DNA of 64,000 nucleotides. Source: Mobula hypostoma. Its lineage: Eukaryota. Where the stretch lies: contig NC_086097.1 in the NCBI RefSeq assembly GCF_963921235.1, positions 110,114,001 to 110,178,000 of the forward strand, written 5' to 3'. The notes beneath the pieces were generated by a model. The model did not search any database, was not told the origin of the DNA, and saw only the letters and a list, made by a program, of their open reading frames with translations. Position 1 is the stretch's first letter. The number at the start of each line of letters is the position of its first letter. The translations under genes and the position numbers were made by a program. Shown here piece after piece: positions 1-64,000 of this stretch.

Positions 1-495
1 TTATTGTCATCTGACAGTACATATATATAGTCAAACAAAAGAACAACTCTCTGGATTACAGTGCACCCACAAAACATATATCACACACAGCACATAAACC
101 AAAATATTACCATAAATAAGTTAATAAAATATAATTCTAAGTGCACATAGTGGACAGTATTGTAAACAGGGAGCAGCTCGCTGTCCTGGTGATGAGACCT
201 CGGTGGTGGCAGGGTATTCACCACTCTCACAGCCTGAGGGAAGAAGTCTAGCAGTCTGTACTCTTGCTGATGGCAGTGGGATGGATGGTTATGATCCCCA
301 GCAATGCTCTGGGCCCTTTGTATACAATGCTGCAGGTAAATGACATAAAAAGAGGGGCAGGAGACCCTGATGATCCTCTCAGCAGTTTTTAACTATCCTC
401 TGTGGGGTCTTGGGGTCTTGTGCTCTGATGCCTTGTAGTTTCCATACTACACAATGAAGCAGCCAGACAGGACACTCTCAATGATGCTCAACGAT
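1..495 (-). mobile_element. Degraded Rex1/Babar-type LINE 3' fragment
   Basis: Resembles the 3' parts of the better-preserved minus-strand Rex1/Babar copies at 15770-16815 and 21555-22560 (e.g. 'gcagccagacaggacactctcaatg'); no intact ORF. Confidence 0.5.
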
Positions 496-559
496 GCTTC
501 CTCTGCCTCCAGGCACATTTTCCCCTTTATCCCTGAGCAGTCCTACCCTCACTCTAGTC

Positions 560-1505
560 ATGCTCACGTACAGGTAGAAAGCAATGGGATTTTCCTTAAA
601 ACCACTTTCAAAGGAATAGTGCAAAAAAAAGGTAATTTCATTCAGTGGTGTAAATGCTTAAAAAACATAAAGTAGCATCTTTGCCACAAATGTGGCTCCT
701 TGAAGTGAAACATTTTCATTGTTTGAAGGGCTTCCCCTCCTAACTCTGCCCCTCAATCTGCAGTAGCAGATGGAGCCTATACAGTGGTCCTTCACCACAG
801 AAATCTTCGCATCGGCTGCACCGAGCTTCGTTGTGTTCCTCAGCACTCAATCCTGCAGACTGAACGGTTCCAGTTGGTAACATTCCTTTACAGCATCTCA
901 CTGTCCTGGAAGACCACTAATTTTTAGGCAGATCAGAGCCCTACACTGAGATGATGACCTTCCCGCAGGACTTTACATCTGTTTCAGTGTGCGTTATGGG
1001 GAACAGCCTGGAGTTCAGTGTCTTTTGTTATGCAGCTGGTGGGGATGAACTAGGCTTTGGATCCTTTCATCCATCTCCACAATGTCTTACCAAACCCACG
1101 GTCACGAGAGAGTTGGGTGATTGTTTCTTCCCCACCACAGCTGTCCCAAGGGCAGTGTAGATTGGAAGTTATATGCCATCTGAAAAGGAAAGCTCCAACA
1201 GGAAAGGTACCTCTCACCACCAGCTAAACAAGGTCTTGGTGCTTGTTGGTCAGGTCCGTCAATGAGGCATTCTGCTCAGGGAACAAATGCAAAATCTGCA
1301 ATGTCTCTATCTGAAATGTTGGTAGTGTATTTTGCACTGACCATTGCCTGATGGACTTGTGGCCAAAGGTGTTTACCCAAAAGAACTTTTCCACGAAGGA
1401 CAAAAAGTGCAGCAACACCCAGTTGAATTGGGTGTTGTGAGGTAGAGGTGGTACGCTTACATTCCACAAAACCAGGGACATAATAATCCTATCCAATCTT
1501 AGCAT
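560..1505 (-). mobile_element. Degraded Tx1/L1-clade LINE, ORF2 C-terminal region
   Basis: Minus-strand peptides VEKFFWVNTFGHKSIRQWSVQN, LTNKHQDL and a decayed zinc knuckle (HCPWDSCGGEETITQL, ~1105-1160) resemble the Tx1 ORF2 C-terminus; multiple stops and frameshifts. Confidence 0.6.
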
Positions 1506-3090
1506 CAAGCTTCATTATACCTCCCTCTTCAATGGCAGCCCTCAGTCAGTTAGGATTGGTAACAGCATCTTGTCCTCATGGCCCATCAGCATGTGTACAT
1601 TGAGGCTGTGTGCTTAGTTCCCTGTTTTAGCTCCTATACACACGATTGTAAGCACTCCTCCAATGCCATATACAAATGAGCCAACAACAGCATCATTGTT
1701 GCCTGAACAAGTGAGATAAGATATCTGGGTGAGTGTGAGTGGTGATGCAACAACAAGCCCTCGATCATCATCAGTAGTACTAAACTAACTGATTGTTGAC
1801 TTGAGGAACATAGAACATAGAATAGTACAGCACATTACAGGCCCTTCGGCCCACAATGTTGGGCCAACCCTCAAACCCTGCCTCCCATATAAGCCCCCAC
1901 CTTAGATTCCTCCATATACTTGTCTAGTAGTCTCTTAAACTTCAGTAGTGTATCTGCCTCCACCACTGACTCAGGCAGTGCATTCCACGCACCAACCACT
2001 CTCTGAGTAAAAATCCTTCCTCTAATATCACCCTTGAACTTCCCACCTCTTACCTTAAAGCCATGTCCTCTTGTATTGAGCAGTGGTGCCCTGGGGAAGA
2101 GGTGCTGGCTATCCACTCTATCTATTCCTCTTATTATCTTGTATACCTCTATCATGTCTCCTCTCATCCTCCTTCTCTCCAAAGAGTAAAGCCCTAGCTC
2201 CCTTAATCTCTGATCATAATGCATACTCTCTAAACCAGGCAGAATCCTGGTAAATCTCCTCTGTACCCTTTCCAATGCTTCCACATCCTTCCTATAGTGA
2301 GGTGACCAGAACTGGACACAATACTCCAAGTGTGGCCTAACCAGAGTTTTATAGAGCTGCATGATTCCATCTTGACTCTTAAACTCTATCCCTCGACTTA
2401 TGAAAGCTAACACCCCATAAGCTTTCTTAACTACCCTATCCACCTGTGAGGCAACTTTCAGGGATCTGTGGACATGTACCCCGAGATCCCTCTGCTCCTC
2501 CACACTACCAAGAATCCTGCCATTTACTTTGTAAGGGGAAGGAGTCTACACTGGGGTATCAGTGGTAGAGATTGTCAGCAGCTTTAAGTTCCTGGGGGTT
2601 AACATATTGGATGACCTGTCCTAGGCCCAGCACATAAGTATAATCACAATGATTTTATTGCAAGTGACTTCATTTTCTTATTTTCTTAGGAGGTTTGGCA
2701 TGTGATTGAGCAATTAAACAAAACTCTATAGATGTACTGTTTAAAGTATCCTGATGAGTTGCATAGTGGTCTGATACAGCAACTTCAATGCACTGGAATG
2801 TAAGAAGCGGCATATAGTCGTGGACTCAGCCCATACACCATGGGCAAATCCCTCTTTACCATCTACAGCAGGGATTCACAACTTTCTTTTTGCCATGGAC
2901 CCCTATCATTAACCAAGGGGTCCATGGACTGCAGGTTGGGAACCCTGGAAGAATATCTACGCAAAATATTTCCTCAAGAAGACAACATCTGTCATCAAAA
3001 ATGCCCAGTAACCTGGCCATGCTATCTTTACACAGCTACCACTGACAAGCCTGAAGTTGCACTCTAGCAGCTTTAAGAGCAGTAATCAAT
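1506..3090 (+). mobile_element. Degraded Rex1/Babar RT fragment interrupted by a CR1 insertion
   Basis: Decayed versions of Rex1 RT segments ('ctgattgttgacttgagg' ... 'agctttaagttcctggggg') lie on both sides of the CR1 at 1807-2533. Confidence 0.55.
1807..2533 (-). mobile_element. Young CR1 LINE, 5'-truncated 3' end
   Basis: ORF 1871-2503 has the CR1 ORF2 C-terminal motifs LYKTLVRPHLEY, RRRMRGDMIEVYK and FTQRVVGAWN. Short tandem tail (agaacat)n at ~1807-1825. Nearly identical to the copy at 45157-45766. Confidence 0.9.
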
Positions 3091-3136
3091 AGAGTCTTGA
3101 ACTTTAATCATTATATTACAGACCACCCAACACTCC

Positions 3137-5655
3137 TTGGGATTTAGAGGAACACCTTTTAGAGAGATCGCAGACTGTTGCAAGAAACACAAGGTTGTTA
3201 TAGCAAGTGATTTTAACTTTCCACATATTGACTGGGAATCCCACATTGTAAAAAAAAACTGGATGGGATAGAGTTTGTCAAATGTGTTCTGGAAAGGTTC
3301 CTTCATCTGTATGTAGAAGTTCCATTGAGAGAGTATACGATTCCTGAACTGCTATTTGGGAATGAGACAGGGAAGGTGACAGAAGTTTGTGGAGGGGAAC
3401 ACTTTGCATCTAGTGAACAAAATGCTATTAGTTTCAAAGTAAATATGGAAAAAGATAGGTCTTGTCTGCAGGTTGAGATTCTAAATTGGAGAAAGGCTAG
3501 TTTTGATGCATCAGAAATTATTTGGCAAGTGTGGATTGGGACAGGCTGTTTTCTGGTGGAAGTGTACTTGGTAAGTGAGAGGCCTTCAAAAGTAAAATTT
3601 TGAAAGTACAAAGCTTGTATGTGCCTGTCAGAATAAAAGGTAAATATAACAACTGTGGGGAACTTTGGTTTTCAGGAGACATTGATGCCCTGATAAGAGA
3701 AAAAAAAGGAGGTGCATAGCAAATATAGGCAGGTATATCAAAATATATCAAAATATCATAGCAAATATATAGCAAATGAGGTGCTTATGGAGAATAATAG
3801 ATGCAAGAGAACATTGAAGAAAGAAATCAAGAGGGCTAAAAAAAGGCATGAAGTTGCTCTATCAGACAAGGTGAAGGAGAATTCTAAAGGATTCTACAAA
3901 CATGTTCAGAGCAAAGAGATTGCAAGGGACAAAACTGGTTGTCTGGAAGATCAGAATGGTAATCCATGTGTGGAGCCAAGAGAGATGGGGGAGATCTTAA
4001 ATAATTTTTTTTTTGTATCTGTATGTCCTCAGGAGAAGAACACAGAATCTATAGAAATGGTATAAAGCAGCGTCAACTTCATGGGCCCTGTACAGATTAC
4101 AGGGCAGGAGGTCTTTGTTATACAGAAGCAAATCATGTTGGATAAGTCTCCAGGCCTAACAAGGTCTTCCCTCCGCCCCTACAGGAGGGAAGTGCAAAAA
4201 TTGTCAGGGCTCTAGCAGAGATATTTAGATCATCCTTAGTGACAAGAGAGGTACCAGAGGATTATAAGACAGCTAATGTTGTTCCACTGTTTAAAAATGG
4301 TTATAAACATAAACCAGGAAATTATAGGCCAGTAAGTCTGACATCGGCTGTGGGAAAGTTTTGGAAAGTATTCTAAGGGACCAGATGTATAATTATTTGG
4401 ACAGACTTGGCCTTATTAAGGATAGTCAGCATGGCTTTGTATGTGGTAGGTCACGTCTAACCAATCTTATAGAGTTTTTCAAGTAAGTTACCAGGAAATT
4501 GGATGAAGGCAAGGCAGTGGAAGTTGTCTACATGGACTTCAGCAAGGTACTTGACAAGTTCCCGCATGAGAGGTTGGTCAAGAAGTTTTGGTTGCTTAAC
4601 ATTCAAGATGAGGTAGTAAACTGGACTAGACCCAGAGAATGGTAGTAGATGGTTAAATCTTTGACTAGAGGCCTGTGACTAGTGGTGTGCCCCAGGAATC
4701 AGTGTTGGGTCATTTGTCGTTTGTCATCTATATCAATGATCAGGATGATAATGTGGTTAACAGAATCAGCAAATCTGTGATGACAACAAGCTTGTGGGTT
4801 GTGGTGGATAGTGAGGAAGGTTATCGTGGCTGCCAAGGGGATCTGCTTCATATGGAAAAATGAGCAGATGGAATTTAATAGAGACAAGTGCAAGGAGTTG
4901 CACTTTGGTAGGATCAACCAGTTCTTACACGGTGAATGGTAGGGCACTGAGGAGCGTGGTAGAACAAAGATATCCGGAAATACAGGCCCATAATTTGTTG
5001 ACATTGGTGCCACAGGTACATAGGGTTGTAAAACATTTTGGCCTTCATAAAACAATGCATTGAGTACAGGAGTTGGGACATTATGTTGAAGTTGTATATG
5101 ACATTGGTGAGGCCTTTATTTGAAGTATTATGTACAGTTTTGGCCACCTACCAACAGGAAAGATGTAAATCAGATTGAAAGAGTACAGAGAAAGTTTATA
5201 AGGATGTTTCCAGGTCTGGAGGACCTGAGTTAAAAGGAAAGATTGAATTGGCTAGGACCGTATTCCTTACAATATCAAAGATTGAGACTTGATAGAGGTA
5301 TACAAAATTATGGGGGTTATAGATGGTGTAAATGCAAGCAAGCTTTTCCACTGAGGTTGGGTGGGACTACAACCAGAGATCATGGGGTAAGGGGTCAAAG
5401 TTTAAGGGGAACATCAGGAGAAAATTCCTCACTCAGAGAGTTTTGATAGTGTGGAATGAGCTGTCAGCGCAATAGGTGCAAGTGAGCTCGATTTCAACAT
5501 TTAACTGAAGTTTGGATAGGTACATGGATGAAAGGGTCATGGAGAGCTATGGTCCCGGTGCAGGTCAATGGGCGTAGGTAATTTAAATGGTTTTGGCATG
5601 GACTAGATGGGCCAAAGGGCCTGTTTCTGTGCTATACTTCACAATGACCCTTTGA
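3137..5655 (+). mobile_element. Older CR1 LINE ORF2 (endonuclease end plus RT), pseudogenised
   Basis: Fragmented peptides SDFNFPHIDW, NYRPVSLTS, QHGF, GVPQESVLG and the CR1 3' end ('gggcctgtttctgtgct'); many stops. Confidence 0.85.
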
Positions 5656-6762
5656 CTACCTCGGTAAAACAACACAATGACCACTTGACACTACAATAGA
5701 CTTTGTTTATTTTGTTTGAATTGTGTTCTTTCTTGTATAATTTTCTTTAATTTATGTTTAATTGATGTTTTTCTGGTCAATGCTGCTTATATGGCACACT
5801 GTGCCTGTGATACTGCAGCAAGTAAAACTACTCATGTGCATACATGTACTTGTGCATATGAAAATAAACTTGACTTTGACTTTATTGATAATGACTTGGT
5901 ATCTGGTGGCCAAGATGTGGCAAGAGAACAATAATGGTTTATTTGCATAGAGTAAAAACCATTCAGGAGTGAGGACTTCTCAGCTTCAAGGAAGGAAACA
6001 TTAAGAAAAACTTAAGGTAGAAACTGGGATTATGACACTTGAAAAAATGGTAATTGCTGTAGTGTTTCATAGATACATCAACCTATGCGATTAAAAACAA
6101 AACAAATTGCAAATTCTGGACATGAGAAAGTCTACAGATGCTGGAAAGCCAAAGCAACATGCACAAAATGCTGGAGGGAATCAACAGGCCAGGCAGTATC
6201 AATGGAAAAGAGTGAACAGTTGACGTTTCAAACCAAGACGTCAAGACCCTTCTTCAGGAGGGAGCACTTCCTGCAAATTCTGGAAAGCTGCAATATCAGT
6301 AAAATGCTGGAAATGCTGAAAGTAGTCAGCATTTCTGACCATAATTTTGGAGAGAGAAATAAAGTTAATGTTTCAGATTGATAGTTATGTATAGAGAAAA
6401 TAACACTTCAATGCAGGATAAGAGATTTCTCATTTGTAAAATCTATTGGAGAGTTCACTCATTGGTTTTATTAATAACACGAGTGCATACCGTACCACTG
6501 TTAAAATGAGGTTTTATTCAAATGTTGTTTATGTTGGGGCTTTCAAAGAGGATTACTGGTGTACACACAATGCCAAGTTTTTCTTTTGATATCAATGACA
6601 TGCCTACATATTGTTTAATTCTATCATTTTTCTATTGATAAAACTGGTAATTTAAGGGTGACACAAACAACAGGAATTCTGCAGATGCTGGAAATTCAAG
6701 CAATATACATCAAAGTTGCTGGTGAACGCAGCAGGCCAAGCAGCATCTATAGGAAGAGGCGC

Positions 6763-6798
6763 AGTCGACGTTTCAGGCCGAGACCCTTCATCAGGACT
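6763..6798 (-). ncRNA. Minimal type I hammerhead ribozyme motif in the Penelope pseudo-LTR
   Basis: Sense strand reads AGUC-CUGAUGA-AGG(GUCUCGG)CCU-GAAA-CGUC-GACU: stem I AGUC/GACU, CUGANGA and GAAA core boxes, stem II AGG/CCU, GUC cleavage triplet. Confidence 0.8.
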
Positions 6799-7095
6799 AA
6801 CTGAAGGAAGAGTGAGTAAGGGATTTGAAAGCTGGAGGGGGAGGGGGACATGCAAAATGATAGGAGAAGACAGGAGGGGGAGGGATCGAGCCAAGAGCTG
6901 GACAGGTGATCGGCAAAAGGGGATACGAGAGGATCATGGGACAGGAGGTCCGGGAAGAAAGACAAGGGGGAGGGGGTGACCCAGAGGATGGGCAAGAGGT
7001 ATATTCAGAGGGACAGAGGGAGAAAAAGGAGAGTGAGAGAAAGAATGTGTGCATAAAAATGAGTAACAGATGGGGTACGAGGGGGAGATGGGGCC

Positions 7096-8497
7096 TTAGC
7101 GGAAGTTAGAGAAGTCAATGTTCATGCCATCAGGTTGGAGGCTACCCAGACGGAATATAAGGTGTTGTTCCTCCAACCTGAGTGTGGCTTCATCTTTACA
7201 GTAGAGGAGGCCTTGGATAGACATGTCAGAATGGGAATGGGATGTGGAATTAAAATGTGTGGCCACTGGGAGATCCTGCTTTCTCTGGCGGACAGAGCGT
7301 AGATGTTCAGCAAAGCGGTCTCCCAGTCTGCGTCGGGTCTCACCAATATATAAAAGGCCACATCGGGAGCACCGGACGCAGTATATCACCCCAGTCGACT
7401 CACAGGTGAAGTGATGCCTCACCTGGAAGGACTGTTTGGGGCCCTGAATGGTGGTAAGGGAGGAAGTGTAAGGGCATGTGTAGCACTTGTTCCGCTTACA
7501 TGGTTAAGTGCCAGGAGGGAGATCAGTGGGGAGGGATGGGGGGGACAAATGGGCAAGGGAGTTGTGTAGGGAGCGATCCCTGCGGAATGCAGAGGGGGGG
7601 GGAGGGAAAGATGTGCTTAGTGGTGGGATCCCGTTGGAGGTGGCGGAAGTTACGGAGAATAATATGTTGGACCCGGAGGCTGGTGGGGTGGTAGGTGAGG
7701 ACCAGGGGAACCCTATTCCTAGTGGGGTGGTGGGAGGATAGAGTGAGAGCAGATGTACGTGAAATGGGGGAGATGCGTTTAAGAGCAGAGTTGATAGTGG
7801 AGGAAGGGAAGCCCCTTTCTTTAAAAAATGAAGACATCTCCCTCGTCCTAGAATGAAAAGCCTCATCATGAGAGCAGATGCAGCGGAGATGGAGGAATTG
7901 CGAGAAGGGGATGGCGTTTTTGCAAGAGACAGGGTGAGAAGAGGAATAGTCCAGATAGCTGTGAGAGTCAGTAGGCTTATAGTAGACATCAGTGGATAAG
8001 CTGTCTCCAGAGACAGAGACAGAAAGATCTAGAAAGGGGAGGGAGGTATCGGAAATGGACCAGGCAAACTTGAGGGCAGGGTGAAAGTTGGAGGCAAAGT
8101 TAATAAAGTCAACAAGTTCTGCATGCGTGCAGGAAGCAGCGCCAATGCAGTCGTTGATGTAGCGAAGGAAAAGTGGGGGACAGATACCAGAATAGGCACG
8201 GAACATAGATTGTTCCACAAACCCAACAAAAAGGCAGGCATAGCTAGGACCCATACGGGTGCCCATAGCTACACCTTTAGTTTGGAGGAAATGGGAGGAG
8301 CAAAAGGAGAAATTATTAAGAGTAAGGACTATTTCCGCTAGACGGAGCAGAGTGGTGGTAGAGGGGAACTGATTAGGTCTGGAATCCAAAAAGAAGCGTA
8401 GAGCTTTGAGACCTTCCTGATGGGGGATGGAAGTATATAAGGACTGGACATCCATGGTGAAAATAAAGCGGTGGGGGCCAGGGAACTTAAAATCATC
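7096..8497 (-). pseudogene. Penelope-like RT plus GIY-YIG endonuclease (truncated, frameshifted)
   Basis: RT motifs MDVQSLYTSIP, GVAMGTRMGPSYA, RYIND (YIDD with D>N) and YYKPTDSHSYLDYSSSHP. GIY-YIG motifs GVIYCVRCSRCGLLYIGET and EEQHLIFRLGSLQPDGMN. Frame break near 7590. Confidence 0.9.
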
Positions 8498-8523
8498 ATC
8501 GCTTACTCACTCTTCCTTCAGTT

Positions 8524-8559
8524 AGTCCTGACGAAGGGTCTCGGCCTGAAACGTCGACT
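8524..8559 (+). ncRNA. Minimal hammerhead ribozyme motif (inverted pseudo-LTR copy)
   Basis: agtc-ctgacga-agggtctcggcct-gaaa-cgtc-gact, with an intact core. Confidence 0.8.
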
Positions 8560-8653
8560 GCGCCTCTTCCTATAGATGCTGCTTGGCCTGCTGCGTTCAC
8601 CAGCAACTTTGATTTAAGGGTGACAGATGGTTTTGCTTCATTGTTGTTCTAAA

Positions 8654-9539
8654 TGTAACGCTCAGCTATATTGGCTGGTATACGTCTAGGGGAAATCCCG
8701 CCCGGCACCGGCCTGAACGCTTCCCGCTGGGTCGGTTGCTGTACCACTGCCACCCAAATCAATTCCAAATTCAATCATCAGCCAGCACACACAGTACGTT
8801 TTACCAAGTACACTTTATAGCTATTACTAAGTCTGTGAAATTAATATCAGTTTGACACAGAAAAGTAAGTAATGGGGAAAAAAGGCGCCAGACTTATCAA
8901 AGTCCAAGTTCTTTGTGCACAAGTTGGAGCTCAGAAATTCCTGACAAGCACCCGGATCCCGTCGACTCGCAGCTGGGGACCGCCCGGGCCCCGTCGACTC
9001 ACGGCTGGGGACCGCCCGGAGTGATTGACCAGAGCCTTTCCGCCCTTCCGCCGTCCTCCCCGTCTCTCCTCCGACTCTCCGTCTCTCCCCCGACTCCCCG
9101 TCTCTCCTCTGACTCCCCGCCAAAACCCCCGTCCACCATCCTCCCCGACTCTCCTCCGACTCCCTGCCAAAACCCCCGTCCACTGTCCTCCCCATCTCTC
9201 CTCCAACTCCCCGCCAAAACCCCCGTCCACCATCCTCCCCGTCTCTCCTCCGACTCCCCGCCAAAAACCCGTCTGCCGTCCTCTCCATCTCTCATCTGAT
9301 TCCCCGCCAAAAACCCTGTTCACAGTCATCTGAGACAGCATTATCAGCCTAAGAAATGATAACGTGAATACCCATTGGCTAATAGCACCCTGCTGTCTGT
9401 ATTAACCCAAGCAAATGTCCAGCTGGAGACTTTCTCAGCATTTAACATAACATGGAAGCCATTTTAATCCACATACGCAGCAATTTAAAAGATTAAATTT
9501 ACATTTTAAATTTAACATAAAAAGAAGAGACCTCGTACA
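8654..9539 (-). mobile_element. Solo LTR (~886 bp), probably Gypsy-type
   Basis: Begins TGTA, ends TACA, flanked by the 4-bp direct repeat TAAA (8650-8653, 9540-9543). CpG-rich relative to the flanks, with no coding region. Strand is tentative. Confidence 0.7.
9056..9320. repeat. 47-bp C-rich minisatellite (~4.7 copies) preceded by 19-bp subunit repeats
   Basis: Unit ctccccgtctctcctccgactccccgccaaaacccccgtccaccatc starts at 9094, 9141, 9188, 9235 and 9282. Confidence 0.9.
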
Positions 9540-9968
9540 TAAATAAGCCCTGTACATTCTTTCTTTAAGTGATACTGTATCAGATTCACTGTCGTTGTGG
9601 AGTGGCTTTCTTCAGTCTATTGTTCAGCTGAGGTATCCCAACTTTACCGCCAATCTTGCAGCAAATTCACCTCAGTTTTATGTATCATAGTCAATGATAA
9701 TTAAAGCTGTATGACAATCACATATTAATCCCCGTTCTAATATTAAGCATTCTTCAATTTTTTTCTCCCAGATCATGTGAAAAAATAATAATGAAGTGGC
9801 CATCATTCCCCACCATCGGTGGCAGCTTCCACTTTCCTTGCTGGTACATGAGAAGCTGCTACAAACCAAACTCCATTAGAGAGTTCCAGTTGGTGCTACC
9901 GAAGGCATGTGACAGATTACTAGGGGTGCTAAAGCAAAGAAAGTCTATTAAAAACATTAGTAATAACA

Positions 9969-10124
9969 AAAACAACAGGAATTCTGCAGATGCTGGAAAT
10001 TCAAGCAACACACATCATTCGTCAGGACTAAGACGAAGGGTCCCAGCCTGAAATGTCAACTGTACCTCTTCCTAGAGACGCTGCCTGGCCTGCTGCGTTC
10101 ATCAGCAACTTTGATGTGTGTTGC
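9969..10124. mobile_element. Miniature Penelope-like insertion (156 bp), inverted termini only
   Basis: Left part matches 6665-6712 and right part matches 8530-8611 of the larger element. 12-bp direct repeat TTAGTAATAACA at 9957-9968 and 10125-10136. Confidence 0.88.
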
Positions 10125-10149
10125 TTAGTAATAACACTTTTTTTGAAGT

Positions 10150-10870
10150 AAATTGTGGTAAATTATCACCACAAACAATGAAGAGACGAGCAAAGGCAAA
10201 GCGGATTCAAGCCATGCTGGTGCGCTGCAAAATTGACACACTTGGAGCTTGAGCTGGGCTGGTTGGTGTGAACAATTCAGGGAAGAGGAGAAGCCAAGGA
10301 GTTCCGATGCCCCTCCAACTAAACTGCGTGTGAGGGTAGATCACTCTAAGCGCCTAGCCGATTTGGAGAGGTCAAAACTGGCTTCTTCGGGAGCAAAATC
10401 TAGGCCTGAAGTTGGGCGGTTTGTTCCAGGTCCAAAGCAATGCACCATGGTGGAGCCTGGGTACTAACGCGAGGTATGATCCACTGGCCCAGATAGTCTG
10501 GAGTCTCCTCTCTCCTTAACACTAAGACTGTGAGACTCTCTCAGGCTGCTGTGCTTCGTGTCTGTGAACTTTATGATGATTTGCCTCGCTAATATGATGA
10601 ACAGAATACCAAGGATTTGGGCCTACTCTGGGCTGCTCTGGGAATTTGGATCTAAGGACTCAGTTTGGTTCAGAATGACGTTCTTGTTGCTCACTTCTAT
10701 TGTTTGCATGATTTGTGTTTTTTCTCTTTATCTGCACATTGGGTGTTGGCCTTTATTTTTTTAATTGGGTTCTTTCTGGTTTCTTGCTTTGTGGCTGCCT
10801 GTAAGCAGGCAAATCACAAGGTTGTATAATTTATACATTCTTTGATAATAAATGTACTTTGAACTTTGTG
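10150..10870 (+). mobile_element. Unclassified non-LTR repeat ending in a Rex1-like 3' tail
   Basis: GC-richer than the flanks; ends 'ttgataataaatgtactttgaactttg', similar to the tail at ~45860-45885. Confidence 0.4.
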
Positions 10871-11044
10871 TTCTGATACTAGATGCCTTATTGCCTAAGA
10901 GCAGAAACAACTGGCCTTTTCCCTTATTGTTGTAGAAGTGAAAGGCTTAAGAGATAAGTTAATGTGCAGTTAATATAAGGAAAACCCTTAAGCTAATTAA
11001 CTTCTGAAAACTGAATTCCCAAATGGTAAGGTTACATCTCATGG

Positions 11045-12310
11045 ATTTCAAAAAGCGCTGGTTAGGTGGATTGAAAATTCGCTAAGAGGCGGAAAGCAGA
11101 GATTGGTGGTTATAGATTGTTTCTCAGAATGGAGCCCAGTGACGAACAATGTACTGCAGAAGCTGATGTTTGGACCCTCGTTATTTGTTATATATATAAA
11201 TGAATTGGTTACAAATGCATGAAGCTTGATGAGTACATCCCTGCCTTTATATTCTCGTGCTCTCGAAATGAATGTTAACATTGCACCTGCTTTCCTTATA
11301 ACTGACTCAACCAGCAAGTTAACCTTTAGCGAATCCTGCACAGTAACTCACAAGTCCCTTTACACCTCTGATTTCTGAATCTTCTCACCATTTAAAAAAT
11401 AGTCTACACCTTTATTCCCTCTACCAACGTGCATGACCATACACTTTCCTACTCCATATTCCACGTACCACTTCTTTGCTTATTCCCCAAATCTAAGTAC
11501 TTCAGCAGACCCCCTGCTTCCTCAACACTATCACTTCCTTCATCTATCTCGTATCAATGCCAACAATTCCATCATCCAAATTATCAACATATAACATGAA
11601 TAGAAGCAGTCCCAACACCAACCCCAATGAAACACCACTAGTCACCAGCAGCCAGCCAGAAAAGGCCCCATTTATTCCCACTCTTTGCAACTTGCCAGTT
11701 AGCCGATCTTCTATTCATGCTGGTACCCTTCCTTTAATAGCATGGGCTCCTATCTTGTTCAGCAGCCTCATGTGGCCCCTTGTAGGACTTACACAAAAAA
11801 AAAGTAGGACACTCATGTATCTAATGGAACAGAGTGACCTACAAGTGCAAGCGCATTAACAGCTGCATCACAGTAGACAACTCTGGGTAGTAAGTATTTT
11901 ATGTACCGTCTTAGTGTAAAGACATTTCTTTCATTCTTTCTAATACGTTTTTGAAAACTCTGAGAGATCATTAATGTAAATATTTTAATGCTAAGATATA
12001 TTAAACATTTTGATATTGTATTATTTAATTTATTTAAGATCCTTGCTTGTTCTTTGAATATAGAACACAGAACAGTACAGCCCACAATATTGTGCTAAAC
12101 CAGCTAAAAAGTAAATTTTAAAAACCCAAAAACTAATCCCTCCTACCTACACAATGTCAATATGTCTACATCTTCCTCATATCCATGTGCCTATCTCTAA
12201 AAGCCTCTAATGTATTTGCCTCCACCACCACACCAGGCAGCGTGTTCCAGGCATCCACCACTCTCTGTGTAAAAAGCTTAGCCCTCTCACCTTCAATGCA
12301 TGCCTTCTAG
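11045..12310. mobile_element. Cluster of degraded CR1 fragments in both orientations
   Basis: RT-like pieces: + strand 11045-11220 and 11800-11890, - strand 11220-11780 (QDSLKVNLLVESVIRKA), and a minus-strand 3' end at 12060-12310. Confidence 0.7.
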
Positions 12311-14717
12311 TAATTCCCTCAAGGATTATCATTTGGTAGTTGTGACCACTATAATATAATCGCCAGATCACCATTTACTCCTCCCTGTTCATCATGATGG
12401 TGGCCACAATTAAATTCCATCTGACCAACATTTGATTGCTCCAATCACCAAAAGCCAATGCCAGTCACCATCAGACTACCATACTACACACAGGACATAA
12501 GCACAGGAAGCATTGTGTACTGCAAATTTTGGCACACTGGCTTCAAAATTTCCAGTTCACTGTGTTAGAAGAAAAACAACAGATTAAACTCCTTCCATGA
12601 AATCTCATTTTGACTCCTTTGACAGAAATCTAGATCTAAAGAAATGGCTAAAAAGAAAATACTCTTTTATAATGTTAGTGATATTGAACCCAAAAGGTGT
12701 CAAAGATGTTCCCTGGCATCTGACCGCCTGATGAAGACTTTCAGCAGCATTGACTTGGGGTGTCCATGGAGCACTCTGTGCAAATGAAGCACTCTCCCAC
12801 TAAAACCCTCATACTCTGGCAAGGTTAATGCTGAAGCACTGGATTCACATGCCTGAGAATTCTCAAACCATTTAACTCAATCTCCTCTATTTCCCTCTCA
12901 CCCCATTCTCCTTTCAGCTCCTCTCACCATGCAGAAATCTAAATGAAATAGAACAGATACATGAGATCAAATTATATCCAACCTAATGGGGACAATTTAC
13001 ATTTTGATGCAGTTAGTAGGAGATCCAATCAATTTTCCTGGTCACACCTCATTTAAATTAAATTGGCAAGCTGCCAGAGCTAATCTCACTTCTTATAGGC
13101 AGCTAAACAATGGGAGTGTGGGAAATGCTGTCACTGAAAGGAAGATGTCAGTCATGAAGAGGAGCTTCACTTTTCAAAAGCAGCAGGCAACACGTCATCA
13201 GAGCACCACGAAGCATGATGTTGTTCAGTGTGATGCAGCTTTCTGTTGCAACCATGGGCAGTGGGTGAGAAACAGGAGAAGGGTTTTCTTCCCCTCTAGT
13301 GGACAATGATAACTGTCAAACTAGAAATTGAAGAAATAATCCAAGCAACAGTTCAAGATCATTGCAACAGCTCCAGTGAAAATTTAACAGCCTCACCAGG
13401 ACGGATGAGATAAAATCCGCTCATACTTCAAGACTCAAGATTCAGGATTCAGGATAGTTTAATGTCATTTCCAGTGCACAAGTGTAAAGGAGAACAAGCT
13501 TATTCCTATTCCGGATCTGATGCAGCACAAAAACATCCACAATAAGATAAAGACACAATAAATATAAAGCTTATGTACCAAGATTGATTGTATGCCCACA
13601 AAGTGATGCTAGGCACTGTAAAAGGTAGCTGACAGGATATGAAAAAGTAGTGGTGGTGGGGTCGTTCATGGGTGGAGGTGTTGATCAGCTTTACTGCTTA
13701 GGGAGAGTAACTGTTTCTCCTACTTGTTCTGCACTATTCGACATTCTCCAGCAAATGCCCTGTATTCGTTCCTCTAGGACGTCCCTCCTCTTTCTTTCTA
13801 CACTATGAAATGTGTCCTTCTGCTCGCACATGCACAATCAACTCATGCTTCCCTGTACCAAGGAAGAGGAATGGTTCCCAATAGCTAATCAGGTTCCAGC
13901 AGCCTTTGTGCCTCTGGTTATGAGTGTCTGTCTCCAACTTCAATTACCCTCATTCTCGTGGTTGGCTCCATCTGCTCATTTTCCTTCGCCCCTCCGCAGT
14001 CCACATATCACATTTCAGATCCGGTCACAGCACTCCCCTCTCTGCATTATATCGGCTGTCTCCCCTCTCCACTCTCAGTCTTGGTGCAGGGTCTTGACCA
14101 AAAACGTCAACAGTTCTTCACCCCCCGCCCCACCACCACCATACAGAGGCCTCTCGATCTGATTTTCCTCAACAGTTTGTTTCTTGCTCCTGTTACTTTC
14201 AGTATGACTAACTTCATCTTGCCATTTCTTCATATTATGCACATAATCCCAAACAGCATTATTTTGTCCTACCCTAATGCAGTTGCTCCTCTGCGATGAA
14301 AATGGGTAAGATTACATTTTATTTACTTTTTCAGTGATAAACAAATATATTAATAGTTTGCAGATCTAATTTGAAAGGAAGTAAACCTAAGTGGAAATAG
14401 TGTGTTGGTGTAAAAGATCCTTATGGACATTGAGAGGATTATTCCTGAAAAGCTATCCACTATAGAATAACGAGGGCCTGAATTTACAGGTAACTATCAA
14501 TGGTTTTGAACAGAATTGTTTCAATTTGTCCAAAAATTCTGTACCTCTGTGCACAGACAGTCAATTTCCCGACATTCAAAGGTAAAGCTGGAATTTTTTG
14601 AATTCTTAAGGAATTCGGGAATTGTCTCTTGGACCTTGTAGCAGGACCTGGCACAGGATCCACAGTCACTTCACAAGGATTGTAGAAGAAATGTCTTCCG
14701 GGTTCCATCTTGCTTAA

Positions 14718-15090
14718 CACGAGAAAATCCGCAGTTGCTGGAAATCCAAAGCAACACACACAGAATGCTGGAGGGACTCAGTTGGTCAGGCAGCATCTAT
14801 GGAAAAGAGTGAACAAGTCTGCATTTCGGGCTGAGACCTTGCTTCAAGATTGGAAAGGAAGGGGGAAGATGCCAGAATAAAAATGTTGGGGGAGGGTAAG
14901 GTGGATAGCTAGGAGGTGATAGGTGAAGACAGGTGGGTTGGAAAGGTAAAGGAATAAGCGATCTTATAGGAGAGGAGACAGGACAATAGAAGAAAGGGAA
15001 GGAGGAGGGACCTGGGGGAGGTGATAGGCAGGTGAGAAGAGGTAAGAGTCCAGAGTGGGGAATAAAAGAAGAGGGGAGGTGGAGGAAAAA
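14718..15090 (-). mobile_element. Penelope-like 3' UTR/pseudo-LTR fragment
   Basis: Similar to 6665-6990 ('aaatccgcagttgctggaaatcc', 'cagcatctatggaaa', purine-rich tract); hammerhead motif decayed. A comparable fragment lies at 42120-42365. Confidence 0.7.
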
Positions 15091-15769
15091 ATTTCCTTTT
15101 TTAAAATTATTTGTGATTTTAAAAAATATGTACATCTCCAAGTGTCATTGGTAACATTTTTCTGAAGAAAGAAGTAATTTTAAAATATTCTTTATTTCGT
15201 TTTTCATAATTGCAAATATTTGAAAAGCCCTACGGTTTAGACAGCCAGGAAAACTGTGAGAGGATTTTGCCACTGTCAAAGTTGTCAGCAAGAGTTTCAG
15301 GAGCAGGGCTTTAGCTGTCACTCAAGACTTCATCATTGGACACTGGAAATTTCAGACCAACCCATTGAGCCTTGTGCATTCAATTTAGGTGGTTTGGGAG
15401 AACAGTGATAATTGTGTATGCCTGAGTGAAGTGGTGTTCATCTACCTGAAATGAATAACAATTAAAGAGCAAAGAAGATTATGTCACATTTTTATCTTTT
15501 ATACTGTGCTGTATTCTTCTTGGCCACCCAATTAACCCGTGTGTACCATTTGCCAGATTCTTCATGGCTCATTTTCTCATATAGATTTCTCTCATCAGCA
15601 AACACTACATTCTGTCATTTTATGTACAGTAGTAGCACAGATTTCCACTGCTAAAAACACAGTATTATACCTTAAAATGGCCAATGCACATGAACTTGTA
15701 AATCCGGGGAAAAAAATCGTGTTTTCTGTTCTTTATCCAAATTCTTATTTATGCTAGAAGATTTCCACA

Positions 15770-16815
15770 ACCAGATCAGAATCAGGCTTATCATCATGTG
15801 TCATGAAATTTGTTAAAGTAACAGCAGCAGTTCAATGGAATACATAATATAGAAGAAGAAGAAAATAAACATTAATAATAAATAAATAAATCAATCAATC
15901 AATTACAGCATGCATATACTGAATAGATTAAAAATCATGCAAAAAAGAGAAATAATATATATTAAAAAAGTGAGGTAGTGTTCACGGGTTCAATGTCCAT
16001 TTAGGAATCAGATGGCAGAGGGGAAGAAGTTGTTTCTGAATCGCTGAGTGTGTGCCTTCAGGCTTCTGTACCTCCTACCTGACGGTAACAGTGAGAAAAG
16101 GGCATGTTCTGGGTGCTGGAGGTCCTTGATAATGGACCCTGCCTTTCTGAGACGCCGCTCCTTGAAGATGTCCTGGGTACTTTGTAGGCTAGTACCCAAA
16201 ATGGAGCCGACTGAATTTATAACCCTCTGCAGCTTCTTTCAGTCCTGTGCAGTAGCCCCCTCATACCAGACAGTGATGCAGCCTGTCAGAATGCTCTCCA
16301 TGGTACATCTATGGAAGTTTTTGAGTGTTTCTGTTGACATACCAGATCTCTTCAAACTCCTGATGAAGTATAGTCACTGTCTTGCCTTCTTTATAACTAC
16401 ACCGATATGTTGGAACCAGGTTAGGTTCTCAGGGATCTTGACACCTAGGGACTTGAAACTGCTCACTCTCTCCACTTCTGATTCCTCCATGAGGATTGGT
16501 ATGTGTTCCTTCGTCTTACCCTTCCTGAAGTCCACTCTCAGCTCTTTCATTTTGCTGACATTGAGTGCCAGGTTGTTGCTGCGACACCACTTCGCCAGTT
16601 GGCATATCTCACTCCTGTACGCCCTCGTGTCACCACCTGAGATTCTACCAACAATGGTTGTATCATCAGCAAATTTATAGATAGTATTTGAGCTATGCCT
16701 AGCCACACAGTCATGTGTATAGAGAGTAGATCAGTGGGCTAAGTACACATCCCTGAGGTGCACTAGTGTTAATCATCAGCGAGGAGATGTTATCACCAAT
16801 CCACACAGATTGGGC
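15770..16815 (-). mobile_element. Rex1/Babar LINE, RT to 3' end
   Basis: Peptides IYKFADDTTIVG, NNLALNVSKMKEL and HPEHALFSLLPSGRRYRSLK; tail 'cagatcagaatcagg'. Confidence 0.88.
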
Positions 16816-17670
16816 CTCCTACATCAAGAAGCATTCTCTTTTGTGTGCAATTTTCAAGCGCACTTGTCTTCCGTCTTGCCGAGTCTGGTCTGTAGCTCCC
16901 ACACTGTAAGCTGCACAATGTGTACCCTTACTAATATGACTCAGTAAACACGTTTAATCATACTACTCAGAGGTAGTTCTTGCTCTGTGCTATACGTAAT
17001 AATTTGGCAAAGAGGATCAAAATAAGAATGACCTCTCTACTCCAAGGACCCGATCCATCTTGGGCTGGAGCTGTCAGAGTTGAGGGCACATCGAGAAGGT
17101 CTGCTTCGCTGAGCAACACGCAATGAGAAAATGGCTGAGTTCAACCATCAACTCCACATAAGGAGACAGCTGGAAGAAAGAAGTGGGCACTGCTTTCCAA
17201 CCCCATGACATAGGCCACCAAAACCTGACCCCTTACTTGGTTACACTCATAGGGGACAACTAGCCCACGAAACTTGAGTTGGATGCAGGGTAAGCTGTCA
17301 CCTTACTACGTGAATTACCCTCAAGCCAGATTCCAGAATTACAAGTGCTGAACGTTATTTTTTGCAGCTACACTGGAGATAGCATTGAGTTGTATGATGC
17401 CTTTACTGCAGAAATAGTTCACCAGAGGGGCCTATTACATTTACCTGTAAATGTGGTCAGGGAGTCCAACAGACAAAACGGCTACGCAGAAATTGGATTC
17501 AAAATATGCCATCAGAGCTGTCCTGTATCAACTATATTGGGGGAAAGCTTGCATTGAGCTCTCCATTACAAAGGTACCAGCAGGTTTTCCAAGCTGACAC
17601 TTCATGTCTATACTATGGTCTGGTGACTAATTTCAAGCTTAAAGAGAACTTTCAATGTTGTGGTATTCAT

Positions 17671-18101
17671 CGAGCTTGACAATTAGCTTGCAGACATTTC
17701 ATCACCAGTTGAGGTGACATTCTCAGAGCACAGTTGTTGGTGTTTCTCTCTGGGAGTGCTCGCATTTATATTGGCTCCCATTTTCTTGCCTCGGCCATGA
17801 TTGGCTACCCCTTCAGTTGACCTTTGAATTCCATTGGCTTGCATTTCTTTGGCTCTTAGGGGTTCGTAGGTGGCGTCAGGGATCTTAGGGATTTTGATGT
17901 GTTTGTTTATGGAGTCATCAGAAGAGAACCATACTTCTAAAAATTCCCGTGCCTGCTTTGTGCTTGCCTGCATCAGAACCTCCAACAACTGTGCACTGAG
18001 GATGTCACCTCGACTGGTGATGAAAGGTCTGCAAGCTAATTGCCAAGCTCGGAAAACACCGCAACGTCAAACACCTCAATCCGAGCCACCAGTATTCACC
18101 A
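17671..18101 (-). mobile_element. Second Penelope-like family (Poseidon/Penelope-type) 3' fragment with inverted pseudo-LTR
   Basis: Endonuclease C-terminal peptide QASTKQAREFLEVWFSSDDSINKH. 17671-17740 is an imperfect inverted repeat of 17982-18051. Contains a hammerhead-like motif. Confidence 0.75.
17992..18033 (+). ncRNA. Hammerhead ribozyme-like motif
   Basis: tgca-ctgagga-tgtcacc(tcgact)ggtgat-gaaa-ggtc-tgca: stem I UGCA/UGCA, CUGANGA, 6-bp stem II, GAAA, GUC. The inverted copy reads gaaatgtc, suggesting an ancestral gaaacgtc. Confidence 0.65.
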
Positions 18102-19099
18102 CTGCCTTAAAAGAACGGCCAGCCGATGTTTTACAAGGTCCTCCCAGTGCTCTCTGTAGTGGGCTCCAAGGTAGAAGGACTTGACTGACTGCAGAAAGCA
18201 GATCTCCATCCAGAAGTGGATTTGTGGCAAGCATGGAGTCATGAAACAAAAATATGGCATGCATACCAGGCGGTGAATGTTTGGTGCCAGAAACAAAGTC
18301 TACACACACGTCTCCAGGAAGAAGATTGGCTACTGGCTGTCATCTGGGCATTGTCACGGTCAGGTCACAGAACTTGAACTGATACGCAGACGAATTGTCA
18401 GACAACATTTGGATCTCTTATGTCAACAGAAGGGCAGATGTCCCAAGGAAGCTACAGAACTCTGCCTTGCTGATGAAGCCAGCACCCCAGCAGATGAACC
18501 AATGGACGCTCCATCAAGAGAAAAGGAGATTCACAGACCACTGTCCTCCACAGCAGCTAAGCAGGAAGGCACAGAGTGGGAAGCTGCTCCCCTGCAGCCA
18601 TCTGCAAAGGTGCGCTGCCCAGTTATCGGCTACCAAACGGGATAGACATTTCGTTACTTTGCTCAGTTTACCTCACTTATTCCCTTCCGCTGTGTCTCCC
18701 TCTACAGGGGGATGTACCATATCGGATTGATTCTGTTAATGTGGTGAGTGCACATTCTCGTCGACACCTGGTGAATCAAGAGGTCTCCGATGCGTGGGAG
18801 GCGCTGTCTTTGTGACGTAGGTCTTTGAGTGCACATCATTTCGTCTCATCAGGCCCGGTTCATAGCTTCCACACTGTAAATTGTACAACATGTACTGTTG
18901 GTAACAGGACTCGGTAAGAGCATTTTAACATATTACTCCATTGTCGTTCTTAGCCCGCATTGATAGTTTCACCATGTCAGAATTATAGTGTTGGCTGGTA
19001 TCACAGAATACAAAATCATGAATACATCCCCAGGAACAGATGAGATCTATCCCGGGTTGCTATGGTAAACAGGGGAGGTGCTTGCTGGAGTTCCACAGG

Positions 19100-19340
19100 T
19101 GGGGTTCTTTAGTCAAAGGGTAGTGAATTTGTGGAATTTGTTGTCACAGGCAGCTGTGGAGGCCAGGTCATTGGGTGTATTTAAGGCAGAGATTGATAGT
19201 TTCTTGATTGGACATGGAATTAAAGGTTACGGGGAGAAGGCCAGGAACTGGGGTTGAGGAGGAGATAGAAGAAAGGATCAGCCATGATTGAATGGCAGAG
19301 AAGATTTGATGGGCCAAATGGCCTAATTCTGCTCCTATGT
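19100..19340 (+). mobile_element. CR1 3' end fragment
   Basis: 'ttctttagtcaaagggtagtgaatttgtggaat' through the tail 'atgtcttatggtcttatgg'. Confidence 0.8.
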
Positions 19341-19543
19341 CTTATGGTCTTATGGTACCAGAAGCCTGAAGGATAGTTAACATTGGCCCTCTATTGATGA
19401 AGGACAACAGGGATAAGCCAGTAAACTACTAGCTTGTCAGCCTTACATCAGTGGTGGGAAAGATATCGAAAGGAATTCTGAGAGGTGGAATTGACGTACA
19501 ATATGTTTGGAAAGGCGGAGACTGACTAAGAAGAGTTGGTGTG

Positions 19544-20073
19544 TCTGAGGAAAGACATTCTTGCCATAGAGGGAGTACAAAGAAGGTTCACCAGATTGAT
19601 TCCTGGGATGGCAGGACTTTCAAATGATGAAAGACTGTATCGTCTAGGTTTATACTCTCTGGAATTTAGAAGATTGAGGGGGATCTTATTGAAACGTATA
19701 AAATTCTAAAGGGATTGGACAGGCAAGATGTAGGAAAATTGTTCCTGAAGTTGAGGAAGTCCAGAACGAGGGGTCACAGTTTGAGGATAAAGGGAAAGCC
19801 TTTTAGGACCGAGATGTTAGGAAAAACTTCTTCACACAGAGAGTGGTGAATCTGTGGAATTCTCTGCCACAGGAAACAGCTGAGGCCAGTTCATTGGCTA
19901 TATTTAAGAGGGAGTTAGATATGGCCCTTGTGGCTAAAGGGATCGGGGGTATGGAGAGAACGCAGGTACAGGGTTCTGAGTTGGATAATCAGCCATGATC
20001 ATACTGAATGGCGTTGCAGGCTCGAAGGGCCGAATGGCCTACCTCTGTGCCTATTTTCTATGTTTCTATGTTT
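19544..20073 (+). mobile_element. Young CR1 3' fragment (same family as 22584-25170)
   Basis: High similarity to 24641-25170; tail tttctatgtttctatg. Confidence 0.9.
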
Positions 20074-20218
20074 ATGCAGGGAAAATCCTGCCTCAGTGAT
20101 TGCTTTTTTTTGAATTGGCAACAAAGGGGATTGATGAAATCTGGGTGGTGATGCTGTCTATGTGGACTTTTGTATGGCAGCTAACAAGATTCTGCATGGT
20201 ATGCTAATCCAGAAGATT

Positions 20219-20832
20219 GGTGGTTGGCCTCCATCTGTCTCGAAGGGCAATCAGCACAAGCCTGGGCAGAAGGCATGGAGATCCTGAGATGCCCAGTTGT
20301 CAAGATCCCCCTCTCAGCCTCACCACTGTAGTCCAAAGGAAAGCTTATGAAACAATCTGTTCGGCACCAGCTTGGCTGCGGATCTGCCAGAAGGATGCTC
20401 GATGACATCCAGCCATCTGTGGTGCTCCATTCTGGATTGTTGTCTGGTTTACTCCCATAGCCTTCGTCTCTCCCGAGGCTGCCCACAAGGCAGTGGGGCT
20501 ATTTACCCATAGTTAGGGATCTGGTTCACGAGCACCAGGGCATGTCCATACACCAGTGGGCCTGCGTGTTACGTGTGCAGGCCAGACCTCCTTCCCGTCC
20601 TCTGTAGTTCAGCCAGAGTCCGAAAGGAGTTCAGTTTCCATGTGCCGCCAGTGAGGAGGCACGACATGAAGCTTGCTGTTGGAGAGGCTAGGTACTGGCA
20701 GGGAGAGACTTACACCTTCACCCCTCCTTTTTGCAATATTGCTAGCCAGTGGTGGAAGCTGAAAATGAGAGCAACAAGCACTACCCACTACACTATCTCA
20801 CTAGATGCATCACAACAACCATTTTGACACGT
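20219..20832 (-). mobile_element. Unclassified ~614-bp insertion, possibly RTE-related and non-autonomous
   Basis: Interrupts the old CR1 reading LIQKI|NAHG with AGATT duplicated (20214-20218, 20833-20837). The family assignment is only a recollected resemblance to RTE 5' regions. Confidence 0.45.
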
Positions 20833-21011
20833 AGATTAATGCACATGGAAACTTAGGCAAGCTGGCTAATTAAATCCAAAATGGGATTGATGATAGCAGA
20901 CAAAGGGTAGTGGTGGGGGAATATGTTTATTGATTGGAAATCTATAACTAGTGATATACCACGGGAATCAGTAAAAGGATCTTTGTTGTTTGTGATATAT
21001 ATTAATGATTT

Positions 21012-21554
21012 AAGACCATACAAGCATAAACCATAGGAACAGAATTAGGCTGTTCAGCCCTTCGAGTCTGCTCCACTACTCAATCATGGCAGATTTATTA
21101 TCCCCCTCAGCCAAATTCTCCTGCCTTTTCCCCATAACTTTTGACACTCTTACTAATCTGAACCTATCAACCTCTGCTTTACATATACCCAATGACTTGG
21201 CCTCTACAACCATCTGTGGCAATGAATTCCACAGACTCGCCACCCTTTGGCTAAAGAAATTTCTCCTCATCTCTGTTCTAACAGGTTGTTCTTCTATTCT
21301 GATGCTGGTCCAAGACTCATTCACTATGGGCAACATCCTCTCCACGTCCACTCTATTTAGGCCTTTCAATATTTGAGATCCCCACATCTCATTCTTCTAA
21401 ACTTTGGCAAGTACAGGTCCTCATACTTTAACCCTTTTATTCCCGGGATCATTCTGGTGAACCTCCTCTGGATGCTCTCCAATGCCTGCACTTCCTTTCT
21501 TAGATAAGGGGTCTAAGATTGCGCACAATTCTCCAAGCACTCACAGTATAAAGC
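21012..21554 (-). mobile_element. CR1 3' fragment
   Basis: Peptide RRNFFSQRVASLWNSLP; tail 'agaccatac..ccatagg'. Confidence 0.85.
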
Positions 21555-22560
21555 TTCAAGATTCAGGATTGTTTAATGTTATTTCCAGTACACAAGTTGA
21601 ACGGAGAACAAAATTACTGTTACTCTGGACCCAGTGCAGCATAAAAAACTCAGTAAGTAAAGAACACAATAATAAAAAAGCACATCAAATATTAATACAT
21701 AGGATAGCTTATATACATACAGTATATTGATTGTATGTTCATAAAGTGATGTTAGGCACAAGTGTGTCTGTGGATAAGGTGACTGACAGGAAATGATGGT
21801 GGTGTGCTTTAGTGGGTTTAGCTGTTCCCCTTACTGCTTACTGCTTGGGGAAAGTAATTGTTTTTGAGTCTGGTGGTCTTTGCGACAATGCTACATAGCC
21901 TCCTCCCTGTTGGGAGTGGGACAAACAGTCCATGTTCAGGGTGGGTGGGAACCTTTATGATACTGCTGGCCCTGACTCCAGCACCTTTCTTTGTTTCTGT
22001 CGTTAATGGTAGGTAGGCTGGTGCCGGTAAGTCATTGGGCAGTTTTGATGATATGTTGCAGACTCTTCCTGTCCATCACAGTGCAGTTTCCATACCAGGT
22101 AATGATGAAGCATGTTAGAATGTTATCTACTGCACCTCTGTGTAAGGCTGTGAGTATTGATGCACATAGATCAGCTCTCTTCAGCCTCCTCAGGAAGTAG
22201 AGATGTTGATGAGCTTTCCTGACTGTGTTCTGGGACCACGAGAGATTTGTGAGATGTGCACTCCCAGGAGTTTGAAACTGCTCATAGTTCCCATTGCTGT
22301 TCCATTGAGCCTTGTGAGTAGTGTGAGTTCTCCTGAAGTCAATAACCATCTCCTTTATCTCGTTGACATTGAGGAAGAGGCTATTTGCCTGGCACCAGGC
22401 CTCGAGCTCTTCCACTTCCTCTCTGTAGGTTGTCTCATCATTGTTGGTGATGAGCCCCACCATGGTTGTGTCCTCAGCGAAGTTGAAAATGTGGTTACTC
22501 GGGTTTTTGGCCTTGCAATCGTATGTGAGCAGAGTGTAAAGAACAAGCAGAATGGACACT
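21555..22560 (-). mobile_element. Rex1/Babar LINE, RT to 3' end
   Basis: Peptides FNFAEDTTMVG, LFLNVNEIKEMVIDFRR, LYFLRRLK and ITWYGNCT. Confidence 0.85.
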
Positions 22561-22583
22561 GCACAAAGCCCACAGCACAGAGG

Positions 22584-25170
22584 TTAGCTGCGTAACACTA
22601 AGGGGCAGAAAACGCTGGTGGGAGTTGTGTACAGGCCACCTAACAGTAGTAGTGAGGTCGGAGATGGTATTAAACAGGAAATTAGAAATGTGTGCAATAA
22701 AGGAACAGCAGTTATAATGGGTGACTTCAATCTACATGTAGATTGGGTGAACCAAATTGGTAAAGGTTCTGAGGAAGAGGATTTCTTGGAGTGTATGCGG
22801 GATGGTTTTTTGAACCAACATGTCGAGGAACCAACTAGAGAGCAGGCTATTCTGGACTGGGTTTTGAGCGATGAGGAAGGGTTAATTAGCGATCTTGTCG
22901 TGAGAGGCCCCTTGGGTAAGAGTGACCATAATATGGTGGAATTCTTCATTAAGATGGAGAGTGACATAGTTAATTCAGAAACAAAGGTTCTGAACTTAAA
23001 GAGGGGTAACTTTGAAGGTATGAGACGTGAATTAGCTAAGATAGACGGTGGATATGCAATGGCAAGCATTTAAAGGTTGCATGGATGAACTACAACAATT
23101 GTTTATCCCAGTTTGGCAAAAGAATAAATCAAGGAAGGTAGTGCACCCGTGGCTGACAAGAGAAATTAGGGATACTATCAATTCCAAAGAAGAAGCATAC
23201 ACATTAGCCAGAAAAAGTGGCTCACCTGAGGACTGGGAGAAATTCAGAGTTCAGCAGAGGAGGACAAAGGGCTTAATTAGGAAGGAGAAAAAAGATTATG
23301 AGAGAAAACTGGCAGGGAACATAAAAACGGACTGTAAAAGCTTTTATAGATATGTAAAAAGGAAACGACTGGTAAAGACAAATGTAGGTCCCCTGCAGAC
23401 AGAAACAGGTGAATTGATTATGGGGAGCAAGGACATGGCAGACCAATTGAATAATTACTTTGGTTCTGTCTTCACTAAGGAGGACATAAATAATCTTCCA
23501 GAAATAGTAGGGGACAGAGGGTCCAGTGAGATGGAGGAACTGAGCGAAATACATGTTAGTAGGGAAGTGGTGTTAGGTAAATTGAAGGGGTTGAAGGCAG
23601 ATAAATCCCCAGGGCCAGATGGTCTGCATCCTAGAGTGCTTAAGGAAGTAGCCCAAAGTGATAATTTTTCAAAACTCGTTAGATTCTGGACTAGTTCCTG
23701 AGGATTGGAGGGTGGCTAATGTAACCCCACTTTTTAAAAAAGGAGGGAGAGAGAAACCGGGAAATTATAGACTGGTTAGCCTAACGTCAGTGGTGGGGAA
23801 ACTGCTGGAGTCAGTTATCAAAGATGTGATAAAAGCACATTTGGAAAGCGGTGAACAAATCGGACAAAGTCAGCATGGATTTGTGAAAGGAAAATCATGT
23901 CTGACGAATCTCATAGAATTTTTTGAGGATGTAACTAGTAGAGTGGATAGGGGAGAACAAGTGGATGTGGTATATTTGGATTTTCAAAAGGCTTTTGACA
24001 AGGTCCCACACAGCAGATTAGTGTGCAAACTTAAAGTACACAGTATTGGGGGTAAGGTATTGGTGTGGGTGGAGAATTGGTTAGCAGACAGGAAGCAAAG
24101 TGTGGGAATAAACAGGACCTTTTCAGAATGGCAGGTGGTGACTAGTGGGGTACCGCAAGGCTCAGTGCTGGGACCACAGTTGTTTACAATATATATTAAT
24201 GACTTGGATGAGGGAATTAAATGCAGCATCTCCAAGTTTGCGGATGACACGAAGCTGGGTGGCAGTGTTAGCTGTGAGGAGGATGCTAAGAGGATGCACG
24301 GTGACTTGGATAGGTTGGGTGAGTGGGCAAATTCATGGCAGATGCAATTTAATGTGGATAAATGTGAAGTTATCCACTTTGGTGGCAAAAATAGGAAAAC
24401 AGATTATTATCTGAATGGTGGCCGATTAGGAAAAGGGGAGGTGCAACGAGACCTGGGTGTCATTATACACCAGTCATTGAAAGTGGGCATGCAGGTACAG
24501 CAGGCGGTGAAAAAGACGAATGGTATGCTGGCATTTATAGCGAGAGGATTCGAGTACAGGAGCAGGGAGGTACTACTGCAGTTGTACAAGGCCTTGGTGA
24601 GACCACACCTGGAGTATTGTGTGCAGTTTTGGTCCCCTAATCTGAGGAAAGACATCCTTGCCATAGAGGGAGTACAAAGAAGGTTCACCAGATTGATTCC
24701 TGGGTTGGCAGGACTTTCATATGAAGAAAGACTGGATGAACTGGGCTTGTACTCGTTGGAATTTAGAAGATTGAGGGGGAATCTGATTGAAACATATAAG
24801 ATCCTAAAGGGATTGGACAGGCTAGATGCAGGAAGATTGTTCCCGATGTTGGGGAAGTCCAGAACGAGGGGCCACAGTTTGAGGATAGAGGGGAAGCCTT
24901 TTAGGACCGAGATTAGGAAAAACTTCTTCACACAGAGAGTGGTGAATCTGTGGAATTCTCTGCCACAGGAAACAGTTGAGGCCAGTTCATTGGCTGTGTT
25001 TAAGAGGGAGTTAGATATGGCCCTTGTGGCTATGGGGGTCAGGGGGTATGGAGGGAAGGCTGGGGCGGGGTTCTGAGTTAGATGATCAGCCATGATCATA
25101 ATAAATGGCGGTGCAGGCTCGAAGGGCAGAATGGCCTACTCCTGCACCTATTTTCTATGTTTCTATGTAT
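22584..25170 (+). mobile_element. Young CR1 LINE, 5'-truncated within the endonuclease
   Basis: APE motifs GVVYRPPN, MGDFN, ILDWV, SDHN; RT motifs QHGFVKGKSC, YLDFQKAFDKVPH, GVPQGSVLGP, FADD; 8-bp tail repeat TTTCTATG. Confidence 0.95.
22585..25076 (+). pseudogene. CR1 ORF2 (APE endonuclease-reverse transcriptase) broken by two frameshifts
   Basis: Three consecutive ORFs (22618-23073, 23048-23701, 23658-25076) with frame changes at ~23047 and ~23657 that look like small deletions; the RT part is open for 472 aa. Confidence 0.9.
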
Positions 25171-25371
25171 GTGAGTGCCGAAGGTACGATTAGCAAGGTT
25201 AAGATGACACAGCAATTGGTCATTGTAGATAATAAAGATTTTCTAAGGCTACAGCAGAATATACAGCAGATCAGATGGAAAGGAGTTTTGATAGCTTTGA
25301 TGAGTGTAAGTGTGGCATTTTTGAAATGATATAGGAGAAGATATACACAGTAAGTGAGAGGACACTGGAGT

Positions 25372-25642
25372 TGGTGCCATAGTACAATATTATAGCTCGG
25401 GACATCGGATTTCAGAGTTCAATTCCAGCATCATCTGTGCGGTGTCTGTACATTCTTCCTTTAGAATGCATGGTACTCCAATATCCTCCCACAGTTGAAA
25501 GGTGTAATGGGAAGGGTAATTAGTCATTATAAATTGTTCTGTGATTGGGTTAGGATTAAATCGGGGCTACTGGGGGTTGCTGGTGCTGCGTGATTCGAAG
25601 GACCAGAAGGGGCTACTCTGCACTGTATTACTAAATAAATAG
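25372..25642 (+). mobile_element. tRNA-derived SINE, HE1-like (elasmobranch)
   Basis: B-box-like 'gagttcaattcc', V-SINE-like core 'cctcccacagttgaaagg..gggtaattagtcattataaattg', and 3' tail 'ctgtattactaaataaata'. A fragment also lies at ~47820-47950. Confidence 0.6.
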
Positions 25643-27627
25643 ATATGTTTTGATGAAAAGAATGGGCTTGGAATTCAAGTCCATAGTTCCCTGAAAATGT
25701 CAATGCAAGCAGATTGGGTGGTGACAAAGGCAACCCAGCGTGGATTGGGGCTGAGGACAAAAGAATAGAATATTTATCGAATCAAGGCAATATGCAGCTC
25801 AAAAATGGACCTTTACGACCCATCTCACTCATACCAACCTATCTACGGTAATGATTTTTGCCAGAAATAAGCCTCTATATTTCTACTTCTTACCTATTCA
25901 AGTGCCCGCCCAAAAGCATTTAAAAGATAGGTATTTTAATCTGGCTCCACCACCTCCTGCAGCAGCTCATTCTAGATAATTACCACCCTCTGTATGAAAA
26001 ATGTACCCTTCAATCTCTTAAATTTCTCCTCTCTTATCTTAAACCTGTGCCCTCTAGGACTCCCCTGCTGAATAAGCAATGCAGAATAACAAATTTCTTG
26101 TTAAGCTGCAACATTGCTTCAGAGCTCTTACACTCAATGCCTTGGTCTATGAAGGCAAATGTACCAAGTGCCTTCTTCAATACTGTATCCACCTATGTTG
26201 CCCCTAGCTCCCTTGGGCATCAGGCATGCCAACTTTCTGCAGATCCACTCATTATTCTTTTCAATCTGTTGTAAAATCTATGTCTCGAAGAATTTCCATT
26301 CACGTTTCTTTACATCCTTTTTCAGATCAGGCCCATCCACAAATGGTAGCAGGGAACAAGGTCCGAGGCCCAACCCAACCCAACACATCAAGGGGCCCGA
26401 TGAGTGGAGGCGGTCGGGGTTAAGATCTGACCTGACGTGAGGCCCAAGGCCTGAGCTTCCTTTGATGCCCCCACTTACCCGCTGGACCTTCTGACCTGTT
26501 TGAGAACATCAATTTACCTTTCAAGCCAGCTGAATCTACTCTAATTCTTCCGTGTCTGGCTTTAAGTGGTCACTTAGCTTCCAGTTCAGATGACTCCACC
26601 CCAGGACTGACCTGACATAGCCACTTACCTATGAAGTGTGGTAAGTGGGCTGAGCTGCAGGTGAGGCTGACACAACTCACTAGCATAACACTAGTTAAGG
26701 TCCAGGTCATCAAAAACGAAGTTAATGAACTAAGGGCAAGAATGATTTACCAAAGATAATTGAGGTTTGACTGTGTTATTCGTATTACCAAAAGATAGTT
26801 TTCACCAACTTCACCTGACTTTTCTATTCAAGACATAGATGGGTTGTATGGTGACTTCGGATGTACAAATAGAAACTGAAATGAAGGATTGAGTACAGAA
26901 AGTTATACAATACTGGTCTGAGGAAACAGATGAGCATCTTTGTAATTGCTTTGAGCTGGTAGTCTGATCCATGATCAAAGACCCAGCTGCCAGCCTAGAT
27001 GAGTATACCACCACCATCTTTGTCTTTATCAGCAAACATTGTTGAGGGCTATGTATCAAATAGGGCATACTATGGATGAACTGGGAGGTCCAGTACCTAG
27101 TGAAGTCTAGGTCTTCAACATTCAAATCAGGTGACCCCGACCTTCAGAAATTGAAATATGACGTCCAAGCTAAACTTTCTCTCTTAGATAACTCCCCGTT
27201 TTTCTATCTTCCTTGTGTCTAAGAGTTTTTAAGTGCCCCTAATGTATCCACGTCTACCACCACCCTGACAAGTTGACCACTATCTGTGTAAAAAAATTTA
27301 TCTCTGACATCTGCCCACTATACTTTCCATCAATCACTGTAAAATTAATTTCCCATCTATTAGCCATTTCTCACCTGGGAAAAAGCAATTTCCACCACAG
27401 CACAACTGGCAGGTGTGTTTACAGGAATTTTTAATCTCTCTCTCTCTCTCCCCCAGTGTAGAGTGCCCTCCTGCTTCAAGATTGTCCCTGCACCTAAAAA
27501 GACCAAGGTAACATGTCCAAATGGCTGGCGTCCTGTCGCACACACCTCAATAATAAGCAAATGCTTTGAGATGCTATTTAAGGACTACATCTGCCGCATG
27601 CTGCCACCCACACTGAACCCTCTACAA

Positions 27628-28458
27628 CAGCGGTCCCCAACCACCGGGCCGCAAAGTATGTGCTACCGGGCTGCAAGGAAACGATATGAGTCAGCTGCAC
27701 TTTTCCTCATTCCCTGTCACGCACTGTTGAACTTGAACATAGGGTTGCCAACTGTCCCATATTTGCCGGAACATCCCGTATATTGGGCTAAGTTGGTTTG
27801 TGTCCCATACGGGACTGCCCTTGTCCCATATTTCCCCTGCTAAGGTAGAGCGTTCCTATGAAACCTTTTGTGCCAAAATGGCGTGAAGAAAAGAAGCAAT
27901 TACCATTAACTTATATGGGAAAAATTTTTGAGCGTTCCCAGACCAAAAAAAACCTACCAAATCATACCAAATAACACATAAAACCTAAAATAACTCTAAT
28001 ATATAGTAAAAGCAGCAATAAATACACAGCCTATATAAAGTAGGAATAATGTATGTACAGTGTAGTCGGGAAGGTTAAGCCAAAACTGATTTGTGGAAAA
28101 AAAAATCGGCACATATGCACACTTCACGCACGCGCACACAGGTGCCCACGAAAGGCTTCATGGTCATGGTAATCTTTCTCGGGGTAAACACAAGTGTCCC
28201 GTCAACACACACAAAAAATGCTGGTGGAACGCAGCAGGCCAGGTAGCATCTGTAGGAAGAGGTATAGTCGACGTTTTGGGCCGGGACCCTTCGTCAGGAT
28301 TTGACTGCTACTTTTGTCCCTTATTTGGGAGTGAGAAAGTTGGCAACCCTAACTGTAAAAGACATGTTGAAGTGAGTTTAACCCTACTTGAACAACAGCC
28401 CCCCCCCCCTCCGCCCCGGTTGGCCGGTCCGTGGTGCAAAAAAGGTTAGGGACCCCTG
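27628..28458. mobile_element. hAT (Charlie-like) composite MITE, 831 bp
   Basis: TIRs CAGCGGTCCCCAACC / GGTTAGGGACCCCTG and a perfect 8-bp TSD CTCTACAA (27620-27627, 28459-28466). Confidence 0.92.
27740..28351. mobile_element. Inner Blackjack-like hAT MITE
   Basis: 14-bp TIRs TAGGGTTGCCAACT / AGTTGGCAACCCTA. Subterminal regions match both ends of the transposase-bearing element at 49907-53036. Contains a ~97-bp Penelope pseudo-LTR piece at ~28203-28299. Confidence 0.85.
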
Positions 28459-29659
28459 CTCTACAATTCGCTTACCGACAAAACTGATGGACATATGATA
28501 CAATTGCCACACACTACACACTGTCCTTACACATCTGGAGAAGAAGGATGCTTATGTGAGAATGCTGTCCTTGGACTACAGTTCAGCATTCAACAGCATA
28601 ATTCCCTCTCGGCTTGACAAGAAGCTCAAAGACCTTGGCCTTCACCCTGCCTTTTGTAGCTGATCCTGGACTTCCGATCGACAACAGGTGGTAAGAGTGG
28701 GCTTCCTCACCTCTGCCCCTCTGACTCTCAACACAGGTGTCCCTCGGGGCTGAGTCCTAAGCCCCCTCCTTTACTGTCTGTATACCCATGACTGTATCGC
28801 CACCCACAGCTCCAATCTGCTAATTAAATTTGCTGATGATACAACATTGATTAGCCTTATCTCAAATAATAATGAGGCAACCTACAGAGAAGAAGTCATC
28901 ACCCTGACATAATGGTGTCAAGAAAACAACCTCTCCCTCAATGTCGCAAAAACAAAGGAGCTGGTTGTGGACTTCAGGAGGAATGGAGACAGACTAACCC
29001 CTATTGACATCAATGAGAGGGTGAACAGCTTTAAGTTCCTTGACATATGCACCAGTGAGGATCTCACGTGGTCTGTACATACCGGCTCTGTGATGAAAAA
29101 GCATAACATTACCTTTTTCACCTTAGATGGTTGAAGAAGTTTGATATGGGTCCCCAAATCCTAAGGACTTTCTACAGGGGCACAACTGAGAGCATCCTGA
29201 CTGGCTGCATCACTGTCTAGTATGGGAACTGTATTTCCCTCAGTCGCAGGACTCTGCAAAGAGTGGTGCAGACAGCTCAGCACATCTGTAAAGGTGAATA
29301 TCCCACTATTCAGGACATTTAGAGAGGCAGGTGAATAAAAAGGGCCTGAAAGATTATTGAGGACCGGAGTCACCCCAACCACAAACTGCTTCAGCTGCTC
29401 CCATCTGAGAAATGGTACCACAGAATAAAAGTCAGGACCAACAGGCTCCGGGACAGCTTCTTCCACCAGGCCTCCAGAGTGATAAATTCACACTGATACA
29501 ATTGTATTTCTATGCTATATTGACTATCCTGTTGTACATACTATTTATTACAAATTACTGTAAATTGCACATTGCACATTTAGACAGAGACGTAATGTAA
29601 AGATTTTTACTCCTCATGTATATGAAGGATGTAAGTAATAAAGTCAACTCAATTCATTT

Positions 29660-31400
29660 CAAGTCTCTGGATATCCACTTGATCGATGCCCCTTACTATC
29701 TTGTACACCTCTCAAAATCCTTCACTCCAAAGAGAAAAACCCTAGTACACTGAGCTTATCTTCATAACCCATACACTCCAGTTCAGGCAGCATCCTAGTA
29801 AATCTCCTCTGCACCCTCTCTAACGCTTCCACATGCTTCCTATAATGAGGTAATCAGAATTAACACAATATTCCACGTGTGGTCTAACCAGGAATTTATA
29901 GAGCTGCAATATTACCTCACAGCTCTTAAACTCAATCCCCCGATTAGTAAAGGCCAACACACCATACACCTTCTTAACAATCCTGTCAATCTGCACAGCA
30001 ACTTTAAGGAAACTATGAACATGGGCCCCAAGATCCCTCTGTTCCACCACAGTGCCAAGAATCCTACCATTAACCCTGTAATTTGCCTTCCAAAATGAAT
30101 CACTTCACACTTATAGATTTATAAAAAAGTGTAGCACAAAAACAGGTCCTTCAGCCCATCTAGTCTGTGCCAAAACATTTATACTGCCTACTGTCATCGA
30201 CCAGATTGAATTCCTTTTATAACTTCTCAGCCCAGTTCCTCATCCAGTCAATATCCCATTGTAACCTATGACAATCCTCCACACTATTTACAACTTCACC
30301 AACCTTCATGTCATTTGCAAACTTACTAACTCACCCTTCCACCTAATCATCCAAGTCAGATTCCAGAACAGATCACTGATGAACTCAACTAGTCACGACC
30401 TCCAGTCAAAATACACTACATCTGCTACAAACCTCTACTTTCCATAGGCAATCCAATTCTATATCCTCTCAGCCAACCTTCCCTGGAACCCGTGTCTCCT
30501 AACTTTCTGGGCTACCTTATCTAACGCCTTATTAAAATTCATATACACTACATCCTCTCCTCTACATTTATCAATGTGCTTTGTCTCATCATCAAAAGAA
30601 TTCAATCAGGTTTATGAGGTATGACCTACCTCTCACACAACCATGCTGACTAACCCTAATCAGACTATGCTTTTTCCAAACACCCTTAAATCCTGTCCCT
30701 AAAGATCTTCTCCAATAGTTCTCCCACCACTGAAGTAAAACTCACTAGTCTTTTCTTCCTAGCGCTATCCCTACTCCCTTACTTAAACAAAGAAATAACA
30801 TTTGCCATCCTCCAATCTTCTGGTTCTATTCCAGCAAGGACACAAAAATCATCACCAAAGTTGCAGTAATTTCTTCCCTTACTTCCCATAGTAACCTGGG
30901 GTATATCTCGTCTGGCCTTGGGGACTTACCTATCCTAATGTTTTCAAAAATTACAGCACGCTGTCTTTCTTAACATCCACATACTTAAATCAGCCCATTT
31001 TACGCTGTTCTCAGAAATTTTCAAGGTCCCTCTCACTGGTAAATACTGAAGCAAAGTATTCCTTTAGGAACTCCCCTGCATCCTCCAACTCCAGGCACAT
31101 GTTTCCTCTACTATCCCTGATCGGTCCTACCCTCACTCTGGCTGTCCTCCTGTTCTTCACGTACATGTAGAATGTATCAGAGTTTTCCTTAATCTTACTC
31201 ACCAAGGCCTTCTCATGCTCACTTCAAGCTCTCCTAAGTTCATTCTTAAGCTCCTTCCTGGCTATCTTGTAAGACTCTAGAGCCCTGTCTGATCCTTGTT
31301 TCCTAAAACTTAAATAAGCTCCTTTCTTCCTCTTTACTGGATGTTCCACATCTCTTGTCCTTTACACTATCATCCTCTCCATGCTTCAATGACACGAACC
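29660..31400 (-). mobile_element. Older CR1 ORF2 fragment
   Basis: Peptides VEQRDLGAHVH, LYKFLVRPHVEY and FLKEYFASVFT; many stops; small CR1 3' insert at ~30110-30205. Confidence 0.85.
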
Positions 31401-31409
31401 TATCCAGGC

Positions 31410-32520
31410 CACTGTTATCCTGGTACCTAATAGAAACAAGATTACAAGCCTTAATGAACACCAGCCAGTGGCACTGACATCCACCATCATAAAGTGCTTT
31501 AAGAGTGGTCATGTCATGTGTTAACTTCAGCCTTCTAGACTACCTTGAGCCATTGTGATTTTCCTACCACTAAAATAGGTAGCATCTCCCTGGCCCTATG
31601 CTCATCTCCAGAGAATCTAGACAGTAAGGACACTAAGGATGTTGTTTATTGACAGCAGCTCTGCCTTCAATATAATTCCAAGCAAACTCATCGCCAAGCT
31701 CCTAGTGCTGGGATACAATGCCTCCCTCTGCAAATGGAAGTTCAGGTTCATGACTAATAGACATCAGTCAATAGGATAGACAGCAATTCCTCTCACCCTC
31801 CTATTCTAAACCCTGCACACTCATGATTGCGTAGTGTGGCTCTGTATATGCTGAGCTAGAAGCTGTCCTTGAACCTGGTGATACAAAAATATTTTTTTAT
31901 TTCTTTTGCCTCCTGGGAGAGTGGTGAAGAGAGAGTGTCCAGGGAATGTGGGGTCTTTGGTTATGCTTTACTGAGACAGTGTGAAGTACAGACCAAGTCC
32001 GTAGAGGGGAGGCTGGTTTCCATGATGTGCTGAGCTGCATCTATAAATCTCAGCCGTGTCGTGTGCTCATGGGCAGAACAGTGCAGAACCATACCAAATC
32101 ATTGTGCATCTGGTCAGGATGCTTTCTATGGTGAATCAATTAACAATGCAAGGGTGACAGGGACATGACAAATTTCATTAACCTCCTGAAGAAGCAGAGA
32201 CATTGATGAGCAAGACAGACTATTGGTAATGTTCACAGCTGTACACCATCTCCCTTCCTGAAGTTAATGAGCAGCTCTTTTGTTTTGTTGACTTTGGGGT
32301 AAAAGTTGATGACATGACACCGTGCTACTAATCTCTCTATCTCCTTCCTGAACTTGACTCATTGCTACTTGAGATAAGACCCACTATCCACATGGTCTGC
32401 CAACTTGTAGATGGAGTTCAAGCAGAATCTGACCATACAATCATGAGGGAATAGAATAGGATGCTGTGGACATAACCTTGTAGAGCACTAGTGTTTAGAA
32501 TAACCGTGGCAGAGGTGTTG
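31410..32520. mobile_element. Degraded Rex1/Babar fragments (+ strand, then - strand)
   Basis: + strand 'ccagtggcactgacatccaccatcataaagtgcttt' (PVALTSTIIKCF); minus-strand RT-like sequence at ~31850-32520. Confidence 0.6.
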
Positions 32521-33159
32521 CTGACTTTTTCTAATCAGATAATTATTTCTATGTGGTATATTCACATAGACAGTATTCACAACTGATTAAAAATGGATTC
32601 CAGCATTTTGCTAATAACTGGTATCAAGCTAGCTTGTCTGTAGCTCCCAACTATGACTTGCTTTATGTGAATAGCAATGTAAAATATCCCTTTTTCCAAA
32701 CTTGAAGCTAGGTATTTCTGGAAGGTCCAAACCGAATCACTAGCCATCCCTTGAACCAGCTCTTTTATGATCTTAAATGTTCTTTCTGATTTAATCATTT
32801 ACTCTTTTACCTAATCTAAATCTAGTCTTCATCATTGTTATTCCCAGAATCTTGATAAACCACTATTCACTTTGCTAATAGAATTGAATATTCACAAAAT
32901 TCAACACTGTTTTCTTAAAGCTCTCCTTCTTTGAACTGTGAAGTAATAATTCCCTGACTTTGCCATGTCTGGTTGCTCCTTTCCTGTTCACTATGATTGT
33001 GCCATACTCTAAGAAGTCAATCTTTTCAGAATCCATGATTTCATTAATAAGAGTTTAATTGTTAGAATTATAGAAGAAATACTGTCTTTGCTGAGTAGCT
33101 GATGTTGACCCTTTGTTTATTTCCTTGGAATTCATCTTTTTAATTCCATATTCTGCAGG

Positions 33160-34050
33160 ATTATTGATAGCAGGACTTTAGTGGACAGCAAGGAAGACTA
33201 TCATGCCTTGCAGTGGGATCTGGACAAGTTGGAAAAATGGACCAAAAATGGCAGATGGAAGTTAATACAGACAAGTGCAAGGTGTTGCATTTCAGTAGGA
33301 CCAACCAGGGTAAGCTTACACAATGAATGGTAGGGAACTGAGGAGTGTAGTAGAACAAAGGGATCTGTTTATACAGGTCCATAATTCATTGAAAGTGGTG
33401 TCACTGGTTGATAGGGTCATAAAGAAAGCTTTTGGCACATTGGCTTTCATAAATCAAAGTATTGAGTACAGGAGATGAGATGTTATGTTGAAGTATAAGG
33501 CAATGGTGAGGCCTAATTTGGAGTATTGTTCGCAGTTTTGGTCACCTACCTGCAGGAAAGATGTAAGATTGAAGGAAGAAAGAGAACATTTACAAGAATG
33601 TTGCCAGGTCTGGATGACTGAGTTATATGGAAAGATTGAATAGGTTAGGACTTTATTCTTTGGAATGTAGAAGACTGAAAGGAGATTTGATAGAGGTATA
33701 CAAAATTATGAGAGGTATAGATAGGGTAAATGCAAGTAGGCCTTTTCCACTGAAGTTGGATGGGACTAGAACTAATGGTCATGGGTTAAAGGTGAAAGGT
33801 GAAAAGTCTAAGGGAAAAAGGAGGGGAAACTTTTTCACTCAGAAGGTTGTGAGAGTGTGGAATGAGCTGCCAGTACAAGTGGTGCATGTGAGTTTGATTT
33901 CAACATTTAACAGAAGTTGGATAGGTACATGGATGGTAGGGGTATGGAGGGGTATAGTCCTCATGCATGGGGTTGGAAGTTTAAATGGCTTATCATGGAC
34001 TAGATGAGCCAAGGGGCCTGTTTCTATGCTGCACTTTCTGTGATTCTATG
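33160..34050 (+). mobile_element. CR1 RT C-terminus and 3' end
   Basis: Peptides LGLYSLECRRLKGDLIEVYK and FFTQKVVRVWNELP; tail 'ttctgtgattctatg'. Confidence 0.85.
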
Positions 34051-34164
34051 AGAGAGCTATATATGGCTTCAACATTAAGAGCTCATTGTAACTTCTCATG
34101 TGTTGCTGAACATGATCAGAATTGGGTGTTAGTATTTAGCCAGTATACCACACTTTTTGAGTCC

Positions 34165-36280
34165 ATAAGACAATAAGACGTAGGAGCAGAATTAAGCCAT
34201 TTGGCCCATTGAGTCTGCTCCACTGTTCAATCGTGGCTGATCCATTTTTTTTGCCCCTCCTCAGCCCCACTCTCCGGCCTTCTCCCCATAACCTTTGATG
34301 CCGTGTCCAATCCAGAACCTATCAAATTCTGCCTTAAAGAGACCCAATGACCTTTCCTCCACAGTTACCTGTGGTAGTAAATTCCACAAGTTCACCACCC
34401 TCTGGCTAAAGAAATTTCTCTGCATCTCTATTTTGAATGGACGCCTCTCCATCCTGAGGCTGTGCCCTCTTGTCCTAGACTCCCTCACCATGGGAAACAT
34501 CCTTTCCACATCTACTCTGTCTTGACCTTTCAACATTCAAAACATTTCAATGAGATCCCCCTTCATCCTTCTAAATTCCAGTGAGTACAGGGTGAGCACA
34601 GACCCAGGGCTATCAAACGTTCCTTGTATAATAACCCTTTCATTCCTAGAATCATCCTTGTGAACCTCTTCTTAACCCTCTCCAATGTCAGCACATCTTT
34701 TCTTAGATGAGGAGCTCAAAACTGTTCACAATACTCAAGGTGAGTCTTCACCTGTGCCTTATAAAGCCTCCGCGTCACATCCCTGCTCTTGTATTCTAGA
34801 CTTCTTGAAAAGAAAGCTAGCTAACATTGCATTTGCCTTCCTCACCACCAACTCTACCTGCAAGTTAACCTTTAGGGTCTTCTGCACATGGACTCTCAAG
34901 TCCCTTTGCATCTCAGGTTTCTGGATTTTCTCTCCATTTAGAAAATAGTCTGCACATTTATTTCTTCTACCAAAGTGTATAACCATGCATTTTCCAATGT
35001 TGAATTTCATTTGTCACTTTCTTGCCCATCCTCCTAATCTGTCTAAGTCCTTCTGCAACCTACTTGCTTCCTCCACATTACCTGCCCCTCCACCAATCTT
35101 CGTATCATCTGCAAACCTGGTAACAAAGCCATCTATTCCATCATCTAAATCATTGATATACAGCATAAAAAGAAGTGGTCTCAACAATGACCCCTGCGGA
35201 ACACCACTAGTCACTGGCAGCCAACCAGAAGAGAACTCTTTTATTCCCACTGCCTCACTGCCTCCTAATAATCAGCAAATGCTCTAAACATGCCAGTAAT
35301 TTTCCTACAATAACATGGGCTGTTAACTTGGTAGCAGCCTCATTTGTGACACCTTGTCAAAGGCCTTCTGAAAGTCTAAATATACAACATCCACTACAGC
35401 CCCTTTATCTATCCTACTTATAATCTCCTCAAAAAATTCCAACAGATTCGTCAGGCAGGATTTTCCCTTAAGGAAGCCATGCTGACTTTGCACTATTTTG
35501 TCCTGCGTCACCAAGTGCTCTATCACCTCCTCCTTAACAATTGACTCCAACATCTTCCTAACCACTGACATCAGGCTAACTGGTCTATAATTTCCCTTCT
35601 GCTGCCTTCCCCCTTTCTTAAAGAGTGGAGTAACATTTGCAATTTTCCAGTCCTCCAGAACCATGCCAGAGTCCAATGATTTTTTGAAAGATCATTACTA
35701 ATGCATTCACAATCTCTACAGCTATCTCTTTCAGAACCCTACAGTGCAGTTCAGCTGGCCCAGGTGACTTATGTACCCTTAGGTCTTTCACTTTTTGAGC
35801 ACCTTCTCCCTTGTAATAATAACTGCACTCACTTCTCTTCCCTCACACCCTTCCACAGCAAAGACTGATGCAAAATACTCTATTAGTTCACCTGCCATCT
35901 CCTAATGCCCTGTCATGATTTCTCCTGCCTCATTTTCTAGCGGTCCTATGTCCATTCTCATCCTCCTATCATTTTTTACATACTTGAAAAAACTTTTACT
36001 ATCCACTTTAATATTGTTTGCTAGCTCGCTTTCATATTTCTCCTTTTCCCTTCTAATGACTCTTTTAGGTGCTCTCTGTAGGTGTTTAAAAGCTTCCCAA
36101 TCATCCGTCTTCCCACTAATTTTTGCTTTGTTGTACGCCCTCTCTTTTGGTTTTACATTAGCTTTGACTTCCCTTGTCAACCATAGTTCTACTATTTTGC
36201 CATTTGAGTATTTCTTCAATTTTCGAATACATCTATCCTGCGCCTTCCTCATTTTCCCTGGAAACTCATGCCATTGCTGT
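34165..36280 (-). mobile_element. CR1 LINE ORF2 fragment to 3' end
   Basis: Peptides NYRPVSLMS, QHGFLKGKSC, YLDFQKAFDK, GVPQGSLL, FADDTK and FFSQRVVNLWN, spread over several frames. Confidence 0.9.
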
Positions 36281-36479
36281 CAGAAGGCTGGGGTGTATTG
36301 CTGATGAAAGGCACATTCATTTATGTAAATTGAATAGAAGCCCAAACCCAAACTGAAACCACTTCCTGAGCCACAGGTGAAACCTGACATAGCGTTACAC
36401 CAGGTCTCTGATTCTGGCCACTGCATTGCCGCTTCCATGTCAATGTCAGCAATCAGTAAAATGGAGATAATTTCCTTCT

Positions 36480-38059
36480 CACAAGGACATCTGCAGATGC
36501 TGGAATTTCAAGCAACACACATAAAAGTTGCTGGTGAACGCAGCAGGCCAGGCAGTATCTCTAGGAAGAGGTACAGTCGACGTTTCGGGCCGAGACCCTT
36601 CGTCAGGACTAACTGAAGGAAGCGTTAGTAAGAGATTTGAAAGTGGGCGGGGGAGGGGAGATCTGAAATGATAGGAGAAGACAGGAGGGAGAGGGATGGA
36701 GCCAAGAGCTGAACAGGTGATTGGCAAAAGGGATATGAGAGGATCATGGGACAGGAGGCCTAGGGAGAAAGAAAAGGGGGAGGGGGGGAAGCCTAGAGGA
36801 TGGGCAAGGGGTATAGTGAGAGGGACAGTGGGAGAAAAAGGAGAGAGAGAAAAAGAATGTGTGTAAATAAATAATAAATAAATAAATAAATAACTGATGG
36901 GGTACGAGGGGGAGGCGGGGCATTAGCGGAAGTTTGAGAAGTCAATGTTCATGCCATCAGGTTGGAGGCTACCCAGACGGAATATAAGGTATTGTTCCTC
37001 CAACCTGAGTGCATCTCCCCCATTTCACGCCCATTTGCTCTCACTCCATCCTCCCGCCACCCCACTAAGAATAGGGTTCCCCTTGTCCTCACCTACCACC
37101 CCACCAGCCTCCGGGCCCAACATATAATTTCCCCGTAACTTCCGACTTCCACCACCTCCAACAGGATCGCACCAACAAGCACATTTTTCCCTCCCCCACC
37201 CCGCTTTCCACAGGGATCGCTCCCTACGCAACTCCCTCGTCCATTCGTACCCCCCATCCCTCTCCACTGATCTCCCACCTGGCACTTATCCTTGTAAGCG
37301 GAACAAGTGCTACACATTCCCTTACACTTCCTCCCTCACTACCATTCAGGGCCCTAGACAGTCCTTCCAGGTGAGGCGACACTTCACCTGTGAGTCGGTT
37401 GGGGTGACATATGGCGTCCGATGCTCCCGATGTGACCTTCGATATATTGGCGAGATCCAACGCAGACTGGGAGATCATTTCGCTGAACACCTACGCTCTG
37501 TCCGCCAGAGAAAGCAGCATCTCCCAGTGGCCACACATTTTAATTCCACGGACCATTCTCTTTCTGATATGTCTATCCATGGCCTCCTCTACTGTAAAGA
37601 TGAAGCCACACTCAGGTTGGAGGAACAACACCTTATATTCCATCTGGGTAGCCTCCAACCTGATGGCATGAACATTGACTTCTCAAACTTCCACTAATGC
37701 CCCACCTCCCCCTCATACCCCATTAGTTATTTATTTATTTATTATTTATTTATTTACACACATTCTTTTTCTCTCTCTCCTTTTTCTCCCTCTGTCCCTC
37801 TCACTACACCCCTTGCCCATCCTCTGGGTTTTCCTCCCTCCCCCTTTTCTTTCTCCCTAGGCCTCCTGTCCCATGATCCTCTCATATCCCTTTTGCCAAT
37901 CAACTGTCCAGCTCTTAGCTCCATCCTTCCCCCTCCTGTCTTCTCCTATCACTTCGGATCTCCCCCTCCCCCTCCCACTTTCAAATCTCTTACCAGCTCT
38001 TCTTTCAGTTAGTCCTGACGAAGGGTCTTGGCCTAAAACGTCGACTGTACCTCTTCCTA
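36480..38059. mobile_element. Penelope-like element (Neptune-type) with a long inverted duplication
   Basis: 36480-37009 is the 3' end in minus orientation and 37010-38059 is the linker, GIY-YIG (ORF 37371-37697) and 3' UTR in plus orientation. Flanking direct repeat GAGATAATTTCCTTCT at 36464-36479 and 38060-38075; its first bases overlap element sequence. Confidence 0.92.
36575..36610 (-). ncRNA. Minimal hammerhead ribozyme motif (intact core)
   Basis: Sense strand agtc-ctgacga-agggtctcggccc-gaaa-cgtc-gact. The partner copy at 38011-38046 (+) has GAAA changed to AAAA. Confidence 0.78.
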
Positions 38060-38199
38060 GAGATAATTTCCTTCTACTGTCCAAGGCTGTCACCTGATAC
38101 TTTCCAGCAGCCGGTCTCTTGGCAGTCCAGACTTCTGCTTTAGATTCAGTCCCCAAGATCAGATATTAATGTACTCAAAACTATTAATTTAATAAACAA

Positions 38200-38560
38200 A
38201 GAATTATATGAACCTTTGTAAATAATACCAATTCCTACAGAAGTAAATAACAGTTATTTCATCTCCTAATGGTTTTAGTTGAACAGATGTGTTAGGTTTA
38301 TTCAATAAGACTGCAATAGATGCAATGGAATTATATTTCATCAATTGGTGTGTGTTTGTTGGTTTATGGTATATTGATGTTTGAAATGAACCATCTGGCA
38401 TTTCCTTTGTGAGTGCATCGAGAAAAGGCGAAACACATCCATTTTTTCCTCCTTTGTGAATTTGTTTGTTGCCCTGATATTATTGGTGACTCAGTGGAAA
38501 TTATTAAAATATCACAAGAAGTATCTGTGTTGCATTAACCTTTTTTAAAATCTATGTAGG
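38200..38560 (-). mobile_element. Ancient Penelope-like RT fragment
   Basis: Peptide FTKEEKNGCVSPFLDALTKEMPDGSFQTSIYHKPTNTHQLM matches the PLE RT thumb (FLD..VYRKPT.T). Confidence 0.65.
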
Positions 38561-39009
38561 TAGCTTCTCTGCTGGTACCCACAGACAAAGATGGAATTGC
38601 TATGCAAGCAAAGGCTCTTGAACCCATTGCTAAGGCAATAGTTTATTCATAAATTTGCTTCCAAATTAAAAAGAGTTAAAACAGACATATGTTGAAAATT
38701 TAAATTAATATCAGTTTATTCAGAGCCTGCTATTTCAGGTGATTGCGCAATTCAATGTACTCTGGAGTATATTTCAAGTATTACAGCCATGTACAACATA
38801 TGTTTTTATTTGTTGGTATAATTGAATATCAAACTATTAAAATGCAGAATCATAGAGTCAAACAGAAGCAAACCATCAGCTTACTTTGACCATACTGATT
38901 ATTGAATATATTTATACCAATCATATTTATCAAAATTCACTTCAAAGCCACAGGCTGGAAATATTCTTGCTGCGATCTCCTTTAAATGTTCTACTCCTTA
39001 CCTTAATCA

Positions 39010-39505
39010 TCTGCAGTTAGAATGGTGGAGCTTGACAGGAACCATTCCCTGTACATTTCTCTCCACAAAATGTTGCCTGACCCACTGAAATCCTACAGTC
39101 TATGGTCCAATATAACGTCCAACTCTTCTACTGCTGCCAATGCAGCTCTAGCGAAGTTCATCTCCCCAGAAAAATGACCCAGGGACCACACATTTTGTGA
39201 ATCCCTGGTCTTCTCTTCTATCCTAACCTAATACTTCACATCTGACAGCAATTTACTGTGCAAATGGAGGAACTACCATACTGCCCCTTCCCCTTCCCAC
39301 CATCTAGGGACCCAAACAATCATTCCAGATGAAGCAGCGATATACCAATCTTCCAATCTACTCTACTGTATTCAATGTTCACAGTGTGGCTTCCTCTACA
39401 TTGGAGAAAGCAGTGATTACCTTGCTGTGCACTTTAACTCATTCTGCATGGGTGGTCCTGAGACTTCTGTTGCCTGCTAATTTAATTCTCTATCCCACAC
39501 CTATG
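39010..39505 (+). mobile_element. Ancient Penelope-like GIY-YIG fragment
   Basis: Peptide YCIQCSQCGFLYIGE at ~39364-39410; upstream 'agggacccaaacaatcattccagatgaagcagcga' parallels 37348-37380. Confidence 0.6.
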
Positions 39506-39565
39506 AGAATATAAAGCATAGAAAAGTAGAGCAGAGGAACAGGTCCTTGGGCATATGAAGACCCG

Positions 39566-40098
39566 TACAGCGCAAAAAGTCTTAGGTAAGTATAAATATA
39601 GCTAGGATGTCAAAGATTTTTGCATAGTACTGTAGTAATTTTATGTATTGTACTGTACTGCTGCTGCTGCAAAAAATGTGAGTGATGATAATCCTGATTC
39701 TCTATGCATCTCGATTGTGGACTGAGAGTGGGAATAGGGCAGGGAGAGGGGAATCATGGTTGTGAAAAAGGGAAGGGAGAGGGGAGGGAGCAGGAAGCAC
39801 CAGAAAGATAATCTATAATGATCAATAAACTAATTGTTTGAATCAAATGCCCTTGCCTGTTGTCTCAGGTCTGGGTGTGTCTGCACCCATGCCACCCCCA
39901 CCGCCCCGACACTCCTTCTCTGCCACCTGTCCTACACCTCTCCATCCATGCTCCACCCTCACCAGTCCCAGCAACTTTTGCTCCTGCTAAATTTTCAAAC
40001 TCTCTCTCCGCTCCGTGTTGACTAATACAGTATTGTACAAAAGTTTTAGGCCCCTGGGCTATATATATATGTGCCGGAGACTCTTGCACAGTACTGTA
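39566..40098. mobile_element. Tc1/mariner-like non-autonomous element bounded by two ~70-bp self-palindromic units
   Basis: 39566-39634 and 40026-40098 are inverted copies of each other, each TACAG...CTGTA; TA at both outer ends; interrupts a minus-strand CR1 3' end. Confidence 0.65.
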
Positions 40099-41010
40099 AA
40101 TGCTAACTATAATACTAATCTGAATTAATCCCAAGTCCTGCACATGTTCTATATCCTTCCATTCCCTACATGTTTATATTCCTGTCTAAATATCTGCTAA
40201 ATAACATTGTTGTATCTGCTTCAACCACTTCCCCTGGCAGTATGTTACCGGCACCTAACACTCTCCATGCTAAAGACAATCTTGATTTGTAAATGTTTTA
40301 CAATTTTAAACTTTATCCCTCCCACCTTAAAGGTATGCCTTCCAGTATTTGGCATTTCTACCCTGGGAAAATGAGTTTTGTCTTTATGCCTCTCATAATT
40401 TTATATACTTCTATCATGGATCTCGCTCTTTCCCAGCATTTATGACAAATAATCTCTTCTCAGGCTTCCAGGTATTGATTATAACCAACAGGATCTCAGG
40501 ATGAATCCCTGATAAAGATGGCAGAGTTTTTCATTAAAATATCGGTTATAATCAATACCTGCACCGGATGGAAACCCGAGTAGAGATTATTCGTACTTCT
40601 ATCATATTGACCCTCAGCCTCTGAGATTTCAGAGGAAACAATCCAAGTTATATCTAATCCAAGTTAAAATTAATTCTTTCTATTGCAGGCACCATTCCAC
40701 TAAACTTCTATACCTCTTCAACACTTCTACATCCTTTCTATAATGAGGTAACCAGAACACAATATTCCAAATGTGACCTAACCAATGTTTTATGCAACTG
40801 CCACTAGACTTACTGACTCTTACACTGTATATAACACCTTGACTGATAAAGGCAAGCATGTCATTTGCCTTTTTTACCACCTTATCTTCTTGTGTTGCCA
40901 TTTTCAGGGGGTTATGTACTTGCACCCCAACATCCCTCTGCACATCAGTGCCTCTAATGGTCCTGCTATTTACTGTATACTTTCCTCTTACATTTGACCT
41001 TGACACCTCA
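40099..41010 (-). mobile_element. Degraded CR1 RT C-terminus
   Basis: Peptides VQRDVGVQVH and WLPHYRKDVEVL; its tail is at ~39505-39565. Confidence 0.7.
40418..40593. mobile_element. Miniature insertion with inverted ends, probably a third Penelope-like family (176 bp)
   Basis: 12-bp TSD TACTTCTATCAT (40406-40417, 40594-40605); internal inverted repeat (aataatctcttctc..caggtattgattataacc / ggttataatcaatacctg..gagtagagattatt); decayed hammerhead-like motif at 40505-40547. Confidence 0.72.
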
Positions 41011-41478
41011 CACTTGGATCCATGCTATTCCAATTTGTTTGTCTGCTCTCCCCCATAACAGTGCATCCAACATAAACTTAAGGAATATCTTTGCAATCCT
41101 CTGGAGTGAACACTGAACCTTCTGGCTTCATATACAGTAAATGGCTCTCGCATTTATTTCCTAGTATCACCCAATGTTGCTTTGTCATTTGACTTTTTGA
41201 GAATGTCTTGCTAGTGCTTGTTATCACTTGATCAGGCTTAACCAATCTCAATATAGTCTTGAGGAGCCCTCACTGCTCCCTTCAGTGCTGCTTTCAAAAC
41301 TGGAAACCCACTTTTCCTGCAGCTCTAAAAGCACCCTGACCTTAAACACTAACTCTTTTCTCTTTCAACTAGTGCTGCTCGACCAGCACAGTTTTTCCAA
41401 CATTGCTGTTTTTGTTGCAGGCAAGGAAAATCTATTTCATTTAGAAATTTGTTATGATGCAGAAATTATTTCCTGAAG

Positions 41479-42050
41479 ATAGATAGATATACTTTATTAA
41501 TCCCGAGGGAAATTTAGTTTCGTTACAGCTGCACCAACCAAGAACAGAGCGTAAATATAGCCATAAAAAAAACCCCAACAATCAAACACCAAAATGCAAC
41601 TATGCCAGATGGAAAATAAGTCCAGGACCAGTCTATTGGCTCAGGGTGTCTGACCCTCCACGGGAGGAGCTGCACGTTCGATGGCCACAGGCAGGAATCG
41701 ACCTCCCGTGCCGCCAAGTGTTGTATCACGGTGGAATGTGGCCTAAGTCCAACAGTGAAAAGTTCAATATCCAGTCTGCAAACACGTTCCTCGATCGTAA
41801 TATACCCCGGATTGCACCATCCGTTGTTAGCCAGAACAGTAAGCACCCAATTCCTTTACGCCGCTTACCGCTCTCGGTGCACTTCCGCTCAGGCGGAACG
41901 GTATTACCCACCGAACTCCTCTTCTCCAAAAGTCTCTGTTGTCTCGACCTGGTCCTCTTTCCTCGACTTTGTGATCCCCCTCTGTGGGTTTTCCTCCGGA
42001 TTTCAGCAGGGGTGTCCGCCGCTCTGTTCGCTAAGCCAGTGAAGGGGTGG
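41479..42050 (-). mobile_element. Internally deleted Rex1/Babar-type element (5' region fused to 3' end)
   Basis: Endonuclease-like GWCNPGYITIEERVCRLDIELFTVGLRPH runs directly into a 3' UTR with AATAAA and a (TATC)n tail; possible CTGAAG duplication at 41473-41478 and 42051-42056. Confidence 0.6.
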
Positions 42051-42879
42051 CTGAAGCAGATTTAACAGAGAATGGTAACATAAAAAGTGGTAATTTCCAA
42101 AAAAAAATAAAGAAATAGCATCACACAAAAAATGCTGGAGGAACCCAGCAGATCAGGCAGCATCTCGGGAAATGAATAAACAGTTGACATTTTGGGTTGA
42201 GACCCTTCTTCAGGACCGAAAAGTAAGGGGGAAAAACGCCAGAGTAAAAAAGGTGGGGGGAGGGGAAGGAGGCTGGCTGTAAGGTGATAGGTGAAGCCAG
42301 GTGGGTGGGAAAGGTAAAGGCTGGAAAAGAAGGAATCTGACAGGAGAGGAGATTAGACCATGATAGGATTGATGGTAGTTCTTTCAGAGTGTTGATCCCT
42401 GGTCAATACTATTTAATACTAGAAGAGCTAAACTGAATAATCCCTAAAAAGACATGGTTTAGGGTTAATTCAGACTAGTCCATCATAGAACCATAGAACC
42501 ATAGAACACTACAGCACAGAAAACAGGCCATTCGGCCCTTCTAGTCTGTGCCAAAACATTATTCCGCTAGTCCCATTGACCTGCATCCAGTCCATAACCC
42601 TCCAGACTTCTCCTATCCATGTACCTATCCAATTTATTCTTAAAACTTATGAGTGAGCCTGCATTTACCATGTCATTAAAACTTGAGTGAGCAAGCATTT
42701 ACCACGTCATGATGCAGAAGGAAATTTCAATTCTCACTGTCTACATATTCCAAACACTTCTATAGGTAGCTAGAAGGCAACTCATTGGTCACACAGATTA
42801 GCCAATAGTCCTGTACTACTGGTGCTATTAATGATAAATTCTACGTGGTTACAGGAGGCAATGAAATTCTTTTGCCCAG

Positions 42880-44065
42880 GCAAATGCTTATATCTGAATG
42901 CTATTTATTGACTATAGCTCAGCATTTAACATAATCATTCCTACAGTCCTGATGATAAACTACAGAACCTAAGACTCAGTACCTCCCTCTGCAACTGGAT
43001 CCTCGACTTCCTAACTGGAAGACCACAATCTGTTGAGATCAGAAATAATATCTCCACCTCGCTGATAATCCACACTGGTGCACCACAGGAATGTGTGCTT
43101 GGCCCTCTGCTCTATTCTCTCTACATCTATGACTGTGTGGCTAGGCAGAGCTCAAATGCCATCTATAAATTTGCTCATGACACAACTACTAATGGCAGAA
43201 TTTGAGATGGTGACGAAAGGGCGTACAGCAGCGAGATACACCAGTTAGTGGAGTGGCGTCGCAGCAACAATCTTGCACTCAATGTCAGCAAGACCAAAGA
43301 GCTGATTGTGGACTTCAGGAAGGGTATTATGAGGGAATATAAACCAATCCTCACAGAGGGTTCAGAAGTGGAGACAGTGAGCAATTTCAAGTTTCTGGAT
43401 ATCAGTATCTCTGAGGACCTAATCTGGACACAACATATTGATGCAGCTGTAAGTAAGGCAAGACAGTGGATATATTTCATTCAGTGTTTGAGGAGATTTA
43501 GTTTGACAACTAGAACATTTGAAAACTTCTACAAATGTACAGTGGAGAGCATTCTGACTGGCTGCATCACTGTCTGGTGGGGGGGGTGGGTGGGGGCAAC
43601 TGCACAAGATCAAAACAAGTTGCAGAAACCCTTAAAGTCAGTCAGCTCCATCATGGGTACTAGCCTCTGTAGTATCCAGGACATCTTCAAGGAGTGGTGC
43701 CTTAGGAAGGCAGCGTCCATCATTAAGGACCCTCACCACCCAGTTCATGCCCTCTTCTCACTGTTAACATTGGGAAGGAGGTACAGAAGCCTGAAGGCAC
43801 TCGCTCAGCTATTCAGGAACAACTTCTTCACCTCTGCCATCTGATTTCTAAATGGACATTGAACCCATGAACACTAACTCACTACTTTTTATTTATTTTC
43901 TCGCACTACTTAGTTTAACTTAACTATTTAATAGACATATATATACTTAACTAACTCAGTTTTTTCCTCTGTATTTATTGATCATGTATTTCATTGTACT
44001 GCTGCTGTAAAGCTAACAAATTTCACGACATATGCTGGTGAATTAAATCTAATTCTGATTTTGAT
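42880..44065 (+). mobile_element. Rex1/Babar LINE, RT to 3' end
   Basis: Peptides [38 protein letters not shown] and HALFSLLTLGRRYRSLK; same family as 15770-16815. Confidence 0.88.
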
Positions 44066-45156
44066 GTCTGATGATCTAACTGAGTGCCAATGTCCTCAGA
44101 TGACATATTGGAGAAGATAGAAGGGCAGTCTGCTTTGCAGAGAAATGCTCAGGAAGGTGCAGGAAAATCAAAAGACAGCACAAATACTGTTGGCGCACAC
44201 CTCGAATGCAGTGTAGGAGGAAATATCTACAGGAGTGAATTCATCTTTAAATATTATAGGGTGAAGTTGACAGGTATGTGAGAGACAGTGGATTACAGGG
44301 GAAATAGAGGAAGTACACAGAGAACCAGAATACCTTTCCTTCAAGTTGTAAGGAAACATGGATAAAATAATATGGATTGTAAATCATGTAATTTCACTGC
44401 ACATCTCACAGCTCCATTATCTAACAAGCAAAAACTTGTCAATTAGTAATTAATCTGCTGTTTAATTAATAAAATTATCTCACCCATAAATTCTTAACAT
44501 TATTGTACATTATGCATGTGCAATCCACAGATTGAACAGTGAGCCATGAATGTGACTTATCCAGATTTACTGTACACCATCTCTGAACTACTACTCTCTT
44601 TCTTGTGAGAGGCAGCAGGAACAAAAGTCAAGATGGACAGCATCAACTACAAAGTATAATCCTAATGAAGAAATGATCCATTTTAGAAAAGGCCATGACT
44701 GATACTGGGCCCCAGCAGTACTGAAGGAATTGGGATTATTAATTTTAGTATGACGAAGTTAATGAAATTTGTGACAGGAGCCTTCCCAACCATTGAGTAC
44801 ATCTACGTGAAATAATGTCACACGAAAGCAGCATCTGTATTCAGGGACTCCTGCCATCCAGGACACATTCTCTTCACACTGCTGCCATCAGGAAGAAGGT
44901 ACAAAAGCCTCAGGATTCACAACACTAGGTTCAAGGACAGTTACTACCCTAGCTTTTGAACCAAAGGGGATAACTTCATTCAACTTCACTTTCCCCATCA
45001 TTGAGATGTACTCAACCAATGTACTCACTTTTAAGGACGCTTCATCTCGTGTTCTCAATACTTATTTATGATTATTGTTGCTTCATTTTGCCTTTGCACA
45101 ATTTGTTGTCTTCTGCACTCTGGTTGAATGCCCTAGTTGGTCAGTCTTTCACCGAA

Positions 45157-45766
45157 AACATAGAACATAGAACATAGAATAGTGCAGCACAGTACAGGCC
45201 CTTCGGCCCACAATGTTGTGCCGACCCCCAAACCCTGCCTCCCAGCTAACCCCCCACCTTCAATTCCTCCATATACTTGTCTAGTAGTCTCTTAAACTTC
45301 ACTAGTGTATCTGCCTCCACCACTGACTCAAGCAGTGCATTCCACGCACCAACCACTCTCTGAGTAAAAAACCTTCCTCTAATATCCCCCTTGAACTTCC
45401 CACCCCTTACCTTAAAGCCATGTCCCCTTGTATTGAGCAGTGGTGCCCTGGGGAAGAGGTGCTGGCTATCCACTCTAACTATTCCTCTTAATATTTTGTA
45501 TACCTCTATCATGTCTCCTCTCATCCTCCTTCTCTCCAAAGAGTTAAGCCCTAGCTCCCTTAATCTCTGATCATAATGCATACTTTCTAAACCAGGCAGC
45601 ATCCTGGTAAATCTCCTCTGTACCCTTTCCAATGCTTCCACATCCTTCCTATAGTGAGGTGACCAGAACTGGACACAGTACTCCAAGTGTGGCCTAATCA
45701 GTGTTTTATAGAGCTGCATCATTACATAGCGGCTCTTAAACTCTATCCTTCGACTAATGAAAGCTA
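45157..45766 (-). mobile_element. Young CR1 3' fragment inserted in an older Rex1-like 3' end (~44770-45890)
   Basis: ORF 45246-45722 is nearly identical to 1871-2503; tail (agaacat)n. Confidence 0.9.
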
Positions 45767-47464
45767 ATTGGTACTGTTATGGTTATTATTCTATAGATTT
45801 ACTGAGTATGCCCACAAGAATATGAATCTCAGGGTTGTATATGGTGACATATATGTACTTGTATAATATATTTACTTTGAACATTGAGCTTTTATCCTAT
45901 TGTGTCCATTCTTGTCCAGAACATATACTTGTGTTGGACAAGGGGTCAGCAGACTGTGAAGGATAGGGATATACCCCAGTCAAGTTTCATCTTCCGTGCT
46001 CACAGCCATCTGAGGAATATTTTTCTGTAATCAATCATTTTTTTTGGCTGTCAGTGTCTTAAATCTACAGACTGTTTTTTTGCTGTCTATGGTTATGACT
46101 TGGATAGGTAAGTATAGATAAAGTGTACTGGACTTGAAGTGGACTTGGTTATAGGATGCTGCATGCTGTTAGGATGGAGAATTGTATTTTCTCTTTGGGT
46201 GGAAGAGGGTTGAGGAATTCTCTGGGTTAATGCTTGTGTTGTGGCAGCAGTTGTAGAATGTTTCCTTTCTCTGCCATGTGCAGTCATGCTCCTCCCCAGC
46301 CACTCTTCTGCCAGCTCGACCCCTTCTCTTTCGCTCCGGCTGCAAGCCTCCAGGCAATACTGAGCCGGCATCCTGGAGAGATTTTGCACCAGGCAGCAAA
46401 TGATAACAAAGTACCTAACCCTCTCAGGAGAGTATAGCAGAGTGCATCAACATTTTGCTCATGGAACACATAAAAGCACTGCATTACCTGAATGCTTTTC
46501 CAATCCTTTATTTAAAAACTGCCCGACTAATACTCAATGTTTCAACACACTCAAATGCAATGCTGGCAAAATCTTAATTCATTCTGTCTAATTTAGAACT
46601 AATAGATTAACAACCACTGTTGACTTTTCATCAAATCATATCAATTATAACACAGTAGGAGGTCTTTCTGGCCACTTCATTTGTGCCAGTTCTTGCACTT
46701 GGATAGGAGCTCTCATGGTTGAATTGCCTCTGCCTTTCCAGAATAATAATGCTGGTCAAAATAGGGATTGGAGGTTTTGAGCATGCTCGGACATAATCTC
46801 AACTCATTTCAAAATTTCCCTCCCTTCTTTGGCTGCAGAAAAAAAAATGTTTGCATAATGGACTAAAGGAGAGAAATTTTATAACCTGGCCAAGATACAT
46901 CAAGGTGAGCTGTACCCCTATAAAACACTACTCACTCATACAGATACATGCATTTACACACACATGCACACCACCCACACACTTCACCCTCTTCTAGACT
47001 TTCTGCCACCTACACTCACACACTGCTTCATTGACTTGCTCAATGCAGGGCTGTGAACAGGCTAATCGATGTCCTCCATCTCCTCCCTTTACACCATAAC
47101 AGCAAGAACAAAGAGAAAAGTGTCCAGAAAGGAGTGATGAGTCCTCTCAAGTGCAGTCCATGAACAATTTAGAAAAGGGTGTCAACCTTCTCAGGCCTGC
47201 AGAGAGACCAGTGAGGCTCAAATCACTTCAAGAGTCAGGATTGTGTGGAATTTGACAGGGACACTGTTGAATATGTCATTCTGATAACTAAATAAATTGC
47301 AAAAAGTTTATACGTTCTCCCCATGACAACTAGACCAACCTCACATGTAAACAGGGTGATGAACAATATCCTTAGCATACTGGCCTTCATCTGTCAGGAT
47401 ACAGAGTATTAGAACTGGGACATTATGTTGCAGGCATATGAGGGTGCACCATAAGGTTTATACC

Positions 47465-47812
47465 ATAAGGATATTAGACCATAAATAAGGAGCAGAATTG
47501 GGCTATTTAGCCCACTAAATATGCTCTGGCACTCAATCACGGCTGATTTATTTTCCCTCTCGACCCCATTCCTCTGCCTTCTTTCCATAACCTTCGATGC
47601 CCTTACTAATTAACAACCTATTAACCTCCAGTTTAAGTACACTCAATGACTTTGCCTCCACAGCATCTGTAGCAATGAATTCCATAGATTTACCACCCTC
47701 CAGCTAAATAAGGAGATCTAAGGAGATGTACTTGTATTCAGAGGCTGTGCCCTCTGGCCCTAGACTCCCCCTCTCCACGTCCGTTTTATCAAGGCTTTTC
47801 AATATTCGATAA
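47465..47812 (-). mobile_element. CR1 3' end fragment
   Basis: 'gaccataaataaggagcagaattggg' tail and RT C-terminal similarity to 21012-21370. Confidence 0.75.
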
Positions 47813-47993
47813 GTACTTTAGTTTCCTCACACATTCCAAAGACATACGGGTTATTATGTTAATTGCTTACATGGGTGTAATCGGGTGGCATAGACTTTTT
47901 TGGGCTGGGGGGGCCTGTTACCATGCTGTATCTCTACATGAATGAACGAAACAATCAATTAATTCCCTTCATATGATCCATTGTATTTTTTAT

Positions 47994-48290
47994 CGAGCTC
48001 TATGACGACCTACCGATGCTCACCACTAAAATCGAAGCGAGAAGACTGCAACTAGCAGGGCACTGTCCATGCCACCTCGAGCTACTTGCCAGCCTAGTCA
48101 TCATATGGGAGCCCAAGCATGGGAGGATGAACCCTGGGCACCCTCACCAGACTACGGTCAACCACACTCCTCGAGGAGAGCGGCTCGCCTAATGTAGATG
48201 AACTGAACACACTGATAAAGGAGAGGGAGAAGTGGAGAGTCTGTCATCATGCCCGACGCTGGCCCCCTAGGCCTGAGTCAACATAGTAGT
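47994..48290 (+). mobile_element. RTE/RTE-X clade LINE 3' end
   Basis: Peptide ELYDDLPMLTTKIEARRLQLAGHC..LASLVIIWEPKHGRMNPGHP, typical of the RTE-type C-terminus (RRLxLAGH..WEPxHG..GRP); short (tag)n tail. Confidence 0.75.
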
Positions 48291-50292
48291 TTTTTTTAAT
48301 CATCATATACGTTGGTGCATCACTATCAAGATGTTTTTTTTACACATTTCATGTTCACCTCTTTTCTATTTTGTTCATGCAGTGTATGAGGAGAAGCCTC
48401 AGTTTCTTCTCACTTCTGCACCAGGACACCAATTTATTTGGCTGGACGGTGGACACCAGGAGTCGGAAGACACTGGAATTAGAAGTAGCCGATGGAAAAG
48501 TGAAGTGGATGGGAGGCGAATCATAATGGTCACAGCATGCCTTGCACCTGACATTACAAAGTGACATTATGAGAATGGGGAAATTAAGAAAACCTGAATC
48601 AACAAAACTGCTAATATGTGGAGTGGTCCTTTCAGTCTAGAGTCTCCAATTTCCACTTACCTGTCTGCAAGCTTAAATCCTCCATCTAAAGCCAAAGTCA
48701 AGATTTATTATCAAGCTATGTATATATTACCATATACTACCTTGAGATTAAATTTCTTCTAGTCATTTACAGGAAAATAACAATATACAATAGAATTTAT
48801 GAAAACTATACATAAACGAAGACTAGCAAACAAGGTGCAAAAGAAAACACCTTGTGCAAATAAAAACTGAATAATACTGAGAAAATAAGTTAAAACTGGT
48901 TGCCGGCAGTACCAGTACAGAAACACTTTCTAAAGTACTTGTTCAAGAGTTAAGTACATTAACAAACATGCCTTGCTTGCTTGAAAAGTGCCTGATCAGG
49001 CTGTAGCCAGCTGTGGAGCTACCTCGTGAGGTTGCTGATCTCAGGAACGTGGTCCTTTAAATAATACCTAAATGAAGAAATTTTTATGCCATGCTCCGAA
49101 TTTTCCCGTGACTGTTCAGCAATAGCTGTTTTCTAAAATTGTGAGCTCCAGTTTATGGTGGGAGATGTTGAAATGTATTACATGAAAATTAACGTCATGT
49201 GGACTGTGACAGGAATTGGTTGGCTCAGTTTCATAATCAGCACAATTCACAATTTTCTCTCTCAGTATCTTTTTATTTGAGATCAAATTGATAGCATTGT
49301 ATCAAAAGGGAAAGGAGCTATGCAATTCACCTCAATGTGCTCTTTTTCTCTCCTACTGCTCACCTCTAAGTGCCTGCATTTTCAATATAACCATTCAACT
49401 CTCTTTCAAGTTATGTAAAAATTTCTGCCCTTCACAGTTATCACTAGGAGAGGAAAAGCAAACTTTAATGGATTCTTCCTGATGATGAAATGCTAGTCAT
49501 CACCAACATCCCTAATTTTTCCAAGAGTTTCATTTATAGGGTGAGGGACAATTTTGGCTGCAGTAGTGAACCCTAGCTGACTAGGAATATTAATGCACTG
49601 ATCAGGAAAAAGAGGCATATGTCAGCTATACGCAGCTGAATCAAACGATTTCCTTGGTGAATATAATATATGGAGGAGTACACTTAAAGAAACCTGGAGG
49701 GAAAAAGGTGGATGAAAGAGACTCTTGGCAGAATATTTGGGGATGTCAAAATGTGGTGGTTTGCGTCTCATGGTAAAATCTTTATGCTGCTCAGACTTAG
49801 CAGTCTTAGACCATAAGGCCATAAGACCATAAGAGATAGGAGCAGAATTAGGCCATTCGGCCCATTATGTCTGCTCCACCATTTCAACAGCAACAGGACT
49901 TTCAAATAGGGTTGCCAGCTTTCTCACTCCCAAATAAGGGACAAAAGGTGACGTGCCATGGTGGTGTGGGTATGGTGCAGGCCCGGGATGAAGTGACTGA
50001 GGGGGCTGGCAGCTAGCAGATGGTAACAGGGACCTTTTTCAAGAGAGAGAGAGAGAGAGAGAGAAACACAACAACCCAGAGTAGCTAAACAAATCCATTA
50101 TATGAACCATGTATACATATCTTCAGTGTTATACATGAAATGCAACACCAAATTATAACAAAGCATAATACAGAACATAATCTGGCTACCTGTCAGACAT
50201 GAAATAGCACCAAATAACCCTATCTGTATGTGCCTATAGAGTAGACATATAATCACTGCAAAAGAGGAAAAGGCGGGGGGGGCTCACCAAGT

Positions 50293-52717
50293 CTACTGTT
50301 TCCATGGATAGTTCTTGCTGCTCTTGACTGATTCAAGCAGTCCTTTGTCCTTTTGCACGGCCAGAGAGAAGTCCTTACATGACAAGTCACAGTTCACAGA
50401 TATTTGAAGTTCATTTTTGATCAGCTCTGTGCTGCATCTGTTTCTTGAGTCTGACCATTTCATAGTCATCAAAGAGAAGATTCTCTCTACAAGGGTATTT
50501 GAGCCTGGCTCACTGAGGACAAATGAGACAATCCTGAACATGTTGATCAAGTTGGCTTTCCCTATGTTTTGGAAAACTGCCACCCACTTCTCACTGGTGG
50601 ATTTTGTGGTATCCTGTCTGGCTTTCCGTATTTCCTCCCGGCTAGCACAGAACTCTGCATAGAGTTAGTCCATATTGACTGTCTCTGTCATTTTGAGGGC
50701 AGCCACCACCTGCTCCAGGTCAGTGAAAGAGAGCTCCTCATAGAGTCCTATCGGTTTCAGTTTCATCATTACATTTTCTGGTGAGAAATCAAACCACTTG
50801 TCAATGTATGTAATGACAGAGTCATAGAACTTCACAAAGTCCTGTTGCTGCTTCGACCTTTGTGCTGGCACTTTCTTGTCCATCAGCTGCTTGGTCTGAT
50901 ATCCAAAAAGGCTGTCTTGTTTCTGCTGAAGCATCTTTATTTTGAACTTTTGGACTTCTTCGTAAACATCTGTGATACAATGTTTTGTTTCCTCCAGCTT
51001 TTTTATCAGTTGGTCAAAAAACACACCCCACGTTGTGGAAAAAGCACAGATAAATTTCAGTAGCTCCAGTTTTTTCTTCATCCTCACAAATCCTCTTCAG
51101 TGCCACAGGACAGGTCTCAAGGGACATGAAGTATGACGCAAGAGCTGGCCAGCTTTGCAGGAGACGTTCGACAGCTGGATGAAGAGAGAGCCATTGTGTG
51201 CAAACATGACGCAGAATTTCACACCGCTCAATGTCAACAAAGGCAAAAAATGAACACAGTTGCTCTCTTTGGGAAGCAGATATTGAGAAGTGGCTGTAGA
51301 CCTTTAGAACAATTGTCTCAATGTCCACTGACAGCTGATCACAGGTGTGCTTGCAGGCGTTATGAGCTATGTGAGCTGGGCAATTAGCTTTCAGTTTGCG
51401 ATTGTTGGCACTGCTCAATAACAGGTAAACTGAGTTGTGTTTTCCAAAGTTTACATTGGCATTATCTGCTGCATAGGCTGTGATGTGTCTAATATCCAGT
51501 TCATACTTTTCCAGACAGCTCATCCGAGCTTAGAAAATAGGTGCAGGAGTAAGCCATTCGGCCCTTCGAGCCTGCACTGCCATTCAGTATGATCATGACT
51601 GATCATCCAATCCAGAACCCTGTACCAGCCTTCCCTCCATACCCCCGATCCCTTTAGCCACAAGAGCCATATCTAACTCCCTCTTAAGTATAGCCAATGA
51701 ACTGGTCTCAACTGTTTCCTGTGGCAGAGAATTCCACAGATTCACCACTCTCTGTGTGAAGAAGTTTTTCCTAATCTCGGTCCTAAAAGGCTTCCCCTCT
51801 ATCCTCAAACTGTGACCCCTTGTTCTGGACTTCCCCAACATCGGGAACAATCTTCCTGCATCTAGCCTGTCAATCCCTTTAGGATTTTATACGTTTCAAT
51901 AAGATCCCTCCTCAATCTTCTAAATTAAGAAGATCTTTGAATATAAGCCTAGTTCATCCAGTCTTTCATCATATGAAAGTCCTGCCATCCCAGGAATCAA
52001 TCTGGTGAACCTTCTTTGTACTCCCTCTATGGCAAGGATGTCTTTCCTCAGATTAGCTTGATGTATGCCATTTGCAATTTCATCACTGTCTTCATAAAAG
52101 TCAAGTAACTTTCACTGCACTCCATCAGACACAGAGAAATATCTCACGCACACTGGAAACATTTTTCTATCTCCCTTGTTTGAGGCATCGGTGGCAACTG
52201 AGAAATACGTGGGCTCCGCGGGCTCACCTTCTTCAGTCTGGGACAGATCATCCATAATATCCCGCACAGTCTTTGGTCCTAAAACAGTCATTGTAATCAT
52301 CTCAGCTTTCGTTCTTCCCAAGTGCATCTTCTTCATAACATTTGAGTCCTTAAACAAAGCACAGTTGAGCTTAGCAAGACAGTCGGTGCTGTTGTAGCTG
52401 AGTCCGTGTTTAACCGTATGGTACACATACAAGGCTTCACTTGCCGTGATTTTGTCATTTTCCGCAGAGGATTTCACGAAGAATGCACCAATATTGCTTG
52501 CACCTTTAGCTAGTGTGGCCTTCTTGTGCACTTCTGTGGAAGCATGCTGAGTTAGGTCATTCTCACCTCCACGGCCAATTGAGAATTCCCGAAGGCATAA
52601 AGTACAGAAGACCTTTGTTGACTTCGAGTCACCGCTGACGGACTTAACCCACGTCTTTTTTGCTTCCCATTGCTTGTTATAACTGCATAGTCTTTTCGTT
52701 TTTGGTGGTTTATCCAT
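50293..52717 (-). pseudogene. hAT transposase (~630 aa when reconstructed)
   Basis: N-terminal zinc finger (CTLC..H..H), catalytic-like FSVATDASN, YAADNANVN, CPAH, RHVCTQWLS and the dimerisation region PGSNTLVERIFS. Stops at 52112-52114 and 50665-50667, a frameshift near 51025, and a CR1 insertion at 51532-52054. Removing the insert restores GIHQARMSCLEK in frame. Confidence 0.92.
51532..52054 (-). mobile_element. Young CR1 3' fragment inside the hAT transposase
   Basis: Matches 24639-25158; AGCTT duplicated at 51527-51531 and 52055-52059. Confidence 0.92.
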
Positions 52718-53584
52718 ATTGGCACATGCCAAACCGACCGAACAGCACCAGACGTTACTGAAACTTTTTGTTTTGGCGGGAATTGGCAAAATATAGCACA
52801 CAACTGATGCGCAAATGGCAACTGATGCCTATGATTGGCTGATAGGTGAATCACTCGTGCGTGGCGTCAACAGCACATGCAACACGCACACCCGCTGTTG
52901 TATCAGATCTAGGATCTGTCTGTAAGCGTGCCCTCTGGTGATTACAGAGTAGTAGCAGTCAAATACGGGACAAGGGCGATCCCATACGGGACAAACCAAT
53001 TTAGCCCAATATACGGGATATCCGGCTAATAGGGGATCCGGCTAATCTGGCTAATAATCTGTAACTTTTCACGCCCTGTAAAATAAAGAGCCTATCGAAC
53101 CTCCATCTTAGATACACCAAATGACCTGGCCTCCTTGACTGCCTGTGACACAGATTCATCAACTTCTGGCTAAAGAAATTCCTCTTCATCTCCATTCTAA
53201 ATGGACAACCCTCTATTCTGATACTGTGCCCTCTGGTCCTAGACTTCCCCACCATAGGAACATTCTCTCCACATCCACTATAGGCATTTCAACATTCAAT
53301 AGACTTCAATGAGATGCCCTCTCATTCTTCTAAATTCCAGCCAGTAAAGGCCCAAGGCCATCAATCCCTGCTCATATGATAAACCTTTCATTCCCAGAAT
53401 TATTTTTGTGAACCTCCTTGGAACCCTCTCTAATGTCAGCAAATTCTTTTTATAAAAGGGACCAATAAATGCTCACAGTACTCCAAGTGAGGCCTCACCA
53501 GTGCCTTATAAAGCTTCAGCATTACGTCATTATATTATATATACACATATGTATATAAAATATTACATTCTAGTCTAAGAAATA

Positions 53585-55810
53585 ACAAGTTTGTTATACC
53601 AGTGCATCCCTACACATTTGTTATACCCGTGCATCAGAACAAGTAATTTATATCGGTGCATCTGCACAAGCTTGCTAAATCAGTGCGTCTGTGCAAGTTT
53701 CTTTACCAGTGCACCTGTACAAGTTTATTCTACCAGTGCATCTGTAGAAAATTGTTATACCAGCAGATCTGTACAAGATTGTCATACCCCTGCATCTATA
53801 CAAGATTTTTATATTGGTGCCCCTGTAGAAGTTTGTTATCCCCCTGCATCTGCACAAGTCTGTTATGTCAGTGCATCTGTACAAGTTTGTTATACAACTG
53901 CATCAAGTTTGTTGTACTGGTGTATCAGAACAAGTATGTTACACATCTGTATCTGCACAAGCTTGTTAAACTGATGCATCTGTACAAGTTTCTTTACCAG
54001 TGCTTTTGTACAAGTATGTTGTACCGGTGTGTCAGTACAGGTTTGTTATACAACTGCATCTGCACAAGCTTGTTGAACCTGTGCATCTGTAAACGTTTGT
54101 TATATTGGTGCTTCTGTATAAGTTTATTATACCGGTGCATCTCTACAAGTTTGTCAAAGTGTGCATCTTTATGAGTTTCTTATACCCCTCCTTCTGTACA
54201 AAATTGTGATATCAGTGCAGCAGTACAAGTTAATTATACTCCTGCATCTACACAAGTGTGTTATACCCCTGCATCTATACAATTATACATGTTCACCTGA
54301 ACAAGTTGTTGTCCTGGTGTATCTCTACAACTTCGTTATACTGGGGCATGTGCACAACCTGTGCATCTCTGCAAGTTTGTTGTAACAGAGCAACTGAAGA
54401 AATTTACTACATTGGTGCACCTGTACAAATTTGTGTACTGGGGAACTAGTACAAGGTTCTTATGCTGGTGTATATGTATAGGTTTGTTACACATACCCCT
54501 GCATCTGTACAAGTTTGTTAGACCAGTGGAACTGTACAACTTTGCTATACCAATGCATCTGTACAAGTTTGTTACACGCCTGTATCTGTACAATTTTTTT
54601 ATACTGGTGCAATTCTACAAGTTTGTCATTGCACTGCATCTACACAAGTTTGTTCTACCCCTGTATCAGCACAATTTTGTTATACTGGTGCATCTGTACA
54701 AGGTTGAGGTACCAGTGCATCTGTACAAGTTTGTTATACCAGTGACCTGAAACAAATATGTTAAACAGCTGATTCTGTGTAAGTTTGTGATAAACCTCCA
54801 TCTAGACAAGTTTGTTACACCCCTGCATCTGCACAAGATTGTTTTAGCCCTGTACAGTATCTGTACAAATTTCTTATAGCTCTGCATCTGCACAGCTTTG
54901 TTATACCCCTGTATCAGCAGAATTTTGCCACTCAGGGCTATGCACTAAGCCCCCTCCTTAACTCTCTGTATACCCATGTCTGTGTCACCACCCACAGCTC
55001 CAATCTGCTAATTAAATTTGCTGAGGAGACTACACTGATTGGCCTAATCTCAAATAATAATGTGGCATCTTACAGAGAAGTCATCACCCTGACACAGTGG
55101 TATCAAGAAAATAACCTCCCCCTCAATGTCGCAAAAACAAAGGTGCTGGTTGTGGACTACAGGAGGAATGGAGTCAGGCAAACCCCTACTGACATCAATG
55201 GATCTGGGGTTGAGAGCGTGAACAGCTTTAAACTCCTCGGCAAAAACATCACCGAGGATCTCATGTGGTCTGTACTTACTGACTGTGTGGTGATAAAGGC
55301 ACAACAGTGCCTCTTTCACCTCAGACAGTTTTAGAAGTTTGGTACAAGTCCCCAAATCCTAAGGACTTTCTACAGGGGCACAGTTGACAGCATCCTGACT
55401 GGCTGCATCACTGCCTAGTATGCGAACAGTACTTCCCTCAGTTGCAGGATTCTACAGAGTGTAGTGCAGACAGTCCAGCGCATCCGTAGATGTGAACCTC
55501 CCACTATTCAGGACATTTATATGAAGGATGTAAGTAATAAAGTTAATTTAATTCAGTTCTGTGAAACCAGTACACCTGTACAATGTTGTTGTACCAGTCC
55601 ATTTGTACAAGTTTATTATACTGGTGATCCCATGCAAATATGTGCGTTTGTGATAAACCTGTATCTGCAAGTATGTTTTACCAGTGTTCCTGCACAAGTT
55701 TATTTTACCGGTGCACCTGTACAAGTTTGTTATACTGGTGAATCTGTACAAGTCTGGGATAAACCTGCATCTGTACAAGTTTGTGATACCTCAGCATGAG
55801 CACAATTTTG
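53585..55810. repeat. 27-bp satellite, old diverged layer
   Basis: Approximate consensus tacaagtttgttataccagtgcatctg with heavily mutated units; interrupted at ~54929-55557. Confidence 0.9.
54929..55557 (+). mobile_element. Rex1/Babar fragment inserted in the satellite
   Basis: Closely matches 28740-29320 joined to 29621-29655 (internal deletion after 'caggacattta'). Confidence 0.85.
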
Positions 55811-55875
55811 TTCTTTCTTTTCTTTTTAAATCTTTTGATTAATTTTCCAAAATTATAAACAGAATAACAGTATTG

Positions 55876-56729
55876 TGTCATGTGTGAAGCCAAGCAGAGC
55901 TGCAGAACGGATGATGTTAATGAGAGAGATAACAAGAGACAACGGAGAGCCATTCAAAATGCTAATAAGAGAGAAGAGAGAGATAACGAGAGAGAGACAC
56001 ATAATTCAGTATGTTGGCGTCTGCCACAGACCGTTTGCTTTGAACCTGAACTGTTCATTAACAATCCTGCTGAGACAATAGAAAGTGTGAAGTTTGATGA
56101 ACAGGTGATATCCCATCAGGAGGATAAAAATAGTGGGTTTGCTAAGGCACGACACATGCCATGAGTCCCTGGAAAGAGCATTGTGCCCCACAAGTTGGTG
56201 GAAGTTTGGAGGACTGATTCGCGGGAATCGGCCAGAAGCTCACAGGGTGTAAAGGTACAACCAGTGAGGACCTGTTGTCTGTCCGCCCTTGCCTGGGTGC
56301 CGGGTTCACCACGGAAGAACGGTCGCATCCGGAACGTAAGGGTCACAGTCGGTGACCACAGCGGGGTCAAAAGGCATCGAAAGGTTTACCTGAAACCTCA
56401 ACTGTATCTCTCACTCTCTCTCTCTCTCTCTCCAATGGTACAACAACAGCAATTACTTCAAACTACACTAGACTGAACTGAACTCTGCTTCACCTTAAGA
56501 CTGATCATTTTACCCCTAGACTGCAATACAGCTTGGTTGATTCCTATCACCCTATTTCTGTGTATATGTGGATACTATCATTGCTAACCTGTTACATTTA
56601 TATCCTTGTGGTTAGCGTACTGTATTACTTATCTTTGTTAATAAAATTTTCTTAGTTTCTAGTAATCACAGACTCCAACGAGTGTTCCATTTCTGCTGGT
56701 TTGACAACCCAGTTACGGGGTACGTAACA
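55876..56729 (+). repeat. 5' LTR (854 bp)
   Basis: TGTCA...GTAACA; AATAAA at 56640-56645; direct repeat of 61516-62368. Confidence 0.96.
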
Positions 56730-56733
56730 TAAG

Positions 56734-56752
56734 TGGGGATCTCGTCCGGGAT
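56734..56752 (+). promoter_or_regulatory. Primer binding site, tRNA-Pro-like
   Basis: TGGGGATCTCGTCCGGGAT, 4 nt after the LTR, versus the canonical tRNA-Pro site TGGGGGCTCGTCCGGGAT; similarity extends into TTTGAAC. Confidence 0.85.
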
Positions 56753-56827
56753 TTTGAACGCCAAAATTGGGACTGGCTAAAATTGATTGGGTTAAATTCA
56801 CGAATAAAAAAAGGGCAAACAGCAGAA

Positions 56828-59800
56828 ATGGAGATTGAGGAATTTCTAAAGGCGCCAACCTTGGAGGCATTAGGGGATGCCAAGAAAGCAGAATTGGCGA
56901 CTGTTGCAAAATGGTTGAATCTTTTGAAGGGGAGGCAGACAATAAGGAGAGCTGAGATGCACAGAGCCATTGTTGAGTATTATGTATCTAAAGATGTGTT
57001 TCCCCATGGGGAGCTGGAGGTGGCGTCTATAAGCAAACCTGGTGGGGAGGCGGTGCAGCTGCAGATGGAAAGATTAAGGCTCGAGCATGAGTTCCGAGTA
57101 AAGCAGCTAGAAAGGGAAGAGAGAGAAAAGCAGCTAGGACAGGAAGAGAGAGAGAAGCAGCTAGAAAGGGAGGAAAGAGAGAAGGAAAGGGAGGAAAGAG
57201 AGAAGGAAAGGGAGTTTGAGCTGGAGAAGTTAAAGATAACGTGAGAGGGGGGCCAAATGCCGGACCAAGGTGGAGGGTTCAGGGCGACCCAGGAGGTTAG
57301 GTTGGTTCCCCCATTTGAGGAGGCCAATGTTGATTGGTACTTTCTACATTTCGAAAAAGTCGCTGCAAGTCAGGACTGGCCGAGGGATAAGTGGGCTGTT
57401 CTGCTCCAGAGCGTGCTTAAGGGGAAGGCTCAGCAAGCTTACTCAGTGTTGTCAGCAGAAGATGCACAGAGGTATGTTGTGGTAAAAGAGGCGATACTCA
57501 GGATTTATGAGTTGGTCCCGGAGGCATACCGGCAAAGGTTCTGGAATGTGAGGAAGCAGTGGGGCTGCACGTATTTAGTTTGCCCGTGAGATGCAAATGT
57601 ATGGTGAGCGTTGGTGTGTCTCGAAAGGGGTCACTGGGGATTATGACAAACTGCTACAGCTAATACTGATTGAGCAATTTAAAGGTCGTGTCCCTGAAGG
57701 TATGAGGCCCTATCTAGATGAGAAGGAGGCAGAAACCTTAGCTGCAACCGCTAAGTTAGTGGATGAGTACGCGTTAACACACAAAGCAAAGTTTACCCCG
57801 AGTAAAAGCTACCAGAAGGGTAGAGAGGGCGGAGAGAGTCCGCCGGAAAAGCCAGAAAGTAAGCTGGGGACTAGTGAGAAGGATAAGGAAGACAGGAAGC
57901 AGTTTGGGAGGAAGTCTCCTGGGGTCGTATGCTATAATTGTGGGAAAGACGGTCACATTGCGTCCAGGTGTTTTGCCCCAAAGAAGGAGATGGGGAAAGG
58001 AAAAACGACAACTCCGACTGGTTGTATTGAGCCAAAACAAACCGCTAGGGAAGAAGAGGTCTGATAGAGTTCAGGAAGGGCGCGAGAAGTTTACTTTGGC
58101 TGGATTGGTGTCGGTGAAGGAGGGGTCAACCCCAGTTCCAGTATGGATCTGGAGAGACACTAAGGCTTGTCAATCATTGATCTTAAGGAGGGTGTTAGAA
58201 TTCAGTGCAGAGACCAAGACTGGGGAGATCAGTGTGATAAAAGGCATTGGGAAGGGGACTGAAACAGTACCTTTGCATCAGATATACCTAAAAAGTGACT
58301 TGGTCTCCGGACCGGTCACGATAGGGGTGAGGTCCGAATTACCATTGGAAGACGTGGAGGTCTTACTCGGTAATGACCTTGCAGGTGGAAATGTGTACCC
58401 AGCAGTAAAGCTGACGAGCAAGCCTTCCAGGACTGAGGACCCGCCCATGGATTCACAGGTTTATCCCGCTAGCGCAGTTACTCGACACATGTCCAGAAAG
58501 GCTGCCGAAGTGAATATAGATTTAGCTGAGACGTTTTTACCAACCTTGTACCAGGAGGGGTTAGAAAGTGAGAAGAAGGAGCATAGTGGAGCGGAAGGAA
58601 GTGAGGGAGTTGCGATAGATTTATCATTAGCGAGGAAGGAATTTATACAGGCACAGGAACGAGATGAGGAGCTGATGGTTTTGACGGAGACAGCTCTCTC
58701 TGAAGCAGAAATAAAAAGGGAACCAGTGGGCTATTATGTGAAGGAGGGAGTACTGATGAGGAAGTGGAGACCAAGTACCGTGCCCGCAGATGAGGAGTGG
58801 GGGGTGGTACACCAGGTGGTAGTGCTGAAAATTTATAGAGACGAGATTTTTAACCTGGCCTACAAGGTACCCCTCGGTGGACATTTTGGGGTGAGGAAAA
58901 CAGTCGATAGAATTATGAAAGAGTTTTACTGGCCGAACATGAGGAAGGATATTATTGAGTATTGTAGACGGTGTCACACCTGTCAGGTGGTAGGTAACTC
59001 GAACCAGGTCCTGCCTAAAGCGCCCCTTCGACCGATACCCGCTTTCAGGGAACTCTTTTCCCAAATAATTGTGGATTTTGCCGGTTCCCTGCCCAGAATT
59101 GCAAGTGGGCGAGTGTATGTGATGAGTACGATGTGTGCCTCTGCCAGGTTTTCGAGGTTGTGCCCCTGGAAAGCATCAAGGCTCCCGCAGTGGTAAAGGC
59201 GCTTGTGAAATTTTTCACTACAGTGGGGCTGCCCAGGGAAATCCAGTCAGATCAGGGGAGTGTCTTCACATCTCACACATTCCGACGGATGTTGGATGAG
59301 ATGGGAGCAAAGCAGATTTTGGCCTCCGTGTACCACCCAGAGTCCCAAAGGGCGTTGGAACGATTCCACGCAACATTAATGACCATGATTAAAATTTATT
59401 GTCGAGAGAACTCTAGGGACTGGCATGATGCCTTGCCTCTTCTGGTATTTGCCGTAAGGGATACGGTTCAGGAGTCATTGGGGTTCAGCCCATTCAAGCT
59501 CATCTTCGGTCATAGGCCCAGAAGACCTCTGACCTTACTGAAAGAGCAATGGTCCAGCCCAACAGTACAAGTCAATGTGATTGATCATGTTTTAAAATTT
59601 CCTGAGAGGCTTAAAAGGATCTGTGACCTTCTCAAAGAAAATCTACGAGACTCCCAAACAAAAATGAAACAGTGGTATGATAGACAAGCCCGAGAGCAAG
59701 TGTTTCAAGTGGGCAATAGGGTCTTAGCTCTGTTTCCAGTGGTAACCAGCCCCCTCCAGGTGAGATTCCACGGTCCGTACAAAGTGATTAAAAAGATAGA

Positions 59801-61409
59801 CTCTTTGAATTATGTTATTGAAACGCCAGACAGACGTAAGCCGACACAATTAGTGCATATTAATATGCTGAAAGCTTACCACGATGAGAAAGCAGATCCA
59901 GTCGGTGCTTTCACAAAAATGAATGAGGATGTGACGCCAAATGATAAGGGGAAAACACGTCTTGAAAAGATGAACATGGTGCCGACCAGATTGGAGTACT
60001 CTATGGTTTTGGCCAACTTTGCTGATAATGTCTCTCACTTAACCCCTGAACAGAGTGAGCCGCTGATAAAGCTAATTAATGGGCATGCAGATGTATGTCC
60101 AGATGTCCCAAGGCGATGCAAGGGGACGGTACATGATGTTATTGTTACATCAGATCAGCCTATTAAGCAACACTCCTATAGGATGAACTTGGAGAAGGGC
60201 AAGCTAGTGGAGAAAGAAATTGAACACATGCTAGCCACAGGTATTATTAGGCCATCCAAATCGGAATGGGCCTCTCCCTGTGTGGTTGTCCCGAAACCCG
60301 ATGGGAGCATACGATTCTGTACAGACTACAGAAAGGTGAACGCCATCACAAAAACTGATGCTTATCCTATCCCGAGGGCAGACGATTGCATCGATAAAAT
60401 GGGGAGGGCTAAGTACATCACAAAGATCGATTTGCTGAAAGGGTACTGGTGTGTTCCTTTAACCAACTGGGCGAGAGAAATCTCAGCATTTGTCACTCCA
60501 TCCGGGTTATACAAGTATAATGTTTTACCTTTGGTATGAAGAACACCCCAGGGACCTTCCGAAGGATGATTAATTCAGTGATAAAAGGGTTAAAGAACGC
60601 AGAAGCGTATATTGACGATTTGGTGGTCTGGAATGACACGTGAAAGGAGCACATTGTGGCAGTAGAGGAACTGTTTAAACGGCTGTCTGAAGCCAACCTG
60701 ACAGTGAACTTCGCGAAAAGTGAGTTCGGCCACGCTAAGGTCACATATCTGGGGTATGTGGTAGGACAAGGGCTGCTGGCACCGATGCAGGCTAAGGTTC
60801 AGGCTATCTCTGAAGTTCCCATCCCGACAGACAAGAGGGCCCTGAAAAGGTTTTTGGGGATGGTGGGGTACTATCAGAAGTTTTGTAAAAACTTTGAGGA
60901 TATTACCCTCCCTCTTACTAAGCTCTTGCTGAAGAATGAGAAGTTTGTGTGGAATGACCTTTGTCAACAAGCCTTCAAGAGTCTGAAGGCTATACTGTGT
61001 CACCACCCTGTATTGAGTGCGCCAGACTTTTCAAAACCCTTCTCCCTAGCAACAGATGCTAGCGGCGAAGCAACAGGGGCGGTGCTGTTGCAGACAGACA
61101 AGGAGGGAATTGAACACCCAGTGGCTTATTTTTCTAAGAAGTTTAATGTCCATCAGAGAAATTATTCACTGTGGAGAAGGAATTACTGGCAATCATTTTG
61201 GCATTACAACATTTTGAGGTTTATATTTGTCCGGCACGGAAACCACTGATAGTTTACACTGATCACAATCCATTAGTGTTTTTGACCACAATGAAGGATA
61301 AAAACAAACACTTGTTAAGTTGGAGTCTGGTATTACAGGAATTTGATATAAAAATAAAACATGTAAAAGGAAATGACAATGTGATTGCTGATTGTCTGTC
61401 CAGGTGTTA
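56828..61409 (+). pseudogene. gag-pol polyprotein, disrupted
   Basis: Gag: MEIEEFL.., coiled-coil KQLEREERE repeats, LVPPFEE..YFLHFEK, SCAN-like LILIEQFK..AAT.KLVDEY, CCHC knuckle CYNCGKDGHIASRC. Protease: RDTKACQSLI (DTG>DTK). Integrase: GHFG..CHTC, IVDF, SDQG, HPESQRALERFH. RT: WASP..PKPDGSIRFCTDYRKVN, YIDD at 60608-60619. RNase H: TDAS, EKELLA, TDH, ADCLSR. Frameshifts near 57245, 57580, 58040, 59155, 60530 and 61170; stop near 60641. Confidence 0.93.
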
Positions 61410-61515
61410 AAATTTAAAGTTCTCTGTATTAGCCAAATAGCTGATGACTACCTGTATATTAGTGTGTATTTTATAATGTGCATTCATGCCCGTAATTTTT
61501 ACCCCCCGGTGGGGG

Positions 61516-62368
61516 CGTCATGTGTGAAGCCAAGCAGAGCTGCAGAACGGATGATGTTAATGAGAGAGATAACGAGAGACAATGGAGAGCCATTCAAAAT
61601 GCTAATAAGAGAGAAGAGAGAGATAACAAGAGAGAGACACATAATTCAGTACGTTGGCATCTGCCACAGACCGTTTGCTTTGAACCTGAACTGTTCATTA
61701 ACAATCCTGCTGAGACAATAGGAAGTGTGAAGTTTGATGGACAGGTGATACCCCATCGGGGGATAAAAATAGCGGGTGTGCTAAGGCACGACACACGCCA
61801 CGAGACCTTGGAAAGAGCATTATGCCCCACAAGTTGGTGGGAGTTTGGAGGACTGATTCGCGGGAATCGGCCAGAGGCTCACAGGGTGTAAAGGTACGAC
61901 CGGTGGGGACCTGTTGTGAGTCCACCCTTGCCTGGGTGCCGGCTTCACCATGGAAGAACGGTCGCATCCGGAATGGAGTGGTCACAGTCGGTGACCACAG
62001 TGGGATCAGAAGGCATTGAAAGGTTTGCCTGAAACCTCAACTGTATCTCTCACTCTCTCTCTCTCTCTCTCCAACGGCACAACAACAGTGATTACTTTGA
62101 ACTACACTAGACTGAACTGAACTCTGCTTCACCTTAAGACTGATTATTTAACCCCTAGACTGCAATACAGCTTGGTTGATTCCTACCACCCTATTTCTGT
62201 GTATATGTGTATACTATCATTGCTAACCTGTTACATTTATATTCTTGCGGTTAGTGTTCTGTATTACTTATATTTGTTAATAAAATTTTCTTAGTTTCTA
62301 GTCATCACAGACTCCAACGAGTGTTCCATTTCTGCTGGTTTGACAACCCAGTTATAGGGTACGTAACA
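61516..62368 (+). repeat. 3' LTR (853 bp)
   Basis: Starts CGTCA (versus TGTCA in the 5' LTR) and ends GTAACA; about 54 substitutions and 1 indel versus the 5' LTR by hand count. Confidence 0.96.
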
Positions 62369-62711
62369 ATTGATACAGAGAGATTGGAATAATCTTATTA
62401 TTGACAAACATGTACAAAAAAGACTTCAAATAATACAGGTATAATAGACTTCCAAACTCTTAATATAGCTAATCATGGAGAAAAAAGAAATAAAAATTTA
62501 AAAAAATAATGCAAAGAAAAACACCCCAAAAAAAACCAAAAAAAAAACTAAATACTAAACCTGAAAAAAAGAGCAAACGGAACAAAACAAGGCTAGACCA
62601 CTATCTTAAATCAGGTACATTCAATAATGTCATCAACTCCGCTCCTCTATTCATATATTTTAAGTTACTAAGAAGGATTCGGAAAAGGTCAACTTGGATC
62701 GTATGAAAATG

Positions 62712-64000
62712 TTACAATTCTGTTATTCCAGTGCATCTGTACAAGTTTGTTATACCCCTGCACTGGCACAAGTTTGTTAAACCTGTACATCAGTACAAGT
62801 TTATTACACAAGTGCATCTGTAAATTTTGTTACACAAGTGCATCTGGAAAGTTTGTTACACAGGTGCAACTATACAAATTTGTTACACAGGTGCATCTGT
62901 CCAAGTTTGTTACACAGGTGCAACTATACAAATTTGTTACACAGGTGCATCTGTCCAAGTTTGTTACACAAGTGCATCTGTAAAGTTTGTTACACAGGTG
63001 CATCCGTTCAAGCTTGTTACACAGGTGCATCTGTACAAGTTTGTTACAGTGGTGCATCTGTACAAATTTGTTACACAGGTGCATCTGTGCAAATTTGTTA
63101 CACAGGTACATCTGTCCAAGTTTGTTTCACAGGTGCATCTGTACAAATTTGTTACACAGGTGTATCTGTCCAAGTTTGTTATACAGGTGCATCAATACAA
63201 CTTTGTTACACAGGTGCATCAGTACAAGTTTGTTACACTGGTGCACCTGTTCAAATTTATTACATAGGTGCACCTGTACAAGTTTGTTACACAGGTGCAT
63301 CTGTACAAGTTTGTTACACAGGTGCATCTGTACAAGTTTGTTACAGTGGTGCATCTGTGAAAATTTGTTACACAGGTTCATCTGTCCAAGTTTGTTACAC
63401 AGGTACATCTGTACAACTTTGTTACACAGGTGCATCAGTACAAGTTTGTTACACTGGTGCACCTGTTCAAATTTATTACATAGGTGCACCTGTACAAGTT
63501 TGTTACACAGGTGCATCTGTACAAGTTTGTTACAGTGGTGCATCTGTGAAAATTTGTTACACAGGTTCATCTGTCCAAGTTTGTTACACAGGTACATCTG
63601 TAAAGTTTGTTACACAGGTGGATCCGTTCAAGTTTGTTACACAGGTGCATCTGTACAAATTTGTTACACAGGTGCATCTGTACAAATTTTTTACACAGCT
63701 GTATCTGTCCAAGTTCGTTACACAGGTGCATCTGTACAAATCTGTTATACAGGTGCATCTGTCCAAGTTTGTTACACAGGTGCATCAGTAAAGTTTGTTA
63801 CACGGGTGCATCTGTCCAAGTTTGTTACACAGGTGCATCAGTAAAGTTTGTTACACAGGTGCATCCGTTCAAGTTTGTTACACAGGTGCATCTGTACAAA
63901 TTTGTTACACAGGTGCATCCGTACAAGTTTGTTACACAGGTGCATCTGTACAAGTTTGTTATACAGGTGCATCAATACAACTTTGTTACACAGGTGCATC
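62712..64000. repeat. 27-bp satellite, young homogeneous layer, running off the window end
   Basis: Consensus tacaagtttgttacacaggtgcatctg, with occasional 26-bp variants; diagnostic variant units recur 216 bp apart (63241, 63457). Confidence 0.96.

Follow-up and report, generated by a model that had tools for sequence, protein, structure and literature searches.

The locus examined here carries two minimal hammerhead ribozyme motifs on opposite strands of one Penelope-like retroelement insertion, which raises the question of whether they form a unit that cuts read-through RNA from either direction or are passengers of the process that inserted the element. Our analysis of the window, the whole 64,000-nucleotide stretch of Mobula hypostoma DNA that contains the locus, led us to conclude that both hammerheads are very probably passengers and that their inverted arrangement is a by-product of insertion.

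The two focal motifs are 36-nt minimal type I hammerheads at 6763-6798 on the minus strand and 8524-8559 on the plus strand, with predicted cuts 3′ of the C at 6767 and 3′ of the C at 8555, respectively, and they were located exactly where the original prediction had placed them, as were a third copy at 36575-36610 (minus strand) and a decayed G12>A variant at 38011-38046 (plus strand). In the 8524 copy, AGUC (8524-8527) pairs with GACU (8556-8559) as stem I, and the core CUGACGA (8528-8534) is followed by a bulged A (8535), the unpaired base that separates positions 9 and 10.1, and by a 4-bp stem II, in which GGGU (8536-8539) pairs with GCCU (8544-8547) across the loop CUCG. GAAA (8548-8551) then leads into the palindrome ACGU (8551-8554), which replaces stem III, and the GUC triplet (8553-8555); the unpaired nucleotide and the palindromic 15.2-16.2, both features of minimal hammerheads, are present in this copy. 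Both focal copies retain the core CUGANGA...GAAA, the A15.1-U16.1 pair and the NUH triplet, which supports the earlier identification: a Penelope-like pseudo-LTR holds a minimal type I hammerhead whose stem III is replaced by a palindromic ACGU. The motifs had also been called intact, and this holds for the catalytic core but not for the first pair of stem II, because G10.1-C11.1 is replaced by G·U in both focal copies. This pair, not obligatory in our descriptor, is described as highly conserved in passages of Cervera and De la Pena 2014 (PMC4209133), and G-C occupies it in the 36575 copy and in 17 of the 20 rows of the alignment described below. The 38011 variant, proposed as a natural GAAA>AAAA control, is not a single-change control, as it differs from the 8524 copy at 2 positions and from the 36575 copy at 3.

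A minimal-hammerhead descriptor that demanded both stems gave 4 matches in the window, whereas 200 dinucleotide shuffles averaged 0.035 (no match in 193, one match in 7), and a looser pattern gave 4 matches against 1.32 expected. The scan for hammerheads that had been recommended was thus positive by descriptor and negative by covariance model, since the Rfam models returned no hammerhead at E<=5 over the whole window or at E<=10 over 8450-8650. The latter result, together with the finding that a fold other than the hammerhead has the lowest energy in a 66-nt context, is what might be said for the motifs being a product of chance or of assembly. Against this stand the excess of descriptor matches, a perfect 14-bp duplication around the focal insertion, covariation in stem I, and the fact that contigs of related families cease to match exactly at the motif edges, 6762 and 6798, in four of four sequencing runs. 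We therefore regard a chance origin as already refuted, and the probability of chance or artefact as negligible.

To follow the motif in other families, we scanned metagenome contigs with a pattern that largely fixed stem II and left stem I outside, which returned 52 matches in 50 loci, not dereplicated; viral contigs gave 0 matches. A reverse transcriptase or endonuclease match accompanied the motif in 20 of the 50 loci, and an inverted match lay within 100 nt of it in 8 (7 distinct, L038 and L049 being one locus), a count on which it bears that many of these contigs end near the motif. At one locus, L016, the focal build recurs, here with a 14-bp repeat and a tail of ~41 nt. Among 15 distinct variants, a set that includes a probable chance match on a 1.29-Mb contig (L050), the first three pairs of stem I were paired in 78% of cases compared with 54% after shuffling, and 1 of 10000 shuffles scored as high. 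In an alignment of 20 chosen rows (3 window copies and 17 of the 52 metagenome matches, L050 excluded), the covariation score was 0.428 compared with 0.215 for shuffles (0/500 as high), with two-sided changes in all 4 stem I pairs, and two pair-count measures did not rise above shuffles (209/500 and 99/500). For stem I, the covariation that had been called for is present across families.

Failures of stem I at the pair adjoining the core were seen in L015 and in the family of L007 (5 matches). The latter family, comprising L007, L012, L014, L029 and L030, shows, in 5/5 matches, G·U at 10.1-11.1 and an unpaired 2.1-1.1; non-standard motifs thus recur across copies elsewhere. Loose contig ends piled up at 6762 and 6798 in 4/4 runs (753 and 545 contigs in run X1), and it follows that these 36 nt are common to sister families, which diverge in both flanks. 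Taken at the level of sequence, these comparisons point to a motif conserved among families, with selection acting in source lineages and not at the focal locus.

The element in which the focal hammerheads reside spans 6664-8611 and reads on the minus strand. Next to the pseudo-LTR lies the rest of the 3′ untranslated region (6825-7095), 3′ of the endonuclease stop and homologous to 36484-37011 and 37011-38064. It is followed by a CX4CXXC linker and a GIY-YIG endonuclease with CCHH-type residues (7096-7503), assigned by Pfam, translation and alignment (PF01541, E 4.4e-05, 24.1 bits against a cut-off of 22.6), and by a 5′-truncated reverse transcriptase (RT) remnant at 7504-8497, assigned by tblastn and alignment (matched part 8497-7592). 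The RT remnant by itself gave no Pfam match, and tblastn with full-length homologues aligned it at 54-69% identity with a change from frame -1 to -2. The order of RT and then C-terminal GIY-YIG with CCHH-type residues in one gene, a feature of endonuclease-bearing Penelope-like elements, is therefore present as a broken remnant, and the full open frame with YxDD of an active autonomous element is absent. Judged from its coding remains, the element is dead, because its 5′ part is missing (the first 340-490 residues of homologues), the catalytic motif reads YIND for YIDD (8153-8155), a frameshift lies near 7590-7625, and a stop at 7504-7506 separates endonuclease from RT.

At E<=0.001, 166 homologues of the RT piece were found, and the best named one among the matches listed, from Chiloscyllium punctatum (69%), points to a cartilaginous fish. 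A YIGET-like motif is present in 89 of the 120 that were listed out of these 166, and every one of the 89 also has CX2-5CXXC. The focal linker, CKRNKCYTC (7500-7474), fits this CX2-5CXXC zinc-finger linker between RT and endonuclease, which the consulted parts of Craig et al. 2021 (PMC8557442) describe as a feature of Neptune/Nematis absent from Penelope/Poseidon. Of Neptune and Nematis, Neptune is the clade reported in vertebrates. Because of this linker, we class the element by motif as Neptune-type (or Nematis). The element is a very abundant repeat by contig depth, which in run X1 summed to 1-6 million over the element compared with 19 on unique flanks, although such depth does not equal copy number.

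The focal insertion is bounded by a 14-bp target-site duplication, whose left copy (6650-6663) exactly matches the right copy (8612-8625), the first 2 nt of the latter also matching the element. Among 495 random pairs of window stretches of similar size, the longest exact match was 9 bp, which confirms the claim that both hammerheads belong to one insertion. A 3′ tail of ~45-47 nt (6664-6710, minus strand) is found at the left end only, arm homology starting at ~6706-6711. Beyond it, the part of the left-arm pseudo-LTR common to both arms (6711-6824, minus strand) is matched by an inverted, tail-less and 5′-truncated copy, the right arm (8498-8611, plus strand), so that the inverted pseudo-LTR, tail and target-site duplication of Penelope-like elements are all present. 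Neither arm is cut at the GUC site, and the insertion ends 103 nt beyond the cleavage nucleotide on the left arm versus 56 nt on the right. The focal arms are identical to each other at 110/111 positions and to the 36575 arm at 101-102/111; because they are closer mutually than to that arm, either U11.1 was already in the template or the arms were homogenised later. As regards the empty site, contig 18 of run X5 matches 6198-6649 and continues for 69 further unplaced letters, and contig 2 of run X1 extends to 6686, 23 nt into the element and below the 31-nt threshold; this at most hints that organism B among the runs may lack the insertion.

The inverted build is the norm for such insertions, as inverted arms occur in three other insertions in the window, two of the focal family and one of another family. 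The hammerheads at 36575 (minus strand) and 38011 (plus strand) are the two arms of one insertion, 36480-38059, with a 16-bp duplication (36464-36479 and 38060-38075) and an inversion point near 37011. Its arms are identical at 421/451 positions (23 transitions and 6 transversions) compared with about 87% identity to other copies, and neither arm contains the other, the left having the tail and the right ~590 nt more coding sequence; both have a (TAAA)n tract that is absent from the focal element. The third insertion of the focal family, a fold-back stub at 9969-10124 with a 12-bp duplication (9957-9968 and 10125-10136), turns inside the hammerhead (10018-10032) as a short hairpin, in which 10018-10031 is the reverse complement of the hammerhead 5′ half and no intact motif remains. 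The fourth case, at 17657-18065, belongs to an unrelated Penelope-like family with inverted arms of 91 nt (87% identical) and its own minimal hammerhead at 17996-18029 (plus strand), a descriptor match with a 6-bp stem II, whose decayed partner lies near 17693-17726 (minus strand). The minus-strand frame at 17683-18066 includes a stretch that we take to resemble the C-terminus of the Poseidon endonuclease, and it had no match with the 120 listed homologues.

All arms in the window read through the GUC site to insertion ends that lie 17-103 nt beyond the cut and never at it, which means that the RNA template had not been cleaved. The distance past the cut site is fixed at 99-103 nt for tailed ends and variable for tail-less ends (17, 56 and ~67 nt), which have 2-6 nt in common with the target. 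Older material is also present in the window, including a solo pseudo-LTR of a sister family at 6121-6271, which has a 13-bp duplication (6108-6120 and 6272-6284) and a hammerhead whose stem II carries an 8-nt insertion, and decayed minus-strand hammerhead or pseudo-LTR remnants at 14716-14851, 28203-28301 and 42133-42217, for which no target-site duplication was found.

As to how the focal arms arose, we propose that the element protein would nick both target strands ~14 nt apart, and that each free 3′ end would prime reverse transcription near the 3′ end of the uncut element RNA, the first cDNA starting at the tail end and the second ~46 nt further in. The two truncated cDNAs would then be joined head to head near 8497, and the motif would be copied into both arms because it lies 56-103 nt from the cDNA start points. 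The two-strand priming step is adopted by analogy with a Poseidon-clade protein from another family, studied in vitro. On the grounds that the arms of 36480-38059 are non-nested and that tailed ends are fixed and tail-less ends variable, the insertions may record two separate reverse transcription events from both nicked strands on uncut RNA, which would extend the anole result discussed below to a Neptune-type family; we advance this tentatively, at somewhat less than an even chance.

The hammerheads could also be passengers of an inversion that arose differently, through fold-back self-priming or template switching, acting on the first cDNA or, in the proposal of Arkhipova et al. 2013, on an antisense template, or through twin priming on one partial-tandem RNA whose upstream pseudo-LTR becomes the inverted arm. 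Several observations favour a fold-back: the stub at 9969-10124 turns inside the motif as a short hairpin, fold-back loci among the metagenome contigs turn 8.5 nt (L038/L049), 2 nt (L039) and 30 nt (L046) upstream of the core, and the closer identity of arms within an insertion than to other copies, seen in both the focal and the 36480-38059 insertions, suits a fold-back or a single template. The focal right arm, for its part, starts just ~30 nt upstream of the core, a position that a copied RNA 5′ end could also show. However, a simple fold-back would need a later deletion to yield the non-nested arms of 36480-38059, and no palindrome marks the junction at 8497. We consider that such a route is a serious candidate, if short of probable.

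The geometry that had been predicted is correct, in that a transcript from either direction would carry one sense hammerhead and a double-stranded stem. Whether the hammerhead could act in such a transcript is another matter: nearest-neighbour folding gave -239.7 kcal/mol for the arm duplex versus -6.0 for the hammerhead fold, and in whole-insertion folds 35/36 (plus) and 36/36 (minus) nucleotides of the sense motif paired with the antisense arm, which is transcribed before the sense hammerhead. The same pairing was predicted for a transcript ending at 8562. These are equilibrium calculations that ignore tertiary contacts, proteins and the 1.67-kb distance between the arms. With 5-nt flanks, the probability of stems I and II was 0.94-0.98 in both copies, and with 20-26 nt of native upstream flank it fell to <=0.02 because a rival hairpin forms, so a short sense transcript without the other arm and the upstream flank could fold as a hammerhead. 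This hairpin was matched by 0/100 and 1/100 shuffles in the focal copies and by 3/100 in L039, a fold-back junction. We rejected the idea of a general switch formed by a conserved inhibitory hairpin in the upstream flank, as no such strong hairpin is seen in the other 16 of 19 representatives, including the 36575 copy (21/100).

A working two-way unit, whose sense hammerhead would cut the read-through RNA carrying it whichever side transcription came from, draws some plausibility from the core, the GUC triplet and both stems being present in both copies, and from the covariation of stem I among families. The evidence runs strongly the other way, and the notion of a working or special two-way ribozyme is not supported: each sense copy is predicted to be wholly paired with the antisense arm made earlier, the rival hairpin is predicted to suppress stems I and II, partner copies have decayed in other insertions in the window, the element is dead, and the same build recurs in three more insertions and in print. 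Opposite-strand copies cannot form an active dimer in cis, as there is no second sense copy; in passages of PMC4209133, a single minimal hammerhead was assayed without cleavage and dimers cleaved weakly, and in those of PMC11167929 the anole motif required protein. Both focal copies also have G10.1·U11.1. This change is expected to lower hammerhead activity; our literature search found no paper on the effect of G10.1·U11.1 on rate, and the passages that it did find gave no rates. Such a unit is therefore very improbable. Most likely, going by the folding model, read-through RNA would bury the motif in a duplex of ~113 bp and the hammerhead does nothing at this locus, and in the source element, by analogy with the assayed motifs, it is probably a weak self-cleaving RNA assisted by a dimer or a protein.

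The locus might instead matter as a source of double-stranded RNA, an editing or small-RNA substrate that silences the family, with the ribozyme irrelevant. The near-perfect inverted arms of 113 bp would suit such a role, and antisense small RNAs against Penelope copies are reported from a rotifer in passages of PMC3846280. No host gene or transcript was identified across the locus, and Pfam searches of 14 of the 97 long frames returned transposon domains only. Contigs of two runs that we guessed to be RNA covered the repeat but not the flank at 6441-6587 and had no pile of ends, and they are uninformative on expression. We judge this role unlikely, and retain the reading of both hammerheads as passengers of insertion.

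The surrounding window is rich in other repeats. Another abundant repeat (8654-9540) starts ~30 nt to the right of the focal insertion and contains a 47-nt tandem array (9047-9363) and a 32-nt duplication (8951-9014). Pieces of a Gypsy-type LTR retrotransposon lie at 57778-61249, where the integrase domains come first and domains of RT and RNase H reappear further on, a succession suggestive of a rearrangement or of two copies. Frames of LINE-like reverse transcriptase (PF00078) occur at 23652-25076 and 54783-55334, and a tandem array of short units with long open frames, at ~62800-63850, gave weak, chance microRNA matches in Rfam.

The locus itself matters little, being one of very many dead copies; its value is as test material, given its clean duplications and paired arms. 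Families like the focal one make it possible to ask, genome-wide, whether insertions used one RNA template or two and whether the inserted motif is under selection, and thereby to address the in vivo role of Penelope hammerheads and the origin of inverted pseudo-LTRs. Should G10.1·U11.1 mark a young subfamily and not reflect decay, a lineage would have spread in spite of its weakened hammerhead, and that would speak for cleavage being dispensable in vivo.

Opposite-strand hammerheads in inverted Penelope ends are an ordinary arrangement already described in print; our literature search found no paper on the hammerhead of this fish family, the supplements of PMC4209133, which list further motifs, lying outside that search. 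As described in the main passages of Cervera and De la Pena 2014 (PMC4209133), dual minimal hammerheads lie on opposite strands ~100-700 bp apart in metazoan Penelope-like pseudo-LTRs. The focal motifs share with them the type I core, the 4-bp stem I, the pseudo-LTR location, the opposite-strand pairing, the unpaired nucleotide between 9 and 10.1 and the palindromic 15.2-16.2. They differ in their spacing of 1.73 kb, 4-bp stem II and G10.1·U11.1, and in their cartilaginous fish host, unnamed in those passages. In the typical Penelope-like structure, as outlined in parts of Arkhipova et al. 2013 (PMC3846280) and Craig et al. 2021 (PMC8557442), an inverted pseudo-LTR is combined with a tail and a duplication. 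By contrast, the focal insertion is without the direct upstream pseudo-LTR, which was lost by truncation, and has a tail of ~46 nt rather than 30-40 and no palindrome at its junction.

Non-LTR retrozymes, as presented in sections of a preprint that covers one chondrichthyan genome (bioRxiv 10.64898/2026.07.22.740005), likewise have a type I hammerhead derived from Penelope-like pseudo-LTRs. In retrozymes the units stand head to tail in tandem, the motifs lie on the same strand and a coding region is lacking, whereas the focal insertion is head-to-head with RT and endonuclease remnants; an identity with non-LTR retrozymes was rejected because its motifs lie on opposite strands of a head-to-head unit and not in a same-strand tandem. 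A mechanistic parallel in geometry is the Poseidon protein of Anolis carolinensis, which, in the consulted portion of Frangieh et al. 2024 (PMC11167929), nicked both strands in vitro and started reverse transcription at two points on an uncut RNA template, with a hammerhead that was protein-assisted, dispensable for insertion and without RNA-seq ends at its cut site. Our insertions share with this system two start points separated by the tail and a hammerhead left uncut in insertions, and their geometry, known here from DNA sequence, fits nicking and extension of both strands. They differ from anole Poseidon in belonging to another clade, in having the CX2-5CXXC linker, and in a second start that varies (17, 56 and ~67 nt past the cut).
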